64,000 nucleotides of DNA from Escherichia phage Delraymugoa. The DNA is taken from the sequence record OR896825.1. One strand, 5' to 3'. The translations under genes and the position numbers were made by a program. Shown here piece by piece: positions 1 through 64,000 of this stretch; position 1 is the first letter of the stretch, and every line of letters starts with the position of its first letter. The notes beneath the pieces were generated by a model. It did not search any database and had not been told where the DNA came from. It worked only from the letters and a program-made list of their open reading frames with translations.

Positions 1-134
1 CTGTTAGCAACTTCTTCGCTCATGAAAGAGCACTGTTTGCCGATGGTGTAGCGCACACGCTGTAATTTCAGTTTACGGAAGCCTTTAACGTTCAGGTCTT
101 TAGCGATTTTCTTTGCGGTTTCGATGTTAGCCAT
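1..134 (-). CDS. hypothetical early protein, N-terminal part only (gene runs off window start)
   Basis: ATG at 132-134 (minus) with upstream ggagaatcaaa-type leader; frame open to position 1. Confidence 0.4.
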   Translation of the reverse strand, partial: MANIETAKKIAKDLNVKGFRKLKLQRVRYTIGKQCSFMSEEVAN

Positions 135-174
135 TGTTTGATTCTCCTAAGTGGTATCTCGTCTTGATGGTTGT

Positions 175-204
175 ATTGTAGGGGAGTTATCCTCCCCCTG
201 TCAA
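175..204 (-). promoter_or_regulatory. early sigma70-type promoter (TTGACA-N18-TACAAT) with GGGGAGGATAACTCCCC hairpin in spacer (PeSL)
   Basis: revcomp of 199-204 = TTGACA; revcomp of 175-180 = TACAAT; palindromic spacer. Confidence 0.6.
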
Positions 205-218
205 CACTTTTTATAAAA

Positions 219-386
219 TTATTTGTTAATTTCTGGTGCGTTGCTAGGGTAGTAACCTTCTTTAACTCCGAGGTATTTCGCAACCATCCCTACAATCTTC
301 TGTGCTACTACAATGTCAAATTTCAGATAATCTTCGCCGTGGGTTTCAATGATATATGCTTCACATGCTGCTTTAGTCTCGAACAT
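219..386 (-). CDS. small hypothetical protein (55 aa), paralog of 3501..3668
   Basis: hand translation MFETKAACEAYIIETHGEDYLKFDIVVAQKIVGMVAKYLGVKEGYYPSNAPEINK; below ORF-track size cutoff; about 90% identical to second copy. Confidence 0.6.
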   Translation of the reverse strand: MFETKAACEAYIIETHGEDYLKFDIVVAQKIVGMVAKYLGVKEGYYPSNAPEINK

Positions 387-419
387 TTTGATTCTCCTAT
401 TTCGTTTCGGTATGTGTGT

Positions 420-448
420 ATTATAGGGGATCTCCCGATCCCCGTCAA
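420..448 (-). promoter_or_regulatory. early promoter TTGACG-N17-TATAAT with hairpin spacer (PeSL)
   Basis: revcomp 443-448 TTGACG, revcomp 420-425 TATAAT, spacer GGGGATCGGGAGATCCCC palindrome. Confidence 0.6.
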
Positions 449-462
449 CAACTTTTTTAAAA

Positions 463-744
463 TTATTCGTGATTAGTTTCGATGTTGTACATTTTGCACC
501 AGTTCAGCCAATCGCCCAGATCTTGATAGTTGATGCTTTTATCTGCTGCCATCGTTTTTGTCTTGATACCCATATGTGCGTTATGAGTAAGCATTTTTAC
601 AGTGAACTCGATTTTATCGCCTTTAGCTTTAACATCAACCAGTTTTGTCCACTGGCTACCAGCACCGCGAATGTTCATACCAACGATGTTTCCGATGTAT
701 GCTTCTTTGTTTTTCAGGATTTCGGTTGCTTTGATGAATTTCAT
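463..744 (-). CDS. hypothetical protein (93 aa)
   Basis: ORF with RBS tggagaatcaaaa upstream of ATG. Confidence 0.5.
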   Translation of the reverse strand: MKFIKATEILKNKEAYIGNIVGMNIRGAGSQWTKLVDVKAKGDKIEFTVKMLTHNAHMGIKTKTMAADKSINYQDLGDWLNWCKMYNIETNHE

Positions 745-777
745 TTTTGATTCTCCAGTTCGTTTCGGTATGGGTGT

Positions 778-806
778 ATTATGCTATGTTCTTACTTTGG
801 TGTCAA
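778..806 (-). promoter_or_regulatory. early promoter TTGACA-N17-CATAAT
   Basis: revcomp 801-806 TTGACA; revcomp 778-783 CATAAT. Confidence 0.55.
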
Positions 807-814
807 CAACTTTT

Positions 815-1084
815 TTAGATATTTTCAGAAATAAATTTTAAAACTTGACGTAAATGTTTCTCATCTTTGATAGTCGCCGGAAGTTCTTCTTTTACTTCCT
901 GTGCAAGATAGATATTTCCGTTCCAAGTGAAAGATCCGTCTTCGTTTACGCGATAGCTGAACATCCACTCGCAATCATTTTCGATTTCATATACACACAG
1001 AAGGGTGTAATCGTTAAAGCTATTGATTTCAAGGTCGAAGCCGTGACGTTTTGCAAAGTTGGTAGTGGTTTTAGTCAGCGCCAT
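815..1084 (-). CDS. hypothetical protein (89 aa)
   Basis: ORF with conserved early leader/RBS. Confidence 0.5.
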   Translation of the reverse strand: MALTKTTTNFAKRHGFDLEINSFNDYTLLCVYEIENDCEWMFSYRVNEDGSFTWNGNIYLAQEVKEELPATIKDEKHLRQVLKFISENI

Positions 1085-1124
1085 TGTTTGATTCTCCTAA
1101 GTGGTATCTCGTTTCGATGGGTGT

Positions 1125-1153
1125 ATTATGCTATAGGCGTGATCTGGTGTCAA
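1125..1153 (-). promoter_or_regulatory. early promoter TTGACA-N17-CATAAT
   Basis: revcomp 1148-1153 TTGACA; revcomp 1125-1130 CATAAT. Confidence 0.55.
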
Positions 1154-1173
1154 CAACTTTTTTAATTTTTTGG

Positions 1174-1202
1174 AAATAAAAAAGCCGACACTAAGGTCGG
1201 CT
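1174..1202 (-). terminator. rho-independent terminator (hairpin AGCCGAC/GTCGGCT followed by U-run on minus strand)
   Basis: stem 1183-1189/1196-1202, A-run 1174-1183 on plus = U-run on minus transcript. Confidence 0.6.
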
Positions 1203-1209
1203 AATAAAA

Positions 1210-1518
1210 TCATTTAGACAAATAATCATTCAGTGCAATCCGGTCGGCGTATGCTGGTGTTACGTCAATCGCAATCACTTTAACGCGTGCTTTCTTGCGA
1301 CCTGGGTTTTCTCGTAACCAGTGCTCATGACCGTGAACATTTTTATACTTTGATGCTTCTTCAAATGTACGGATCGGACCTGGATAATCTGCGTAAAGGA
1401 TCTCTAGGTCTTCGGTGATGTAAAAATATACATCATAATTACTGTTCTCTAGTTTAAGCAGAGACTTTCGGAACATTGGGAGATTTTCGCGGGTAAATTC
1501 AAAGATATTATCTTTCAT
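1210..1518 (-). CDS. hypothetical protein, HxHW-AVDV paralog family member
   Basis: motifs HGHEHW and VIAIDV shared with five other ORFs in 1.9-4.7 kb. Confidence 0.55.
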   Translation of the reverse strand: MKDNIFEFTRENLPMFRKSLLKLENSNYDVYFYITEDLEILYADYPGPIRTFEEASKYKNVHGHEHWLRENPGRKKARVKVIAIDVTPAYADRIALNDYLSK

Positions 1519-1571
1519 AGTATTATCCTCAATAGTTTGATGAAAAGGGGTGGGGCTTAACGCCCCGTATA

Positions 1572-1859
1572 TTAAAACAGTCCTTCCTGTACACCGTAGT
1601 AGAGTTCATCGCTGATAATTTCATTAATGCGACGGTGTGCATATTCCTGATTTGCGAAGTTATCAGCAAGTTCTACTTTAGTTTCGCCGTCATGAGTCCA
1701 TTTAGTGATAACTTTACCATCTGCAAATTTGAAGTTGAACTCTTTAGCTACTGCATCGCGTACCAGACGTGCGAACTTGTTGTTACGGATTGCATTATCG
1801 GTTTCGTGTGCAGCGTGAGCGAATTTATTAACTTTCAGAGTGATAGTAATGTATGCCAT
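1572..1859 (-). CDS. hypothetical protein (95 aa)
   Basis: ORF with upstream RBS ctaggagaatcaaat. Confidence 0.5.
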   Translation of the reverse strand: MAYITITLKVNKFAHAAHETDNAIRNNKFARLVRDAVAKEFNFKFADGKVITKWTHDGETKVELADNFANQEYAHRRINEIISDELYYGVQEGLF

Positions 1860-1905
1860 AATTTGATTCTCCTAGTTAGAAAGTGTATCTCGTTTCGATG
1901 GGTGT

Positions 1906-1934
1906 ATTATGCTATACACCCGATCTTATGTCAA
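1906..1934 (-). promoter_or_regulatory. early promoter TTGACA-N17-CATAAT
   Basis: revcomp 1929-1934 TTGACA; revcomp 1906-1911 CATAAT. Confidence 0.55.
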
Positions 1935-1940
1935 CACTTT

Positions 1941-2219
1941 TTATAAAATAATTTTTTGATATTTTTCTATGATGTTTGTGTAGGTCACGTCAACAGCTAG
2001 CACCGTTGCTTCGAATCCACCGTTTAACCAATGGCTATGATCATGATCGTGAAAGAAACCTAGACCAGTACGAAGACCTTCTTTATATTCGGCGCGTACA
2101 TTTAGATCATCATCGATAAACAGATAAAACCATGAATTTTTACTAGGATTGATGATACAACCTTTCAGATTAGGGAGAATATCACGACTAAGAATAAACT
2201 TATCACCTACTTTGAGCAT
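1941..2219 (-). CDS. hypothetical protein, HxHW-AVDV family (start trimmed to MLKVGDKF)
   Basis: HDHDHSHW and LAVDV motifs; RBS GAGGAAAA before ATG at 2217-2219; track start lies in promoter. Confidence 0.5.
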   Translation of the reverse strand: MLKVGDKFILSRDILPNLKGCIINPSKNSWFYLFIDDDLNVRAEYKEGLRTGLGFFHDHDHSHWLNGGFEATVLAVDVTYTNIIEKYQKIIL

Positions 2220-2242
2220 AATATTTTCCTCACTTATAAAGT

Positions 2243-2542
2243 TTAACTGTTGTTTTTCTCGTAATGCTGAATGCGTGCTTGATCTGCTTCCGCTGGTGAT
2301 AGATTCCATGCAACCACTACAACTTCTGACGCATCGTCATCCGTTTCTGATACCCAATGATTGTGATTCATACAGTTATTTGCGATCGAGTGAGCAAATG
2401 ATTTCATCACTGGAGACGTATAATCATAGTAACGGATTTTCAGATTTTCATCAACGTACAAATAGATCGTATAAGGTTTATATTCAGTAACCAGTAACAG
2501 ACAGTTACGCAATTCTGGGAAAATCTTTTTAGTTAATTTCAT
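2243..2542 (-). CDS. hypothetical protein, HxHW family (start trimmed to MKLTKK)
   Basis: NHNHW motif; RBS GAGGAT before ATG at 2540-2542. Confidence 0.5.
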   Translation of the reverse strand: MKLTKKIFPELRNCLLLVTEYKPYTIYLYVDENLKIRYYDYTSPVMKSFAHSIANNCMNHNHWVSETDDDASEVVVVAWNLSPAEADQARIQHYEKNNS

Positions 2543-2543
2543 T

Positions 2544-2762
2544 TTATAATCCTCGGTCGCGGCTATAGTACACGGTACGCCATACAATTTCATGTTTCGT
2601 GTCGCTCCAGCACACGATCTCATTTACTCTTAAATCTTTGTTATCAACAAAAGATGAACATTGTGACGCTTCTTTCATCATTTTATCTGCTGTTTTCTCA
2701 TCAAATACAGCACAGATTTCTTTATACACCCGATAATCTTTGAATTGACTCTGAATACCCAT
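2544..2762 (-). CDS. small hypothetical protein, paralog of 2722..2979
   Basis: shared motif K.Y..I..V.....A.KMM..AS.C.SF with neighbour. Confidence 0.4.
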   Translation of the reverse strand: MGIQSQFKDYRVYKEICAVFDEKTADKMMKEASQCSSFVDNKDLRVNEIVCWSDTKHEIVWRTVYYSRDRGL

Positions 2763-2979
2763 AATTAACACCATTCCAACCAATTGTTTTTGAGAAAACG
2801 TTTATCCACTGTTGAGTGTAACATGTTTCTTTCCATGATACAATACGAGTAGAATAATGGTTTTTGTTTCCAGAAAAGGACGGGCATTTTGATGCATCTT
2901 CCATCATCTTTTCGGCGAACTCTGGTGCGTATACTCGCAGGATCTGTTGATATGCTTTGTATTCTTTAAATTTGCTCAT
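2722..2979 (-). CDS. small hypothetical protein, paralog of 2544..2762
   Basis: shared motif; RBS AAGGTAG upstream. Confidence 0.4.
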   Translation of the reverse strand: MSKFKEYKAYQQILRVYAPEFAEKMMEDASKCPSFSGNKNHYSTRIVSWKETCYTQQWINVFSKTIGWNGVNYGYSESIQRLSGV

Positions 2980-3244
2980 AATCATTCACTACCTTATCAG
3001 CTTCTTTTGTTGTTTTTACATCAACTGCGATAACTCGTAAAGGTTCGTCATGGTTCCACCAGTGGTCATGAATATCAGCTTGTGATTTATCACCAAAGGA
3101 ATCACGAATATCATTTTTACATTTATAGCTAATGTGACCTTCATAGTCAACATAAAGGTAATTATCGAAAATCGGCGTTTTTAAGATCATACCGAAAAAT
3201 CTTTCTTTGTGTGTCTTATCCAGCGTTGCAGTAATTCGCATCAT
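2966..3244 (-). CDS. hypothetical protein, HxHW-AVDV family
   Basis: HDHWW and VIAVDV motifs. Confidence 0.5.
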   Translation of the reverse strand: MMRITATLDKTHKERFFGMILKTPIFDNYLYVDYEGHISYKCKNDIRDSFGDKSQADIHDHWWNHDEPLRVIAVDVKTTKEADKVVNDYEQI

Positions 3245-3256
3245 AATATATTCCTC

Positions 3257-3436
3257 TTAGAAAGGGATGGTCATTTCTTGAGCTTGTACGTTCTCGTTAG
3301 GATTAAACTTCATCCAGCCGATATTGTCTACCAGCATATGCACATTTTTATCATATCCTACGTGGGTAGTCAATACTGTATGTGCTTTACCTTCAATGAT
3401 GAGTTCCATGTGCTTCTGAACTTCGATAGCTTTCAT
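3257..3436 (-). CDS. small hypothetical protein (59 aa), not in ORF track
   Basis: hand translation MKAIEVQKHMELIIEGKAHTVLTTHVGYDKNVHMLVDNIGWMKFNPNENVQAQEMTIPF; RBS and promoter upstream. Confidence 0.5.
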   Translation of the reverse strand: MKAIEVQKHMELIIEGKAHTVLTTHVGYDKNVHMLVDNIGWMKFNPNENVQAQEMTIPF

Positions 3437-3468
3437 TTTGATTCTCCGTTTGTTGTCTTGATGGGAGT

Positions 3469-3497
3469 ATCTTACTACTCCCTTTAATCATTGTCAA
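3469..3497 (-). promoter_or_regulatory. early promoter TTGACA-N17-TAAGAT with GGGAGTA...TACTCCC hairpin (PeSL)
   Basis: revcomp 3492-3497 TTGACA; hairpin gggagtatcttactactccc. Confidence 0.5.
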
Positions 3498-3500
3498 CTA

Positions 3501-3668
3501 TTATTTGTTAATTTCCGGTGCGTTGCTCGGATAGTAACCTTCTTTAACACCCAGATATTTTGCGACCATTCCGGTGATCTTCTGTGCTACTACGATATCG
3601 AATTTCAGGTAATCTTCACCGTGGTTTGCTACAATGTATGCTTCGCATTCTGCTTTAGTCTGGAACAT
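3501..3668 (-). CDS. small hypothetical protein (55 aa), paralog of 219..386 (start trimmed)
   Basis: MFQTKAECEAYIVANHGEDYLKFDIVVAQKITGMVAKYLGVKEGYYPSNAPEINK; ATG at 3666-3668 after conserved leader. Confidence 0.6.
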   Translation of the reverse strand: MFQTKAECEAYIVANHGEDYLKFDIVVAQKITGMVAKYLGVKEGYYPSNAPEINK

Positions 3669-3702
3669 TTTTGATTCTCCTATATCTCGTTGGTATGTGT
3701 GC

Positions 3703-3731
3703 ATTATAGGGGATCGGTGATCCCCTGTCAA
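3703..3731 (-). promoter_or_regulatory. early promoter TTGACA-N17-TATAAT with GGGGATCACCGATCCCC hairpin spacer (PeSL)
   Basis: revcomp 3726-3731 TTGACA; revcomp 3703-3708 TATAAT. Confidence 0.65.
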
Positions 3732-3738
3732 CAACTTT

Positions 3739-4047
3739 TTATTCTTCATCTTCATCTTTATCTTGATATGCGTACTTCATAAATTTGTCTGCTACTTTGT
3801 CCGCGTTTTCAGGTTCTACGTCTGACGCTAGGACAACAGCTAGTTCGGTTTTGTCGTTTCCATCATACCAATGATTATGAGTGTCGTTTTCTTCGATATA
3901 AAACGAATCATTTGGAGTTGTGCGACAATATACGTCTAAATTCCCATCGATATAAAAGATCCAATCCGAATACAAAATGATTGTTTTAGCAAGATTTTTA
4001 TTGCCTTCAACGAAAGGTTCGGCTACAAACAAATTAGTATGTTCCAT
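3739..4047 (-). CDS. hypothetical protein, HxHW-AVDV family (start trimmed to MEHTN)
   Basis: THNHW and ASDV motifs; RBS GAGGAAA before ATG 4045-4047. Confidence 0.5.
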   Translation of the reverse strand: MEHTNLFVAEPFVEGNKNLAKTIILYSDWIFYIDGNLDVYCRTTPNDSFYIEENDTHNHWYDGNDKTELAVVLASDVEPENADKVADKFMKYAYQDKDEDEE

Positions 4048-4063
4048 AGTAATTTCCTCAAAA

Positions 4064-4255
4064 TTATACAGCTTCGTAAACTTCCCAATGTCCAACACCA
4101 GCACGCTTAACGAAAAGGTTTTCTTTGATGTTATTCATAAACGTCTGGATGGATTTAATGCGATTTGAAGGTTTCCAGTCTTCGTTGGTATTGCGTCGAT
4201 ACATCATAACATTACCAGTTCGCTTATATTCAGCAACCATTTTAAGACCACACAT
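4064..4255 (-). CDS. small hypothetical protein (63 aa)
   Basis: ORF with RBS GAGGATAA. Confidence 0.4.
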   Translation of the reverse strand: MCGLKMVAEYKRTGNVMMYRRNTNEDWKPSNRIKSIQTFMNNIKENLFVKRAGVGHWEVYEAV

Positions 4256-4312
4256 AATATTATCCTCAATTTGTGGGAGAGTATTACCCCTCCCAATGAT
4301 TGTTATGTTATA

Positions 4313-4633
4313 TCACACAAAATGGCGTGTCAATGCTTCTTTTGCGGTTCCGCTAAGACTTTCGATCTCGCCTGGCATAACATCAACCGCCAGAACTTCT
4401 ACAACATCCTCGGACCCTAACCAGTGAGTATGGCCTTTGTAGAACTTGATAACCAGACTACCTTCCTCATCCCATTTAACGCTATCGCTAGCCCACCACA
4501 CATCACCGTCGATAAAGTTGATGTAAAGCACACTACGCCACATTGAATTAATTACTTTCAATACTGCGCCTTTCATCTCTTCCACGGTGTGGTCTTCCAT
4601 TTTGAAGACCTCGCCTACCTTAACTTTTGCCAT
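4313..4633 (-). CDS. hypothetical protein, HxHW-AVDV family
   Basis: GHTHW and LAVDV motifs. Confidence 0.5.
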   Translation of the reverse strand: MAKVKVGEVFKMEDHTVEEMKGAVLKVINSMWRSVLYINFIDGDVWWASDSVKWDEEGSLVIKFYKGHTHWLGSEDVVEVLAVDVMPGEIESLSGTAKEALTRHFV

Positions 4634-4650
4634 TTAGTCACCTCTCTTTA

Positions 4651-4830
4651 TTACATAACAATCACGCCAGCCGTTGAAAGTTGATGTTTCAACTGAGCAT
4701 TTTCTGCTACCGTCAAATCAATGATTTCTTGTGAAGCTGCAATCATATAGCCATTGGTGATATTGTTTTGCATCAGTTCAATGGTTTCTTCGTTGTAGCG
4801 GATTTTAGCGATGATTTCGTTGAAGTTCAT
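4651..4830 (-). CDS. small hypothetical protein (59 aa, start trimmed to MNFNEII)
   Basis: ATG 4828-4830 after ctaggagaatcaatt leader; track N-terminus reads through promoter. Confidence 0.5.
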   Translation of the reverse strand: MNFNEIIAKIRYNEETIELMQNNITNGYMIAASQEIIDLTVAENAQLKHQLSTAGVIVM

Positions 4831-4864
4831 AATTGATTCTCCTAGTTCGTTTCGGTATGTGTGT

Positions 4865-4893
4865 AGTATAGGGGATCGGTGATCCCCTGTCAA
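4865..4893 (-). promoter_or_regulatory. early promoter TTGACA-N17-TATACT with hairpin spacer (PeSL)
   Basis: revcomp 4888-4893 TTGACA; spacer GGGGATCACCGATCCCC. Confidence 0.6.
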
Positions 4894-4901
4894 CAACTTT
4901 T

Positions 4902-5213
4902 TTAAAGTTTTTCCATGATAACGGTCATAATTATATCTTCTGCGCGAGCGGTCAGATTATCAGCGTCAGCATGTGGGCGGTTGGTTGTTACAGAGATAAC
5001 ACCGTTGCGCACTGGTTTGATGTTGATATCAAGATGATCCGCGAAACGTTCGCCAGTTACAGAATGAATTTTGGTGTTAAATTCTTTTGCCAGTGCCTTG
5101 CGAACTTCACGAATCAGGGTAGCGTTTTTCAGTTGGTTCTCCGCGCTCATGGTCTTCTGGGTGTTCATGGTTCCGTCGAAGTCAATCATTGGCAGCGTTA
5201 CGATGTATTTCAT
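4902..5213 (-). CDS. hypothetical protein (103 aa, start trimmed to MKYIVT)
   Basis: ATG 5211-5213 after conserved leader; track start is GTG inside promoter spacer. Confidence 0.5.
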   Translation of the reverse strand: MKYIVTLPMIDFDGTMNTQKTMSAENQLKNATLIREVRKALAKEFNTKIHSVTGERFADHLDINIKPVRNGVISVTTNRPHADADNLTARAEDIIMTVIMEKL

Positions 5214-5258
5214 TTTTGATTCTCCGTTTAAGAAAGTGTGTTTCGTTTTGATGTGTGT

Positions 5259-5287
5259 AGTATAGGGGATCACCGATCCCCTGTCAA
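5259..5287 (-). promoter_or_regulatory. early promoter TTGACA-N17-TATACT with hairpin spacer (PeSL), near-identical to 4865..4893
   Basis: revcomp 5282-5287 TTGACA; revcomp 5259-5264 TATACT. Confidence 0.6.
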
Positions 5288-5300
5288 CAACTTTTTTGAA

Positions 5301-5645
5301 TTATTTTTTCATGAGCTTAATGGCTTCTTCCATAGCCAGCACATTTCGATAGTTAGGGTATCTTGTTAGATCGTCATACATTCGCTTAAGGGTGGAAACT
5401 TCCTCAAACTCTGGGTTTTCAAGATACAATTGAACGAATTGTTTCTCTACCATCTCTGCTTTTAGCTTGTCTGCTTGTTCCTGTTCATATGATTTAGTTG
5501 GACCCAACACCAACAAAATGATAAAGGTGATCAACGGGCTAATGATCAACGATAGGAGAACATAACCGATAACGCTACGGTTTAAACGGCTTGCGTACAT
5601 GCCTACCAGGAAAACAAAAAGGATATAGATAAACAGAAAGAACAT
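5301..5645 (-). CDS. small membrane protein (two predicted TM helices)
   Basis: N-terminal hydrophobic stretches FLFIYILFVFLVGMY and VIGYVLLSLIISPLITFIILLVLG. Confidence 0.5.
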   Translation of the reverse strand: MFFLFIYILFVFLVGMYASRLNRSVIGYVLLSLIISPLITFIILLVLGPTKSYEQEQADKLKAEMVEKQFVQLYLENPEFEEVSTLKRMYDDLTRYPNYRNVLAMEEAIKLMKK

Positions 5646-5652
5646 ATAATGG

Positions 5653-6126
5653 TTACTCCTTATTTTCGCGCTCGTACTTTTCGAAATAAAATTCTACTGG
5701 CTGGTCGTGGATTGACAGCAAGCCAAAGCGTTTAGCCGCTCGCAACCCCATATTGCGCTGAATGTACTTCTGGAAGTTCTCGCGTATACACTTACGCCAG
5801 TATTCTAAGCCCATACAGCTTTTATAAAGATTGCATTGCACACACGCCGGATTCATGTTATCAAGTATATCATGTTCCGGTTTATGCATTCCTACAACCT
5901 TATACTTCCACGATCCATCATCATTACGGGCAATTCGTCCATTTTCATCATAGACAACCTTTGAGCGTCGTAATACTGGTTTGATATGGTCTGCGTGCCA
6001 GCGATCCCCTAGTTCCTCGCCACAATAGGCACAACGTCCACCGTATTTCATTTTCAGGATCTGGCGTTGCTCTTTCTTTGACAATTTTTTAGGTTTAGGG
6101 GCTTTCGCCCCTTCATTATCACACAT
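5653..6126 (-). CDS. HNH endonuclease (free-standing, homing-endonuclease-like)
   Basis: CAYCGEEL...HADHIKPV...NMNPACVQCN = CxxC / HxDH / N...CxxCN HNH motif. Confidence 0.7.
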   Translation of the reverse strand: MCDNEGAKAPKPKKLSKKEQRQILKMKYGGRCAYCGEELGDRWHADHIKPVLRRSKVVYDENGRIARNDDGSWKYKVVGMHKPEHDILDNMNPACVQCNLYKSCMGLEYWRKCIRENFQKYIQRNMGLRAAKRFGLLSIHDQPVEFYFEKYERENKE

Positions 6127-7621
6127 CGAATACCTCTTTTACTGTATTTGCAGTGGTCTTGTCGTAGCGAATACGTTTGATGATTGGGAGAAATAAAGAG
6201 AACTCCGGTTCATCTTCTTTACGTGATTTGCTGCGGATATACCCGTTGCATGTCATCTCAATAACTTTTCCAATCAGGTTATGACGGTCAGCCCATAACA
6301 TTTCTCGGTCGAGTTCATTTCGACGATCGAACGGAATTACACGTTCAGTACCATCATCACCTTTTTCGGTTGTAGTGTCGGTTAATCCCGATCCGGTGTT
6401 AGTCATCATTCGTCCGCACGCACTACGGACAGTAAAACCGCCTACCTTATTGGGGTCTTTACTATGCGGATATACATCAACAATTTCCGCGTCGAAGTCA
6501 ATCACTTCTTTAAATTTAACCTGATCTTTACTACGGCGATCTTCAAATACACCATGTAAATTTTTAAGGATAATACCTTCTAAGCCCATGTTGACATAAC
6601 GATGATATACTTCGCGAGCTTCATCGATATTGTTAACTACAGTGTTTTCGATGATCTGAACACGAGGATCGTTAAGTTCTTCAACAATCTGTTTTAGTTC
6701 TTCGAATCGATCTTTATATTGCTTCGTTGCTTTCTCGTTTCCGTAATACACATCACGGTCGATAACATCCCAGACAGTGTAAACAATACATTGGGCTTCT
6801 TCTTTTGGAATAGTTCCTTTAAGTGATTTGTTGAGGATACCATTTCCGGTCTGACGATCTGCAACAACGGATTCTTTCACTGCTTCCGCTACTGGCGTTA
6901 ATGGCATTTCCTCTTCTTCAAATATCCATGACAGAGTACCATCATAAACGCTTTCAACGAAGTTCTGCGCTGGTGTTTGCGAAAGGGTAGGCATATATAC
7001 CAATTCGCCATCTAGAACAATTCCACGGCCTCGTAGACGCTCTAAAACCGCAAACAAATCATCAAGCCCTTGATAGGTATTACCTGAGCGGGTATAGATT
7101 GCTAATGTTTCCCCGTCAATATCAGCCATACCACGAGCGCCATCGCTTTTAAGTTGTGCATACGCCGGATACTTGATATTAGCAATAGTCTTATCAGAAC
7201 ATGACGATGCAAGGTGGCACGGCTGCTGGGGGATCAGTTTCTTCCATACCTTGTTTGCAGTGGTAGCGGAACAGCCGCATTCCAGATCACGATTCAGGAC
7301 CATCATTGCAACTTTAGCATCATCCTCTGACAAGCAAGTCAGAGTATCGGTAACTAGTTGTAATGCTGCATTACCAGTTACTTGACGGGTGGCAAGTTTA
7401 TTTTTAAAGACCTGTAATGCACCGGATAAAGACAATACAGACGAATAGCGAGATGGTTTATCGTATTTCTTTACGCCAAACGTAACCTGTTTGCAATATG
7501 CCAGATAAAAGCATTCTTTCAGCGTTTCATTGCTTGCTGATTCTTTCAGAATCTTTTCTTTCAGCGATGTTTTGTCTGTTGCTGCAAGCTGATTAATGAT
7601 ATTAAGAATTGACATTTTCAC
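6119..7621 (-). CDS. 30: ATP-dependent DNA ligase (T4 gene 30 homolog)
   Basis: KxDG adenylation motif (AQLKSDGARG), 500 aa, position upstream of gene 31/cd as in T4. Confidence 0.9.
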   Translation of the reverse strand: MKMSILNIINQLAATDKTSLKEKILKESASNETLKECFYLAYCKQVTFGVKKYDKPSRYSSVLSLSGALQVFKNKLATRQVTGNAALQLVTDTLTCLSEDDAKVAMMVLNRDLECGCSATTANKVWKKLIPQQPCHLASSCSDKTIANIKYPAYAQLKSDGARGMADIDGETLAIYTRSGNTYQGLDDLFAVLERLRGRGIVLDGELVYMPTLSQTPAQNFVESVYDGTLSWIFEEEEMPLTPVAEAVKESVVADRQTGNGILNKSLKGTIPKEEAQCIVYTVWDVIDRDVYYGNEKATKQYKDRFEELKQIVEELNDPRVQIIENTVVNNIDEAREVYHRYVNMGLEGIILKNLHGVFEDRRSKDQVKFKEVIDFDAEIVDVYPHSKDPNKVGGFTVRSACGRMMTNTGSGLTDTTTEKGDDGTERVIPFDRRNELDREMLWADRHNLIGKVIEMTCNGYIRSKSRKEDEPEFSLFLPIIKRIRYDKTTANTVKEVFDV

Positions 7622-8081
7622 CTCGTTTTGTTAAACGTTCACGAATATCATTGAGGATACTACAAAATTCCGATTCAGTCAATATAGTCTTTAACGGATC
7701 AGTTCCACCTATACTATGACGTAATTTCTTATTTCCGGTAGCGAGTAATGCTTTACAAAATTCTGGGTTATTCCGTGCCATCGTAACAAATGCCAGATGC
7801 ACCAGTCTGTAATAATGCTCACTCATTCGATGAATCGGGCGACCCTGAAAATATAACAGGTGATTCTCAATCTTTTCAGTTCTTCCGGTTCTTTTTGCTT
7901 TGCCACCGTGCATCAAAAAGATTTCTCTTTGTCTCTGAGGGTTCTTAAATCTTAGCCCCTGTAAAAATCCTTCTGTGCTGTTAATATCGCAACCAAATAG
8001 ACGGAATGGTCTTTTATTGAAATTACTCAATTCACCCGATGGATAAGGTCCACCCGCATAGATATCAATTTCAGAAGTCAT
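7602..8081 (-). CDS. NADAR/YbiA-like (DUF1768) protein
   Basis: GELSNFNKRPFRLFGCDINSTEGFLQGLRF aligns with E. coli YbiA DFSNFAAWPIKVDGKTWPTSEHYFQAQKF; ALLATG as in YbiA. Confidence 0.6.
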   Translation of the reverse strand: MTSEIDIYAGGPYPSGELSNFNKRPFRLFGCDINSTEGFLQGLRFKNPQRQREIFLMHGGKAKRTGRTEKIENHLLYFQGRPIHRMSEHYYRLVHLAFVTMARNNPEFCKALLATGNKKLRHSIGGTDPLKTILTESEFCSILNDIRERLTKRGENVNS

Positions 8082-8235
8082 TGAAACTAATCTCGCTAAT
8101 CAGAGAGAACGGATCATAATCGTCATTAGGAATATCGATAGTAATCGAATGAGGGTTTACCCATACACCAAACTGGTCTTCTTCGGTGAATACTTCGGTA
8201 TGGATTTCGTGGATGTTTACATTCATAGTTTTCAT
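8071..8235 (-). CDS. small hypothetical protein (54 aa), not in ORF track
   Basis: hand translation MKTMNVNIHEIHTEVFTEEDQFGVWVNPHSITIDIPNDDYDPFSLISEISFNDF; RBS AAGGAAA; stop overlaps start of next gene. Confidence 0.45.
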   Translation of the reverse strand: MKTMNVNIHEIHTEVFTEEDQFGVWVNPHSITIDIPNDDYDPFSLISEISFNDF

Positions 8236-8280
8236 AATAAAATTTCCTTAATAATCAATAACTTACAAAATCATATAGCC

Positions 8281-8307
8281 AAAATATAGGCGGGATTATT
8301 TCCCGCC
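8281..8307 (-). terminator. rho-independent terminator downstream of gene 31
   Basis: hairpin GGCGGGA/TCCCGCC 8289-8307, U-run on minus transcript. Confidence 0.55.
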
Positions 8308-8318
8308 GTTTAAAATCA

Positions 8319-8642
8319 TTAACCGTAAACTACCACAATATTCTGTTTGTGTGTTACAGTCCATTTCAGGTCGATCTCTTCTTCCTTCTTAACGCCGTTA
8401 ATAACGTCTGGATGAGGAACTTTATTCATCTTGCCATGTGGCAGTAAAACAGTTTTACCCAGCAATTCTTTATCTACCGTTTCACCGATATCAATAATCT
8501 TACCTACCAGCGGAATCTCGCCCATAGTGCGCTTTTGCTCAATAATGATCCCCATAGAGCTTTTTACTTCTGTCCCTGCGCTTTCTGCTTTAGCTTCAAT
8601 GATCACATAGTCACCAAGTGCTTTAGGAGTTTTAACGGTCAT
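8319..8642 (-). CDS. 31: co-chaperonin GroES-like (T4 gp31 homolog)
   Basis: size 107 aa, GroES-like beta pattern, position between ligase and cd. Confidence 0.6.
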   Translation of the reverse strand: MTVKTPKALGDYVIIEAKAESAGTEVKSSMGIIIEQKRTMGEIPLVGKIIDIGETVDKELLGKTVLLPHGKMNKVPHPDVINGVKKEEEIDLKWTVTHKQNIVVVYG

Positions 8643-8683
8643 AATTTTATTGCCTCTTCAAATCAATACAGTTTAATGATGAA

Positions 8684-9004
8684 TTATTTATAAATTTCGA
8701 CGATCTGCGCTGGAGTCAGCCCGTCTACATTAATCAGACTATCAAGCCCAAAACTACGGAAACCTTCAACTGCAATTTCATATACTGGCAAAGATGTTTC
8801 TGATTCTTTACGCGGTTTTTCAACATTCGGAACTAACCACTTTTCGTATGTTTCAAACGGCATCAGTGCCGGATCTCGCGTGGCGATCATCTCACGGACA
8901 GTACCATCTTTCTTAGTAAACTGCAAAGAGTGAGTACCGACCGAAAACATTTTCTTTAGTGCTTCACGAAGTGCGATATTATCAACTTGTTCAGTCATTA
9001 TCAA
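8684..9004 (-). CDS. hypothetical protein (106 aa)
   Basis: ORF only. Confidence 0.4.
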   Translation of the reverse strand: MIMTEQVDNIALREALKKMFSVGTHSLQFTKKDGTVREMIATRDPALMPFETYEKWLVPNVEKPRKESETSLPVYEIAVEGFRSFGLDSLINVDGLTPAQIVEIYK

Positions 9005-9497
9005 TACCCTTCAAATCAGTCAATAATGCTTTTGGAATACGCGTGATTGTAATATCTGCATTATTCAGAATATCAGCCCAATCACGCCCACCATTTCGAT
9101 CATATGTGTCGCAATAGTATAGATGTTTAATACCACTGTTTGCAATTGCTTTAGCGCAATCTGGACACGGTGAAGCGGTACACCACATACTAGCGCCTTC
9201 AATCGATACACCGCTACGGGCAGCAAACAAAATAGCATTTAATTCAGCATGGATCTCGTTTTTCTGTGACCATGCACTATGCTCTGGTCGTTTTTCTGGG
9301 ATCATTTTGCCGTCATCATCCAGCCAACCGTTTTTATGTGCATGACAGCTACAATTTACTTGCCCTGCTGGAGTTCCGTTAAATCCAGTAGAAATGATTC
9401 GCCCGTCTTTTTCGATCAGTGCGCCTACCTTCCACGAAACGCATTTAGAGTTCTTTGCGATTAGATAGGCGATCTGCATGTAAGTTTGTGACAACAT
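8991..9497 (-). CDS. cd: dCMP deaminase
   Basis: zinc motifs HAE...(CSCHAHKNG) and PCPDCAKAI typical of deoxycytidylate deaminase. Confidence 0.85.
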   Translation of the reverse strand: MLSQTYMQIAYLIAKNSKCVSWKVGALIEKDGRIISTGFNGTPAGQVNCSCHAHKNGWLDDDGKMIPEKRPEHSAWSQKNEIHAELNAILFAARSGVSIEGASMWCTASPCPDCAKAIANSGIKHLYYCDTYDRNGGRDWADILNNADITITRIPKALLTDLKGIDND

Positions 9498-9518
9498 AAT
9501 ATAATCCTCACATAGTAA

Positions 9519-9722
9519 TTAACCGTATACGCGAAAGTATTCTACTGATCCGTCGCTATACTGTTTTACATTGAATGTATTCACACCATGATTATTTCTC
9601 ATGATGACATATACACTGCGACGTTCATCGCTAAACGGCATAACTGGCGCTGGTTCAATATCAACACTAAAACCACGTTTAGCAAGTGCTTCGCCTAATT
9701 GCTTGAGTTTATCGGTAAACAT
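9519..9722 (-). CDS. hypothetical protein (67 aa)
   Basis: ORF only. Confidence 0.4.
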   Translation of the reverse strand: MFTDKLKQLGEALAKRGFSVDIEPAPVMPFSDERRSVYVIMRNNHGVNTFNVKQYSDGSVEYFRVYG

Positions 9723-10621
9723 TAAAAGTCTCCGTAGTTAACCTGAAAACATTCTACACCAATTGAGCGGTACATGTCAACCACTTGATCACGGTCATCT
9801 ACTGCCAACACAACATGATAACGCGGTGCAATTTCAGAGAAGAAAATCTCTTTCTTCACTTCATGATCAGGACGACGATCATTAGTTTCACGTTGAAAGT
9901 GATCGCTAGGTTCAATACCCTGTTCACGCAGCCATTGCAGAGTATCTTCTTCGCAAACATCCTCACGCCCTGAGCATGTAATGATACGATAACCATTATC
10001 ACGATACAGTTTAAGCATTTCGACCACTTGCGGACGAGGTTTATCTTCTTTGACCTTTGTCCAGTCAAACGGATGACGACCGCCCTTATCCGCTAATGTC
10101 CCATCAATATCAAAGATCACTGCCTTTGGCAGCATGGTATTCGGTTTGTATACTTCTTGACCCATATATTCCTGCATCAGATAAAATTGGTTGCGCAAAT
10201 GAGAAAGTGGAATTGCTTTCTCACCGCGATAGAAATTACGTTTCTTTAGTGTCTCAAATGATTCATTGAACACTTGTTCAGTATACACCGCGTTAAATTC
10301 TTTTGCAAGTTCTTTGTAGAATACACGATGTTTTTCTTTCAGGTTGGTATCGGAGATAATGATACTCAATCCGCGTGATAGAGTCTCACGAGCAATCATT
10401 CTCTGAATAGACTCTACCAGCTTTTCTTTTTCCTTAGTATACTTGTATTTCAAATGTGAGTCAACACCAAACAACATAAGACGAAGATCATCACGATTCA
10501 CATTACGATAATTACTAAACCGTTTACATGTTTCCATCGCCCATGTAGTTTTACCGGACCCAGAACAACCAACGGTTAAAATCACTTCACATTTCGGCAT
10601 TATTTCTCCTTCGGTTTGCAC
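9722..10621 (-). CDS. pseT: polynucleotide 5'-kinase/3'-phosphatase
   Basis: Walker A GCSGSGKTT and HAD motif VIFDIDGTL; 299 aa as T4 Pnk. Confidence 0.85.
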   Translation of the reverse strand: MQTEGEIMPKCEVILTVGCSGSGKTTWAMETCKRFSNYRNVNRDDLRLMLFGVDSHLKYKYTKEKEKLVESIQRMIARETLSRGLSIIISDTNLKEKHRVFYKELAKEFNAVYTEQVFNESFETLKKRNFYRGEKAIPLSHLRNQFYLMQEYMGQEVYKPNTMLPKAVIFDIDGTLADKGGRHPFDWTKVKEDKPRPQVVEMLKLYRDNGYRIITCSGREDVCEEDTLQWLREQGIEPSDHFQRETNDRRPDHEVKKEIFFSEIAPRYHVVLAVDDRDQVVDMYRSIGVECFQVNYGDF

Positions 10622-11052
10622 CGTTCCTCATTAAGTTCTTTTCGATAATAACACATGATCAACTTACTTTCAAGTGTATATCTCTTAATATCCGCAAGCC
10701 AGACTCTGAATTTTTGGGAGTCCTCCCACGACATAGAAACTCTAGGTTTACCGTCTATTGTATCCACTTTCAGGTCAATGTCAACTTTTTCTATTGGTGC
10801 TGGTAGTGGAGGATGTAATTTCGGTTCCTGTGAATAATGGTCCATTGTACACGAAGAAAGCGCAAATACAATAGGCAAAGCGAAGACATGGATTATGGAG
10901 GTCTGAAAATTCTTATGTGCTTTCTTAAACATCCAGTGTATCACGAAAATTGAAAACACCATCAGGATAATAATGCTTGCACCTATCCACAGATAATCAA
11001 CCAGATTAAAATTGCTTATCTGCTCTTGTGTAGGCAATATTTCTATGCTCAT
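10600..11052 (-). CDS. o-spanin-like outer-membrane lipoprotein (likely starts at internal Met ~10932)
   Basis: lipobox FALSSC followed by proline-rich periplasmic segment; position between pseT and rnlA as T4 pseT.2. Confidence 0.45.
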   Translation of the reverse strand: MSIEILPTQEQISNFNLVDYLWIGASIIILMVFSIFVIHWMFKKAHKNFQTSIIHVFALPIVFALSSCTMDHYSQEPKLHPPLPAPIEKVDIDLKVDTIDGKPRVSMSWEDSQKFRVWLADIKRYTLESKLIMCYYRKELNEERCKPKEK

Positions 11053-11372
11053 TTAGTAGCCTCCTTTAATTCTTCGGTAAACTCCTTAAATGAATCATTA
11101 AGCTGTTTCTCTACCAACTTTGGTTTTTGTGCTACTACATAGCCTCGTGTAGCGTCTTTCATTGCTTTGTTTTGTTCTTCTGCAAACTTAGTTCTTATTC
11201 CGTACATCTCCTTTTGTAGTGAGTCTACGACCTTCATCTTTTCATCTGTCTTTTTCTTATACTCTGTAAATTCCTGATTCAGTCGATCTACCTCCTTTTT
11301 ATTTTCCCACCACATATTACCACCTACCCCTAGCAACACAGAGATGATAACAATGTATATCAGCTTTGACAT
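11049..11372 (-). CDS. i-spanin-like protein (N-terminal TM anchor + periplasmic coiled coil)
   Basis: MSKLIYIVIISVLLGVGG TM then charged helical region; stop overlaps next start (ATGA). Confidence 0.45.
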   Translation of the reverse strand: MSKLIYIVIISVLLGVGGNMWWENKKEVDRLNQEFTEYKKKTDEKMKVVDSLQKEMYGIRTKFAEEQNKAMKDATRGYVVAQKPKLVEKQLNDSFKEFTEELKEATK

Positions 11373-11384
11373 ATTACCCCCAAC

Positions 11385-11410
11385 GACAAAAGGCGGGGAA
11401 CTAGCCCCGC
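11385..11410 (-). terminator. rho-independent terminator after rnlA
   Basis: hairpin GCGGGG/CCCCGC with U-run on minus transcript. Confidence 0.5.
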
Positions 11411-11416
11411 TTATTA

Positions 11417-12586
11417 TTACCAATCAATCTTATCAGCCGGAATAAGTTTCTTATAATTCCGTAGATAGTAAGTTTTCATTGAATCCAGAATACGGTCATA
11501 ATCAAGACCATCAAATGCAATCATCAGACACATGAAAATATATGCTTGTGCATCACCATGTTTACGTGATTCGATAGTCGCATTTGATGCATATGTCTTT
11601 CTGTCTTCTCCCGCGTGTGCGTTATAAAATTCTGTTGCTGTCGTGAAGGCATTGCGAAGAATAGACCTGAATGCTTCCTCGAATAGCTCGATTCGTTCCA
11701 GTGCTTCCGGTTCGCCTTCATATGCAGCACGCAAATCATCGGTTTCGCTTTCTACGACATAGTAGATCAGGTTATTAGGAAACATCGATGTGTTTTTAAT
11801 GTTATGCACACCAATATACCATTCACTCTTCACTTTGAACATTTGACCGTCTTTAGTGCGTGCAACAATTCCTTCGATACCTTCTGCGGTCCGAACTTCA
11901 TCAAGAATATTGCTAAAACGCGCTGAATCAACCTGTAACGCATTTACCAGATGAGGACGTAGGATTGCGTCAGCAAATAGCATTTGATGCGGTACGTACT
12001 CTCCTGTGACGTTATGGCGTACATTCAGAAGTGTTAGCGACGGTTCAGAATATTCTACAACAATTCGGTTGCTGGGTGCTGTATATTCAAAGTTGAAAGT
12101 ATAATCAGACCCAATATCAGCAATCTTAGCGCGTAGATCCGCATACTTCTCTGAATACAGAAGACCGTTTGCTCTCTCTGCCTGGCTTGAGTACAAGGCC
12201 GCTTTAGACTTCAACTGAACATAGCCGTTATCAATGTAGGTGCTTACTAGACTACCGTCCATTTTGTCCATGACCATTTCCACATCTTCCGGCTTAAAGC
12301 GAGCGCGATCATTCTCACCCAAATTAAAAAACTTCTCCATAGGACGAGATGCGATGCGGACCGGACGACCTTTATCGTCAATTTCAAACATGATCCCGCG
12401 ACACTCTAACGCATCTGGTTTATTCCACATTTCAGGTTTGCTCAAGTACAGATAGCTAAAAATGCGCATACGGGTTTGCATCGCCGTAATTTCATCTTTG
12501 TAATAGAACGTATCAGATCCGTCACATAGTGCCATCAGATTTTTGAACAATGCTAAAACTTTTTTGTTGTTTTCTTTTGTTGACAT
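11417..12586 (-). CDS. rnlA: RNA ligase 1
   Basis: LECRGIMFE...RIASRPMEKFFNL closely matches T4 Rnl1; 389 aa. Confidence 0.85.
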   Translation of the reverse strand: MSTKENNKKVLALFKNLMALCDGSDTFYYKDEITAMQTRMRIFSYLYLSKPEMWNKPDALECRGIMFEIDDKGRPVRIASRPMEKFFNLGENDRARFKPEDVEMVMDKMDGSLVSTYIDNGYVQLKSKAALYSSQAERANGLLYSEKYADLRAKIADIGSDYTFNFEYTAPSNRIVVEYSEPSLTLLNVRHNVTGEYVPHQMLFADAILRPHLVNALQVDSARFSNILDEVRTAEGIEGIVARTKDGQMFKVKSEWYIGVHNIKNTSMFPNNLIYYVVESETDDLRAAYEGEPEALERIELFEEAFRSILRNAFTTATEFYNAHAGEDRKTYASNATIESRKHGDAQAYIFMCLMIAFDGLDYDRILDSMKTYYLRNYKKLIPADKIDW

Positions 12587-12983
12587 AATTTGTGTTCCAT
12601 TCTGGTTTAAATTTGGTGATCAAAACAGGTTCTTCGATATCGGCAGTGCTTATAATATCTTTACCCGTTGGATTCTCAATATATAACTCAAAGCACTGTC
12701 GGTAATAGAATGTTACTGTCTTACCTTCCTCTAGCGCCTTATGAATATTCTTACTCTTGCGAGTATCCGCTGTTGGTGTTTGTCTGTTAATGCTAGTCCG
12801 GTAATAATTGATCCGCTTTCTGAGATTGACAGTCTGACCAATATATACCAGTTCATCATCAACAACAATAGCGTAAAGAACATTTAAACGGTTCTTCTGA
12901 GGCGGCAGAATCACATCACCATCTTTACACTCTAAACATGAATATTTAACGAATCCATAGTTTTCTATTAGCTCATTAATCAT
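12522..12983 (-). CDS. denA: GIY-YIG endonuclease (T4 endonuclease II-like)
   Basis: LYAIVVDDELVYIGQTVNLRKR GIY-YIG motif; position between rnlA and nrdB. Confidence 0.6.
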   Translation of the reverse strand: MINELIENYGFVKYSCLECKDGDVILPPQKNRLNVLYAIVVDDELVYIGQTVNLRKRINYYRTSINRQTPTADTRKSKNIHKALEEGKTVTFYYRQCFELYIENPTGKDIISTADIEEPVLITKFKPEWNTNYVNKRKQQKSFSIVQKSDGTM

Positions 12984-13000
12984 TATCCTTTCCTCACGTC

Positions 13001-13026
13001 ACAACAAAGGCGGGATTTCTCCCGCC
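13001..13026 (-). terminator. rho-independent terminator
   Basis: hairpin GGCGGGA-tttc-TCCCGCC, U-run on minus. Confidence 0.5.
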
Positions 13027-13033
13027 CACCTTA

Positions 13034-13432
13034 TTAACTTTCCAGAATATCGCGAGCTTCGTTACGATCCTTGATGATTTTCAAGACAAATTCCAGTTTT
13101 TCTTTGTTCAGCGTTCCATTTTCCATTGCTTCTTTGACGGTAAACACTCCGCCACCTTGCCCGTATACAGTGACAGTGATTTCACCTAACATCGTGGTAT
13201 GAAAACCGCCAATTTTCGGTGATTCGAAAGAAACAATTACCTCGCGAACAGTATTACCGTCGTTGATTTCTGAGAGGGTAATGTCGTTTTTGTAGGCGGT
13301 TGCTTTAACCATACGGATCAGCATAGTCTGATCTGGGGAGATGGTCATTTTGTCCATTGCATGTTGCAATGCAGCGTAACCGAAAACTTTAACGAAGTCC
13401 AGAACGTCTTTGCGAGTTTGAAATTTAATCAT
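13034..13432 (-). CDS. hypothetical protein (132 aa)
   Basis: ORF with RBS. Confidence 0.45.
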   Translation of the reverse strand: MIKFQTRKDVLDFVKVFGYAALQHAMDKMTISPDQTMLIRMVKATAYKNDITLSEINDGNTVREVIVSFESPKIGGFHTTMLGEITVTVYGQGGGVFTVKEAMENGTLNKEKLEFVLKIIKDRNEARDILES

Positions 13433-13465
13433 CTTGATACTCCTTAGTTGTTTTGGTATGGGAGT

Positions 13466-13494
13466 ATCTTACTACTCCCGTGATATGCTGTCAA
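13466..13494 (-). promoter_or_regulatory. early promoter TTGACA-N17-TAAGAT with GGGAGTA..TACTCCC hairpin (PeSL)
   Basis: revcomp 13489-13494 TTGACA. Confidence 0.5.
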
Positions 13495-13502
13495 CTGCTT
13501 TT

Positions 13503-13652
13503 TTATGCAACCGCAAACATCAACATTTGAACATTCTTGGCTGTCTGGCTTTCAAAGTTCTGACATTCTTTGATAATGTCCTCTACTTTCTCGCCGGAGA
13601 TCTCCGCGTAAGTTTCGATTGCCATTTTCAGTACCGCGTCAAAGTTGTTCAT
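13503..13652 (-). CDS. small hypothetical protein (49 aa), not in ORF track
   Basis: hand translation MNNFDAVLKMAIETYAEISGEKVEDIIKECQNFESQTAKNVQMLMFAVA; conserved leader. Confidence 0.4.
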   Translation of the reverse strand: MNNFDAVLKMAIETYAEISGEKVEDIIKECQNFESQTAKNVQMLMFAVA

Positions 13653-13690
13653 TTGATTCTCCTTAAAGTGTATTTCGTTTCGATGGGGGT

Positions 13691-13719
13691 ATATTACTAC
13701 CCCCGTTTCATGCTGTCAA
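13691..13719 (-). promoter_or_regulatory. early promoter TTGACA-N17-TAATAT with hairpin (PeSL)
   Basis: revcomp 13714-13719 TTGACA. Confidence 0.5.
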
Positions 13720-13938
13720 CTACTTTTTAATGACAAGTTCGAATTTTGCTACCTTGCGTCCTCGTTTATTGAAAGCAACCCACGGACGGTTTTCAATGTA
13801 GAACAATTCTTCGCCAATAATGAATACTGGCTGATTGTAAAGGCGACCCATCAGGTCACGCTGGCGAATGGTAGTAGATTCGTATACTTCGCCTACTACA
13901 AAGTGCTTGCTGATAGAGTCGGTGCAAGTAAATTTCAT
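13720..13938 (-). CDS. hypothetical protein (72 aa)
   Basis: ORF with conserved leader. Confidence 0.45.
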   Translation of the reverse strand: MKFTCTDSISKHFVVGEVYESTTIRQRDLMGRLYNQPVFIIGEELFYIENRPWVAFNKRGRKVAKFELVIKK

Positions 13939-13971
13939 TTTGATTCTCCTTTGTTTCGTTTCGATGGGGGT

Positions 13972-14000
13972 ATATTACTACCCCCGTTATTCAGTGTCAA
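13972..14000 (-). promoter_or_regulatory. early promoter TTGACA-N17-TAATAT with hairpin (PeSL)
   Basis: revcomp 13995-14000 TTGACA. Confidence 0.5.
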
Positions 14001-14007
14001 CTACTTT

Positions 14008-14226
14008 TTACTTGTTGTATTCATTCCACCATTGGGTTAGCTTATCAATTATTTTTGTGTTTCTATCCAACTTCTCCCACCGTTTTCTAGGGTTTATCAA
14101 CCGGAATAGGTAAGGTGTACTTGTTAAGTGAACTCGGTCAATGTAGTGATTGATGTACTGCTTTTCGATTCTAAGTTTCATCTTTTTACGATGAAAATAT
14201 GCAATGACTTGTTCTTCTGTTTCCAT
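14008..14226 (-). CDS. hypothetical protein (72 aa)
   Basis: ORF. Confidence 0.45.
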   Translation of the reverse strand: METEEQVIAYFHRKKMKLRIEKQYINHYIDRVHLTSTPYLFRLINPRKRWEKLDRNTKIIDKLTQWWNEYNK

Positions 14227-14250
14227 ATGTTCCTCCGTTTCGATGTGCGT

Positions 14251-14279
14251 ATTATGCTATGGCAAGATCAGATTGTCAA
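14251..14279 (-). promoter_or_regulatory. early promoter TTGACA-N17-CATAAT
   Basis: revcomp 14274-14279 TTGACA. Confidence 0.5.
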
Positions 14280-14286
14280 CACCCAA

Positions 14287-14315
14287 TAACAAAAAAGTCG
14301 CCACTATGGGCGACT
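14287..14315 (-). terminator. rho-independent terminator
   Basis: hairpin AGTCGCC/GGCGACT then UUUUUUGUUAUU on minus. Confidence 0.6.
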
Positions 14316-14326
14316 TTGAACAAACA

Positions 14327-14803
14327 TTAATCATGACCGTGATTTGCAATATCCGCTCGCGTCTTATCTTTGTGATTTCCTACGTCAAAGACACGATAAC
14401 CATTTTCACGCAAAACTTTAATCACTTCTGGGTTATCCTCAAAGACTCCGACAACTTCATCTTTATCAAAGGATTTAATTACCTCTAATTTGATGTGATA
14501 GTCTTTACGGGAATCGGTACGGCCTCTCATAAAGATTTTATCAAAACACACCCCGTTAGAAATTAACCAATCAATTGTTTCCATGTAAGCATGTGAACTT
14601 CGTCCGGTGAGGATGTAAATCAAATGCCCGTTGTCGGAAAGAGCATTAATAACACGAATTACATCGTAAATGGGGGAATCACCCCCACATGCCTTGTTAT
14701 ATTCGATCCATGACTCGACTTTATCAAGATTTTCGGTTGGCATCTTTGCTAGTCGATGTGTTGGATCTGTGATCGTAAAATCTAAATCGACAAAATATAT
14801 CAT
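14327..14803 (-). CDS. HAD-superfamily phosphatase (possible nucleotidase)
   Basis: motif I DLDFT (DxDxT), motif II ILTGRS, motif IV FEDN. Confidence 0.55.
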   Translation of the reverse strand: MIYFVDLDFTITDPTHRLAKMPTENLDKVESWIEYNKACGGDSPIYDVIRVINALSDNGHLIYILTGRSSHAYMETIDWLISNGVCFDKIFMRGRTDSRKDYHIKLEVIKSFDKDEVVGVFEDNPEVIKVLRENGYRVFDVGNHKDKTRADIANHGHD

Positions 14804-15960
14804 AGATATTTCCCGAATCGGTTGTAGTCGTCGTCTGTTAAATCGGTATTAACCTGAGATACCAGATACATAATCTCTACTTCCTGCGCTGCATTCTGTA
14901 CTTCGTCAGAGTTCAACCATTTACGCATCCACGGTAACGGATGACGACGAACACTAAACGGGCTTTTCAGTCCGGCAGCACGCATACGGGAATCTGCCAG
15001 GTATTCTACATAGGTTTTCAGAATTTCCGGTGACAGGTTAGGAATTGCCCCCATTGCGAATAGGTGGTCTACCCATTCTTTTTCTTGCTCGACAACATCC
15101 AGAAAGATTTTCGTTGCTTCGCCTTCAAGTTCTTCCGCAATCTGTTTCCACTCATCACCATCAACCCCCGTTTGCCATTGACGAATAATGTATTGTGTGC
15201 CTTTTAAGTGAAGTTGTTCATCACGCGCAATAAATTTCATGATCTTCGCGTTACCTTCCAGTAAACCACGTTCGGCAAAGCTGAAAGTACATGCAAAGGA
15301 CACATAAAAACGAATTGCTTCCAGTGCATTGACGCAGTGTGCACACAGATAAATCGAAGCCATCAGATCTCGTTTTGTATCTTCAAAAAATCTTCTTGCA
15401 TCATCTAATGCTGTCTGGTCGTCTCGTTCTTCCCAATAGCGGAGATCTTCTTTTGCATTCTCATACTTACGAATCCAATAAAGAACATCATCATAATATT
15501 TCCCGATAGATTCCGCTCGCTTCATGATAGCAGGGTTATCGATGATCTGGTCGAACTCACTGGCCGGATCAATGAAACAGTTACGCATAATGTGTGTATA
15601 GCTTCGGCTATGAATCGTTTCGCTGAATGTCCATGTTTGCAACCATGTATCGAGAGTTGGATCAGATACAATTGGTCCAAATGCTGCGGACGGTGCGCGA
15701 CCTTGAATAGAATCAAGTAATGTCTGATACTTCAAGTTTTCAGTAAAGAAACGCTTTTCAACGTCACCCATATTAAGATATTGAATGCGGTCGGTTGCAA
15801 GTGAAATTTCTTCTGGACGCCAGAAAAATGACAATTGCTTTTCGATCAGTTCTTCAAATACTTGATGACGCTGAATATCATAGCGAGCGATACCCAACCC
15901 ACTACCCAGAAACATTGGTTCGTTCATAATATCAACATGTTCGCGGTTAAATACGCTCAT
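14800..15960 (-). CDS. nrdB: ribonucleotide reductase small subunit (uninterrupted, no intron)
   Basis: 386 aa, di-iron ferritin-like motifs, adjacent to nrdA. Confidence 0.9.
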   Translation of the reverse strand: MSVFNREHVDIMNEPMFLGSGLGIARYDIQRHQVFEELIEKQLSFFWRPEEISLATDRIQYLNMGDVEKRFFTENLKYQTLLDSIQGRAPSAAFGPIVSDPTLDTWLQTWTFSETIHSRSYTHIMRNCFIDPASEFDQIIDNPAIMKRAESIGKYYDDVLYWIRKYENAKEDLRYWEERDDQTALDDARRFFEDTKRDLMASIYLCAHCVNALEAIRFYVSFACTFSFAERGLLEGNAKIMKFIARDEQLHLKGTQYIIRQWQTGVDGDEWKQIAEELEGEATKIFLDVVEQEKEWVDHLFAMGAIPNLSPEILKTYVEYLADSRMRAAGLKSPFSVRRHPLPWMRKWLNSDEVQNAAQEVEIMYLVSQVNTDLTDDDYNRFGKYL

Positions 15961-15975
15961 TAATTCACCTCACTA

Positions 15976-16143
15976 TCACTTTTTAACACAAAAGAACTTA
16001 GTATTTCTGTTTATTTCGTTATCCTGTTGCAATTCCTGCACGGCTTCAAAACAGCTTTGATGTGATGAAAACTCCACGCTGGTAACAGTTCCTTTATTAT
16101 ATGAGCCTACACTAACGGAAAGCAATAACCATAATGTAGCCAT
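15976..16143 (-). CDS. small protein with hydrophobic N-terminus (55 aa), tandem paralog
   Basis: hand translation MATLWLLLSVSVGSYNKGTVTSVEFSSHQSCFEAVQELQQDNEINRNTKFFCVKK; start overlaps upstream stop (TAATG). Confidence 0.5.
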   Translation of the reverse strand: MATLWLLLSVSVGSYNKGTVTSVEFSSHQSCFEAVQELQQDNEINRNTKFFCVKK

Positions 16144-16316
16144 TAGTTCACCTTTTGTTTTTCAACGCAATATAGATTCATAAAGCGTTTATTGTCTTCG
16201 CGGATAATCTCGCGAGCTTTAACGCAATCCTGCTTTGTTGCAAATTCAATGCTTGACATATTTCCGTAATTATACATTGAATTGCTGATTGCAATCAATA
16301 ACCATACAGTAGCCAT
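16143..16316 (-). CDS. small protein with hydrophobic N-terminus (57 aa), tandem paralog
   Basis: hand translation MATVWLLIAISNSMYNYGNMSSIEFATKQDCVKAREIIREDNKRFMNLYCVEKQKVN; TAATG overlaps at both ends. Confidence 0.5.
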   Translation of the reverse strand: MATVWLLIAISNSMYNYGNMSSIEFATKQDCVKAREIIREDNKRFMNLYCVEKQKVN

Positions 16317-16483
16317 TATCCGACAACCTCAAAACATTTATCATCAGGAAGAATCGCCCATTCTACACCGTATTCATCCTCAACGTAGTAGCAAATTCCA
16401 TCATGTCGAGCATCATATTCATCACCGACAACAAAGCTATCAGCTAGCTCAAAATCTACAGCAACACATTTTAATTTGGTCAT
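16316..16483 (-). CDS. small acidic protein (55 aa, start trimmed to MTKLKCV)
   Basis: RBS GAGGAT before ATG 16481-16483; track start lies in promoter -35. Confidence 0.45.
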   Translation of the reverse strand: MTKLKCVAVDFELADSFVVGDEYDARHDGICYYVEDEYGVEWAILPDDKCFEVVG

Positions 16484-16514
16484 AATAAAATCCTCACTTG
16501 TTTTTGATGGTTGT

Positions 16515-16543
16515 ATTATAGCGGGGATTTCTCCCCTCGTCAA
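16515..16543 (-). promoter_or_regulatory. early promoter TTGACG-N17-TATAAT with GCGGGGA..TCCCC hairpin; copy 1 of 42-bp direct repeat
   Basis: revcomp 16538-16543 TTGACG, revcomp 16515-16520 TATAAT. Confidence 0.6.
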
Positions 16544-16551
16544 CAGTTATT

Positions 16552-17391
16552 TTACAATCCATCGCAAGCATCAATATAAGCACTTACAAAACTTTCTATA
16601 AAAAGTGCTCCGACTTGAGGAACTATCGCATTGCCATAACCGCGCAATCGTCCCATTGTTGAGGATACCCCATCAGCCAACAAGGGAATCGTGGGTTCAA
16701 CAATTCGTTTTTTCCCGTCTCTGCATAGATACTCTGTTCCACTGTCCCAAAACCGTAATACATCTTCACTTGTTCTGATAAATTTCCCGGTGCTAGTGAT
16801 TTCCTCCCCGTTGCAAGTCTCGCTTCCATTCTCCGTTGCATTGCTTCCGGCGATCTTGCTGATATATTCGTTACAGTAGGTGTTTGCCAACTCGTTAATA
16901 GCCCCGAAGAAAAGTCTGTCCCGCTTGTGCGGCGCACCGACGATATCACATGATAATACCGCAGCCCCGACACTGTAACCTTCTCTTTCCAATTCCTCGT
17001 GAAGATCATCCAACCACCCCGTTTCGATAGCTTTTGCAACCTGTTCCCCAAAGAGCATTGGAGGTTTGCACGCTGACACGAGTTTAAGAAATGTCGGTGC
17101 AAGGTGTCTTTCGTCGAACTTTCCTTTTTGCTTTCCGGCTCTTGAAAATGGTTGACATGGTGGCGATCCAGTCCATAGTCTTGTTGTTTCTGGTACTCCA
17201 GCGAGTTGCAATGCTCTTGACCACCCCCCAATCCCCGCGAAGAAGTGACATTGTGTAAATCCTTCCAGATCTCTAGGGGTGACTTCTGTAATTGATCTTT
17301 CATCGACATACCCATAAGGAATTAATTTGTTTGCTATAAGTTCACGTAACCAATTAGCCGCGCCTTTATCCCACTCATTGTAATAATTCAT
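16552..17391 (-). CDS. C5-cytosine methyltransferase-like protein (compact, 279 aa)
   Basis: motif I FFAGIGG, motif IV GSPPCQPFSRAG, motif VI FGEQV, motif VIII KRDRLFF, motif X GYGNAIV. Confidence 0.65.
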   Translation of the reverse strand: MNYYNEWDKGAANWLRELIANKLIPYGYVDERSITEVTPRDLEGFTQCHFFAGIGGWSRALQLAGVPETTRLWTGSPPCQPFSRAGKQKGKFDERHLAPTFLKLVSACKPPMLFGEQVAKAIETGWLDDLHEELEREGYSVGAAVLSCDIVGAPHKRDRLFFGAINELANTYCNEYISKIAGSNATENGSETCNGEEITSTGKFIRTSEDVLRFWDSGTEYLCRDGKKRIVEPTIPLLADGVSSTMGRLRGYGNAIVPQVGALFIESFVSAYIDACDGL

Positions 17392-17409
17392 TCTTACAAT
17401 TCACCTCAC

Positions 17410-17438
17410 ATTATAGCGGGGATTTCTCCCCGCGTCAA
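17410..17438 (-). promoter_or_regulatory. early promoter TTGACG-N17-TATAAT; copy 2 of 42-bp direct repeat
   Basis: revcomp 17433-17438 TTGACG, revcomp 17410-17415 TATAAT. Confidence 0.6.
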
Positions 17439-17446
17439 CAGTTATT

Positions 17447-19690
17447 TTACAGCTTACAGGATGAACACTCGCTAGCGTCTTCCGTACCATCTGCACCGTC
17501 GCGAACGTTCGCATAATACAGGGTTTTCAGACCGTAATATTGAGCAAACAACATATCATCTAATACATCAGCAATATCGACTTTACCAGTCTTATAAGTG
17601 CTTGGATCGTAGGATGTGTTGGAACTAATCGCCTGATCTACAAACTTCTGCATGATCGCTGCCAGTGTCAGATAAGGCTTGTTACCTTTCTTGATCAGTG
17701 TCCAAAGCAGGTCAATAACATCAGCATTATTCTCTACGTTCGGAATAACCTGATTAAATTGCCCTTCTTTCGATCCTTTAACCGATACAATCCCGCGAGG
17801 CGGTTCAATACCGTTTGTGCTGTTAGATACCTGAGAAGATGACTCGCAAGGCATCAGCGCCGAAAGCGTACTGTTACGAATGCCATATTTTTTCAGGTCT
17901 TCGCGCAGTTCTTCCCAATCCATCTCATACACAGGATCAACCAGTTCATCTACTGTCTTTTTGTACCAGTCGATAGGAAGTTCACCGCGTCCATAACGTG
18001 TTTCATGCATCAGTTCGCAAGCACCCTTCTCTTTAGCCAGTTGCACACTAGCCTTAATCAGAGCATATTGCAAGCGTTCAAACGTTTTATGCGTAAACTC
18101 GTTAGCATCTTCATATGTGAAGAAATTATCTGCTAGATATGATGCAAAGTTAGTAACACCAACACCCAGAGAGCGACGTTTTTTGGCTGTCAGTGCTTGT
18201 TCTACAGGATAATCCTGATAATCTAACAGGTTGTCAAGTGCACGCACCATAACCATAGCAATGCGTTCTACTTCTTCCATATTTTCGATATCGAAATTAC
18301 CTAAAACATATGCTGCCAAAGTACATAGGCTAATTTCTGAATCATCACGACCCATCGGTTTTGTTGGCAGAGCAATTTCACAACACAGGTTAGATTGTTT
18401 AATCGGTGCTACATTACGAATAAACGCCCCGTGATTGTTCATGTTGTCTGTGAACGTTGGGTAGATTCGACCAGTGTTAAAACGTTCAATTGCCACCGCT
18501 AAAAACAGGTCTTCGGCTTTAACACGAGTTTTACGAACACTCGGATCTTTTTCCAGTTTTTCGTAAAGTTGGCGGAAACCTTCCTCATCTCGGAAGTATA
18601 GATCCCACAACAAGCCACCTGCAACATCTGGACTAAACAGAGTAATGTAATCCCGTTTAAGGAATCGCTCTACCATCAGGTTATTAATCTGTACGCCGTA
18701 GTCAAGATGGCGAATGCGGTTATCTTCCACGCCCTTATTGTTCTTTAACACAATCAGACTTTCAAACTCTAAATGCCACATTGGGTAATAGAGTGTCGCT
18801 GCCCCGCCACGAATACCGCCTTGTGAGCATGACTTAACGGCAGTCTGAAAATGTTTCCAGAATGGGATAACTCCAGTATGACGAACTTCACCATGCCCGA
18901 TCTTAGATCCTTCCGCGCGAATCATGCCAGCGTTGATACCGATACCAGCACGCTTGCTAATATACTTGATGATTGCATTTGCGGTTTCATTAATACCCTG
19001 CAATGAGTCATCACTTTCAATCACCACACACGAACTAAATTGGCGTGTTGGGGTACGCACACCTGCCATAATCGGAGTAGGCAGAGAGATTTGCTTATTC
19101 GCAACAGCATTATAAAAATCAATCACATGTTCAAGTCGATTTTCTGTCTCTTCTTGATGCAAGCACATACCGATCAACATATACGCAAATTGCGGTGTTT
19201 CGATGATTTTCTTAGTGCTGCGATCTTGAACAAGATATTTCTCTTTTAACTGCATCGCACCAGCATAGGTCATTTTAAAATCAAGTTTATGGTCGATGAA
19301 TTTCTCCAGATATTCCACTTCTTCACGGGAATACTTTTGCAGAATTTCGCGATCATATTTTCCGGTTGCAATATTACGCTCAATATGGCTGTAAAAATCA
19401 ATCGGTTGGAATTGACCGTATACTGATTTGCGAAGCGCGAACATTGCAAGGTTACTTGCTACATATTGATAATCGGGTGTTTCTACCGTGATGTTATCTG
19501 CGGCGACCTTAATCAATACTTTCTGGATATCATTGGTAGACATACCTTCTGTCAGAAGTGGTTCAACCATATCAAACAATTCATATGGATCAACGTTATG
19601 ACCTTCGGCTGCCGCTTCCAGAATTTTCATTACTTTTTCTTTTTCAAACGGAACAGTCAGACCGGAAGACTTAACAACATTTTTAATCAT
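17447..19690 (-). CDS. nrdA: ribonucleotide reductase large subunit
   Basis: 747 aa, catalytic motifs incl. NLCCEI and C-terminal CxxC tail. Confidence 0.95.
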   Translation of the reverse strand: MIKNVVKSSGLTVPFEKEKVMKILEAAAEGHNVDPYELFDMVEPLLTEGMSTNDIQKVLIKVAADNITVETPDYQYVASNLAMFALRKSVYGQFQPIDFYSHIERNIATGKYDREILQKYSREEVEYLEKFIDHKLDFKMTYAGAMQLKEKYLVQDRSTKKIIETPQFAYMLIGMCLHQEETENRLEHVIDFYNAVANKQISLPTPIMAGVRTPTRQFSSCVVIESDDSLQGINETANAIIKYISKRAGIGINAGMIRAEGSKIGHGEVRHTGVIPFWKHFQTAVKSCSQGGIRGGAATLYYPMWHLEFESLIVLKNNKGVEDNRIRHLDYGVQINNLMVERFLKRDYITLFSPDVAGGLLWDLYFRDEEGFRQLYEKLEKDPSVRKTRVKAEDLFLAVAIERFNTGRIYPTFTDNMNNHGAFIRNVAPIKQSNLCCEIALPTKPMGRDDSEISLCTLAAYVLGNFDIENMEEVERIAMVMVRALDNLLDYQDYPVEQALTAKKRRSLGVGVTNFASYLADNFFTYEDANEFTHKTFERLQYALIKASVQLAKEKGACELMHETRYGRGELPIDWYKKTVDELVDPVYEMDWEELREDLKKYGIRNSTLSALMPCESSSQVSNSTNGIEPPRGIVSVKGSKEGQFNQVIPNVENNADVIDLLWTLIKKGNKPYLTLAAIMQKFVDQAISSNTSYDPSTYKTGKVDIADVLDDMLFAQYYGLKTLYYANVRDGADGTEDASECSSCKL

Positions 19691-19737
19691 ATTACCTCAC
19701 TTTATATTTTAGCAGGAACAAGTTTATCCTCCATATT

Positions 19738-19753
19738 GGGGGCTTTCGCCCCC
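19738..19753. other. GC hairpin GGGGGC-tttc-GCCCCC between td and nrdA
   Basis: perfect 6-bp stem; T-run follows on plus strand only. Confidence 0.4.
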
Positions 19754-19758
19754 TTTGT

Positions 19759-20991
19759 TTATACTGCCATTTGAGCGGTGATTGCTGGATGGCTTTGATA
19801 GTTGTGAATTTTAAAGTCTTTCGGAGTCTTTGTCAATACCTCATCTAAAGATTTAAATTCCGGCAACTCAATCGTTGGTTTATCAAACGGAACACGGCTT
19901 AACTGTTCCATAACTTGATCAAAATGGTTTTTGTAAATGTGAGTATCTCCACCAGAGAAAATCAGTTCTCCTACCTCAAGATCACACATTTTCGCTATGA
20001 TGTGAGTTAACAGCGCATAGCTGGCGACGTTAAAGGGCAAGCCTAAAAAGCTGTCTACGCTTCGCTGAAACCACATACAAGACAGTTTACCTTCATTGAC
20101 GTAGAATTGCACGAAAGGATGACATACACCCAATACAGCATTATGTGTTCCTTGTACGTTCCATGAGTCAATAATGATCCGGCGATCCGTTGGATTGTTT
20201 TTAATTTGTTCAATCACGTTTTGTAACTGGTCTTCCCAAATCTTCGGGCGATAGACATATTCTTCATCGTCTTTAGTGCTCGATGTGTCTACGTCCATAC
20301 TAGCAAAGATCGTGGTATCTGGCGCTAAAATATCCCCGCCCAGATAATCACTATCAAGCAGATAACCGAAATAACCATCATCTACCCATTCCTGGAATCC
20401 CCACAAGCAATATGCATCATTAACAAAATTAGATTGAGTCTTCCAGTGGTCTGCTACTAAGAATTGATTATATTCAGAATCAAACTCTTCATAACGCATA
20501 CCACGCCAGATAGCACATAAACGGTCTTCTGTGTCGTTGGTTGGCGTAAAGTCTTCTACCCACGGGTGTTTAAATGTATGTGTATATTTGCTCTTAACGC
20601 GCTTAATTTTGATTTCACCATGTGGATGAATCGGTTTGCGTCGCCATGCCATACCATACATATTACCGACATTATAACCATTGAATCGCAAAGGATTCTT
20701 TTCTTTCATATCAAGACAGTTGCCGCGCCAAATATCAAAGGCTTCCTCGTCAAACTTGCCACGTGTAATTTCCTGTAAGCGACGACGGTCAAGTGATCCC
20801 TCCATAAACCATAGCAATTCGCCAATTACAGAGGCTGTAGCCATCTTTTTAGTGGTCAGTAAGGGGAAACCCTTGCTTAAGTCAATTCGCATTTCTGCAC
20901 CGAATTTAGAGAGCGTACCTACCCCCGTTCGGTCTTCACGAGGCCAACCATTATCAAGAACATCACGCAACAGTTTCAAATATTCTTTCAT
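19759..20991 (-). CDS. td: thymidylate synthase with ~120-aa internal insertion
   Basis: conserved CHPFVQFYV, LSCMWFQRSVD, FLGLPFN (Asn = dUMP specificity); 410 aa vs 264-286 typical. Confidence 0.9.
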   Translation of the reverse strand: MKEYLKLLRDVLDNGWPREDRTGVGTLSKFGAEMRIDLSKGFPLLTTKKMATASVIGELLWFMEGSLDRRRLQEITRGKFDEEAFDIWRGNCLDMKEKNPLRFNGYNVGNMYGMAWRRKPIHPHGEIKIKRVKSKYTHTFKHPWVEDFTPTNDTEDRLCAIWRGMRYEEFDSEYNQFLVADHWKTQSNFVNDAYCLWGFQEWVDDGYFGYLLDSDYLGGDILAPDTTIFASMDVDTSSTKDDEEYVYRPKIWEDQLQNVIEQIKNNPTDRRIIIDSWNVQGTHNAVLGVCHPFVQFYVNEGKLSCMWFQRSVDSFLGLPFNVASYALLTHIIAKMCDLEVGELIFSGGDTHIYKNHFDQVMEQLSRVPFDKPTIELPEFKSLDEVLTKTPKDFKIHNYQSHPAITAQMAV

Positions 20992-21232
20992 CCCACATCA
21001 CCTTTTTCTTATTGATTGCTTTCTTACGCAGTTTTGCTACTGTCTCGTCAATATCGATAAAGACAACTCCACGGTCGAATATAGTAGCAGGTCTTGAGAT
21101 ATCGCTATTTTCCTGTACTGGAAGCCATGATGCGCTCGCTTCATCATAGATATATTGTAAACCGTAATAATCTACGGCTACTGCGTAGTTTTCACTGGTA
21201 GCCGTCCATAATTGAATAATACCGACTTTCAT
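20963..21232 (-). CDS. hypothetical protein (89 aa from MKVGIIQ)
   Basis: ORF; start overlaps stop of upstream mini-ORF (TAATG). Confidence 0.4.
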   Translation of the reverse strand: MKVGIIQLWTATSENYAVAVDYYGLQYIYDEASASWLPVQENSDISRPATIFDRGVVFIDIDETVAKLRKKAINKKKVMWDERIFETVA

Positions 21233-21324
21233 TATTGTTCCCGTCCGCAATGTAAGCACCGACTACCAGCAAACATCAAAGATTCACCACAATGTTTGCA
21301 CTCATAATCTGTCAGAATTTTCAT
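21232..21324 (-). CDS. mini zinc-ribbon peptide (30 aa), not in ORF track
   Basis: hand translation MKILTDYECKHCGESLMFAGSRCLHCGREQ (CxxC-N10-CxxC); RBS AAGAAGG. Confidence 0.35.
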   Translation of the reverse strand: MKILTDYECKHCGESLMFAGSRCLHCGREQ

Positions 21325-21325
21325 G

Positions 21326-21895
21326 TTACGCCTTCTTACGTTCTAAAATTTGTTCGCTGATCAGGTAATTATCAAGGAAGTAATTATGTTCTTCTTTGGT
21401 TACAAAGTCAAAATATAATTCCTGAATCATTTCCTTAGAGATACCAACATCATATTCAAATGGATCGTTGATCCCTGAACGTTGAACATACGTTAACACA
21501 ATACGGTCCGCAAAGTCAACCGCTTTTTCAATCAGGGAAGGTCCGCCGATAACACTTACCAAACCTTGCGTTTTCTCTAGGACTTTTAACAGATCCTTTA
21601 ATTCAATTCCAGTATACACATTAGGCTGGTCGCCGTTTTTGGCTTTAGGTGTCGGCTTGCTGGCATCGGTACTAATAACCACATTAAGACGACCTTCCAG
21701 TGCTTTAGGCAGACTTTCAAAGGTATTACGTCCCATTACAACCGCAGCAAGTTCAACATCTCCCATAGTGCGCATTTTAAAGTTTTCCATGTCCTTTTTG
21801 ATTGGACGACCCCACGGTAAACCGCCTTTAAAACCAAAAGCCCAATTTTCATCTGACATTTTAGTGTCACCAATCGCAAATACACATTGAATCAT
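21326..21895 (-). CDS. frd: dihydrofolate reductase
   Basis: FGFKGGLPWGRP motif as T4 Frd; 189 aa; adjacent to td. Confidence 0.8.
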   Translation of the reverse strand: MIQCVFAIGDTKMSDENWAFGFKGGLPWGRPIKKDMENFKMRTMGDVELAAVVMGRNTFESLPKALEGRLNVVISTDASKPTPKAKNGDQPNVYTGIELKDLLKVLEKTQGLVSVIGGPSLIEKAVDFADRIVLTYVQRSGINDPFEYDVGISKEMIQELYFDFVTKEEHNYFLDNYLISEQILERKKA

Positions 21896-21910
21896 AATAT
21901 AAATCTCCCA

Positions 21911-22240
21911 TCAAATCAGTTTGAAATAGTTTTCGTTTACATTTTCTTCTGTGATTGCTGTCTTAAATTCTTGACCGTTATCCGGTGTGATGAAATAACG
22001 GTCAGAATAATCACGAAAACGTTTTAAGTGAGATACCCCAACATTAACACCATTTTCCCAAAAACGAAAGGTAATCATTTTTGGTTCATATCGATAGTCG
22101 CTGGTTAACACAGTACCATCCCCGCGACGGGCTTCATAAACCGTAATACATTCACGATTAGCGGCTTTAAGGCATTCTTCAATAGTGCCGCACGAGATAA
22201 TACTTACTTTTTCATCTACGATTTGTTCTACAGTCCACAT
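21911..22240 (-). CDS. hypothetical protein (109 aa, start trimmed to MWTVEQ)
   Basis: RBS GAGAGGA before ATG 22238-22240; track start lies in promoter -10. Confidence 0.45.
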   Translation of the reverse strand: MWTVEQIVDEKVSIISCGTIEECLKAANRECITVYEARRGDGTVLTSDYRYEPKMITFRFWENGVNVGVSHLKRFRDYSDRYFITPDNGQEFKTAITEENVNENYFKLI

Positions 22241-22271
22241 AATATAATCCTCTCTTTGTTTCGATATGTGC

Positions 22272-22299
22272 ATTATACACTATTGCGTTACGCTGTCAA
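22272..22299 (-). promoter_or_regulatory. early promoter TTGACA-N16-TATAAT
   Basis: revcomp 22294-22299 TTGACA; revcomp 22272-22277 TATAAT. Confidence 0.55.
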
Positions 22300-23916
22300 C
22301 TCTTTTTCAAAAGATTTTACGATATACATGATAGTGCTCAATTCAGACGGCGCTACTGTTTCTGTGTAGCCGTCCGGCATATCTTCTTTCGAGATATAGG
22401 AAGTTTTACCTTTCATTGCTTCCTTGATCTTGTTCTCTAATTCTAGGATCTTTTGACCGTCTTGTAAAGTCAATTCATAAAAGATCTCGTGGTCGAATTT
22501 GGAAAGGCGAGATTGACCTCCAATTCGTTCTTTTGTTGTTCTATTGGTTATTCCAAATTTAACGCCTACAAATATTTTTTCTTTTATTAGTTTTTGAATA
22601 TACAATACTCCTTTTTTTAAGGTATTATATCCATATTGTGCGCATTTAGGACAACGAGTTCCTTTCTGAAAGTTTGTTATTGTCGGTGTAAATTCATGGC
22701 CTTCACTACACACCAAATTTAACTTTGTAGACACACCGTTCCATTCTCCAATAAATCCATTAAATACGATATTTTCTTTTTCGAAAATTGGTTTAAGTCT
22801 TTCAAGATATTCTTCTTTTGATAATGCATAATTATTTGCACATTTAGGACAACGAGTTCCATTCTGAAAACTGGATATGATAGGAGTGAAATTGTGGCCT
22901 TCACAACACACCAAATCCAATTTTGTTACGTTACCTTTCCACTCACCAACGATTCCATTACAGGTTATATTTTCTTTAATAAATATCGGTGCTAATTTTT
23001 CGAAATATTCTTCCTTTGGAATCAATTTACGTTCTCTTAATTTAAGAGCTTTACATTTCGGACAGCGGCGACCTTGTTGAAAAACTGCTATGCTCGGGGT
23101 GTAATTGTGTTTTTCATTACACACTAAATTCAGCCTAGTTCTGCTACCTTTCCACTCACCAACGATTCCATTACAGGTTATATTTTCTTCAACGAAGATT
23201 GGTTTTAATCTTTTAAAATATTCTTCTTTTGATATTTTTCTACTGTTTCTCCAGTTGATAATACCGCAGGTCGAACACCTATTACCGGATTGAAAACCGT
23301 TTACAGTCGGTGTAAATTCATGGCCTTCACTACACAATAAATTCATTTTTGTTGTGCTTCCGTTCCATTCTCCAATAAATCCATTAAATACGATATTTTC
23401 TTTTTCGAAAATTGGTTTAAGTCTTTCAAGATATTCTTCTTTTGATAGTAATTTCAATTCTCTTAATTTAAGAGTTTTACATTTAGGACAACGACTTCCG
23501 ACCTGAAATGCTGTTATCGTCGGAGTAAATTCATGATCCTCACAACATGTTAAGTTTAGTTTTGTGTGCACGCCTTTCCATTCTCCGACGAATCCATTAA
23601 ACTTTATATTTTCCTCAATAAAGATTGGTTTAAGTTTTTCATAATATTCTTCTTTTGATAGGGCATAATTATTTGCGCATCTAGAGCATCGTTTACCTTT
23701 TTGAAAATCTGATATTCTTGGTGTAAATTCATGTCCTTCACAACAAACCAAACCCAATTTTGTTACGTTACCTTTCCACTCACCAACAAATCCATTAAAT
23801 ACGATATTTTCTTTTTCGAAAATTGGTTTAAGTCTTTCGTAATATTCCAATGGGCTAATCGAGTTATAATTTTTCTTAACCCATTCAATCTCATGCGCCT
23901 TACGTACCAACATCAT
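22288..23916 (-). CDS. tandem Cys/His (zinc-ribbon-like) repeat protein with possible GIY-YIG/T5orf172-like C-terminal domain (542 aa)
   Basis: six ~67-aa repeats KEEY.E.LKPIF.EENI.FNGFVGEWKG..TKL.L.C.EGHEFTP.I..FQ.G.RCPKC; C-terminus GVLYIQKL...FVGVKFGITNRTTKER; RBS GGAGGA before ATG 23914-23916. Confidence 0.6.
   Translation of the reverse strand: MMLVRKAHEIEWVKKNYNSISPLEYYERLKPIFEKENIVFNGFVGEWKGNVTKLGLVCCEGHEFTPRISDFQKGKRCSRCANNYALSKEEYYEKLKPIFIEENIKFNGFVGEWKGVHTKLNLTCCEDHEFTPTITAFQVGSRCPKCKTLKLRELKLLSKEEYLERLKPIFEKENIVFNGFIGEWNGSTTKMNLLCSEGHEFTPTVNGFQSGNRCSTCGIINWRNSRKISKEEYFKRLKPIFVEENITCNGIVGEWKGSRTRLNLVCNEKHNYTPSIAVFQQGRRCPKCKALKLRERKLIPKEEYFEKLAPIFIKENITCNGIVGEWKGNVTKLDLVCCEGHNFTPIISSFQNGTRCPKCANNYALSKEEYLERLKPIFEKENIVFNGFIGEWNGVSTKLNLVCSEGHEFTPTITNFQKGTRCPKCAQYGYNTLKKGVLYIQKLIKEKIFVGVKFGITNRTTKERIGGQSRLSKFDHEIFYELTLQDGQKILELENKIKEAMKGKTSYISKEDMPDGYTETVAPSELSTIMYIVKSFEKELTA
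22629..23862. repeat. six tandem ~200-bp coding repeats within 22288..23916
   Basis: near-identical DNA repeats (antisense track ORFs 22877..23080 and 23105..23293 share LPFHSPTIPLQVIFS). Confidence 0.7.
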
Positions 23917-23943
23917 TTTATCCTCCGTTGTTTCGATGTGTGC

Positions 23944-23971
23944 ATTATACATTACCACATAAGCATGTCAA
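23944..23971 (-). promoter_or_regulatory. early promoter TTGACA-N16-TATAAT driving the repeat-protein gene
   Basis: revcomp 23966-23971 TTGACA; revcomp 23944-23949 TATAAT. Confidence 0.55.
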
Positions 23972-23995
23972 CACCTTTTTCATAAAATTTTATGC

Positions 23996-24022
23996 AATAA
24001 AAAAGCCTCCCCGAAGGGAGGC
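23996..24022 (-). terminator. rho-independent terminator after gene 32
   Basis: hairpin GCCTCCC-cgaa-GGGAGGC then UUUUUUAUU on minus. Confidence 0.7.
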
Positions 24023-24033
24023 TGTAAAATTCA

Positions 24034-25008
24034 TTACATCGCTAACAGAGAGTCCAGGTCATCCAGATCAGAAGCGGAGGAAGTACCGCCACCCAGATCC
24101 AGCGATGCCATCAGGTCATCAGCGGAAGAATCTAACGCCGTGCTAGCTGCGTTAATACCAACTACAGTGCTAGCTGCGGTAGTACCAGCATCGAATGCAT
24201 TCATCTGTGCGTCAAAATCGTCAAGCTGGCTGTTAATCGCTGCCGCAGCACTGGAAGCCGCAGCACCAGCTACCATAGACACACCCATAGTTTTCTTAAA
24301 TTTGGTTTCCAGTTCATCGAACGGTTTAAACTGGCTAGGCGCTACAATCTCACCCAGATCAACCATGTTTTCCATCAGATATTTCTGATATGCTTCGTCT
24401 TCAATTTTCGGAAGCTGTGATTGCTGCATGAAACGAGAATCATCATAGTTCTGGTGTTTATCAACCTTCTTAGCTTTCAGGAGGAAGTTAGCACCGGAGA
24501 ACACACAAGTTACATCTACCGGAACTTCGCCCATGTCGGTATTCACGTTCACCATCGCAACAATCTTATCGTAAATTTTCTGACCGAAGCGGAATTTGAA
24601 TACCTTACCTTCATTTTCTGGTGCTTGAGGATCTTTCAGTACCAGAATGTTTGCGTAGTAAGACGCTTTACGCTTAATCAGTTGCCATTCGGTTTTATCG
24701 GTATTGTACAGGTCTTTTTCGTTAATATATTTGCACACAGGGCAAGAATCAAAATCACCGTGGGTGCTGGAGCAGTTTTCCCAATACCATTTGCCATTAA
24801 CTTTGAAGGAATGGTTTACCAGTTTCACAATCGGCAGACCGTCTTCTGTCTTAGACGGCAGGAAGCGAATCAGGGCTTCACCGTTACCTGCTGCATCAGT
24901 CTTAATCTTCCACTCTTTCGGATCTTCTTTGGAGAAACCGTTGCCACCTTTCAGTGCGGCCAGTTGAGCTTGCAGTTTGGAAGAATCTTGGCGTTTAAAC
25001 ATATTCAC
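24034..25008 (-). CDS. 32: single-stranded DNA-binding protein (gp32)
   Basis: [29 protein letters not shown] zinc site, acidic C-terminus; strong match to T4 gp32. Confidence 0.9.
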
Positions 25009-25062
25009 TATTCCTTCTTTTGATTGATTTACTAGACTATTATACAGATTTAAATTTACTTG

Positions 25063-25743
25063 TCAACTATTTGTTTCGGCTTTTAATTGAGATATTTCTT
25101 TACACTCTTTAACTACTTTAACAAATAATGCTCTTGCTTTTGCGGCGTCAATAACAAGTAGTTTCTTGTACGCCTTCATTTTAACACTATAAGTTTGCCA
25201 AATCAAGTCTTTGGCTACCTTGTCGTGTTCGTCGATTATATTTAGAAAGCTATCTAACAACATAAACGACTCAAACGATATAATCCGATTTTGCAGTAGT
25301 TTAAAAATACCGCTTGTTTCGGTTGCGGGATTGTATGTAATTAGATCTTTAAGAGTAACCCCGCGTTTCTCGGAGAAGTATACCAGACTTTTAATGTCAT
25401 CGTCAAATCGTGTTGCTGCATCAGTGATTTTACCGATGTACTCCATGTAAAACCCGTATGCGTCAACATCGGTGATTTCACCTACCCATGCATCGGTATT
25501 AGCTACCAGATTGCTTAGGAATAGGAAGTATAATTCTCTTAGATTGTACTTTTCCGCTAATTTTGCGAAATAATACTTATCTCTGCGTTTATTGAATGCG
25601 GCATCAGACAACCGCATCCTCCAATTGTATTTTACGCAATCATAACGCCCGTTCATGTGAGCTTTCATCATGCAATATAACATATACACAGATTTAGCAT
25701 TAATTCGCATATCTGGATCTGGAGGAAGACGGTTTCTGATCAT
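25063..25743 (-). CDS. 59: helicase loader gp59
   Basis: KSVYMLYCMMKAHMNGRYDCVKYNW and FKLLQNRIISFESFMLLDSFLNIIDEHD match T4 gp59. Confidence 0.85.
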   Translation of the reverse strand: MIRNRLPPDPDMRINAKSVYMLYCMMKAHMNGRYDCVKYNWRMRLSDAAFNKRRDKYYFAKLAEKYNLRELYFLFLSNLVANTDAWVGEITDVDAYGFYMEYIGKITDAATRFDDDIKSLVYFSEKRGVTLKDLITYNPATETSGIFKLLQNRIISFESFMLLDSFLNIIDEHDKVAKDLIWQTYSVKMKAYKKLLVIDAAKARALFVKVVKECKEISQLKAETNS

Positions 25744-25752
25744 ACATACCCC

Positions 25753-26022
25753 TTAAATATCGAGAGTGTTGGTCGGTTCGTCGATCACTCCCTTCCTGAG
25801 CGTTCTATTTACTATACATTCTTGTGTGATCTTGTCAATAATGGACACCGGAATATACTTCTGATAGTGACCATATTCGATAGAGTTTTCCTCTACAAAC
25901 TGCGTTGTCGCTTCAAGATAAGTCAATCCCTCTTCAACAACCAGTTTTTCGATTGCAAGACCGTTTGCTGTTTTATTCGCGGCTTTTACCGCATGTTCAT
26001 TAAGCATTGAACACCCGATCAT
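25753..26022 (-). CDS. 33: late transcription co-activator gp33
   Basis: LTYLEATTQFVEENSI matches T4 gp33 core. Confidence 0.7.
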   Translation of the reverse strand: MIGCSMLNEHAVKAANKTANGLAIEKLVVEEGLTYLEATTQFVEENSIEYGHYQKYIPVSIIDKITQECIVNRTLRKGVIDEPTNTLDI

Positions 26023-26275
26023 AGAGTTCTACCGCTTCGTCGCGTTCTGCTTCGAAGGTTTCGCGCTGTTGCTGGTGATACAGTTTAAACAGAATGCCCC
26101 ACATTTTACCATCTACGCCTAATTCTTCTTTAGCACGCTGTTTGATCTCTTTGATCTTATCGCCATATGCTTCTTGAATGGTTTTCTGATCGCTGGCTTC
26201 TTTAATCAGTTGTGCCAGGGTATTTCCGTGTACATTTTCATCGAATACTACTTTTTCTTTTTTCTGTTCAGTCAT
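26000..26275 (-). CDS. dsbA: dsDNA-binding protein DsbA
   Basis: RAKEELGVDGKM and ELYDRVF match T4 DsbA. Confidence 0.75.
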   Translation of the reverse strand: MTEQKKEKVVFDENVHGNTLAQLIKEASDQKTIQEAYGDKIKEIKQRAKEELGVDGKMWGILFKLYHQQQRETFEAERDEAVELYDRVFNA

Positions 26276-26280
26276 AATAT

Positions 26281-26880
26281 TTAACCCTCTTTCGTCATTA
26301 ATTGAAAACCACGTTCAGCTTTTGAAATTTCGCTAGGACTTAAATCGTCACCAACATATTCTAGCATCATTTCTCGGATAATGTCAAGTGCTTTTTCATC
26401 ACCTGATTTTAACTCGAACTCAAGTTCATAATGAGCAGTGTTTCCCAATCCTTCGCCTACTTTGCCATAATAGAAAGTGTCTTTGCACATTTCCACTATA
26501 CCACAACCCATATCTAGAGTCAATGACTTGCGATATGTCATTACTTGCATTATTGCAGTGATATAGTCGGAGTTTACCCCTAGACTATCAATAAAATGGA
26601 CGAACTCATCCCAATTTGAAAATGTCATTTCCTCGCGGTTGAATAGTCCAGATTCATTATCACCCATTTTGACCATGATCTCTGATTTTCTACAGTCAAG
26701 TCGTGCATAAATTCCTTTTTGACGTAGCGCATGATCTTCGGTATCATAATAAAATTCGTGTTTTAATATGTTATCTCGGTCTAAGAGATTGTACCCGTCA
26801 TACATTGCCACCCACAAATCACAGATGGTTTCGACGCCAATTTGTGAGTGTGCATAGTATTTTAATTCAAGTTCTTTCAT
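26281..26880 (-). CDS. CYTH-domain (triphosphate tunnel metalloenzyme / class IV adenylate cyclase-like) protein
   Basis: N-terminal ExExK (MKELELKY), YYDT, LRQKGIYARLD, C-terminal acidic YELEFELK. Confidence 0.5.
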   Translation of the reverse strand: MKELELKYYAHSQIGVETICDLWVAMYDGYNLLDRDNILKHEFYYDTEDHALRQKGIYARLDCRKSEIMVKMGDNESGLFNREEMTFSNWDEFVHFIDSLGVNSDYITAIMQVMTYRKSLTLDMGCGIVEMCKDTFYYGKVGEGLGNTAHYELEFELKSGDEKALDIIREMMLEYVGDDLSPSEISKAERGFQLMTKEG

Positions 26881-26890
26881 GTGTCAACCC

Positions 26891-27838
26891 TTAGAACTCA
26901 CCAATTTTCTGTAACATTTTAACTAACGCATTTGTTACAAAATAGTTATAAATTTTACCGCGTGGTGCTGGTTTAGATTTTTCCCATGCTAACAAAATTT
27001 CATATTCGATGTTATCAGGAATAAATTCAAAATCAATAAGTTCGCGGTTTTCGTCAAAGCGTCGTGCTTCTTCCTCTGTCATCAAAGACTTTGGATCTTC
27101 GGCATCGAAAATTTGCTCTAACCATTTGGTTGCAATTGGTTTAGCTCGTTCTCCTTCCAGTCGTGAGATAATGAAATCACTACGGCACTTGATAGAAGCT
27201 ACACCGTCTTTTGCGTCACCCTTAACACATTTTACCATAAGGTCTTTGTAAGGGCTACCATATTTGCATTTCTTCCACGCTTTCTGTACTGGCGACCACT
27301 GTTTCACGTTTTTGTATTTGTGCAACTGTGTGTAGTCACCATCGCCTGAGTTGATCAGCACCTGGCGACCTTCGACAGAAAACTTTTTAGTTAACACAGC
27401 GATTATATCATCCGCTTCAACTTTGTCAACCTTAATAACGTGATAAGGCATGTTCTCTTTAAACTCTTCGGTGATCTTATTGATCGCAGCAAAGATCATC
27501 TCCCAATCACGCGGATCTGCGTCTCGTTTTTCCTTACGGTTGCGTTTATAGTAAGGGGCGATATCACGTCGCCAGTAACCTTTACTTGAATCAAAGGCAA
27601 GTACCGTAATTGGGTATTGCTCTTTGAATTTTGTCATATTATAACGCATGGTGTCAAGAATAAGATGACGAATCATGCCTTCATTAATAGGATCTTCCGG
27701 TTTAAAGGTATGCGAGATAGTAGCAATCATAAGCTGCGACATATCAATCAAATGCACACCTTCCGGCAGTTTATCTTCTGGATCATCGAAGAAATCATTA
27801 AGTGTAGCGGTAGTTTTTGTAAACGGGTTATACGTCAT
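26891..27838 (-). CDS. rnh: RNase H / 5'-3' flap exonuclease
   Basis: GYWRRD, KVDKVEADDIIAVL, SGDGDYTQLHKY match T4 RNase H. Confidence 0.85.
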   Translation of the reverse strand: MTYNPFTKTTATLNDFFDDPEDKLPEGVHLIDMSQLMIATISHTFKPEDPINEGMIRHLILDTMRYNMTKFKEQYPITVLAFDSSKGYWRRDIAPYYKRNRKEKRDADPRDWEMIFAAINKITEEFKENMPYHVIKVDKVEADDIIAVLTKKFSVEGRQVLINSGDGDYTQLHKYKNVKQWSPVQKAWKKCKYGSPYKDLMVKCVKGDAKDGVASIKCRSDFIISRLEGERAKPIATKWLEQIFDAEDPKSLMTEEEARRFDENRELIDFEFIPDNIEYEILLAWEKSKPAPRGKIYNYFVTNALVKMLQKIGEF

Positions 27839-27840
27839 AA

Positions 27841-28026
27841 TTAAGTTCTCTCCACTCTCACAACAACATATTCGCCAAACGAGTTAGATACTTCACGATC
27901 ATACCCGTATTTCTCCATAACTCGCAGAATTGCATTGTTTAATTCGGCACGGAAATAATTGTAATCCTTATCAGGGATTCTGTCAACTACCCATTTTGCA
28001 CCTTCTGACAAATCAACTTTAACCAT
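27841..28026 (-). CDS. hypothetical protein (61 aa)
   Basis: ORF. Confidence 0.4.
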   Translation of the reverse strand: MVKVDLSEGAKWVVDRIPDKDYNYFRAELNNAILRVMEKYGYDREVSNSFGEYVVVRVERT

Positions 28027-28064
28027 AATATATCATCCTCTTTTGTTTCTATCAAGCCTTATTT

Positions 28065-28072
28065 TATAAATA
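28065..28072 (+). promoter_or_regulatory. T4-type late promoter TATAAATA upstream of gene 34
   Basis: exact TATAAATA 29 nt before ATG 28101. Confidence 0.65.
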
Positions 28073-28100
28073 TGAACATACTATAAAAGGAGACCCAATA

Positions 28101-31100
28101 ATGGCAGATTTTTCTCAACATTTCAAGGCCACATTTGGCTTTGACGCTGGTAATGAAAAGGTCGTCAATGTAGCATTGGCTGATAAGAATGTCAACACCG
28201 ATGCGGTCAACGTTGAATTTTTCAATTACCATAATGGTATTACTCAGTATGACACAACTCGCGGTTATGATCAATACGGAACTACAATCTATCAAAACCG
28301 TCCGTATTATGCAAAAGAAGATATCACAAAGCCAGCAGGTGATTTTGACCCGACTAAATGGCAAGCACTGCGCACGGACCCACGTTGGGATTATATTGCA
28401 GCAACTTCCGGTGATACTCCTTTAAAGTCTGGTGATTATATCGCAGCAGATGGTCAATTTGCAAACTTGACTTTCTCTATGCCAACTAAACCAGCAGAGG
28501 GAGACACTATAACAGTAAAAGATATCGGTGGCAAGTGTGGTGTTAACGAATTATCGTTCTTGAGTACAGGACATGAGTTTTACCATAACGGTAATGTGTA
28601 TAACAGAAAATGGTATTGCACTACCCCGTATGCAATGAACTATTTCATCTTTGTTCGGAATCGTTGGCATGTTTATCAGACAGGAACAGAGCCACGCGGT
28701 GTGTACGCACAGCCAGCGATTGATGCTATTCAAATGCAGAATGGTGATCAGGTATTTCGTCGTAGTTCGTTGGGTAATATTACCTTAGTGCTTCCTAAGT
28801 TTGCCAACAATGGCGACATGATCCAGACTACAGACCTTGACGGATTAACCGCAACCAACCACGTTACGGTTAAAGTTCATGAGCACGCAGAAGAACAATC
28901 AATTGGCACGTCCGGTCTAAAAGAGATTATCGGTAAGCGTAGCGGTCATGGTGTATTCATCTTTGACAAGACGGAAAACTTATGGCGTTTGTGGGATGGT
29001 GATCAGTCTGTTCGTCTTAAACCGATCATCAATGACACTCGCTTGCAACCTAATAGCTATGTTGCTGTATTTGGTGGTCGTGATGTTACTCTGACGCTGC
29101 CGACCAATGTCGAGCCGGGTGATCGTATTCAAGTTTCTATGCAGTATATGCACGGAAACCAGACTTGCCGAATCATTACCTCAGAAGAGGATACAAAAAT
29201 CCTTATGCAGAAAAACATGGTTCAGTTTCCTAAGCGTAGCGAGTACCCATTCAATGGGACCGATACATGGACTGGAGTGTCTGAATTGTCTTTCAACGCT
29301 GCAAATGATTATGTACCTTATCTGGAGTTCTCTTATTCAGAAGGTGATGATGGTAAGAAATACTGGTTGGTGGCACATGCTCACCCGATTGTAGAACGAG
29401 TAGATCCGACTCGTAAAGATCGTGTTGGTGTAATTGCACTGGCTACCCAGACTGAAACGAATAAAAACCATGAAGAGAATCCTAGCGACGAAGTTGCTGT
29501 AACACCAAAAATGCTGGCTAATAAAACAGCCAACGAAACTCGACGCGGTATTGCTCGCATTGCGACTCAAGCGGAAACGCATCAAGATACTGGTTCCAAC
29601 TTCCTGGATGATGTTATCGTTACACCCAAAAAGTTAAATGACTGTGTTGCTACCGAAGCCCGTCGTGGTGTGATGGAAATTGCAACCCAGCACGAAACCA
29701 ATGAAGGTTTAGACGATACCCGCGCTATTACTCCTAAGAAATTAGAAGAACGTCGCGCTTCCGAAGATCTAGCTGGTATTGCTGAAATTGTTCAGGCTGG
29801 CGGTAGTGCTGCCGCTCGACGTGGCGAAGCTGGTACAGGGATCTATAACATCAACGACCATGCTAAAATTGTTACGCCACAAAACATCAACGAAGTCAAG
29901 GCGACCGAAACTTCCCGTGGTGTTGGCTATCTGGCAACTGACGCGGAAGTGCAAGGGGCTACAGAATCAACCCCGCAAGATGCTTTACTAATCACGACTC
30001 GCACGCTAACGAAACGTACTGCTACCGAATCGCGCACTGGTATCGCTGAAATTGCAACTCAGGAAGAAACAAACTTAGGTCAAAGTGATAACCATATCAT
30101 CACGCCTAAAAAGCTGCATACTCGCCGCGCAACTGAAACTTTACATGGTTTAGCAGAAATTGCAACTCAACCGGAGTTTGACGCAGGTCGTGACGATTCT
30201 CGCATTTCTACCCCATTGAAGATTAAAACCTTCTTTGAGAATGCACAGCGTTTGAAAGTAGATCCGACTCAGGGGCTTAACCTTACTGGTGATTTGTGGC
30301 AAGGTATCATGATCAGCGGTCTGGATGCAACCGAAGACACAAAAGGTGTCGCTAAAGTTGCTACTACTCAGCTTACTGACGCTGGTCAAGATGATACTAC
30401 AATCATCACGCCTAAAAAGCTGCAAGGCAAAAAGGCCACCGAAGGTAAAGAAGGTATTATCCGGGTTGGTACTCAAGCCGAAACCGTTGCTGGTATTATG
30501 GACAATGTAGCAATTTCTCCGAAGAACTTCAAATATGTTGTTCAGACAGAGGATACATGGAAAGCAACCGAAGCGCGTCGTGGATTCTTGAAAGTTGCTA
30601 CTCAGGAAAACTGTTTTGTTGGTGACAATCTGCAAGGTTCTACTCAAGAACTAGGAAACTACCAGCATGACGGAATTGCTGTTACCCCGAAAGGATTAAA
30701 CTACGCACTTGCTAATTTCTTACCTAAGATGGCAACCGCTCAGAATAGTTTGAAATTGGGTAACGTAGAGGCCGCTAAATGGGCGCGTAGAGACATTGAC
30801 CAGACCATAGAGAGCAATTACACGTTTAATAAAAAAGTTAACGTGAAGGGCGATTTAGAGTGCTTAAAATCAGGTTCCTTTGAAACTCTGTCTGTGACTA
30901 AGAACTCGACCGATGTTCCGAGTAATGGTCATCTGGTGTTGGGTGAGCGTGGAGTTGACGGTCACACCGGAATTACTCTGCATGGCACAACCGCATCGGA
31001 AGGCATGAAAAACTCTTGGTCTATTATCGTTGGTGGTACGGGAACAGCGCAAGTTGTTGATAGTGATGCTATCGCTTTCGGTAAAATCAATGATGGTGGA

Positions 31101-31841
31101 GTCGTTGAGCATTACGCCTTTGCTATGAAACACAATGGCGACGCGACAGCATATAGAGACTTTATTGCAGGTCGTAACCTGTATGCGAAACAAGGCGGTT
31201 TATACATTGTTGACCAGTCTAATCCGGCAATGACTCGTTCCCCAGATGGTATGCTGAATATCGGCCACGGTGGAAGTGTTAACATCAAGGCAGGTCATCA
31301 AACGTTAACTACAGAGATCGCCGGACAGAAATATCAGATCGTACACGCAGGAAACGCTGACGAAGTTCTTAACCGTCAGTTTGTTAAGAATGCTGGCGAT
31401 ACAATGGTCGGTAAGCTGACTATGGATAATGCGCCTATTGTTTCTGTTAAGCATGAAGCTAGCGCGGCAACCGCTCCGGCAATCGGTAACATCGGTTTCT
31501 GGAATATGCGAGTTACTACCCAGAACATCAAAGAAACTTATCCAGAGAAGAAAAACGGTACTCTGATGCAATGGGGTACTGACGCGGACGGGCTTACCCA
31601 GCTTTGGTCCCCTGATGGTACTCATAAACATTATATCCGTTCCGGTACTGGTGGTCAATGGACCGCATGGGGTGAAATTTACACCAAACAGAACAAGCCT
31701 ACCGCTCAGGAAATTGGGGCAGTGGTTGCCGAAGGTGGTTTGATGAACTCTATGACGGTTCGTGATTGGATCAAAGTTGGTAATGTTAAAATCATCGCCA
31801 ATAATCTGACTCGTACCGTAGACTTTATCTGGGAAGACTAA
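28101..31841 (+). CDS. 34: long tail fibre proximal subunit (gp34-like)
   Basis: 1246 aa, repeated GIAEIATQ.ET...ITPKKL motifs, followed by 35-36-37. Confidence 0.8.
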   Translation: MADFSQHFKATFGFDAGNEKVVNVALADKNVNTDAVNVEFFNYHNGITQYDTTRGYDQYGTTIYQNRPYYAKEDITKPAGDFDPTKWQALRTDPRWDYIAATSGDTPLKSGDYIAADGQFANLTFSMPTKPAEGDTITVKDIGGKCGVNELSFLSTGHEFYHNGNVYNRKWYCTTPYAMNYFIFVRNRWHVYQTGTEPRGVYAQPAIDAIQMQNGDQVFRRSSLGNITLVLPKFANNGDMIQTTDLDGLTATNHVTVKVHEHAEEQSIGTSGLKEIIGKRSGHGVFIFDKTENLWRLWDGDQSVRLKPIINDTRLQPNSYVAVFGGRDVTLTLPTNVEPGDRIQVSMQYMHGNQTCRIITSEEDTKILMQKNMVQFPKRSEYPFNGTDTWTGVSELSFNAANDYVPYLEFSYSEGDDGKKYWLVAHAHPIVERVDPTRKDRVGVIALATQTETNKNHEENPSDEVAVTPKMLANKTANETRRGIARIATQAETHQDTGSNFLDDVIVTPKKLNDCVATEARRGVMEIATQHETNEGLDDTRAITPKKLEERRASEDLAGIAEIVQAGGSAAARRGEAGTGIYNINDHAKIVTPQNINEVKATETSRGVGYLATDAEVQGATESTPQDALLITTRTLTKRTATESRTGIAEIATQEETNLGQSDNHIITPKKLHTRRATETLHGLAEIATQPEFDAGRDDSRISTPLKIKTFFENAQRLKVDPTQGLNLTGDLWQGIMISGLDATEDTKGVAKVATTQLTDAGQDDTTIITPKKLQGKKATEGKEGIIRVGTQAETVAGIMDNVAISPKNFKYVVQTEDTWKATEARRGFLKVATQENCFVGDNLQGSTQELGNYQHDGIAVTPKGLNYALANFLPKMATAQNSLKLGNVEAAKWARRDIDQTIESNYTFNKKVNVKGDLECLKSGSFETLSVTKNSTDVPSNGHLVLGERGVDGHTGITLHGTTASEGMKNSWSIIVGGTGTAQVVDSDAIAFGKINDGGVVEHYAFAMKHNGDATAYRDFIAGRNLYAKQGGLYIVDQSNPAMTRSPDGMLNIGHGGSVNIKAGHQTLTTEIAGQKYQIVHAGNADEVLNRQFVKNAGDTMVGKLTMDNAPIVSVKHEASAATAPAIGNIGFWNMRVTTQNIKETYPEKKNGTLMQWGTDADGLTQLWSPDGTHKHYIRSGTGGQWTAWGEIYTKQNKPTAQEIGAVVAEGGLMNSMTVRDWIKVGNVKIIANNLTRTVDFIWED

Positions 31842-31874
31842 TTAAAGGGGGCGAAAGCCCCCTATGGGGTTATT

Positions 31875-33014
31875 ATGACACAAGATATAGAATTACGCAA
31901 TACTGGAATTAGGTTTGCGCATTTCGACGAAGACTCTGCGACATTTACCAGCATTTCAGAAAATAACTCTGTGATGTATAAGCTGGAAGTGCGCGGATCT
32001 AATGCGGATTCTACCAAACCAGCAAGGATTAGATTTAATGGAGTGGAGATCGTTGGCACTGGCTATGAAAATGGCCTAAATTTTAAAGTTCTTACTCCAA
32101 CTGGACAGCTACACGAAGAAAAGGTATTCTATGGTCGCGGTGCTGTTTTGGCAATGCGTGATTATCTTTCTTTGCTGAAAGGTGACTATATCATTGCGAT
32201 GGCAACGCATGGAGAATTGTTTGCAGATCCGATAAGTGATGTTGTATTTTCTAAGATGGGATCTGTATCATTCCCGAATCACATTTTGTTACAGCAAATG
32301 CCTCGTGTATCCTATGCAGCAATTTATTCTACTAAAATGGGTAAAATTGTGTGCGAAGGGATGCAAGCGACCAACGGGGAAGGACAAGATTCATCTATAC
32401 AAATTGAGAAAGTCTATGATACTATAGATGATCTTGCTATAACAGGAACACCACAACGATTTTTAGATTATCCGGTTGAGTATGTTAGCGAAGATGCCGA
32501 ACATTTCGAGCTAATACAATGGCCTCATGATGAGATCAGCGCACCACTTGAAGATTTTAACATAAAAGCAGGTGACAAACTATCAATATCTTTTGAATTG
32601 TTCCGTGATAGTGCCGCAGCCGCAGCCAACGTAACAGCGCGTTTCTATCACAACTACTTCACCGATGGACAATATAAAACTGGTGTTCGATACAATGCCA
32701 GCAAAAAAGATCAATGGGAAAAGTTTGAAGCCGTCTATACCGTACCGGAAGGAGTTGATAGTGTTACCACTGGTTGCGTTAGATATCCAACCAACTCAAA
32801 TGAAGGTATTGTTAAAGTTAGAAACATACTAATAACGCCGATCAGTGGAGTTGTCAAAACGACTGGTCCTACTTCCTTTGGTGTTAACGGTGTTAGAACA
32901 ACTCACATTCAGGATAACGGTGATTTTACTAACCCTGTAATGAGTCTTCTTAAACTACCCAGAGACAATAAACATATCACATCCAACAACTTTAAAGAGT
33001 TCGATGTTGATTAA
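31875..33014 (+). CDS. 35: long tail fibre hinge connector (gp35-like)
   Basis: 379 aa, position between 34 and 36. Confidence 0.6.
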   Translation: MTQDIELRNTGIRFAHFDEDSATFTSISENNSVMYKLEVRGSNADSTKPARIRFNGVEIVGTGYENGLNFKVLTPTGQLHEEKVFYGRGAVLAMRDYLSLLKGDYIIAMATHGELFADPISDVVFSKMGSVSFPNHILLQQMPRVSYAAIYSTKMGKIVCEGMQATNGEGQDSSIQIEKVYDTIDDLAITGTPQRFLDYPVEYVSEDAEHFELIQWPHDEISAPLEDFNIKAGDKLSISFELFRDSAAAAANVTARFYHNYFTDGQYKTGVRYNASKKDQWEKFEAVYTVPEGVDSVTTGCVRYPTNSNEGIVKVRNILITPISGVVKTTGPTSFGVNGVRTTHIQDNGDFTNPVMSLLKLPRDNKHITSNNFKEFDVD

Positions 33015-33025
33015 CATTTTTAACA

Positions 33026-33055
33026 AGCCGATCCATGTGGTCGGCTTTATTTTTA
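33026..33055 (+). terminator. rho-independent terminator after gene 35
   Basis: hairpin AGCCGA..TCGGCT followed by TTTATTTTTAT. Confidence 0.6.
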
Positions 33056-33174
33056 TATAGTTGGTTAAAATGTAACCAAAACGAAGAAAGATCTTTAGAA
33101 TATAGAAAATTTGTTTCGGTTAAAAATTAGTCAGTGCCTCCGGCACGTCGCGAAGCGATATTTTGTTAACATTC

Positions 33175-33182
33175 TATAAATA
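33175..33182 (+). promoter_or_regulatory. T4-type late promoter TATAAATA upstream of gene 36
   Basis: exact TATAAATA 34 nt before ATG 33216. Confidence 0.65.
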
Positions 33183-33215
33183 CTCGGAACTATAACTAAT
33201 TTTTGAGGTTACTTT

Positions 33216-34706
33216 ATGGCAGATTTGAAACATGGATCTACTGTAGGCGGATCTCCCATTTGGACGCAAGGAAACTTGACGATCCAGCCAGCGGGGGATC
33301 AGCTTTTCTACAAAGGTCATAAAATCTATACCGCTTTTGATAGACCTTCGGCTACCGATTTTGATGCTGTTAGCGCATCCGAAGGTGGAACATTTCAAAA
33401 GCAAGTTCATTTCGAGGAAGGTTTAAGCGTAGGTAGCGCATCGGCGGGTGAAACCAAAAAGAATGGTATCTTTAAAGGCCAGAGTGATGCTGCTAATTTT
33501 GACGGTGTAAGCTGGGGTTTGCATTCATGGAAGTCAATCGGCTTTGTTAATGCCCGTGATGGCGTTATCATGGCGTATATTGACACCACAACGGGCGAAT
33601 TTAAGTCTAAAGGGACTATCGAAGGGACAACCATTAAAGACACTGGTCAACGCGTCTATAGCCCTGTTAATAAACCAACGAATAATGATTTAGATTTGGT
33701 GTCTCGTCGCGGTGATACTCTCACAGGAACATATAATTTAAACACTGTCACTGTTAAACTATCGGTTGATTCGAAATTAATTGCAAGGGAACGTGATTTA
33801 ATTAATTTTGATGCGACTAAGATCTATTATGGTAACGTTCTTGACACGTTGGTCTTCCGAAGTAAAGATGAGCCTACCATTTTTGTTAATGGCAGAGAAG
33901 GTCGTTTTTATCACACCAACAATAAACCAACTAAAGCCGATGTTGGGCTAGGCAATGTCACCAATGATGCACAGGTTAAACGTGCTGGTGATATTATGGA
34001 AGGTAACTTGCAAGCGCCTAGAATGTTGGCGACAAACGATCCTGCTGGTCCTAATGAATTGGTTCGTTTGAGCTACTTTGAGAGAAAATCAATGGTAGCA
34101 AATCCAACCATCATTGGAAACGTTGATTGGAACACTCTTATTAATCGCGGTATCTATCGTGTGGAAAATGCTGGATCCGGTACTAATAAACCGTCTGATA
34201 GCTATTATAACGGCGTTTTGATGGTATATCGCCCAGAAGATGCGGTCGGTACTCGTCGAATTGTTCAAGTGTATTATCCTGAATCTATTGACCATCCGAT
34301 GTGCTGGCGTTCGTGTTCTAATGAATCATGGACTGCATGGAACTATGTAGATCACCGTAAATTAGCCGATATTCGCTATGTTAACGTCACTGGCGATACA
34401 ATGACAGGACCGTTAACTGTTCCGGCTGCAAACGGTGTTAGAACAGCTAAAACTAACTATAACGGGGATAACTGTTATGCGGCGTTAAGCGGTGCTGATG
34501 GTACTGCTATGATTCACCGCATTAGTGATATTAAAGGGACCGAAAAGCTGGGGATCACCCACGACTCAAAGGTCGTGTTTTTCCGTTCTAGAAACAATAC
34601 TCAAACCGTGGACCGCTATCAGCTTTATCATGAAGGTAATAAACCTACTCCGGCTGATGTTGGCGCGGTTCCACTTAATGCGGTGATTGATTTTGGTACT
34701 TTCTAA
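33216..34706 (+). CDS. 36: long tail fibre distal subunit, proximal part (gp36-like)
   Basis: 496 aa, repeated YH.GNKPT.ADVG motifs shared with gp37. Confidence 0.6.
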   Translation: MADLKHGSTVGGSPIWTQGNLTIQPAGDQLFYKGHKIYTAFDRPSATDFDAVSASEGGTFQKQVHFEEGLSVGSASAGETKKNGIFKGQSDAANFDGVSWGLHSWKSIGFVNARDGVIMAYIDTTTGEFKSKGTIEGTTIKDTGQRVYSPVNKPTNNDLDLVSRRGDTLTGTYNLNTVTVKLSVDSKLIARERDLINFDATKIYYGNVLDTLVFRSKDEPTIFVNGREGRFYHTNNKPTKADVGLGNVTNDAQVKRAGDIMEGNLQAPRMLATNDPAGPNELVRLSYFERKSMVANPTIIGNVDWNTLINRGIYRVENAGSGTNKPSDSYYNGVLMVYRPEDAVGTRRIVQVYYPESIDHPMCWRSCSNESWTAWNYVDHRKLADIRYVNVTGDTMTGPLTVPAANGVRTAKTNYNGDNCYAALSGADGTAMIHRISDIKGTEKLGITHDSKVVFFRSRNNTQTVDRYQLYHEGNKPTPADVGAVPLNAVIDFGTF

Positions 34707-34710
34707 TTTT

Positions 34711-34736
34711 AGCGGGGATTATCTCCCCGCTTTTCT
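34711..34736 (+). terminator. hairpin/terminator after gene 36
   Basis: AGCGGGGA-ttatc-TCCCCGCT then TTTTCT. Confidence 0.5.
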
Positions 34737-34776
34737 AAATAATATTATTCTAATAACCGTTTAAGGATTTTATAAA

Positions 34777-37683
34777 ATGGCAGATTTAAGCAGAATCCAA
34801 TTTAAACGTACTAGCACTAAAGGCCGTCGACCTGATGCTGGTACGATGAATCCGGGGGAATTGGCAATCAACCTTGCGGATCAATATCTTCTTACTAAAA
34901 ATGATTCCGGTGCTATTATCAATTTAAGTTGTCCTCCGGTTTATGACAGCGATGTTACAATGGCGGGTAAGGTTAAAGGAAATAATTATATTTTAAGTAA
35001 AACCGCTAATTATTTTGAAGACCAAACCGCGCGAGATCTTAATTATTTTGGTGCGTTTCGACCGAATAATGCTGATGGTTGGTCTAACTTGATTCTGAAC
35101 ATTCCTCATCCCAGCGGTAAAGCACACGGTCGCGGGTTTGAATTTGAATATGGTTCTAGTTCCTCTCAGGTTAAAACCTATGGCTTTGATAAGGATGGTA
35201 ACAAGAGATTCAGCTTTCGCATGTATCACGAAGGTGATAAACCTACCCCATCGGAATTGAACGTTTATAGCAAACAAGAAGTTGACCGCATGTTTGTTAA
35301 AAACGTTAAAATGTCAACTCCTGCTGATGTAAGTAGAGGATATTTCAAAATTGCTACCGCTATGATCCCACAGCAAGGAAGAATGGCATTTATTCGTATC
35401 TATGGTGGTAATGGATATAACGTAAACTATATGGATCAAGTTGACTTTGTAGAAATCGTGATTCGTGGTGGGAATGGAAATCCTAAAGGTGTTAGTATTG
35501 CCGCATATCGACGAAATGCTTTAAATCAGCTTGAAGTATTTGCTATTAATACATCTGGTGATAACTATGATATCTATGTAAAATATGGTCGATACACCGA
35601 TAACGTTATTGTAGAATTTGGAAAAACGGTCGATGTTAATTTAACGGTTCATGATGTTCCGGCTTTTTCGGAAGCAAAACCTGCTGGTACTACCTTTGAA
35701 GGTCGTATTATTACCATGTTCAACACCGAAAACAAAGCAGGAACGTTGATGTTTGATAATAACTCACAAGCAACCTATGATATTGTGAGTCTTAGCAATG
35801 CACCTGATAATAGCCGAAATTATCTGCGTAAATTCCGTAGCAAAGCGAATGAAACAATATGGCATGAAACTGTTCAAGGTGATGTGTATCGTTTGGCTAC
35901 TGGTTCCACCGACCAAAAAGAAGTATTAAAAATTGTTGGTAGTGATGGTTTATTTGTCAATAGACTTCATCTGCAAGGCAATAACGCGATTCGTATGTGG
36001 CGTCCTACTGGTTGTAGTAACTATTTTGAATATATGGATCAGCGAGACGGGGCTAATAAACGTCAAGGGTGGTTTGGTTTTGGTTCTATAGAAACCAACG
36101 ATTTTCAATGGTATAGTGACGAAGGTAAAAACTTTGTTAAGCTAGAAGCAAGTGGTCAAGTATCTTTAAGCGCAGGTGCAACCAAAATTGTATACACTAA
36201 TGGTCAATATGTAGCTGCCAATTCTGATGCATACCGTATGATCTTTGGTAATTATGGTGCATTCTGGCGTAATGACGGCATTAAAGTTTATCTTCTGTCT
36301 ACTGCCGAAAATGATAGATTTGGTGGCTGGAACGGCAACCGACCATTCATTTACGATTTAACAACTGGTAAAGTTACTTTAGGTGGCGACGGTAACGAAG
36401 GCGCATTAGTTCTCGAAAGAGATAGCCGTGCTGCCCGTTTTGTGGGTGACATTTATGTCGGTAACGGAATGTTAACCTTTGATGCCGGACGATTAAATTC
36501 TCGCGATTACTTCCGGTTTAATCATTGGGGTGATAGCAATAACGCGCGTGATAACATCTTACAGCTTGACGATAGCATGGGTGCACACTTCACCACTGAA
36601 CGTACTTTAGCAACTGGTGCGATTAAAACTAAATTCTTCGGTGATTTGGAATCTGCTGGTCAAATTAAATGGGGTAAAGGGACCGCCGCATCTACGTTTA
36701 CTCTACGTGTATGGGGTAACGATAGTCGTAAACAAATATTTGAATGCGGCGATGAAAGCGGGTGGCATTGGTATACCCAACGCGCGGGCGGTCCGGATAC
36801 TTCTGCAATTGAGTTTGCCATCAACGGTACTGTTAAGCCTCAAGCAATTCACACTGGCGGTAATATCACGCTTAACGGTGCTGATATTGAATTTAAACGA
36901 AGCGGTAACAAGCATTTATGGTTTAGAGATCCGAACGGCTTAGAGTTGGGTCTGTTGTACTGCGATGATGCTGGTGTTATGCGTATTCGTGGGGAGAAAT
37001 CGACCGAAGTATGGAAATTCTCAGCAAAACAGATTCATCTGGAAACTGGTACTGCCGGAAATGGTGTAGGCTTGCTTCGTGGTGCTGTAGGTGGTGGCGC
37101 ATGGACTCAATGGCGAGATCGTGGCACTGGCTTGCAGGTTGATTGTCAGCAATCTGAAAACTCAGCGCATAACGTATGGAGAGCTACGCATCAAGGAAAA
37201 TACCACATCGCGGCAATGGGTGTACACGTTCCTGGTGGTACTATCGGAAATGCTATGGTGCGTATTCATGTACACGATGCAACTTTTGACTTTAGCGCAA
37301 CTGGTGATTTCCAAGCAGGTCGTAACGGTAATTTTAACGATGTGTACATTCGTTCTGATGCTCGCCTGAAAATCAATAAGGAAGAGTATAAAGAGAATGC
37401 CACCGATAAAGTTAATCGCTTGACGGTATACACCTATGACAAGGTTAAATCTTTAACCGACCGTACTGTCATTGCTCATGAAGTTGGTATTATTGCTCAG
37501 GATCTTGAGAAAGAATTGCCAGAAGCAGTAACAACCTCGAAGATCGGCGACGGTGATACACCAGAAGAGATCTTAACAATTTCTAACTCTGCTGTCAACG
37601 CTCTTTTAATTAAGGCGTTTCAGGAAATGAGCGAAGAATTGAAAGCCGTTAAAGCTGAACTAGCGGAACTTAAAAAGAATTAA
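34777..37683 (+). CDS. 37: long tail fibre distal subunit / receptor-recognising fibre (gp37-like) with C-terminal intramolecular chaperone domain
   Basis: 968 aa; C-terminus SDARLKINK...VIAHEVGIIAQDLEKELPEAV resembles peptidase S74 / endosialidase chaperone domain. Confidence 0.8.
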   Translation: MADLSRIQFKRTSTKGRRPDAGTMNPGELAINLADQYLLTKNDSGAIINLSCPPVYDSDVTMAGKVKGNNYILSKTANYFEDQTARDLNYFGAFRPNNADGWSNLILNIPHPSGKAHGRGFEFEYGSSSSQVKTYGFDKDGNKRFSFRMYHEGDKPTPSELNVYSKQEVDRMFVKNVKMSTPADVSRGYFKIATAMIPQQGRMAFIRIYGGNGYNVNYMDQVDFVEIVIRGGNGNPKGVSIAAYRRNALNQLEVFAINTSGDNYDIYVKYGRYTDNVIVEFGKTVDVNLTVHDVPAFSEAKPAGTTFEGRIITMFNTENKAGTLMFDNNSQATYDIVSLSNAPDNSRNYLRKFRSKANETIWHETVQGDVYRLATGSTDQKEVLKIVGSDGLFVNRLHLQGNNAIRMWRPTGCSNYFEYMDQRDGANKRQGWFGFGSIETNDFQWYSDEGKNFVKLEASGQVSLSAGATKIVYTNGQYVAANSDAYRMIFGNYGAFWRNDGIKVYLLSTAENDRFGGWNGNRPFIYDLTTGKVTLGGDGNEGALVLERDSRAARFVGDIYVGNGMLTFDAGRLNSRDYFRFNHWGDSNNARDNILQLDDSMGAHFTTERTLATGAIKTKFFGDLESAGQIKWGKGTAASTFTLRVWGNDSRKQIFECGDESGWHWYTQRAGGPDTSAIEFAINGTVKPQAIHTGGNITLNGADIEFKRSGNKHLWFRDPNGLELGLLYCDDAGVMRIRGEKSTEVWKFSAKQIHLETGTAGNGVGLLRGAVGGGAWTQWRDRGTGLQVDCQQSENSAHNVWRATHQGKYHIAAMGVHVPGGTIGNAMVRIHVHDATFDFSATGDFQAGRNGNFNDVYIRSDARLKINKEEYKENATDKVNRLTVYTYDKVKSLTDRTVIAHEVGIIAQDLEKELPEAVTTSKIGDGDTPEEILTISNSAVNALLIKAFQEMSEELKAVKAELAELKKN

Positions 37684-37725
37684 GGAAAAATCCCAGGGAA
37701 GGGAAACTACTAAGGAGAAACGGCT

Positions 37726-37965
37726 ATGGTCTATAATATCGTCATTGGTGCTTTGTCTAATTTCGGAATGAAATTATTGTCAAAGTTAATTAGTGAAAAG
37801 ATGCTCACTAAAATTTTCTTCTATTGCGCTCGTCGTCTTGCGGCTTATACCAATACGCCAATTGATGATCGTTTTGTGGAAGAACTTTATAAGGAGTTTA
37901 ATAAAGATCAGTCAGAAGATAGTAACGAGCAAGATAAACCTAGTGATAGTCAACTACCTAAATAA
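37726..37965 (+). CDS. small hypothetical protein (79 aa) between fibre gene and holin
   Basis: strong RBS TAAGGAGA; hydrophobic N-terminus. Confidence 0.5.
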   Translation: MVYNIVIGALSNFGMKLLSKLISEKMLTKIFFYCARRLAAYTNTPIDDRFVEELYKEFNKDQSEDSNEQDKPSDSQLPK

Positions 37966-37998
37966 GAGTACACTGTCATAGTTATCTTAGGGCATTAT

Positions 37999-38655
37999 AT
38001 GCAAGTTTCTGAAAAAGGGAAAGACTTTGCTATCTCAAATGTCCTGCGCGCTATTTTCACAACTAAAAGCACGGAGTTGCTCGTACTTCGTGTTTTTGCT
38101 GCCGTCGTGTTGTCCATATTAGCATTTGTCGTTTATAGTAAAAACGAGTTATTTGCGCTTTATAAAGAGACTCGTTATGAGACTTATGCTCACATTCTCC
38201 AGGTAGAGAAAGACCGCAATTTTGATAATGCAGCACAGGAGCAGTTACAGATAGTTCATGTGTCGGCTGATGCCGATTTTTCTGCTGTTTTTAGTTTTCG
38301 TCCGAAAAACCTAAACTATTTTGTTGATTTGGTGGCATATGAAGGAAAGCTACCTCACACAATCGATGAAAAAAATTTAGGCGGATTCCCTATCAATAAA
38401 ACGAGTGAAGAATATCGTAGGCATCTTTTAGGTAAATCATATTTTACCGATAAAGATTTCCAGTATATTCCATCAAGAGAAAAGAAATTAGAGAATATCG
38501 ATATAGGTTTCATGTATTCTTGTCCTATATTCAATCTCGATAATGTCTATTCTGGTAGTATCGCCATTTCATGGAAGAATAAACCGGATATTGACATTGA
38601 GAATTTAGATACTCTTTGCAATCAATCTGCCAGAATCCTCGGAAGGATTAGATAA
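37999..38655 (+). CDS. t: holin T
   Basis: 218 aa; LQIVHVSADADFSAVFSFRPKNLNYFVDLVAYEGKLP and CNQSARILGR match T4 holin. Confidence 0.85.
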   Translation: MQVSEKGKDFAISNVLRAIFTTKSTELLVLRVFAAVVLSILAFVVYSKNELFALYKETRYETYAHILQVEKDRNFDNAAQEQLQIVHVSADADFSAVFSFRPKNLNYFVDLVAYEGKLPHTIDEKNLGGFPINKTSEEYRRHLLGKSYFTDKDFQYIPSREKKLENIDIGFMYSCPIFNLDNVYSGSIAISWKNKPDIDIENLDTLCNQSARILGRIR

Positions 38656-38660
38656 CTTAA

Positions 38661-38692
38661 AGGGGAAGCCTTTCGGCCTCCCCTTCTTTTTA
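38661..38692 (+). terminator. rho-independent terminator after t
   Basis: hairpin AGGGGAAGCC..GGCCTCCCCT then TCTTTTTATT. Confidence 0.6.
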
Positions 38693-38938
38693 TTGGCGCA
38701 TAGAAGCCCCTGAATCGCATTTTGACGCTGTATGATGAAAACAGGTAGCGTACCAGTCATCGGCTTGTTTGTCTTCGTCAGAAAACTCATAATTTCGTTG
38801 TATGCCGTTTTCTACTTTGACCAGTTCAATAGCTGTTTCTGGAAGATCAATCAGTCGGACAAAATCACCATCTTCCCACTCTACACGAGCAATATCATAT
38901 CCCATCTCAAAGTATACAATCGCTTGTTCTAATTTCAT
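38690..38938 (-). CDS. hypothetical protein (82 aa)
   Basis: ORF. Confidence 0.4.
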   Translation of the reverse strand: MKLEQAIVYFEMGYDIARVEWEDGDFVRLIDLPETAIELVKVENGIQRNYEFSDEDKQADDWYATCFHHTASKCDSGASMRQ

Positions 38939-39264
38939 TCTGGAAACTTCCCGTAAACATTCTCTGCCAGCTTACGTGCATCTTTTACAATATCTTTCAT
39001 GTAATGACTATAATTTTTAGCTAGATCAATGATGCAATCAACAAAGAAGTAATAGCGTCGCAGTGCTACCAGCTCAACATCTTCAAGATGACCATTTTCT
39101 CCAATCGCTGAAATATGTTTAAATTCCTTTCGGATCGCGTCCATCGCTACATTAACTTCTTTTATAATATCTTTCGTATTATATGCACCTCGACTAATCA
39201 AAATTTTGGTTAGGTCTTCTGCTTTTTCGTGAAAGTTGTCAATTTCAAACTCGATCATAATCAC
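38935..39264 (-). CDS. hypothetical protein, paralog of 39373..39705
   Basis: shared C-terminus ENVYGKF / ENIFGKF and helical pattern. Confidence 0.45.
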   Translation of the reverse strand: MIMIEFEIDNFHEKAEDLTKILISRGAYNTKDIIKEVNVAMDAIRKEFKHISAIGENGHLEDVELVALRRYYFFVDCIIDLAKNYSHYMKDIVKDARKLAENVYGKFPE

Positions 39265-39372
39265 CTCTCATAATTTCACTCTGTTGTGTCAACATTTTTT
39301 CGTGGTTTGCTAATTCTATACCTTGTAATAGCATAACCAGTGCAATTTTCAATGATTCATCATCTTTCATAA

Positions 39373-39705
39373 TCAAAATTTACCGAAAATATTCTCTGTC
39401 ATAATTCTTGCTTCGTCGATTATTTTCGTCATGTTCATGGTGTAGTTATGATCATTTAGTGCCTTAATGACAACGAGCAAGGAATCTAAAAACACTCGAT
39501 ACCGGGTATATTCTACGCTATTTGTGAATACCGATGTTTTCTCTACTTTATCGATCAGATAGCCTAAAACCGATAGCGCCTCGTTTACTTCCCTTGTTAC
39601 TTTATCTGCGCTAAACAACACCGGATAAAGACGCGGTGTGATTAACCGCGCTGCCTCTTTCAATTCGGTCGCTTTCCATGATTCATATTTGTCATAGTTA
39701 AACAT
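39373..39705 (-). CDS. hypothetical protein, paralog of 38935..39264
   Basis: see above. Confidence 0.45.
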   Translation of the reverse strand: MFNYDKYESWKATELKEAARLITPRLYPVLFSADKVTREVNEALSVLGYLIDKVEKTSVFTNSVEYTRYRVFLDSLLVVIKALNDHNYTMNMTKIIDEARIMTENIFGKF

Positions 39706-39717
39706 TGTATAATCTCC

Positions 39718-40050
39718 TTACAGATGAAAACCTGTTACGATCACCGCATCGATCTTACCGCTAGGAATAAACGGTTCGCCCTCTTTTATTTCAACTTTGA
39801 ATTGATGCCATTTCGCTAATACTTCTTCCGGTACACCCAGCGATTCGGCGTCTGCTTTAGTTTCATCCATAATCCAACTAGGCTGCATGAGAGCATAGTT
39901 TACATAGTCCATTTCTGGGGTCATGTCATCAATGTTAATATATTTGCAGTTGACGCGTTTCAGAATTTCAAATTCTTTATTGTCAACCTGTACCATGTAT
40001 AATTCAGTAGTTTCTGGAATCAGTTCCCACACAATCAGTACATTTTTCAT
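39718..40050 (-). CDS. hypothetical protein (110 aa)
   Basis: ORF. Confidence 0.45.
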   Translation of the reverse strand: MKNVLIVWELIPETTELYMVQVDNKEFEILKRVNCKYINIDDMTPEMDYVNYALMQPSWIMDETKADAESLGVPEEVLAKWHQFKVEIKEGEPFIPSGKIDAVIVTGFHL

Positions 40051-40058
40051 AGTTCACC

Positions 40059-40427
40059 TCACTTAACAAAGATTTTCTTTAATGCTTTCAGGATCGTTGC
40101 TTCCGGCGCTTCTTCCGGTGGAGGAAGCAATTCTACCACTTCCTCTTCCAACTCGATATAGTCTACCAGATATTCTACATAGAATGCAAGTGCTTCCATG
40201 AAATTAGATGCTACATCCGATTCACCACAAGCGCCTACATGCATTGTATAAACATCACTGCGATCAAGTTTGTGGATGCTTCCCAGATAGTTTCGGTTAT
40301 ACCAGACTTCCCACACTTTCAGCTTTCCGGTTTTGGTTGCTGTTTTATAATCGGTTTCGTAATGATGCAATTGACGTTGCAGATCATTGATAATAACACA
40401 TTTTTCGTAATTATTTTGAATTTCCAT
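40059..40427 (-). CDS. hypothetical protein (122 aa)
   Basis: ORF. Confidence 0.45.
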   Translation of the reverse strand: MEIQNNYEKCVIINDLQRQLHHYETDYKTATKTGKLKVWEVWYNRNYLGSIHKLDRSDVYTMHVGACGESDVASNFMEALAFYVEYLVDYIELEEEVVELLPPPEEAPEATILKALKKIFVK

Positions 40428-40437
40428 GATGTAATCC

Positions 40438-40629
40438 TCACTTATCGTTAAGAAGTTCTAAAACTTTCTGTCGTACTTTGTCAATATTAGTTGATTCAAA
40501 AACTGTACGGTATCCCCAGCTTTGACCGTATGAGCGGTTGCAATCTCCATATCCCCATTGTTCAACCTGATAGTATTCAAGGAATGGGTGCTGCCGAACT
40601 ATGATACCATCGCGATTAAAAATTACCAT
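40438..40629 (-). CDS. hypothetical protein (63 aa)
   Basis: ORF. Confidence 0.35.
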   Translation of the reverse strand: MVIFNRDGIIVRQHPFLEYYQVEQWGYGDCNRSYGQSWGYRTVFESTNIDKVRQKVLELLNDK

Positions 40630-40652
40630 AATATAATCCTCACGTCAACAAC

Positions 40653-40940
40653 TTATTTTCTGTTGTGGTCACGATATGTTTTAAAATATCCCTCGTACCA
40701 CGGTAAAATATCTGGATTTTTACCACTATACAGACCTTTAACCATCATGTCAATAAGGCCATCTGGTGTTTGATAGTTTCCAGCTTTTATAAGCTCTCTG
40801 ATTAAAATCTCTCTGTATATGTCTTTCGGATCTTCGTAATCAACTTGTATTGTGGTTGTGGTCTCATTCAATTTGGTTTCTGGATTATCTCGCATCGCAT
40901 CCCACCAATCTTTTGTGCTCTTCATGTTATTGAATTGCAT
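40653..40940 (-). CDS. hypothetical protein (95 aa)
   Basis: ORF. Confidence 0.4.
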   Translation of the reverse strand: MQFNNMKSTKDWWDAMRDNPETKLNETTTTIQVDYEDPKDIYREILIRELIKAGNYQTPDGLIDMMVKGLYSGKNPDILPWYEGYFKTYRDHNRK

Positions 40941-40951
40941 AATTTAACCTC

Positions 40952-41710
40952 TTACTTGCAAACGTATTGATCTACATCAATTGCGCCACCGAATGTAGGA
41001 TGACGTTTTTCAAATCTAATAGTTCCGTCGTTTGGTTCGAAAACGGAGTATTCATATAGATCTTTCTTGCCAACATTCTTATAAAACCCGCCTTTAGTCA
41101 TAACGGTTTCTTGTACGTTTGCTTTGTGTACGTTGTATTCGTCAATGTATACAAAATCAACCATCTTCCCATTTTTAATGGTTACTTTAAGATCTCCTGG
41201 TTGATTTCCATATTTGGCATACAGTGGCGCTTCTTTAATTTTTGTGGAAATTCCATCTTTCATACTCCACTCATAACGAACGGTGCATTGATAGGTAAAA
41301 GTTTCGACCTTCGGTTCTTCGACCACTTTTGCTTCCTGTTTCGGTTGTTCTTCTTCAACCTTCGCAGAAGTCTCTGAATCGCTTTCTGACGCGGTTTCTT
41401 CTTTAGGTAATACATTCATCAAGTTTTGGATTTGAGCGTTATATACAGCCTCCAGTGGCTGAATCTGCCCGATATTGATCATTGTATCACGAACAGTTTT
41501 ATTCCAGTTTCGTTGCTCTTGTTTCAGAGACGGATCAATCTTAACAGCCTTAACATACACCTCATGAAGTTTAGAGTCCAGTGCGGAGATAGACTCATTA
41601 GCACAAATAAACTTCTCTGATTTGGTAGTAGCTTTAGCGCAATCAAAGGACGCAGCGTTAGCACCGAAAGCAGTAGCAGAAAGAACGATAGCAGCGATAA
41701 TGTTTTTCAT
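40952..41710 (-). CDS. secreted protein with DUF1311 (LprI-like) N-terminal domain
   Basis: signal peptide MKNIIAAIVLSATAFGANA; motif C.KATTKSEKFICANESISALDSKLHEVY...QRNW; acidic linker; Cys-containing C-terminal domain. Confidence 0.55.
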   Translation of the reverse strand: MKNIIAAIVLSATAFGANAASFDCAKATTKSEKFICANESISALDSKLHEVYVKAVKIDPSLKQEQRNWNKTVRDTMINIGQIQPLEAVYNAQIQNLMNVLPKEETASESDSETSAKVEEEQPKQEAKVVEEPKVETFTYQCTVRYEWSMKDGISTKIKEAPLYAKYGNQPGDLKVTIKNGKMVDFVYIDEYNVHKANVQETVMTKGGFYKNVGKKDLYEYSVFEPNDGTIRFEKRHPTFGGAIDVDQYVCK

Positions 41711-41744
41711 AATATATTCCTCACTGTTTTGTCTTGATGGGAGT

Positions 41745-41773
41745 ATCTTACTACTCCCTTAATCCGGTGTCAA
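41745..41773 (-). promoter_or_regulatory. early promoter TTGACA-N17-TAAGAT with hairpin (PeSL)
   Basis: revcomp 41768-41773 TTGACA; hairpin gggagtatcttactactccc. Confidence 0.5.
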
Positions 41774-41784
41774 CTACTTTTAAA

Positions 41785-42105
41785 TTATTTTCGCCATTCA
41801 CCGGAAACAATAAAGTTTGTAAAGTGATCGTGGTCCATGATAACGTCATTAAGTACCATATGTGGATACACTTTAGTGATAATTTTACTAAGTACCATAT
41901 GCGGATATGCTTTAGTGTAATCACGTTTACGATCAGTCATCCAGCCAACGAAAGTTGGTGCAAAGTACGGTACACCGTCAGACGATGCCATATTAAACCC
42001 TTTATCAACCATAAATGCAGCCGCCCTAAGATTTTTAATTGAAGTAGTGCGACTAATTTCAAAAACTTTATCGGTAAAATTCATTTTAAGCCCCCGCTCG
42101 TGCAT
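41785..42105 (-). CDS. hypothetical protein (106 aa)
   Basis: ORF. Confidence 0.4.
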   Translation of the reverse strand: MHERGLKMNFTDKVFEISRTTSIKNLRAAAFMVDKGFNMASSDGVPYFAPTFVGWMTDRKRDYTKAYPHMVLSKIITKVYPHMVLNDVIMDHDHFTNFIVSGEWRK

Positions 42106-42295
42106 TAATACGCATTTTCTGTATAGCCATGATCTGGTTTACTGCTTCTTCTTTACGTTCTTGCGTGATAATGTGACCAGATTCCGCAAACTCTCCAGCA
42201 ACTTCTTCTACGATCTCGCGAACTTGAGAACGTCCAAAGATGCGGTTTCCTTCGTAGCTCATAAACTCTGTTACTACTTGCTCGATAGATTTCAT
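42086..42295 (-). CDS. hypothetical protein (69 aa)
   Basis: ORF. Confidence 0.4.
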   Translation of the reverse strand: MKSIEQVVTEFMSYEGNRIFGRSQVREIVEEVAGEFAESGHIITQERKEEAVNQIMAIQKMRINARAGA

Positions 42296-42360
42296 GTGAT
42301 TCTCCTTTCGTTTGGTATGGGAGTATGTTACTACTCCCTTATCTTTACGTCAACTAGTTT

Positions 42361-42603
42361 TTAGAAATTTTTCGCTTCTTCTTCGGTCATCATCACCGCG
42401 CATTCGTGCATAACTTTGAAAACCGGGTCAATCATATCGAATGCTTCGCTGGACAGTTTACGAGAAGCGATTTTGATTGCTTCAACGTCTTCTACTACAG
42501 GAACAAAAACAGTTTTCAGTTCGTCGAGCACGGCAGCTTCTTTTTCATTCAGGAAGATCCCAGCGTCGTACAGTGCAACTTCGATAACATTAACTTTAAC
42601 CAT
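42361..42603 (-). CDS. hypothetical protein (80 aa, start trimmed to MVKVNVIE)
   Basis: ATG 42601-42603 after conserved leader. Confidence 0.45.
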   Translation of the reverse strand: MVKVNVIEVALYDAGIFLNEKEAAVLDELKTVFVPVVEDVEAIKIASRKLSSEAFDMIDPVFKVMHECAVMMTEEEAKNF

Positions 42604-42637
42604 TTTTATTTCCTCCAGTTCGTTTCGGTATGGGAGT

Positions 42638-42666
42638 ATAATACTACCGATGACCTTTGGCGTCAA
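42638..42666 (-). promoter_or_regulatory. early promoter TTGACG-N17-TATTAT
   Basis: revcomp 42661-42666 TTGACG. Confidence 0.45.
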
Positions 42667-42868
42667 CTGCTTTTTTATTATTTTCGTGAAAATTTTTCGT
42701 CGCCTCATGTGCTTTTCGCTGGGCTTCTTGTTGTGCTTGCTGGCGTGCTGCCTCTTGTGAAGCCATAACGGAAGCATTTGCAGCAGTTACAGCCGCTACC
42801 ATCGCTGCGGTATTAGCATTTACAGTACATGCACTAGCCAGCAAAGCAATTGCAATCATTTTCTTCAT
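42644..42868 (-). CDS. small lipoprotein (74 aa)
   Basis: signal peptide with lipobox LLASAC, Ala/Gln-rich mature part. Confidence 0.5.
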   Translation of the reverse strand: MKKMIAIALLASACTVNANTAAMVAAVTAANASVMASQEAARQQAQQEAQRKAHEATKNFHENNKKAVDAKGHR

Positions 42869-43104
42869 AGTTTCCCCTTTAGGTTATCTTCGACCTTCAC
42901 CCATTCCGCGTATTCTTGCGCGGCTACTTTCGGATTTAGTCCGTCTTCGTACATTGCTTCAAGTAATTCTTCGTCGGTGGGCTTATACCCTAGATAAGCC
43001 TCCACCTGATTTTTCCAAATTTTATACCAGTTCATATTATCACCAGTCAAGAGCGCGTGTCTCTGCGTCTTCCCATGCTTGATCCATAACAGCCTTGAAA
43101 ACAT
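42865..43104 (-). CDS. hypothetical protein (79 aa)
   Basis: ORF; ATGA overlap with upstream gene. Confidence 0.4.
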   Translation of the reverse strand: MFSRLLWIKHGKTQRHALLTGDNMNWYKIWKNQVEAYLGYKPTDEELLEAMYEDGLNPKVAAQEYAEWVKVEDNLKGKL

Positions 43105-43312
43105 ATTCTAAAGTATCATCTTTAGAGAATCCGAAGACCTTAGACGGAATATCTTCAATTGCTACTCCCGCGACTTCTGCATTACGCGCTTGGCAATAAT
43201 GCAACTCTAAGTTATCGAGATAGCGACCGCCTAATTTCTCCATATCATCCCAGCATTTCCAGTAACCTACTTTATTTGCAATCGCTAACACCTTGCTGTT
43301 TTCGTTGTTCAT
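43040..43312 (-). CDS. hypothetical protein (90 aa, start trimmed to MNNENSK)
   Basis: ATG 43310-43312 after conserved leader. Confidence 0.45.
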   Translation of the reverse strand: MNNENSKVLAIANKVGYWKCWDDMEKLGGRYLDNLELHYCQARNAEVAGVAIEDIPSKVFGFSKDDTLEYVFKAVMDQAWEDAETRALDW

Positions 43313-43343
43313 CTTTGATTCTCCTTTTGTTTGGTATGTGTGT

Positions 43344-43372
43344 ATTATGCAATGATGGATTTGTGAAGTCAA
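43344..43372 (-). promoter_or_regulatory. early promoter TTGACT-N17-CATAAT
   Basis: revcomp 43367-43372 TTGACT. Confidence 0.45.
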
Positions 43373-43380
43373 CAACTTTT

Positions 43381-43412
43381 TAAAATAAAAAAGCCGACCA
43401 CACGGATCGGCT
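43381..43412 (-). terminator. rho-independent terminator
   Basis: hairpin AGCCGACC..GGATCGGCT, UUUUUAUUUUA on minus. Confidence 0.6.
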
Positions 43413-43422
43413 TAATAATCAG

Positions 43423-43818
43423 TTACTTACTAAATTTCTTTTTGGCTTCGTCTACCGCATGAGATGCCAGTACCGCAGCCGCATGTGCACTTTTATCTGT
43501 GTTGCAGAGAACGCCCAGATAAACATCACGCCAAAGTTTAATCATCTCGTAGATCATATCAATATCATTTTCTTGTTTGTTGGCGATGCTATTCGTCGTT
43601 ATCTGGTAAGGTAACGGCTTGATCTGTACTGGTTCCGCCATCGGGCTAATCGGTTTCGGATCAGTCATAATAGGTGCTGTTGTGGGTGGTGTTTTCCATA
43701 CGTCATTATTCCACGGTTTAATCGTTGTATCGTAAAGTTTATAAGGATTTTTGTCTGGATTAACCATCCAGGCATGATGAGTACCCAAACCATTTGAAGT
43801 GATGCGTCGTTCAGTCAT
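43423..43818 (-). CDS. hypothetical protein (131 aa)
   Basis: ORF. Confidence 0.45.
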   Translation of the reverse strand: MTERRITSNGLGTHHAWMVNPDKNPYKLYDTTIKPWNNDVWKTPPTTAPIMTDPKPISPMAEPVQIKPLPYQITTNSIANKQENDIDMIYEMIKLWRDVYLGVLCNTDKSAHAAAVLASHAVDEAKKKFSK

Positions 43819-44020
43819 ACTTTCCCTCCAAAAATTCTTTCATCAAATAGTCTATCGTTGCTCTGTGTTCTGGTGTGTTTGTTATCTCTGCTAACTTAGT
43901 CAGAGATTCAATAGTGATCCGGTTGGCTTCTTCCATAGTCTCAACGACCATTGGCACAATCTTTTTATTGTTGTACACAAATGCAATATAACCGCCTTCT
44001 GGATATTCTTTCATAATCAA
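43811..44020 (-). CDS. hypothetical protein (69 aa)
   Basis: ORF. Confidence 0.4.
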   Translation of the reverse strand: MIMKEYPEGGYIAFVYNNKKIVPMVVETMEEANRITIESLTKLAEITNTPEHRATIDYLMKEFLEGKYD

Positions 44021-45378
44021 CCCTTCTTAAGTTCTTTAAGATCTTTCTTATATTCCTTCATTGCGGTCGTCTTTGTCCAATACTCATATTCACTATGATG
44101 TTTATCGGCATCTTTGACCAGTCGATCATACTCTTCTTGAGTAACGCTATACAATGGCATAGAAACTAGCTTATCGGCGTATGGACGCAGTTTTTCATGT
44201 CCATTGATGGATTGCATTACCTCGGCCTTTTTCTTGCCCTGTAGCTCGATTTCGCCCTTAATTACGCGGTCGATAAATTCAGCTTTAGCCATTGCATAAT
44301 TGTATGCTTCCAGTGTTTCCGCTTGCATCAATTCAATGCGTTTATCGACATACCCTAATCGGATTTCGACGAATCGACGGATCAGATCGCTCGCTTTCTC
44401 GAATACTTCAACTAAACCACGTTCATTAACCACTACGATATTCTGGGCTACTAACTGCGTTAGTTTAAAATCCTTCATGATTTGCTCATGTCGAGCGGAT
44501 TCATCTTCGCTTTTGAAATAATCGCGTTTCAGTGTTACTTCAAATCTGAATCCGTCCTTAGAGCAACGGTCATTATACGATACAATCAGATCTTTTTCTT
44601 CCAGTGCATCAAGTACCGCTACATATTCTTCACGGTCGAACTTATAAGGAACTTCTGATATTGTCAGCTTAGTCTTGCCGTTTAGTTCATATGTACCCTC
44701 AAGAATCACACCATCGCGATCATCTCGCGGGATAACTTTACCCGTGAATTTCGGGAATTGAACACTAGGTTCTTTATCCAGTTTTCCGGCAAGTGCTAGC
44801 TCTGTGCATTCAATGAGGCTTTCCAGTGAATGCGGTAAAATGTCAGTTTTATACCCTGTAGCAATACCACTAATACCATTAGCCAATACCATTGGCACAA
44901 CTGGCAAGTAGAACGCTGGCGGGATGTGTTCCAGATCTTCGTGCTTGGGTGCGCAATTCATATCTTTATAGATTTTAAAGAAGTTTTCATGCACGCGAGC
45001 AAAGATATAACGTGCCGCACCTGCTTTCTGGACTAAACGCGATCCGAAGTTACCTTGACCGTCAAGCAGTGGAGTATTATTGCTCCATGTATTCGCCATA
45101 AGTGATCCGGCTTCTACGGCATTAGTTTCCCCGTGGTGATAACCCAACTCGGCAACACCAGATCCAATATCTGCCATCTTACGGAATTTCTTACGGTCGC
45201 CTTTACTCTTTTGCAAAGCACATTCCATAACAAAGCGTTGCACTGGTTTAAGCCCATCTACTAATTGAGGAATCCCGCGTTCCTCGGCAGAATAGATCGC
45301 ATATTCCTTAGCTTCATTATGTACAATGCTTTCAAGGCTGCGGTAAGTAACTGATTTATTCATCTTCACCTCATACAC
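44017..45378 (-). CDS. 52: DNA topoisomerase II medium subunit (gp52, GyrA-like)
   Basis: 453 aa; catalytic Tyr region (FARVHENFFKIYKD), placement before rIIB. Confidence 0.8.
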   Translation of the reverse strand: MYEVKMNKSVTYRSLESIVHNEAKEYAIYSAEERGIPQLVDGLKPVQRFVMECALQKSKGDRKKFRKMADIGSGVAELGYHHGETNAVEAGSLMANTWSNNTPLLDGQGNFGSRLVQKAGAARYIFARVHENFFKIYKDMNCAPKHEDLEHIPPAFYLPVVPMVLANGISGIATGYKTDILPHSLESLIECTELALAGKLDKEPSVQFPKFTGKVIPRDDRDGVILEGTYELNGKTKLTISEVPYKFDREEYVAVLDALEEKDLIVSYNDRCSKDGFRFEVTLKRDYFKSEDESARHEQIMKDFKLTQLVAQNIVVVNERGLVEVFEKASDLIRRFVEIRLGYVDKRIELMQAETLEAYNYAMAKAEFIDRVIKGEIELQGKKKAEVMQSINGHEKLRPYADKLVSMPLYSVTQEEYDRLVKDADKHHSEYEYWTKTTAMKEYKKDLKELKKG

Positions 45379-45733
45379 GCTTACAAATCACATTCTTTAC
45401 TTTATCAGATTTATCAGCCCAATCCAATAGCCATTTTAACGGAAGGATTGACACAATAAACGGGGCAGCAATCAAAGCAAACATGATACACCTGATAATC
45501 AGGAAAACGCAAGTGACAAAACTAGCGATAGTGATCCCGACAAAACAAAATACCATAGAAAACAGAGTAATGATATAGAAAGGCCAGAATACCCACTCCC
45601 GCATCTTAACGCCTTTGTATTCTCTGAATTGCTTAAAATCTACAAACAACTCTCGGATAGACGCGTACAGGACAGAAAAATCATCTTTCATTGCTCTGAA
45701 TGAGCAATCTTCTATTTTAGAATGACCTAGCAT
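45371..45733 (-). CDS. membrane protein (120 aa)
   Basis: two long hydrophobic segments. Confidence 0.45.
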   Translation of the reverse strand: MLGHSKIEDCSFRAMKDDFSVLYASIRELFVDFKQFREYKGVKMREWVFWPFYIITLFSMVFCFVGITIASFVTCVFLIIRCIMFALIAAPFIVSILPLKWLLDWADKSDKVKNVICKRV

Positions 45734-45735
45734 TA

Positions 45736-46029
45736 TTAACCGCCTTTAACCATTGATACAGGAATTGTTTTCTGATTTGTGTATAAGTGGCCTACTTCAA
45801 TTTTTTCTTGAATCACCACGACGTTACAATATCCACTGTCTTTAAGTTTTCTGATAATGACTCGCTTTTGTTCGTCGGTGATAGGATTGACTGTTCTCAC
45901 CAATTCACCGCAAATAATAGCACCATCTTTACAATTACCAGTAACTTTCATGCTACGACCGTGAACAACAACCACGTCACCGTAAATCACATTTTCGTCG
46001 TCGTATTTGGTAATAACCGTGACCGTCAT
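45736..46029 (-). CDS. hypothetical protein (97 aa)
   Basis: ORF. Confidence 0.4.
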   Translation of the reverse strand: MTVTVITKYDDENVIYGDVVVVHGRSMKVTGNCKDGAIICGELVRTVNPITDEQKRVIIRKLKDSGYCNVVVIQEKIEVGHLYTNQKTIPVSMVKGG

Positions 46030-46074
46030 AATGTATTCCCTCTAAGAAAGGCCGCGCAAAGCGGCCTATGTTGA

Positions 46075-46407
46075 TTATTGTTCTACAGTATAACCGTTGT
46101 TTTCAAGCCATGCAATAACAATCTTTTCGCCAATTTCATCGAGCATTTCATCAGCGCCATATTCTTTAATGAAAGTCGATGGATCATTATTGCTTACTAC
46201 GTGCTGGATCACAACATGTTCAGGAATTGCGTCTAGTAGTTCGCTATGATCATACTCATTAACGATATCTTCAACACTAACATTATTAACCAAATCAACA
46301 TCATCCATAGTCACAGTAACGCGACCGGACGGACGCAATGAATATTGGCTACTTTCAACTTCAACATGTGCACTTTCGCAAGTAACTTTCATATCAACCA
46401 TAATCAA
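46075..46407 (-). CDS. acidic hypothetical protein (110 aa)
   Basis: ORF. Confidence 0.4.
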   Translation of the reverse strand: MIMVDMKVTCESAHVEVESSQYSLRPSGRVTVTMDDVDLVNNVSVEDIVNEYDHSELLDAIPEHVVIQHVVSNNDPSTFIKEYGADEMLDEIGEKIVIAWLENNGYTVEQ

Positions 46408-46415
46408 TTCCTCTG

Positions 46416-47417
46416 TTAGTAATGGCTAAAACCTTCGGTCACATCTTCAACCACATAGTAACGATGACAGCGCATTTTGGCATTTGCATAATCTTTCGGG
46501 ATACTTACAACGTGACGCGGATCAACTTTGCATTTAATGATTCGGCCTCGTCCACCGCCATAGTGCGGAATATAGTGTTTCGCTGCAACGTGGAGGCCAT
46601 TAGAGCAAGTGCGATCATCATCTGGGTCCACGTCTTTACGCTTCATTTTAACCGTGCGACCTGGGCTATTATCAAACGTATGCGTAAAGAAATCTTTATA
46701 ATCAACATCAACACGTTTCCATGCATAGAAACAACCATCTTCCACGATCTCAATGTCGTTGTGCTCTAAGAAGTCAAATAGACGATCTACGGCCTTACGG
46801 CTAGGGTTTTTCTTGCACTTCTCAAAGAAGTTCAGATAGTGCGTATATGGCTTATTCTCTTTAATCGACTCCACAACTCGACGAGTCAGATTATTATCAA
46901 GAACAATATTATGATAATACACAATACCATTTTCGATACGGAAAGCACCGTGATAATATACTTCAACCGCTTTCTTAATGTCAATCAGCGTAATAGCTTT
47001 GATGAAATCATTATGTTTAATCGCTTCCAGTGCTTCATTAAAGTTAACATGTGATGGATCAGCAGTATAAACAATGTCACCACATGTAATAGTAATAAAC
47101 TTAGTTGAGGCTATGGCTACGATTTTTGAGGAAGTAGTCACGGGCTTTTTTGCGCGTTCACCGCCTTTTCCTTTACTGGTTTTACGGCGTGCTTTACGTT
47201 TTTCTAGTGCCTTACGACCTTCCGCTACTGCGTCTTTCTGAATCAGTAATACGCGGGAAGCAGTACGACGAGATACACCAAATGCTGCCGCAAGTGCTTC
47301 GCGGGTAGTAAACTTACCTTCACCCCACTGTTTAGCCAGTTTGATTTGTTTCGCAGAATCCAGGCATTGAACGTTACGGTCAGAGACGGTGATTTTTGCT
47401 TTAGTCATAGTATTCAT
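46416..47417 (-). CDS. rIIB: rIIB protein
   Basis: SRKAVDRLFDFLEHNDIEIVEDGCFYAWK and VSIPKDYANAKMRCHRYYVVEDVTE match T4 rIIB. Confidence 0.8.
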   Translation of the reverse strand: MNTMTKAKITVSDRNVQCLDSAKQIKLAKQWGEGKFTTREALAAAFGVSRRTASRVLLIQKDAVAEGRKALEKRKARRKTSKGKGGERAKKPVTTSSKIVAIASTKFITITCGDIVYTADPSHVNFNEALEAIKHNDFIKAITLIDIKKAVEVYYHGAFRIENGIVYYHNIVLDNNLTRRVVESIKENKPYTHYLNFFEKCKKNPSRKAVDRLFDFLEHNDIEIVEDGCFYAWKRVDVDYKDFFTHTFDNSPGRTVKMKRKDVDPDDDRTCSNGLHVAAKHYIPHYGGGRGRIIKCKVDPRHVVSIPKDYANAKMRCHRYYVVEDVTEGFSHY

Positions 47418-47469
47418 TCCTCTATTAGTTGGGCGACTATCGCCGCCCGATTCACATCATTATACCAGA

Positions 47470-47601
47470 ATTACTTTGCTTCGACAACCTTGCGGATTGT
47501 GCGGTCTGATACATTATAGATTCGTGCCAGTTCGCCTTTAGTCAAGCCGCGAGCGTATTGTTTACGGATGGTTTCTTTCTGGATAGCGGTCAGTTTAGTC
47601 A
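47470..47601 (-). CDS. small HTH protein (43 aa), not in ORF track
   Basis: hand translation MTKLTAIQKETIRKQYARGLTKGELARIYNVSDRTIRKVVEAK; helix-turn-helix pattern similar to rIIB N-terminus. Confidence 0.4.
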
Positions 47602-47613
47602 TAATATCACCTC

Positions 47614-49722
47614 TTAAAATTTAACATTCTTAACCAGTTTCATAAAGTCTTGTGCGCGTTTGTCGTTATGCAGAATACGATACCAGTTATCTACAATATC
47701 ATACAGTAACGGGCTATTCTCTTTAAACTTCTCACAAACTGCTTTAATTCGTTCGTTTGCTGCCGTGAATTTTTCATCACAGATCTTTTTAGTTTCTTCG
47801 TCCATAATCCAACGAGTATGAAGGAGTAACTTGGAAACCTCTTTATTATAATGACGACCGTACAGTCTGTCAATAAATTCTGGAATACAGCGTTCTAGTT
47901 CATCGTCATGAAACAACATAGTGATCACACCCAGATATTCGCCATACCCCAGATGATTGGTCTTAACCTTCTTAGCCAGACCAGCCAGCTTACCGCGAAC
48001 AAATTCTAGCGCACATTCCAATTGTTCGTCAACGAGATATTTTTGTGTCTCGTTTCGAGTAATAATATACTTTGTTACCCCGAAGTAGTCAAGCGCCGTG
48101 TGTAATGTATTTTCACTATGGATCGATTTACGACTACGGCTTTCGAATGCATCACCTACGCGGAACATGTGCAAGCCTGATAACTCGCGAATCTCTGCCG
48201 CTTTCATGTGATGGCTGGTTTTATGCCAACTGTCACCAATCTTTTCCATGATATACACGTTAGGCAGCTTAGGAGTCGCTTCACGTTGTGTACGCTCGGT
48301 CTTTTCCGGCTTAACTGCTTTAGCACGCAGATCATCGGCCTCGGACACTTTAATCACGGTCATTTCAGAATCATCATAATACTGTTTGATGTACTCGAAA
48401 GTCTCCATATGTTTTTCGTTGCGCTGACGGAACACAAGTACCTTTTTATTGATGCCGTATTCCTGGACCATACCGTTAAGAGTCAGTGCACGCAGTTTCG
48501 GTTTATCGGTATCATCAATAAGACACGTAATATCTTCTTTATGCATCCATACAAAATGCGTAATGTTGTATTGACTGCTAACGAAAGCAGGGCGCAATTT
48601 ACTGATTGTGTGACGAGTACGATACAGAGTATACACCTGACCTTCTACGTCATTAGGCGAATCTTTACCCGCATTCACAAACTTATTATAGATTGCTACC
48701 GGATCATCCCACTGCCCGATCTTACCCATCTTGCTAATAATATTGCGTTGAGTCGATGAATACTCGCTCATAAATTGCGCAAGTTTACGCTCTGTTTTAA
48801 TGTTGGCGATCTTCTCTTTAACCTTTTCCAACATCATTTCATTGATTTCTGCAATGCGTTTTTCGATGTTCGCTTTAGTCTCAATTGACAAGTGAACTTC
48901 TTCACGCGATGGCATCAGGTCCAGATCACCCAACTCAAAATTAATGTAAATGGTCTGGTGCTGGCGGTTTACAGCTTCTAACCATGTTCCGCGAACATAT
49001 TCATACGGGATCGGGTACTGGATCTTACCCATGATTGCATATACCACATAGGAATCGTTATCACGCCCATTACAAACATAATAATTATCAAAGCTAGGGA
49101 AATAATTAATTTCGATTGCATTGATATTAGGTTTGTGTTCCCCAAAATGACGCAGTACAAACTGTGCTTCTCGATGCCATGTCTGAATATCTTTCTCTTT
49201 CACCGGAATAGTGATTTTCAGACCATTGTCTTCATATGTCGGTTCGTCGAAAATCTGCACCATTTTCGGCATCGAGTTTTGCACAAATGCCGTAAAGCCA
49301 TAAGCGCGACCATTGTAATAGTTTACGATTGTAAAGGTGTCGGTATAGCTATAAGCAGACTTCGCACCCAAACCAAAAGACCCGATATAGTCATTAGTCT
49401 GGTCTTTTGTTGATTCAAAGTAAACCGTAAACAGTTGTTCTAATTCTTTCTTAGACGGAATACCAGTACCATAATCACGCACAGAAAAATACGGTTCGAT
49501 TGCAGTCGGTAAATGAATATCAAACGGACGATCTAAGGTTCCGGCTTCTTTGTGAGTGTCGGTAGCATTGCACGAATACTCACGGACGCAAGCACGCTCA
49601 CAATATTGATAAGTGTTCTTAGAAAGCACCATAAAAGCCTTGCTACTTGCTTTCAGTGAAAAATCAACCGCACCGCTCAAGTCACTGCCAAATACTTCTT
49701 CATTATCAATATGCATTTTCAT
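47614..49722 (-). CDS. rIIA: rIIA protein
   Basis: 702 aa, position after rIIB, GHKL-ATPase-like N-terminal region. Confidence 0.8.
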   Translation of the reverse strand: MKMHIDNEEVFGSDLSGAVDFSLKASSKAFMVLSKNTYQYCERACVREYSCNATDTHKEAGTLDRPFDIHLPTAIEPYFSVRDYGTGIPSKKELEQLFTVYFESTKDQTNDYIGSFGLGAKSAYSYTDTFTIVNYYNGRAYGFTAFVQNSMPKMVQIFDEPTYEDNGLKITIPVKEKDIQTWHREAQFVLRHFGEHKPNINAIEINYFPSFDNYYVCNGRDNDSYVVYAIMGKIQYPIPYEYVRGTWLEAVNRQHQTIYINFELGDLDLMPSREEVHLSIETKANIEKRIAEINEMMLEKVKEKIANIKTERKLAQFMSEYSSTQRNIISKMGKIGQWDDPVAIYNKFVNAGKDSPNDVEGQVYTLYRTRHTISKLRPAFVSSQYNITHFVWMHKEDITCLIDDTDKPKLRALTLNGMVQEYGINKKVLVFRQRNEKHMETFEYIKQYYDDSEMTVIKVSEADDLRAKAVKPEKTERTQREATPKLPNVYIMEKIGDSWHKTSHHMKAAEIRELSGLHMFRVGDAFESRSRKSIHSENTLHTALDYFGVTKYIITRNETQKYLVDEQLECALEFVRGKLAGLAKKVKTNHLGYGEYLGVITMLFHDDELERCIPEFIDRLYGRHYNKEVSKLLLHTRWIMDEETKKICDEKFTAANERIKAVCEKFKENSPLLYDIVDNWYRILHNDKRAQDFMKLVKNVKF

Positions 49723-49736
49723 AATATAATCCTCAC

Positions 49737-49994
49737 TTAATTAAAATCTTCTTTGTCCATCTCTGCGTAGATTACATCCCACGCCCATAAATCAATAAAC
49801 GCATTATATGTCACGGTGCAATCGTTGTCAATCACTTCTTTCGCATATTTCTTGATGTTTTCGTAGGAAACTTGCGGGTCAATTTTGTGTTTACGAAGGT
49901 GCGCATATTCATATCTCAGACATTTCATAAACAGGTCCATCGATTTCTTTTCTCGATGACACTTGGCGATCATAAAATCAAAACTTCGACTCAT
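49737..49994 (-). CDS. hypothetical protein (85 aa)
   Basis: ORF. Confidence 0.4.
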   Translation of the reverse strand: MSRSFDFMIAKCHREKKSMDLFMKCLRYEYAHLRKHKIDPQVSYENIKKYAKEVIDNDCTVTYNAFIDLWAWDVIYAEMDKEDFN

Positions 49995-50005
49995 TTTTCT
50001 ACTCC

Positions 50006-50200
50006 TTATACATTTTCAATTACCCATTGCAGATGGGCTTCTGCGTCAACCAGTTCAGCGCGGCTTTTCTCTAAGCACTTGCTGTATTCTTTACGTTCCC
50101 ACTCGGTAATTTCGTTTTTCAGGACTTCTTCATAGTAAGCAATTACGCCTTTCAGGTCTGAAACTTTACGGCTTGCCAATTCGATGTAATGGTTACGCAT
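50006..50200 (-). CDS. hypothetical protein (64 aa)
   Basis: ORF. Confidence 0.4.
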   Translation of the reverse strand: MRNHYIELASRKVSDLKGVIAYYEEVLKNEITEWERKEYSKCLEKSRAELVDAEAHLQWVIENV

Positions 50201-50396
50201 TTTGATTCTCCTTTGTTACTAGATAACGAATTTGGTCTTGCATTGCGATCAGTTCCCAGCGTGCTACTTTCATCATGGAAACTGACTCTTTGAACATAAT
50301 ATTAGCTTTTTCCTTCTCCCCTGTCAAGTAGATTTCTGCAATTTTTTCACAAAATTTTTGAGTTTCTTCATTCTTAAACGGTTTCATATAAGTCAA
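50193..50396 (-). CDS. hypothetical protein (67 aa)
   Basis: ORF. Confidence 0.4.
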   Translation of the reverse strand: MTYMKPFKNEETQKFCEKIAEIYLTGEKEKANIMFKESVSMMKVARWELIAMQDQIRYLVTKENQNA

Positions 50397-50453
50397 CCTT
50401 TTGTTTTCGATGGGGACATTATGATATATCCCCGATCCAGTGTCAACAGATTT

Positions 50454-50753
50454 TTAATCTTTTTTCAGTGCATCCATTACTCGCTCTGCGATCAGTTCTC
50501 GTAAGCACTGATAACCATGATATTTGATGGCAATGTCACGCAGATCATTAACCAGTTCCCGTACTTCATGGTCTTTCAGATCGTCTCTGTATTTCGATTT
50601 AACCGTGTCTTTAGGTGGATTGCGGATAACCTGAAAACCTTGTTCTGCAATCACTGCGGCTTCGCGCTGGCGTTCATGTTGTACTGTATTTTTGATCAGG
50701 TCTGCTTCCATGAACTTTGCCATACTCATCATCATGTTATTCTTTTTGCTCAT
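50454..50753 (-). CDS. hypothetical protein (99 aa, start trimmed to MSKKNN)
   Basis: RBS GAGGA before ATG 50751-50753; track N-terminus runs through promoter. Confidence 0.45.
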   Translation of the reverse strand: MSKKNNMMMSMAKFMEADLIKNTVQHERQREAAVIAEQGFQVIRNPPKDTVKSKYRDDLKDHEVRELVNDLRDIAIKYHGYQCLRELIAERVMDALKKD

Positions 50754-50787
50754 TATTAAATCCTCATAAAAGAAAAGGGAGACTCCC

Positions 50788-50815
50788 ATTATAGAGAATC
50801 TCCCTTGTATGTCAA
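50788..50815 (-). promoter_or_regulatory. early promoter TTGACA-N16-TATAAT with GGGAGA..TCTCCC hairpin
   Basis: revcomp 50810-50815 TTGACA; revcomp 50788-50793 TATAAT. Confidence 0.55.
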
Positions 50816-50818
50816 GTG

Positions 50819-52642
50819 TTATGATTGCATCCAAATTTTGCGCTGATCTGCATCTTCACTATAGAGCAAATCGAATAGCTCTTTATAGTTTTCCGGTAAC
50901 GTGATGATCTCCATGACAGGATCGTTGATCACGCGATGATAGTCTGATTCTGTGAGCGATGCTAAACCTTTGATATATCGAATGCTATAACCTTTGATAT
51001 TATCTCGGTCGTTCTCGAAATCTTCTAGGTCATAATACCATCGAACATCATCACCTTTCTTTGGTTCCGCAATGATAATAGGTGTTTTGATAAACCGGAT
51101 TCGTCCATCTTCGAACAATTCAGGCCAACGTGCAAAGAAAGAGATCAGACTAGGTTTAATAGACCCGATCCCGTCAGTATCAGCGTCGGTCATAATCGCA
51201 ATATTTTTGTATTGCATAACTTCCAATGCATCAACACCAAATTGCAAGCCAGTGATCGCCATGATGTTAAAAATTTCGGCGTTCTTAACGATCTTTGCCT
51301 CCGGTTGTTCCCACGTTGTAAGAGTTTTGCCTCGCAACGGGAAACCTCCATGTAAATCTTGATCGCGTACAGAGATCAGATAGTTGATCGCGGAATCACC
51401 TTCCGTCAAAAACAGGGTAGTTTCTGCGTCAGTTCCAATAAGGTTAGCTTTAACGTGTTTTGCCACCTTAGCCCGTTTCGCTGCCTTTGCTGCCTTAGTC
51501 GCTGCCGCTTTATCTGCTGCCTCTTTGCGTGCCAGGACTACAGCAATAATAGGCATGATAATGTTTTCTTTCTTAGCAATGGCTTTAGCCAGCTTTTTAA
51601 AATCAAGATCAATATGACGCTTGATATCACCAGTTGGATTAGTCAATCGTTCTTTTGTCTGTGAATCAAAACGAAGGTTAGGCAATTCACGAACAATAAG
51701 AATACAGGTCAATCCAGACTTAACCGCAGCTTTAGTAACATCAACCTTATATTCTTTCTTGATTCGTTTTACAATCTCTTCACAAAGATCATCTGTCACA
51801 TAATCAACGTGTGTTCCCCCGTTTTTGGTAAACAGACCATTAGCAAAGGATACTGATTTAAAACCTTCTCCCTCGACCGCAGGAACTAGGGCAAGTGAAA
51901 AGTTTTTATCTTCAATGACAAACGGATCATCATTGTATAGTTTAGCATAATCCTTGAACTTACTAACAATACGTTTACCATTAAACTTAAACGTGATCTT
52001 AGGAAAGATTACGCTCAATGATTGCAGACGATCATGAACAATATCTAAAACAGAGTTGTCCATCATATAACCTTCGAAGTGGTCGAAGTCTGGACAAAAT
52101 GTAACCTTCGTTCCCTTCAATTTTGATGGTTTTGATGACCATGTGATATTTTCAGCACCGTTTGTGCACTGTACGGTCATTTCTGTTTCGCCGTCACAGG
52201 TCACACCAGTAAACCAATCGCTAAAGAAATTTGACAACGACGACCCCACACCGTTCATCCCTTGCGTTAATCGATTGGTATCATCAAAGTTAGACCCTGC
52301 TTTTGTTCGTGTCCATGCGGCTACAGGTTGCGGAATCTGCGTGCCCTCTGGGGTAGTAACCATATGTTGAGGAATACCGCGACCATTGTCTGTTACCGTA
52401 ACAATATTGTTTTGGATATCGACGCTAATCACATTGGCAAATTCAAAATTAGTGCGGATCGCCTCGTCTACAGAGTTGTCGATAATCTCATCAATGATTT
52501 TAACCAGCCCAGGAACATATGAAATTTTTGTCCATTTACCGAACAGGAAACGTTGATGTTCTTCGTAAGTTGTTGATCCTATATACATTCCTGCACGCTT
52601 AAGGACATGTTCACGATCAGATAAAATGCGGAACTCACTCAT
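50819..52642 (-). CDS. 39: DNA topoisomerase II large (ATPase, GyrB-like) subunit, unsplit 39/60 form
   Basis: 607 aa; GHKL ATPase and TOPRIM motifs in one ORF. Confidence 0.85.
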   Translation of the reverse strand: MSEFRILSDREHVLKRAGMYIGSTTYEEHQRFLFGKWTKISYVPGLVKIIDEIIDNSVDEAIRTNFEFANVISVDIQNNIVTVTDNGRGIPQHMVTTPEGTQIPQPVAAWTRTKAGSNFDDTNRLTQGMNGVGSSLSNFFSDWFTGVTCDGETEMTVQCTNGAENITWSSKPSKLKGTKVTFCPDFDHFEGYMMDNSVLDIVHDRLQSLSVIFPKITFKFNGKRIVSKFKDYAKLYNDDPFVIEDKNFSLALVPAVEGEGFKSVSFANGLFTKNGGTHVDYVTDDLCEEIVKRIKKEYKVDVTKAAVKSGLTCILIVRELPNLRFDSQTKERLTNPTGDIKRHIDLDFKKLAKAIAKKENIIMPIIAVVLARKEAADKAAATKAAKAAKRAKVAKHVKANLIGTDAETTLFLTEGDSAINYLISVRDQDLHGGFPLRGKTLTTWEQPEAKIVKNAEIFNIMAITGLQFGVDALEVMQYKNIAIMTDADTDGIGSIKPSLISFFARWPELFEDGRIRFIKTPIIIAEPKKGDDVRWYYDLEDFENDRDNIKGYSIRYIKGLASLTESDYHRVINDPVMEIITLPENYKELFDLLYSEDADQRKIWMQS

Positions 52643-52741
52643 TATTAAACCTCTTCATAACATAACCATAACTTACTGCAACCGCCACAAAGACGGCTGC
52701 AACAATCATATTAAAAATTGAGTGATTGTCAAGTATATGAC

Positions 52742-52915
52742 TCATGACACGCGCACATTTTTATCATAGTACCCGCCATTAATCCCGCGCGGGGCAGTTA
52801 ATCCCTGTTTGCATTCTTTACCACATTCAGGGCATTCTGCCTTTTCACGTTCGGAAATTTTGCGGATTTTCTGAAATTGACCGTGTTCTTCACAAGAATA
52901 ATCATATAATGGCAT
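52742..52915 (-). CDS. FmdB-like zinc-ribbon protein (57 aa from MPLYDYSC)
   Basis: YDYSCEEHGQF ... AECPECGK. Confidence 0.45.
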   Translation of the reverse strand: MPLYDYSCEEHGQFQKIRKISEREKAECPECGKECKQGLTAPRGINGGYYDKNVRVS

Positions 52916-52916
52916 A

Positions 52917-53585
52917 TTATCCCCTTTGTTTCTTAACTGAATTTGGATCTGGATTTTCTGGTAGGTCTTCCAGACCCATAGCATAACGTTGTGCATAGAT
53001 TAGCATAAGAATATCGCGAGCGCAATCATGAATTGCATCATGTGCGATAAAACCATCTAGCGTACCCATTGGTAACGGACACTCACACATCCCGCGATGC
53101 ATCAATGTACGCTCAATGGCGGTGCGAACATCTCGGATATTCCAGAATCGCACAGGTTCAAGGCTGAACGTCTCTCGTGTATTGTGTGCACGTCGAATCA
53201 TATCAACTAGTAATGGAATATCAAACGCATTACCGCGTGACCACATTACGGATTTAACCGGATCTACCCCTACGGATTCACAGAATGCGTTAAAACGCGC
53301 TAAACCTTCTTTAGTTGATACTTCCGTACCATTTGTGATTAATTGCTTTCTCATGCCTTCTGAGGCGGTATTCTTCCACCATTCAACCACACCATGATCA
53401 AACACCCTTACACCTTTCTGGGAAGGAATATCAAATTTTACCAGAAAGGAATTGTCAACCAGTTCTTTAAATGTAGGTGGATTGTGCGGATCTTCTTTAA
53501 ATCCGATTGCCGCCATATTGATAACCGCCCCATCAGGCGGATAACCTAAACTTTCAAAGTCAATCATTAAATCCACTGGAAGCAT
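52917..53585 (-). CDS. dexA: exonuclease A (DnaQ-like 3'-5' exonuclease)
   Basis: MIDFESLG DEDD motif; 222 aa from MLPVDL; RBS GGAGGA. Confidence 0.7.
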   Translation of the reverse strand: MLPVDLMIDFESLGYPPDGAVINMAAIGFKEDPHNPPTFKELVDNSFLVKFDIPSQKGVRVFDHGVVEWWKNTASEGMRKQLITNGTEVSTKEGLARFNAFCESVGVDPVKSVMWSRGNAFDIPLLVDMIRRAHNTRETFSLEPVRFWNIRDVRTAIERTLMHRGMCECPLPMGTLDGFIAHDAIHDCARDILMLIYAQRYAMGLEDLPENPDPNSVKKQRG

Positions 53586-53586
53586 G

Positions 53587-53829
53587 TTAAATATCCTCCG
53601 CGATATGCCGGAACAACTCCAGATCGTTTTTATCCAGAATGAAACCGCTACAATCAATAATCCCGTTACCGTAATTATCGGTTAACAGTCGTTCCGTTGC
53701 CATGTATGCGCGTACTTTGTTGTTAAAATTCATTACATGTTGTGCATAGTCACAATGAATCTTTTGACGGTTCCACGCGACAATTGATTGTAGATGTATT
53801 ACATTAGCCACATTATTAATAACAACCAT
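53587..53829 (-). CDS. hypothetical protein (80 aa from MVVINN)
   Basis: RBS GAGGGT; track start is GTG inside upstream ORF. Confidence 0.4.
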   Translation of the reverse strand: MVVINNVANVIHLQSIVAWNRQKIHCDYAQHVMNFNNKVRAYMATERLLTDNYGNGIIDCSGFILDKNDLELFRHIAEDI

Positions 53830-53830
53830 A

Positions 53831-54007
53831 TCAAAACCCTCGCTTAGTGGAATGTTCTGGCATTTTATTGATACATTCAGCTTGGTAGTCACGAGATTTT
53901 TTTGACGAATTAAGAGCTACAGCCAAAAAATCCTGTAACTGTTCGTTTGTCATTTTTGGCTTACACCGCGTATCTAAACCCTTCGTTCTTCTAGCTTCAT
54001 TAGCCAT
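53831..54007 (-). CDS. small hypothetical protein (58 aa), not in ORF track
   Basis: hand translation ends ...YQAECINKMPEHSTKRGF; paralogous C-terminus with 54009..54170. Confidence 0.4.
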   Translation of the reverse strand: MANEARRTKGLDTRCKPKMTNEQLQDFLAVALNSSKKSRDYQAECINKMPEHSTKRGF

Positions 54008-54008
54008 A

Positions 54009-54170
54009 TCAAAAACCTCGCTTAGTGAAATGCTCGATCATTTTATTGATACATGCAGCTTCACTATCGCCGGACACGTTCCAGCCGTATAGACCCCATC
54101 TAAAGCACATGGTAACAGTTCCATTGTGACGGCTTACCGTCACATCATTAAATTCTGGGATACTTCGCAT
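54009..54170 (-). CDS. small hypothetical protein (53 aa), not in ORF track
   Basis: hand translation ends ...SEAACINKMIEHFTKRGF; RBS GAGGAAA. Confidence 0.4.
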   Translation of the reverse strand: MRSIPEFNDVTVSRHNGTVTMCFRWGLYGWNVSGDSEAACINKMIEHFTKRGF

Positions 54171-54186
54171 AATCATAATAATTTCC

Positions 54187-55578
54187 TCAAATATAGTCTA
54201 CTCGATACCTCGCACGGGTAACACCCACATATAATAACTGCATTGCCAATTCAAAGTCAACATTGTCTGTACACATGCAAGGAGTATACAGGAACACGCG
54301 GTCTACGCTGATCCCTTGTGACTTATGAATGGTGCAAGCTGGTAATGCTTTTACATTCAAGAACATACGCTTCATCGTCCAGAAGGAATCCCAATCTGGT
54401 TTAAATTTTGGATTCTCTTTCTTCATTTCGCGATATTGTCCGGCGACCGTATTCAGATAGATAGAGAAAATGTTCTTCTGACGTTGTTCTGTCAGAATGT
54501 TGATTTCTACTAAATCTGGTTTATCTGTAGTGATTCCGACTGCATCTAAACCGACTTTCTGATTTAGGATTTCTTTGTCTTCGTCATCATCGACGCTTTC
54601 CACTTTCAGAGTATATCCTAAAACTGGTTGCGGATCTACCCCCGTGCAACGTAATGTAAATTCACGCGGGATGACCTCTTTAACTCGGATCATCTCACCA
54701 TTGTTAAAAATAACATTGGGAATCTTCTTCCCGCGTTCATCTCGCAGATATTCGATCAATGGTTCCTGAGTAACCAGAATTTCATCTACAATCACTGGTT
54801 CATCGGTGTTATAAACGCGCTTACGTACAATTTCATTGAGTTTTTCGACGCTCTTGTTAGTGTAGGCCAGAATACGGTTTTCTAGAAGGTCTTCCGGCGT
54901 TTTAACGGTTTCGAAATAATGCTTCATAAACTCCGGCAGAGTTGAGCTATGGAATACACCCTCGTTACCGCACTGCTTTTCGAATACCCATTTACCATTA
55001 CGGACAGCGGTCGCCACATCAATTATTGGAGCATTAGATCGTTTAATCTCTGTAAGTTCTACATTCTGAAACCTTTCATCGGTGAAGAAAGGAGAGATCG
55101 ACGTTGCACCGCTCGGATCAACTGGTCGTAACTGGTTCAGATCACCCACGGCAATAATAACAATTCGACCGTTGATACTCTTCATGAGAATATCAAATAG
55201 TTTCTTATCGACCATACTCGCTTCATCAACAATGATGATCTGAACATCATCTAGCTTAGGAGTATCTTTTTGCTCAAATACTTGAGTATCTTCATAGTTG
55301 GTCGGGTTTAGTCGCAGTAGTGCATGTAAAGTAAATGCTTGACGACCTACCGCTTTACTCAAAACTTTTTTAGCCTGGTGGGTAGGCGTTGCCAAAACCA
55401 CACCAGTTACCCCACGACGGACCATTTCCTGAACAATGAATTTCATCATTGCGGTTTTACCAGTACCCGCCGCACCACGGACAGTTGTATGCTTCTTTTG
55501 TTCAATACGTTTCATTAGAACATCAAAAGCATGTTTTTGCCCGTCTGTTAACATATCGAAAGTTAATACTCTGCTCAT
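54187..55578 (-). CDS. dda: Dda-like SF1 DNA helicase
   Basis: Walker A RGAAGTGKT, Walker B IIVDEASM, 463 aa. Confidence 0.85.
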   Translation of the reverse strand: MSRVLTFDMLTDGQKHAFDVLMKRIEQKKHTTVRGAAGTGKTAMMKFIVQEMVRRGVTGVVLATPTHQAKKVLSKAVGRQAFTLHALLRLNPTNYEDTQVFEQKDTPKLDDVQIIIVDEASMVDKKLFDILMKSINGRIVIIAVGDLNQLRPVDPSGATSISPFFTDERFQNVELTEIKRSNAPIIDVATAVRNGKWVFEKQCGNEGVFHSSTLPEFMKHYFETVKTPEDLLENRILAYTNKSVEKLNEIVRKRVYNTDEPVIVDEILVTQEPLIEYLRDERGKKIPNVIFNNGEMIRVKEVIPREFTLRCTGVDPQPVLGYTLKVESVDDDEDKEILNQKVGLDAVGITTDKPDLVEINILTEQRQKNIFSIYLNTVAGQYREMKKENPKFKPDWDSFWTMKRMFLNVKALPACTIHKSQGISVDRVFLYTPCMCTDNVDFELAMQLLYVGVTRARYRVDYI

Positions 55579-55892
55579 TATCCTAAAATCCTCACCTTGC
55601 GAACACAGATAGTATTGAGTTCTCGCCGTACCCGTTCTTTTTCATATTCAGGAATTTTATATTCGATACCATCCCGAACAATTTCAGAAGACCGGATTAT
55701 GCCAAATTTTCGTTTAGGTACAACCTTGTATTTCGGTTCACCCGCCAATAGACTCTCACAATAATCTATCTGATCACACATTGACGCTAACGCAGCATCA
55801 TGTGTTTCGCAAGTTAGGACGCGACCCTTCGCGTCCACTGAGTATTGAAAGAATCCGTCTTTATCACGATAACATACAGCAAATACATGCAT
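55578..55892 (-). CDS. hypothetical protein (104 aa)
   Basis: ORF. Confidence 0.4.
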   Translation of the reverse strand: MHVFAVCYRDKDGFFQYSVDAKGRVLTCETHDAALASMCDQIDYCESLLAGEPKYKVVPKRKFGIIRSSEIVRDGIEYKIPEYEKERVRRELNTICVRKVRILG

Positions 55893-56647
55893 TATAAACC
55901 TACCTTCGCTTTCATCAATTCAATCCACGACGCATCAATCGGAAGCCCGTATTTCACGCGTTCTTTTTGTGCTGGCGTTAAGTTCTCGTACTTAGAAAGA
56001 GATTCAATCAAAACGCTGGTATATTTTAGCACGATTTCGGTATTGTTTGCAATAGCCTTAAGTTTTTCTTCTTTCTTGTTGATTTCGCTAAGTGCTTGCT
56101 TGAGATCTGCAATTTTCTGATAACGTTCTTCCATACGGAAGAGAGTATTTTTAATCGCTCGCTCGGCTGCCTCTGCTTTCTCCGGTTCGTTGTGCTTTTT
56201 ATGGCGCTCGATTGCTAATTTCTTTTCTTCGATTGCCATTTCCTGATTTTTGATGCGATTCTCGTTAAGTTCGATCCACTCGATGTACTTCGCACGTAGG
56301 GCAATTTCATCATCAGAAAGTTTACCGTTAGTTCCTAGTTCCTGGATCTCTTTAAGAGATTCGATAGTGTGATTGCCACGGAAAGAATTGTATTTCAGTT
56401 TAACCGGAATTACATTGCCATCAACATATCCCAGATTGCAATCAATGCGCTCTAAGGAGAGTCCGTCATCACCTTCACCGAAAGCCTCACCTGAATAGGC
56501 ACAATGAGTCTGACGGTAAATGTTACGAACAGTGACTAAGCTCATAGAGAAGTCTTTGTTGCGACGTGAAGCACCAGCCATGATAGAGTTCAGCCGGAAA
56601 ACAACCAGCGCCAATTCTTCGTTAGATTTAAAAGCAAACAGTTTCAT
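55892..56647 (-). CDS. hypothetical protein with C-terminal coiled coil (251 aa)
   Basis: ORF; heptad-rich C-terminal half. Confidence 0.45.
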   Translation of the reverse strand: MKLFAFKSNEELALVVFRLNSIMAGASRRNKDFSMSLVTVRNIYRQTHCAYSGEAFGEGDDGLSLERIDCNLGYVDGNVIPVKLKYNSFRGNHTIESLKEIQELGTNGKLSDDEIALRAKYIEWIELNENRIKNQEMAIEEKKLAIERHKKHNEPEKAEAAERAIKNTLFRMEERYQKIADLKQALSEINKKEEKLKAIANNTEIVLKYTSVLIESLSKYENLTPAQKERVKYGLPIDASWIELMKAKVGL

Positions 56648-56708
56648 AATTGATTCTCCTTAGTTGGTATGTGTGTATTATTGTCTATCTGGTTTGTGCT
56701 GTCAACAC

Positions 56709-57212
56709 TTAAATTAAAGAAAATTTGTAAATCTCTATCAGATCGCCATTACACGCGTAAACTTCCTCGATCTCATCAAGGATCATGGTCGTCCCTGTCT
56801 TGTATATGCACTCGCGCTCATCTGCCAACATAGCATACAAAGACAGTCGAGTAGTCGGATTGTCATACTCTTTAGACACCACTCGGTCAATAGCATGTTC
56901 GTAATAATTCATGCAAGGCTTGGTAGGTTTTATTGCAATAATCTTTCCTGTTGCATAAACATCGGTCGCAAAGTCCTCTGCTGTTGATTGCAGTGGCGTA
57001 AAGCTCATAGGACGCTCTACAACGAAAGAATCGCCTACAATTAAGGTATCCAGCTTACGACCTTCTCTTTTGCTCACACCGCGATACAAGGCTTCATGAT
57101 GCACTAACCGCTCAGTCTTTTCGATCAATCCATTAAGGATCGACATATCGATATTTTCTTTAGAGTTCATCACTTCATCAATGATGTTAAGTTCTTCTGG
57201 TGTAAATTGCAT
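56709..57212 (-). CDS. possible ADP-ribosyltransferase-like protein (ModA/ModB position)
   Basis: candidate R-S-E elements (LYRG, QSTAED, ERE); placement between dda and 56 as T4 modA/modB. Confidence 0.3.
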   Translation of the reverse strand: MQFTPEELNIIDEVMNSKENIDMSILNGLIEKTERLVHHEALYRGVSKREGRKLDTLIVGDSFVVERPMSFTPLQSTAEDFATDVYATGKIIAIKPTKPCMNYYEHAIDRVVSKEYDNPTTRLSLYAMLADERECIYKTGTTMILDEIEEVYACNGDLIEIYKFSLI

Positions 57213-57245
57213 AATAAAAAAGCCTCCAATCTTTCGACGGGAGGC
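57211..57245 (-). terminator. rho-independent terminator after gene 56; hairpin overlaps RBS of downstream gene
   Basis: stem GCCTCC/GGAGGC, UUUUUUAUUAU on minus. Confidence 0.5.
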
Positions 57246-57274
57246 ATAATAAAACCATTATAGAGTAGTGTCAA
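57246..57274 (-). promoter_or_regulatory. early promoter TTGACA-N17-TATTAT
   Basis: revcomp 57269-57274 TTGACA. Confidence 0.45.
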
Positions 57275-57282
57275 CTAATTTT

Positions 57283-57807
57283 TTAGTAGCCGCGTTCTTG
57301 ACGGGCGAAGTTTTCAGCATTTTTCAGATAGTACAGAATAAAGAGTTCTTGAGCGTCAATACCCAGCGGGATCATCTTTGACAGAATGAAGTGGATCGCG
57401 TCCACAAATTCAAATTTCACTTCAAGCTGATCTTCCGGTGACAGTTCAGAGAATTTACGCGCTCGCGCTTCTCCGTGGTTCTTTTTCCACATTTTCCAGA
57501 TTGCACTTGCATCTTTACCATTGGACATTCCACCCAGCGATGTGTAAAGCTCTCGTGTTTCGTCTGCGATAGCGTCATCCATCCGTTGCATCCAATCCAG
57601 CATTTCACCGCAAGTCTCTAGCTTAGTTGGATTTGGGACCCAATCAAATTTTTCGGATAATGCAACCTGCAAACCAGTTTGCATTTCGAGCATCACCTGA
57701 AACGGATCTTTACCTTCTGCAATAGCGTGATGATATGCGGCGATAGCCGCGTTAATATCTTTTTCGTTAACCAGACCAGCACAAGAATTAAATTCTGACA
57801 TATTCAC
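57283..57807 (-). CDS. 56: dCTP pyrophosphatase (MazG-like, gp56)
   Basis: 174 aa, MazG-like helical pattern, position adjacent to gene 61. Confidence 0.55.
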   Translation of the reverse strand: MNMSEFNSCAGLVNEKDINAAIAAYHHAIAEGKDPFQVMLEMQTGLQVALSEKFDWVPNPTKLETCGEMLDWMQRMDDAIADETRELYTSLGGMSNGKDASAIWKMWKKNHGEARARKFSELSPEDQLEVKFEFVDAIHFILSKMIPLGIDAQELFILYYLKNAENFARQERGY

Positions 57808-57815
57808 CTCATTAA

Positions 57816-58844
57816 TTAAAATTTACAATATTTCATAAACCGCATTTTAGCCATCAGACCTTGTACGGTGTTCTCTTTGATGTATTCCATGATCTGGTCG
57901 CGTGTAGCGCCCTCGTCCTGAATCATGGCGTTAACGTCTTTAGAATGCCACGGGCAACGATCCCACAATACAATCTTTTCCCCTGCATTGATAAACTTTT
58001 CCAGTCGGTGCATTGTATCGGCAGACCGTGGTTCCGCATCAAGTACAAACACTCGCTGGTCTGGGAAAGGGATTTCATCTAATCCCAAAGTACCGCCAGT
58101 AATTGCACACCCGTTATCAATAAACAATGAATCGATCGGACCTTCTAAGAAATACACTGGTTTACTCGGATCGGCGCGTTCAAGACCATAGACCTTACTC
58201 GCTAACTCGTGAGTTTTAATCGTCATATATTTGGTCTTTCCGTAATCCTTTCTCAATGCTCGCCCCTGAATGGATTCTATCTTGTTCTCGCGGTTAAAGA
58301 TAGGAATCACTAAACGCGGTTCAGGTTGTGGATTCTTGAAAGTATCAGCCTTAATGTGATTTGCTACCTTTTGCCATTCTCTCGTGAAATACAGAAGATC
58401 CCATTTATCGTGAGGAATACAGCGATCACTGACATACTTTATTATAGGATGATTAGCCGGAAGAGTATCTAATCTCTCGCAGAAAGGCAATGTTTGCACT
58501 TTCTTAATCTCCGGCTTTTCTACCTTTTTCAGTGGCTTGAACGTGGTGTTCTTGTGGTCGCCTTGTTCCTTCCGTCGTTCCATAAGCCATTCCCTGAATA
58601 GGTCCGGCTTATACTGTTTGAGAAATTCACCTAACGGCTGATTGTAGTTACAGTTGAAACAGCCGCAACGCAAACTATCCTTATAGGTATAGATACGGAA
58701 TCGCGCTTGAGTATGATTTTTCTTTGAGTCACCGCAGATCGGACAACTACAGACCAGCGTAAATGAGCTAGTATGCAACCGTTTAAAATTTCGTTCGCCG
58801 TATATGGCTTTTTCCGCTATTTCATAATCTGCGTAGTAAATCAT
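57816..58844 (-). CDS. 61: DNA primase (gp61)
   Basis: N-terminal zinc ribbon CPICGDSKK...CFNCNY, TOPRIM region, 342 aa as T4 gp61. Confidence 0.8.
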   Translation of the reverse strand: MIYYADYEIAEKAIYGERNFKRLHTSSFTLVCSCPICGDSKKNHTQARFRIYTYKDSLRCGCFNCNYNQPLGEFLKQYKPDLFREWLMERRKEQGDHKNTTFKPLKKVEKPEIKKVQTLPFCERLDTLPANHPIIKYVSDRCIPHDKWDLLYFTREWQKVANHIKADTFKNPQPEPRLVIPIFNRENKIESIQGRALRKDYGKTKYMTIKTHELASKVYGLERADPSKPVYFLEGPIDSLFIDNGCAITGGTLGLDEIPFPDQRVFVLDAEPRSADTMHRLEKFINAGEKIVLWDRCPWHSKDVNAMIQDEGATRDQIMEYIKENTVQGLMAKMRFMKYCKF

Positions 58845-58853
58845 ATTAACCTC

Positions 58854-59057
58854 TTATAGCTCAAATTTCATGAAAGTTCCCACACTTTCATTTTCATTCT
58901 CTCCGTTCTCATCTAAGCCAAATTTGTAGACACTACCATCTGGCGATGTGTAAGAGAATACACGAAAACGGCCTACCGAATCAAGTTCTGTAAATTCATA
59001 TTCTTTTCCGGCTTCAAAAAGTGCATATGTGCTTTTAAGACATTTCATCGTAATCAT
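58854..59057 (-). CDS. hypothetical protein (67 aa)
   Basis: ORF. Confidence 0.4.
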   Translation of the reverse strand: MITMKCLKSTYALFEAGKEYEFTELDSVGRFRVFSYTSPDGSVYKFGLDENGENENESVGTFMKFEL

Positions 59058-59245
59058 TTAAGCGCCACCGACAACAGAATGAGAACTACACCAACATACA
59101 TTGTGATCTCGGATAACTTTTCTGTTTTTGTTTTGTGTCCAGATAATCCGAAAACAACAACACCGACAATAGCGGACAGCAAGCCAACGATAAACATGAT
59201 GATACTAAGCACCGTCTTTCTCCTTTTTGCGTTTTTCTTTACCAA
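59054..59245 (-). CDS. small membrane protein (63 aa)
   Basis: TM helix VLSIIMFIVGLLSAIVGVVVFGL. Confidence 0.45.
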   Translation of the reverse strand: MVKKNAKRRKTVLSIIMFIVGLLSAIVGVVVFGLSGHKTKTEKLSEITMYVGVVLILLSVALK

Positions 59246-59377
59246 CTACACTAGGTCCACGATTGGTAATAGATCCGCTCGTTTCCCCTGCTGCGATCTT
59301 CTCAGGATTGCCGCCAGCATCGCCAGCGGTCATATCTTCTTTGAGTTTATTTTCTTCAACAAACTGTTTAAATCCAA

Positions 59378-59755
59378 TCATAGAATAATCTCTTTCAGTA
59401 AGTCAACAATCTGGTCTTTCGTCAGTTTATCCTGATTCTCTACAATCTTGATAACACAAGCATTAACATCTTTTCGAGTCACGCGGGAGATCGTTTTAAT
59501 ACGATGAAACGGTTCGTAGAAATATACTGCTTCATTATAGAGCGCAGCAATTTTTCGACGCATTTGATCTTTATCTGACAAGAAAACAAGTGCTGTTTTA
59601 TGACCTTCTACACCCGCCACGTTATATAGTTCAGCAACACCCCAGCGACCTTCCGGTTCAATCATTCCGGCGTGTTTACCGTCGATAAAAATAAGAATAT
59701 CTCCGTTGAATGCGGTTTTGAATGCTACATCTTCCGGCGTAATCATATTTTTCAT
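59378..59755 (-). CDS. hypothetical protein (125 aa)
   Basis: ORF. Confidence 0.45.
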   Translation of the reverse strand: MKNMITPEDVAFKTAFNGDILIFIDGKHAGMIEPEGRWGVAELYNVAGVEGHKTALVFLSDKDQMRRKIAALYNEAVYFYEPFHRIKTISRVTRKDVNACVIKIVENQDKLTKDQIVDLLKEIIL

Positions 59756-59785
59756 AATATAGTCTCCTTAGAGTTTCATTATAGA

Positions 59786-60421
59786 TCAATCGAATGTAGA
59801 AAGCAAATGTTTTGTTTCTTTCAGTTGTCGTTCAAGATTTTTGCGTTTCTCTTTAAGTTGCATTTTAGCATTATTTCGCTCTCTTGTAACCTCTTTATCA
59901 ATACTCTTATTCCAGTTATCAATATCAGAATAAGTTGGCATACCCAATTCTAGACCTAATGCGGTTGGATACAAGGTAACAGTCCATAAACCGCTAATCT
60001 TCTTAAATAGGTCGGGGTGTAGTGTACTACCTACATCTTCCGGTGTCAACTCTTTTTCTTCTTTCAGTGGTGGGATCTCGTCATATGGTTCCAGTGCATT
60101 TACTTTAATATCAGATACCTCATCAAAGAATCCGCGTACATCCGCAGGAAATACACAAGCAATTTCCCAACCGTGATCACGCAGAGAAGTAATATTTTTC
60201 ACTCCCCCACCATGTGTGATGATTGATGTGACATTGCCATCAAGGTCCACCGAATTTACGAGAAATGGCTTATCGTCTGTCAGATCATTATAAAACTGTG
60301 CTTCGGCTGTAGTCATCTCCAGAAACAGATCTCGGATCGGACGACCATCAGGTGCGTTACCTTCCTTGAGAGTATAAAAGCGACTTACGATCCATTTTGG
60401 CGGTAAAGCATTAGCGATCAT
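59786..60421 (-). CDS. hypothetical protein (211 aa)
   Basis: ORF. Confidence 0.45.
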   Translation of the reverse strand: MIANALPPKWIVSRFYTLKEGNAPDGRPIRDLFLEMTTAEAQFYNDLTDDKPFLVNSVDLDGNVTSIITHGGGVKNITSLRDHGWEIACVFPADVRGFFDEVSDIKVNALEPYDEIPPLKEEKELTPEDVGSTLHPDLFKKISGLWTVTLYPTALGLELGMPTYSDIDNWNKSIDKEVTRERNNAKMQLKEKRKNLERQLKETKHLLSTFD

Positions 60422-60449
60422 GTTATATCTCCTATCAAATCATTCACCA

Positions 60450-60465
60450 GCGCCCCGTAGGGCGC
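60450..60465. other. GC hairpin GCGCCC-cgta-GGGCGC between gene 41 and downstream gene
   Basis: perfect stem; T-run follows on plus strand only. Confidence 0.35.
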
Positions 60466-60471
60466 ATTTTA

Positions 60472-61884
60472 TTAGAAAGTCATGTTATTTGCTAGCTCGT
60501 CGAGTTTTTCTCGTTTCTCGGCTTGCTGTGCGCTTTGTGGTTTAACTTGTGCATTCTCCTGATCTGCGATCTGGTTTGGGACTTCATACCAACGCTGATT
60601 GCCTTTTTTCACACCAACGTTAAACCGTGAATAATAGTTCTTATCACCGTAACGAGACTTGATCTGCTTCATGAGTTGGACGCCCATTTTAGCCAGGTCT
60701 TCGGTTTCGATAACACCCAACATAAAGTCGGCAGTAGCCGGAAGACCTGCTGATTCAGCGGTATCACTCATGTTAAGGTCGGAAGCATCCCAACCAGCAC
60801 GGGTAGTTTGTGCCGCAGTCCAACCAACAACATCCCACTTAACAAAAAATCCGCGAAGTTCTTCCGCAATCGCTTTAACGAGAGTGTAGCTATTCTCAGA
60901 GTATACACGCAAGCGAGACGATGCGCAAATCCCCAGATAGTCAACAATCACAACATCAGGTTTAAACTGTTTCTTGAGTCGCAATTCATTCATTAACGCC
61001 TCAAAGTGATTGGAGTTCGCGCCACCAGTCGGATACTGCTTGATCATCAATTTTCCAACCGGACGATCTCCGATCTTCTTATTCTTAACACGCTTCATAC
61101 GTGCGGAATATTCCGCAAAAGAAACATTACCATTATCCAATTCATCTAATGTAATGTCAAGCAAGTTTGCGTCGATACGTTTGGCTACGACATGCTCTGC
61201 CATCTCCATTGAGATATACAATACATCATAACCACATTCCATATAATCCGCAGCAAGAGAACATAATCCAAGCGATTTACCAACATTTACACCAGCAAGC
61301 AACACATTTAGCGTTTTTCTTTCCGCGCCTCCTTTCGTGATTTTATTCAACATCGGCAGCTTAAACGGGATCTTATTCGCCTTAGTCTGATATAGCAAGA
61401 ATCGTTTTTCAAAGTCATTAAACCAGTCATGACCTACATCAGAATCAAACGTAATGGATAGTGCTTCCTGCATAATCTCAGGAATAGCGCCCTCACTCGG
61501 CAATTTCTTATTCTGTTTCTCTTTTGGTAGTTGTGCGTTCGCCTGAATCTCTAGCGCCCGTGACATTGCATTATACATGGCACGGTCACGAATAAATTTT
61601 TCTGTTTCCTTCATTAACCAATCAAGGTCTTCCGGTGTATTCTCCAGCGAATCGAGAAGAGTTTTAGCCCCTTCATATGTTGTCTGATTGCCTCTCTCCT
61701 TGTCTAAAGCAATCTGTAATGCAGTTGGCGTAGGAATGTTGGAATATTCGTCTACGTGCTTTTTAATCAGTTTATAAATCAGTTTTTCTTCGTCTTCGGT
61801 GAAGTAGTCCGCTTTAAGGTGAGGCCATACATTCGTAAAGAATGCGCCATTGTAAATCAACTGTGAAAAGATAGTTTTAATCAT
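60472..61884 (-). CDS. 41: replicative DNA helicase (gp41, DnaB-like)
   Basis: Walker A GVNVGKS, 470 aa. Confidence 0.9.
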   Translation of the reverse strand: MIKTIFSQLIYNGAFFTNVWPHLKADYFTEDEEKLIYKLIKKHVDEYSNIPTPTALQIALDKERGNQTTYEGAKTLLDSLENTPEDLDWLMKETEKFIRDRAMYNAMSRALEIQANAQLPKEKQNKKLPSEGAIPEIMQEALSITFDSDVGHDWFNDFEKRFLLYQTKANKIPFKLPMLNKITKGGAERKTLNVLLAGVNVGKSLGLCSLAADYMECGYDVLYISMEMAEHVVAKRIDANLLDITLDELDNGNVSFAEYSARMKRVKNKKIGDRPVGKLMIKQYPTGGANSNHFEALMNELRLKKQFKPDVVIVDYLGICASSRLRVYSENSYTLVKAIAEELRGFFVKWDVVGWTAAQTTRAGWDASDLNMSDTAESAGLPATADFMLGVIETEDLAKMGVQLMKQIKSRYGDKNYYSRFNVGVKKGNQRWYEVPNQIADQENAQVKPQSAQQAEKREKLDELANNMTF

Positions 61885-62198
61885 ACATAGCCCCCAACTA
61901 CACGCATAACAAAGGTCTTGAGTTTATACCAGAAAGTTTCTTTTTTCAACTTTTCTTCTGCTTCTTTGATCTGCGCGGTTAACGCCTTAATGACGTGTGG
62001 ATATACCACATCACGATCTGACGGCGTGGAGTAGTCGACCACAATACCTTTAGTGTCTGGATCGTATTCAACATTATGAATATAGACAATATGATGTTCT
62101 CCCTCTTCATCAACAATTATCAGTTCCTGAATAACTGTCTTCATTGCTTCTTGAATCAAGCCGTGTGCTTCTTCTAAACTTGTTGGTTTCTTATCCAT
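61881..62198 (-). CDS. small protein with C-terminal hydrophobic tail (gp40 position)
   Basis: 105 aa, between 41 and uvsX as T4 gene 40. Confidence 0.35.
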   Translation of the reverse strand: MDKKPTSLEEAHGLIQEAMKTVIQELIIVDEEGEHHIVYIHNVEYDPDTKGIVVDYSTPSDRDVVYPHVIKALTAQIKEAEEKLKKETFWYKLKTFVMRVVGGYV

Positions 62199-62215
62199 AA
62201 TATAATCCTCTCTAG

Positions 62216-62240
62216 ATATGAAAAAGGGGCACGTAGCCCC
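62216..62240 (-). terminator. rho-independent terminator after uvsX
   Basis: hairpin GGGGC-acgta-GCCCC then UUUUUCAUAU on minus. Confidence 0.55.
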
Positions 62241-62253
62241 TTTACTACCATTG

Positions 62254-63324
62254 TTATGCTAACATATCTTCGATTTCTTTGTCAACTGCTTCGTCGCTGA
62301 TCACTTGCCCCAGCTTATAATGATCGTTGATTGCTTCGTTAAACTTATCGTTTGTCAGAAGTGGTTTCCAGAACTCAATGCTATTGGTTTCTTTAGCACG
62401 GAACTTGCGTTCTTCGGTTTCCATCTCTCCGGTCTCGGTATTTAGGATTGAACGAGAATACCAGCCGTTTGACGGTTTCACTACCCAGCCTAACTCTACA
62501 GCCAATTCCAGCAACCCGGAATAAGGATCGATACCACCGCTAAATGTTACGCTAATCGGGAACTTAGATTTTTCTTTAACGGTTCGTGATTTTTCCGCAT
62601 TCAGGATAAAATCATAACCAGTAATTTCGGTTCCTTCTTTCTGCTGACGACGACCAATAATGAAAACTTCATTGGCTGAATACATCGCGCCCGTACCGCC
62701 GGACATAACGGTCTTACTAAACATTTCTTGCGTTTCGTAAGTGTGGTTAATAGCGATGCACGGGATATCATTCATAGTCAGATACGGCGTAACCATACGG
62801 AACAAGCCTTTAAGTGCTTTAGCTCGCGTCATATCCTGCGCTGATTTCTCATTAATCGCGTCTTCAACTTCTTTTTTGCTTGCTAAGTTACCGATTGAGT
62901 CAATAAAGATGATCACTTTATCTTCACGGGTAATTTGCTCAAGCTGGTTCATGATTTCAAATTTCAGTTCTTCGATGTTCTTGATTGGAACATGCACCAC
63001 GCGATCAGGATCTACACCCATAGATTCAAGATAAGCGGACGTAATACCAAACTCAGAATCAAAGAACAAGCACGCCGCATCAGGATTCTGTTTCATGTAT
63101 GCACTAACGCAAGTTAATCCCATGTTTGATTTAAAGTGCTTAGACGGACCAGCAAAGAAAATCAGACCAGATTGAAAGCCTTTTTTAAGATCACCTGAAA
63201 ACGCAATATTCAGCATCGGGATCTTAGTGCGAGTATTTGTTTTTTCGTTAAAGAAGCTGGATTTAGACAGTACCGCAGTAGTTTTCAGGGTAGAGTTCTT
63301 TTTCAGTTTTTCCAGTACAGACAT
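62254..63324 (-). CDS. uvsX: RecA-like recombinase UvsX
   Basis: Walker A GPSKHFKS, RecA fold, 356 aa. Confidence 0.85.
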   Translation of the reverse strand: MSVLEKLKKNSTLKTTAVLSKSSFFNEKTNTRTKIPMLNIAFSGDLKKGFQSGLIFFAGPSKHFKSNMGLTCVSAYMKQNPDAACLFFDSEFGITSAYLESMGVDPDRVVHVPIKNIEELKFEIMNQLEQITREDKVIIFIDSIGNLASKKEVEDAINEKSAQDMTRAKALKGLFRMVTPYLTMNDIPCIAINHTYETQEMFSKTVMSGGTGAMYSANEVFIIGRRQQKEGTEITGYDFILNAEKSRTVKEKSKFPISVTFSGGIDPYSGLLELAVELGWVVKPSNGWYSRSILNTETGEMETEERKFRAKETNSIEFWKPLLTNDKFNEAINDHYKLGQVISDEAVDKEIEDMLA

Positions 63325-63335
63325 TATTAATACCT

Positions 63336-63563
63336 CTATTCAGTTAATCCGTAATACTTTAATTGCTTCATTGTTATTCGATCTTTGTAGTGCTCTTGAA
63401 TTAACTTTTTCATCGCATCAACATCGATCGTCACAAATACTTCGTTGCTGTGATTTCCGTGAACTTTCTTGAAATGCTCTATGCCTTCCTCACGTTCACG
63501 TTTAATCTTTTCAATGTCTCTCATCGTATATTTCTCACGTTGGCGGGTATCGTCACCCAACAC
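63336..63563 (-). CDS. hypothetical protein (75 aa)
   Basis: ORF. Confidence 0.4.
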   Translation of the reverse strand: MLGDDTRQREKYTMRDIEKIKREREEGIEHFKKVHGNHSNEVFVTIDVDAMKKLIQEHYKDRITMKQLKYYGLTE

Positions 63564-63585
63564 CCGCCATTATACACACTTTATC

Positions 63586-64000
63586 TTAAATGTCAAACAG
63601 GTCAGTCAGAGAAGCAACTTTCTCATATTGCAGCTTTGCAGCCGTGGTAATGTTCTCCAGTGGTTTGACGAAAGTCTTATTAAACAACAAAGGCCAGTCT
63701 AACCACTTTAACACCTCTGATTCAATTTCTGGAGGAATACGAGTACCGGACAACCAACCAAAACAGATTTCTCCAAACGGATTTCGATCTTTCAGCGGTA
63801 CAATCATAACCTTCTCGCCCTCACGAATTGGATCTAGTCCGAATTTTCGAGCATTACGATTATAACACAATACACTCTTAACCGCATACGGACAACCCTT
63901 AATCGGATACCCGTTTGAATCGCTGTATTTCTGTAGGTTGTTTGCAGATGATACCGCAGCAACCTCAAGATAATCAAGTTTTCTAAATTCTTGCTCAAAA
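63586..64000 (-). CDS. hypothetical protein, C-terminal part only (frame open to window end)
   Basis: minus-strand frame has no stop between 63586 and 64000; track start is TTG. Confidence 0.4.
   Translation of the reverse strand, partial: FEQEFRKLDYLEVAAVSSANNLQKYSDSNGYPIKGCPYAVKSVLCYNRNARKFGLDPIREGEKVMIVPLKDRNPFGEICFGWLSGTRIPPEIESEVLKWLDWPLLFNKTFVKPLENITTAAKLQYEKVASLTDLFDI

Follow-up and report, generated by a model that had tools for sequence, protein, structure and literature searches.

We describe here a gene of an RB49-like T4-type coliphage whose product, as judged from sequence comparison, appears to combine a near-invariant signal peptide and LprI domain with one of at least four discrete versions of a C-terminal beta-barrel, the versions being exchanged by recombination within the linker that joins the two parts. 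We also report the same gene in E. coli: 26 of the 5426 complete genomes searched carry it, as the outermost gene of a prophage integrated at hicB. Both observations are new here.

The window (the whole stretch of 64,000 nucleotides that was analysed, from Escherichia phage Delraymugoa of the genus Krischvirus, OR896825.1) corresponds to RB49 coordinates of approximately 119-164 kb together with 1-16 kb. The 1.6 kb around the gene was 95-98% identical to phages FL37, kaaroe, FL15 and Sf20, and 98% identical to RB49 across the 81% that aligned. For FL37, kaaroe and FL15, the annotated host is E. coli K-12. An earlier, sequence-only reading of this DNA had placed a phage-encoded open reading frame at 40952..41710; the coordinates were right, the strand is minus, and the DNA of the window is indeed that of a phage. 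The coding sequence comprises 252 codons and a stop, begins with an ATG at 41710 and is preceded by a Shine-Dalgarno sequence, GAGG, recognised from the sequence at 41719..41722 on the same strand, 9 nt 5ʹ of the ATG. It is the equivalent of RB49ORF260c (UniProt Q7Y3G7, PHROG 14799), with 99.6% identity to the RB49 product (AAQ15486.1, annotated as a 'hypothetical protein'), and its sequence is shared at 100% identity by phages FL15 and LF73P4. The function of PHROG 14799 is unassigned, the automatic UniProt name of Q7Y3G7 is 'Lysozyme inhibitor LprI-like N-terminal domain-containing protein', and a weak DUF1311 match of RB49ORF260c (E=0.2) was already listed in 2006 (PMC1524935).

The gene is located in the early minus-strand hyperplastic block, with the topoisomerase gene 52 on one side and the holin gene t on the other, and is 3 kb away from t and from gene 37, a tail-fibre gene. 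It is followed by a co-transcribed ORF of 95 aa (40653..40940, minus strand), which resembles RB49ORF259c, belongs to PHROG 15915 (function unassigned) and has no signal peptide. Searches of ten neighbouring ORFs against Pfam and PHROGs provided no functional assignment for any of them.

Domain architecture and promoter

Heuristic signal-peptide analysis, profile searches and AF2 modelling showed that the product is predicted to be a soluble protein with a Sec-type signal peptide and two modules. In the sequence-only reading, a cleavable signal peptide had been followed by a DUF1311 signature; both a signal peptide and a DUF1311 HMM match were looked for, and both are present. The predicted signal peptide (aa 1-19, MKNIIAAIVLSATAFGANA|A; 41654..41710, minus strand) is of the SPase I type and consists of M-K, a 12-residue hydrophobic core IIAAIVLSATAF and GANA|AS, in which the AxA site fits the -3/-1 rule. 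No lipobox of the form [LVI][ASTVI][GAS]C was found within the first 40 residues of the protein, and the 'A|ASFDC' cleavage junction is kept in distant phage homologues. We infer that the protein is localised in the periplasm.

The first module is a putative helical domain of the LprI/DUF1311 type, delimited to aa 20-100 (41411..41653, minus strand) by the Pfam match, the AF2 model and its invariance. PF07007 (LprI, formerly DUF1311) matched aa 24-76 with E=1.4e-5 and 25.8 bits, above Pfam's curated cut-off of 22, the match spanning only profile positions 1-71 of 106; the cut-off was also exceeded by the Phi1-type, prophage and Klebsiella homologues. Cys24 and Cys36 are present and are invariant in homologues, while the C-terminal part of the domain contains no Cys. 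AF2 placed helices at residues 30-37, 39-58, 62-80 and 83-98, with block-mean pLDDT values of 64-83 across aa 21-100.

An acidic linker and a Cys-containing C-terminal domain, which had also been pointed out earlier, were both recognised in our analysis. The linker (aa 101-136; 41303..41410, minus strand) is rich in Glu, Lys and Pro, with 11 Glu among its 36 residues and a pI of 4.4, and is predicted from its composition and from AF2 to be disordered (pLDDT below 50 over aa 104-131). The second module, the allelic C-terminal domain (aa 137-252; 40955..41302, minus strand), is bracketed by Cys142 and Cys251 and is of the version that we call type A. When modelled alone, it formed an 8-stranded up-and-down beta-barrel (pLDDT 88.8, pTM 0.81), with Cys142 located in strand 1 and Cys251 in strand 8. 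Since the terminal strands adjoin and both Cys residues are invariant, the modelled barrel is probably closed by a Cys142-Cys251 disulfide.

A phmmer search with the C-terminal domain against 1.84 billion representative proteins returned its own family only, plus three matches to repeat proteins, which we judged to be spurious. In PDB sequence searches with the full-length and C-terminal profiles, the only match was a PhoU-like helical protein with E of ~1e-3 to 0.02, which was rejected as incompatible with a beta-barrel. The Foldseek comparison of the two-domain model with the PDB yielded no match at E<=0.001, with generic lipocalin, FABP and TbpB barrels only, and the BFVD fold search led back to the RB49 protein and to phage lipoprotein-like barrels without names, with no functional lead.

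The proposal that the gene has its own early promoter was borne out by the finding of TTGACA-17-TAAGAT behind an A-rich tract, within a repeated element. Its sequence features confirmed this upstream element (41739..41800, minus strand; delimited by promoter scan, sequence, six-copy alignment and fold) as a member of the PeSL (promoter-early stem-loop) class, a kind already described in RB49 and phi1, with a subclass in which the stem-loop overlaps the -10 (Arbiol et al. 2010, PMC2839356). The composite is approximately 65 nt long and, read along the minus strand, consists of an A-rich UP-like tract (~41774-41795, from the sequence), GTTGACA including the -35 TTGACA (41773-41768), 9 nt, the stem-loop GGGAGTAGTAAGATACTCCC containing the -10, and the Shine-Dalgarno sequence and ATG. 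The -10 TAAGAT (41750-41745), found like the -35 by the promoter scan and separated from it by a spacer of 17, is overlapped by the stem-loop GGGAGTA-GTAAGA-TACTCCC (41758-41739; 7-bp stem, 6-nt loop), which folded as predicted in the fold computation and has no U-tract.

In the window, the alignment revealed at least six copies of the PeSL-type element, two of which carry a compensatory stem change from GGGAG/CTCCC to GGGGG/CCCCC. A simple sigma-70 scan of the region gave 17 sites versus 18.9 expected from shuffled sequence, that is, no excess; the promoter of the ORF is nevertheless more than a chance match, because it is part of this repeated ~65-nt element with compensatory stem changes. 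Promoter and terminator activity of other PeSL copies was shown by reporter assays (PMC2839356). The ORF is predicted to be transcribed from this PeSL-type sigma-70 promoter, a class that is used immediately after infection, and we infer early timing for its own copy as well. As in the PeSL of RB49 and phi1, the A-rich tract, consensus -35, stem-loop over the -10, Shine-Dalgarno sequence and ATG occur together, the element is repeated, and it lies at a recombination junction; the second junction of the swapped cassette, however, is in the coding acidic linker and not in a PeSL.

Barrel alleles, mosaicism and prophage copies

In a comparison of 20 homologues, the first ~105 residues were almost invariant, and beyond the linker only C142, G153 and C251 were invariant. 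At least four types of C-terminal domain were distinguished: type A in RB49 and the window, type B in prophage and metagenomic sequences, type C in Phi1, and type D in JSE and prophage. Mutual identity among types A, B and C was 28-42%. Type D aligned with these three over the first strand alone (hhalign probability 37%) and may be a replacement, not a diverged homologue.

Nucleotide identity of the window to RB49, Phi1 and JSE was at least 93% between the PeSL -35 (41774) and the point at which the linker ends (~41310). Over the barrel and the downstream 95-aa ORF, its identity to Phi1 and JSE was 35-55%, and below 40643 it was back to at least 92%. The downstream ORF has diverged along with the barrel, its product having 49-50% amino acid identity to the counterparts in Phi1 and JSE. 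On the 5ʹ side of the PeSL, RB49, Phi1 and JSE are all unrelated to the window, and identity begins exactly at the PeSL. Since identity to Phi1 and JSE falls over both the barrel and the downstream ORF and is high on either side, the swapped unit is, by this comparison, the barrel together with the downstream 95-aa ORF, with one junction in the linker, at recombination breakpoints in aa 124-136, and a second close to the following early promoter.

Of the 43 Krischvirus records with a type A barrel, 41 had it at 99-100% identity and the other two at 95.8%; the type C barrel was found in 12 records. Such identity shows that type A is under purifying selection, and what we see is a set of discrete alleles and not a hypervariable region.

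The chromosomal E. coli copies counted above bear the name 'lysozyme inhibitor LprI family protein', and their 5ʹ half has ~95% nucleotide identity to the phage gene, beginning 6 nt before the ATG. In the loci examined, the gene was outermost in a prophage that encodes a terminase of the gpA type as well as a Rha regulator and that has truncated hicB; in these loci, its position is apparently the terminal moron position of a hicB-integrated prophage. The hicB site carried a type B or a type D barrel, depending on the strain, and a type C barrel was present in one further E. coli-labelled protein, P0013, which is known here from the protein alone. A 25-codon remnant of the downstream ORF was retained 3ʹ of the stop codon in the prophage copies. 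This remnant indicates that the gene passed from a Krischvirus-like phage into a prophage, and shows that the downstream ORF is dispensable. The G+C content was ~39% in the gene, in the phage and in the prophage arm, in comparison to 49% in the flanking chromosome.

Possible role in the periplasm

M. tuberculosis LprI consists of DUF1311 and MliC, and its MliC domain suffices for lysozyme resistance; ScwA, a periplasmic LprI-only protein of Salmonella, provides no lysozyme protection, regulates MltD levels and leads to lysis when overproduced (PMC7933661). Thus, the Pfam name 'lysozyme inhibitor LprI' is weak functional evidence, since it was taken from an MliC-bearing protein and ScwA is not protective. 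The family has been tied repeatedly to the neutralisation of periplasm-acting wall hydrolases, as E. coli expressing the T6SS effector Etse4 in its periplasm is rescued by the DUF1311 protein Etsi4 of EHEC (PMC12981562) and as, in Pantoea and Salmonella, secreted LprI-only proteins adjoin T6SS effectors of the lysozyme-like or LysM kind (PMC9796082, PMC8867033). The ORF product shares with this family the HMM match above threshold, the predicted export, the N-terminal Cys pair and the helical domain, and with M. tuberculosis LprI the order of DUF1311 followed by a beta-barrel; Etsi4 shows that a DUF1311 protein is able to counteract an effector that acts in the periplasm of E. coli. In contrast to the family, it is not a lipoprotein, it matches two-thirds of the profile, its barrel is an orphan domain and not MliC, it is encoded by a phage, and its N-terminal module is invariant whereas its C-terminal domain is allelic.

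RB49 gp5 carries a PF00959 lysozyme domain, and the endolysin candidate is a Peptidase_M15_4 protein, not a muramidase. Neither Spackle nor Imm was detected by annotation, tblastn or the Spackle HMM in RB49 1-125 kb plus the window, and the Pfam scan of the ORF at E<=10 gave LprI alone, with no match to Spackle PF25676. In T4, the tail lysozyme gp5 is inhibited by Spackle, whereas the endolysin is unaffected by it (PMC7677548). Because the endolysin candidate belongs to Peptidase_M15_4, a periplasmic inhibitor of muramidases would spare RB49's own lysis, and by analogy such an inhibitor would fill the role of T4 Spackle in RB49. T4 Spackle (sp/61.3, PF25676) has the properties predicted for the ORF product, namely early expression, a signal peptide, a soluble periplasmic form and a small Cys-containing helical domain, and the niche would appear to be the same, with a gp5 lysozyme present and no Spackle detectable in RB49. 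There is, however, no sequence relationship between the two proteins, and the ORF product is larger and has two domains. Klebsiella Marfavirus PWKp18 carries a true Spackle (PF25676, E=8e-28) as well as an LprI-headed secreted protein, so that Spackle and LprI-headed proteins are not simple substitutes for each other. A complementary distribution with Spackle as a general rule was ruled out, since Marfavirus phages have both.

Our preferred explanation, held tentatively and somewhat short of an even chance, is that the gene encodes an early, exported, two-module periplasmic binder which neutralises incoming envelope-attacking proteins, most likely lysozyme-like hydrolases, and that the barrel alleles represent alternative specificities. 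The protein would act in the periplasm as a stoichiometric guard, binding such incoming proteins in the manner of T4 Spackle or of a T6SS immunity protein; the likeliest targets would be lysozyme-like peptidoglycan hydrolases, e.g. a tail lysozyme of the gp5 type brought in by a superinfecting phage, or a T6SS muramidase. The constant LprI domain may provide the hydrolase-binding or anchoring activity, and the allelic barrel, carried on the flexible acidic linker, a second or alternative specificity. A virulent phage would gain superinfection exclusion and resistance to lysis from without, and a prophage would gain protection of its lysogen.

This explanation is suggested by the predicted export and the PeSL promoter, which point to a periplasmic and early protein, by the link of the DUF1311 family to antagonism of periplasmic wall-degrading effectors, and by the vacant niche in RB49, where a gp5 lysozyme is present and no Spackle or Imm is detectable. 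It is also consistent with the discrete C-terminal alleles on an invariant N-terminal module, which are signs of antagonistic co-evolution, with the purifying selection on type A, with the prophage copies, which suggest a host-independent function, and with the parallel to the architecture of M. tuberculosis LprI (DUF1311 and MliC barrel; PMC7933661). On the other hand, it is weakened by ScwA, which gave no lysozyme protection, and by the LprI name, which carries no direct evidence; by the coverage of 71 of the 106 profile positions in the PF07007 match; and by the lack of SGxxY in the barrel, a motif also missing from PhiA, which was non-inhibitory in vitro (PMC8334348). Moreover, inhibition of a conserved gp5 lysozyme does not account for at least four barrel alleles. 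Among the roles put forward in the sequence-only reading, superinfection exclusion seems the most compatible with our data and delay of lysis the least, since RB49 already has RI and the gene is also found in prophages.

The alternative that survives best, which we nevertheless regard as unlikely, is that of an orphan immunity protein directed against bacterial weapons (T6SS peptidoglycan hydrolases, pesticin-type or colicin-type periplasmic toxins), in which each barrel allele would fit a different toxin and the protein would help an infected cell or a lysogen to survive in dense communities. DUF1311 proteins include known and predicted T6SS immunity proteins, also in E. coli, the moron position in the prophage is typical for lysogen fitness genes, and the discrete alleles look like immunity-gene arrays. 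However, it is not obvious what a virulent phage, whose latent period is short, would gain from such protection, yet the type A barrel is kept at 99-100% identity in 41 of 43 records and at 95.8% in two. Furthermore, no effector gene was found nearby in phage or prophage, and neither PADLOC, which gave only a sub-threshold match of 13-14 bits, nor Pfam assigned the barrel to any immunity family.

It is quite improbable that the protein is a true MliC/PliC-type inhibitor, with a highly diverged barrel that plugs the active site of a c-type or phage lysozyme. The modelled fold, an 8-stranded antiparallel barrel bracketed by a Cys pair, would allow it, MliC likewise starts with 'YQC' and ends with Cys (2F09 sequence), and the order of domains is that of M. 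tuberculosis LprI (DUF1311 and MliC). A profile search for an MliC/PliC-type C-terminal domain, which the sequence-only reading had envisaged, was run and did not bear this part of it out. When the C-terminal domains of 14 family members were compared with Pfam at E<=10, there was no credible match and none to MliC (PF09864), the six scattered sub-threshold matches having a best E of 0.0056. The hhalign comparison of the barrel with an MliC/PliC profile, built from an E. coli/P. aeruginosa/Brucella alignment whose E. coli member was verified against PDB 2F09, gave a probability of 0.3-0.4%. The lysozyme-contacting SGxxY motif was absent from all barrel alleles; the nearest strings, KGGFY in type A and HG[AKL][KT][FY] in type D, have no Ser and are not conserved across alleles. 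The W[ST]KG motif was also absent from the barrels, and the corresponding loop differs between alleles. A precedent for the fold without the motif is PhiA, an MliC-fold barrel lacking SGxxY, which inhibited neither SagA nor HEWL in vitro (PMC8334348). The barrel of the ORF differs from MliC/PliC and from Brucella PhiA in that it has no HMM or profile similarity and no SGxxY, and it is ~40 residues longer. By sequence, it is not a member of MliC/PliC, and the resemblance in fold is probably generic.

Masking of a receptor or of the envelope in the manner of T5 Llp or Cor, with the barrel binding the periplasmic face of the receptor or a transenvelope component and blocking adsorption or DNA entry, is in our opinion very unlikely. 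The predicted early periplasmic expression and the tail-fibre gene 37 and holin t at a distance of 3 kb would fit such a role, and allelic variation could follow receptor use. However, Llp-type proteins are lipoproteins, whereas the ORF product has no lipobox, and the periplasmic faces of host receptors are conserved, which leaves four alleles unaccounted for. In a crude test, no co-variation was observed between the barrel and the gp37 tip: types A, C and D occurred with the same tip similarity class, and type A occurred with tips of 71% to 99% identity, which argues weakly against receptor masking.

The least probable alternative, for which we see hardly any room, is a protein that modulates lysis timing or the peptidoglycan enzymes of the host, controlling a lytic transglycosylase like ScwA (which controls MltD levels and causes lysis when overproduced, PMC7933661) or binding the periplasmic domain of holin T like an antiholin, as the gene near t might suggest, since RB49 already has an RI antiholin (PF24205, E=3.5e-23), a family to which the ORF showed no match, the gene also occurs in prophages with a lambda-type gpA terminase and in the lambda-like phage ev099, which have no T4 holin, and conserved host enzymes would leave the allelic barrels unaccounted for.

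LprI-headed proteins and their wider bearing

A broader and rather doubtful extension of the preferred explanation, that of a periplasmic binder of incoming proteins, is that the ORF260c family forms a modular, allelic periplasmic exclusion system that extends across phage lifestyles. A constant LprI 'handle' would carry swappable 'heads', each head being specific for another incoming protein of phage or toxin origin, the cassettes would move between virulent T4-like phages and E. coli prophages, and the barrel allele would set which competitors are excluded. Among the proteins by which phages bring about exclusion or immunity in the periplasm, a mechanism is understood for only a few, such as Spackle, Imm, Llp and Cor, and neither Spackle nor Imm can be recognised in the RB49-type phages. 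The ORF is a concrete candidate for their prevention of superinfection. If the alleles do set exclusion specificity, this would bear on the design of phage cocktails, Krischviruses being used therapeutically, and the widespread DUF1311/LprI domain would, if this is true, acquire its first phage function. The gene is also a case of a hyperplastic-region gene of a virulent T4-like phage that was apparently captured by E. coli prophages.

The wider pattern of a signal peptide, an 'A|ASFDC' LprI domain, a linker and an unrelated C-terminal domain with two Cys was also seen in other phages. A word-index search with the 86-aa LprI domain alone gave no candidates, which reflects a limit of that index, and a search with the LprI alignment of five phages returned short LprI-only proteins without informative names and nothing else. 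The LprI-headed protein of Klebsiella Marfavirus PWKp18 has 250 aa and is encoded between genes 61 and 56, that of Aeromonas phage AS-sw has 239 aa, and that of the lambda-like phage ev099 has 232 aa and its gene adjoins xis and int. In these other phages, the LprI 'handle' is joined to unrelated heads.

Prophage remnant and a likely boundary of the swapped cassette

In two E. coli chromosome loci with a hicB-integrated prophage, the prophage LprI gene is followed by a truncated remnant of 25-29 codons (L007, 9768..9857; L008, 9774..9857) and then by the truncated hicB. The remnant derives from the phage gene that lies downstream of the LprI ORF in the window and is like RB49ORF259c, and it marks the direction of transfer as from a virulent phage to a prophage. 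Within the 3' part of that downstream gene we found a near-consensus sigma-70 site (40725..40753, minus strand; TTGACA-17-TATAGT, 11/12 matches), which directly precedes the return of identity to Phi1 and JSE and is likely to be the right-hand boundary of the swapped barrel cassette.

Further PeSL copies and the upstream gene

Five further copies of PeSL, the promoter-early stem-loop cassette, have the -35/stem-loop/-10 layout of the copy at the LprI ORF, all on the minus strand of the window (42325..42353, 3478..3497, 13475..13494, 13700..13719 and 13981..14000), and the stem is a compensatory GGGGG...CCCCC in two of them. The PeSL of the LprI ORF itself is adjoined on its upstream side by a 106-aa gene (41785..42105, minus strand; PHROGs 19692 and 21159), which is matched in the close relatives kaaroe and FL37 and is unrelated to the content of RB49, Phi1 and JSE at the same position. 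We also noticed an internal direct repeat in this gene (YPHMVLSKIITKV / YPHMVLNDVIMDH; ...CATATGGTACTTA... at the DNA level); a repeat_region is annotated in the kaaroe equivalent.

Lysis and exclusion genes

In the RB49-type phages (RB49 genome, L010-L012, and the window), gp5 lysozyme, RI, RI.-1 and holin T were present, no Spackle or Imm was detectable, and the endolysin candidate was an M15 peptidase, not a T4 e-type lysozyme. In the Klebsiella phage PWKp18 (L013), the primase gene is flanked by a true Spackle homologue (1140..1421) and an LprI-headed secreted protein of 250 aa (3501..4253), 2 kb apart; therefore, the two periplasmic proteins coexist in Marfavirus.

Other small ORFs

A 74-aa ORF (42644..42868, minus strand), which overlaps a 138-aa ORF (42361..42777) in a different frame, starts with a signal-peptide-like sequence (MKKMIAIALLASACTVNA|N), and its mature part is rich in Ala and Gln; no match was found in PHROG or Pfam, and the ORF may encode a second small secreted early protein. 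Two minus-strand ORFs of 109 and 110 aa (38935..39264 and 39373..39705), with a 43-aa ORF between them, both match PHROG 9457 and appear to have arisen by local gene duplication within the hyperplastic region.
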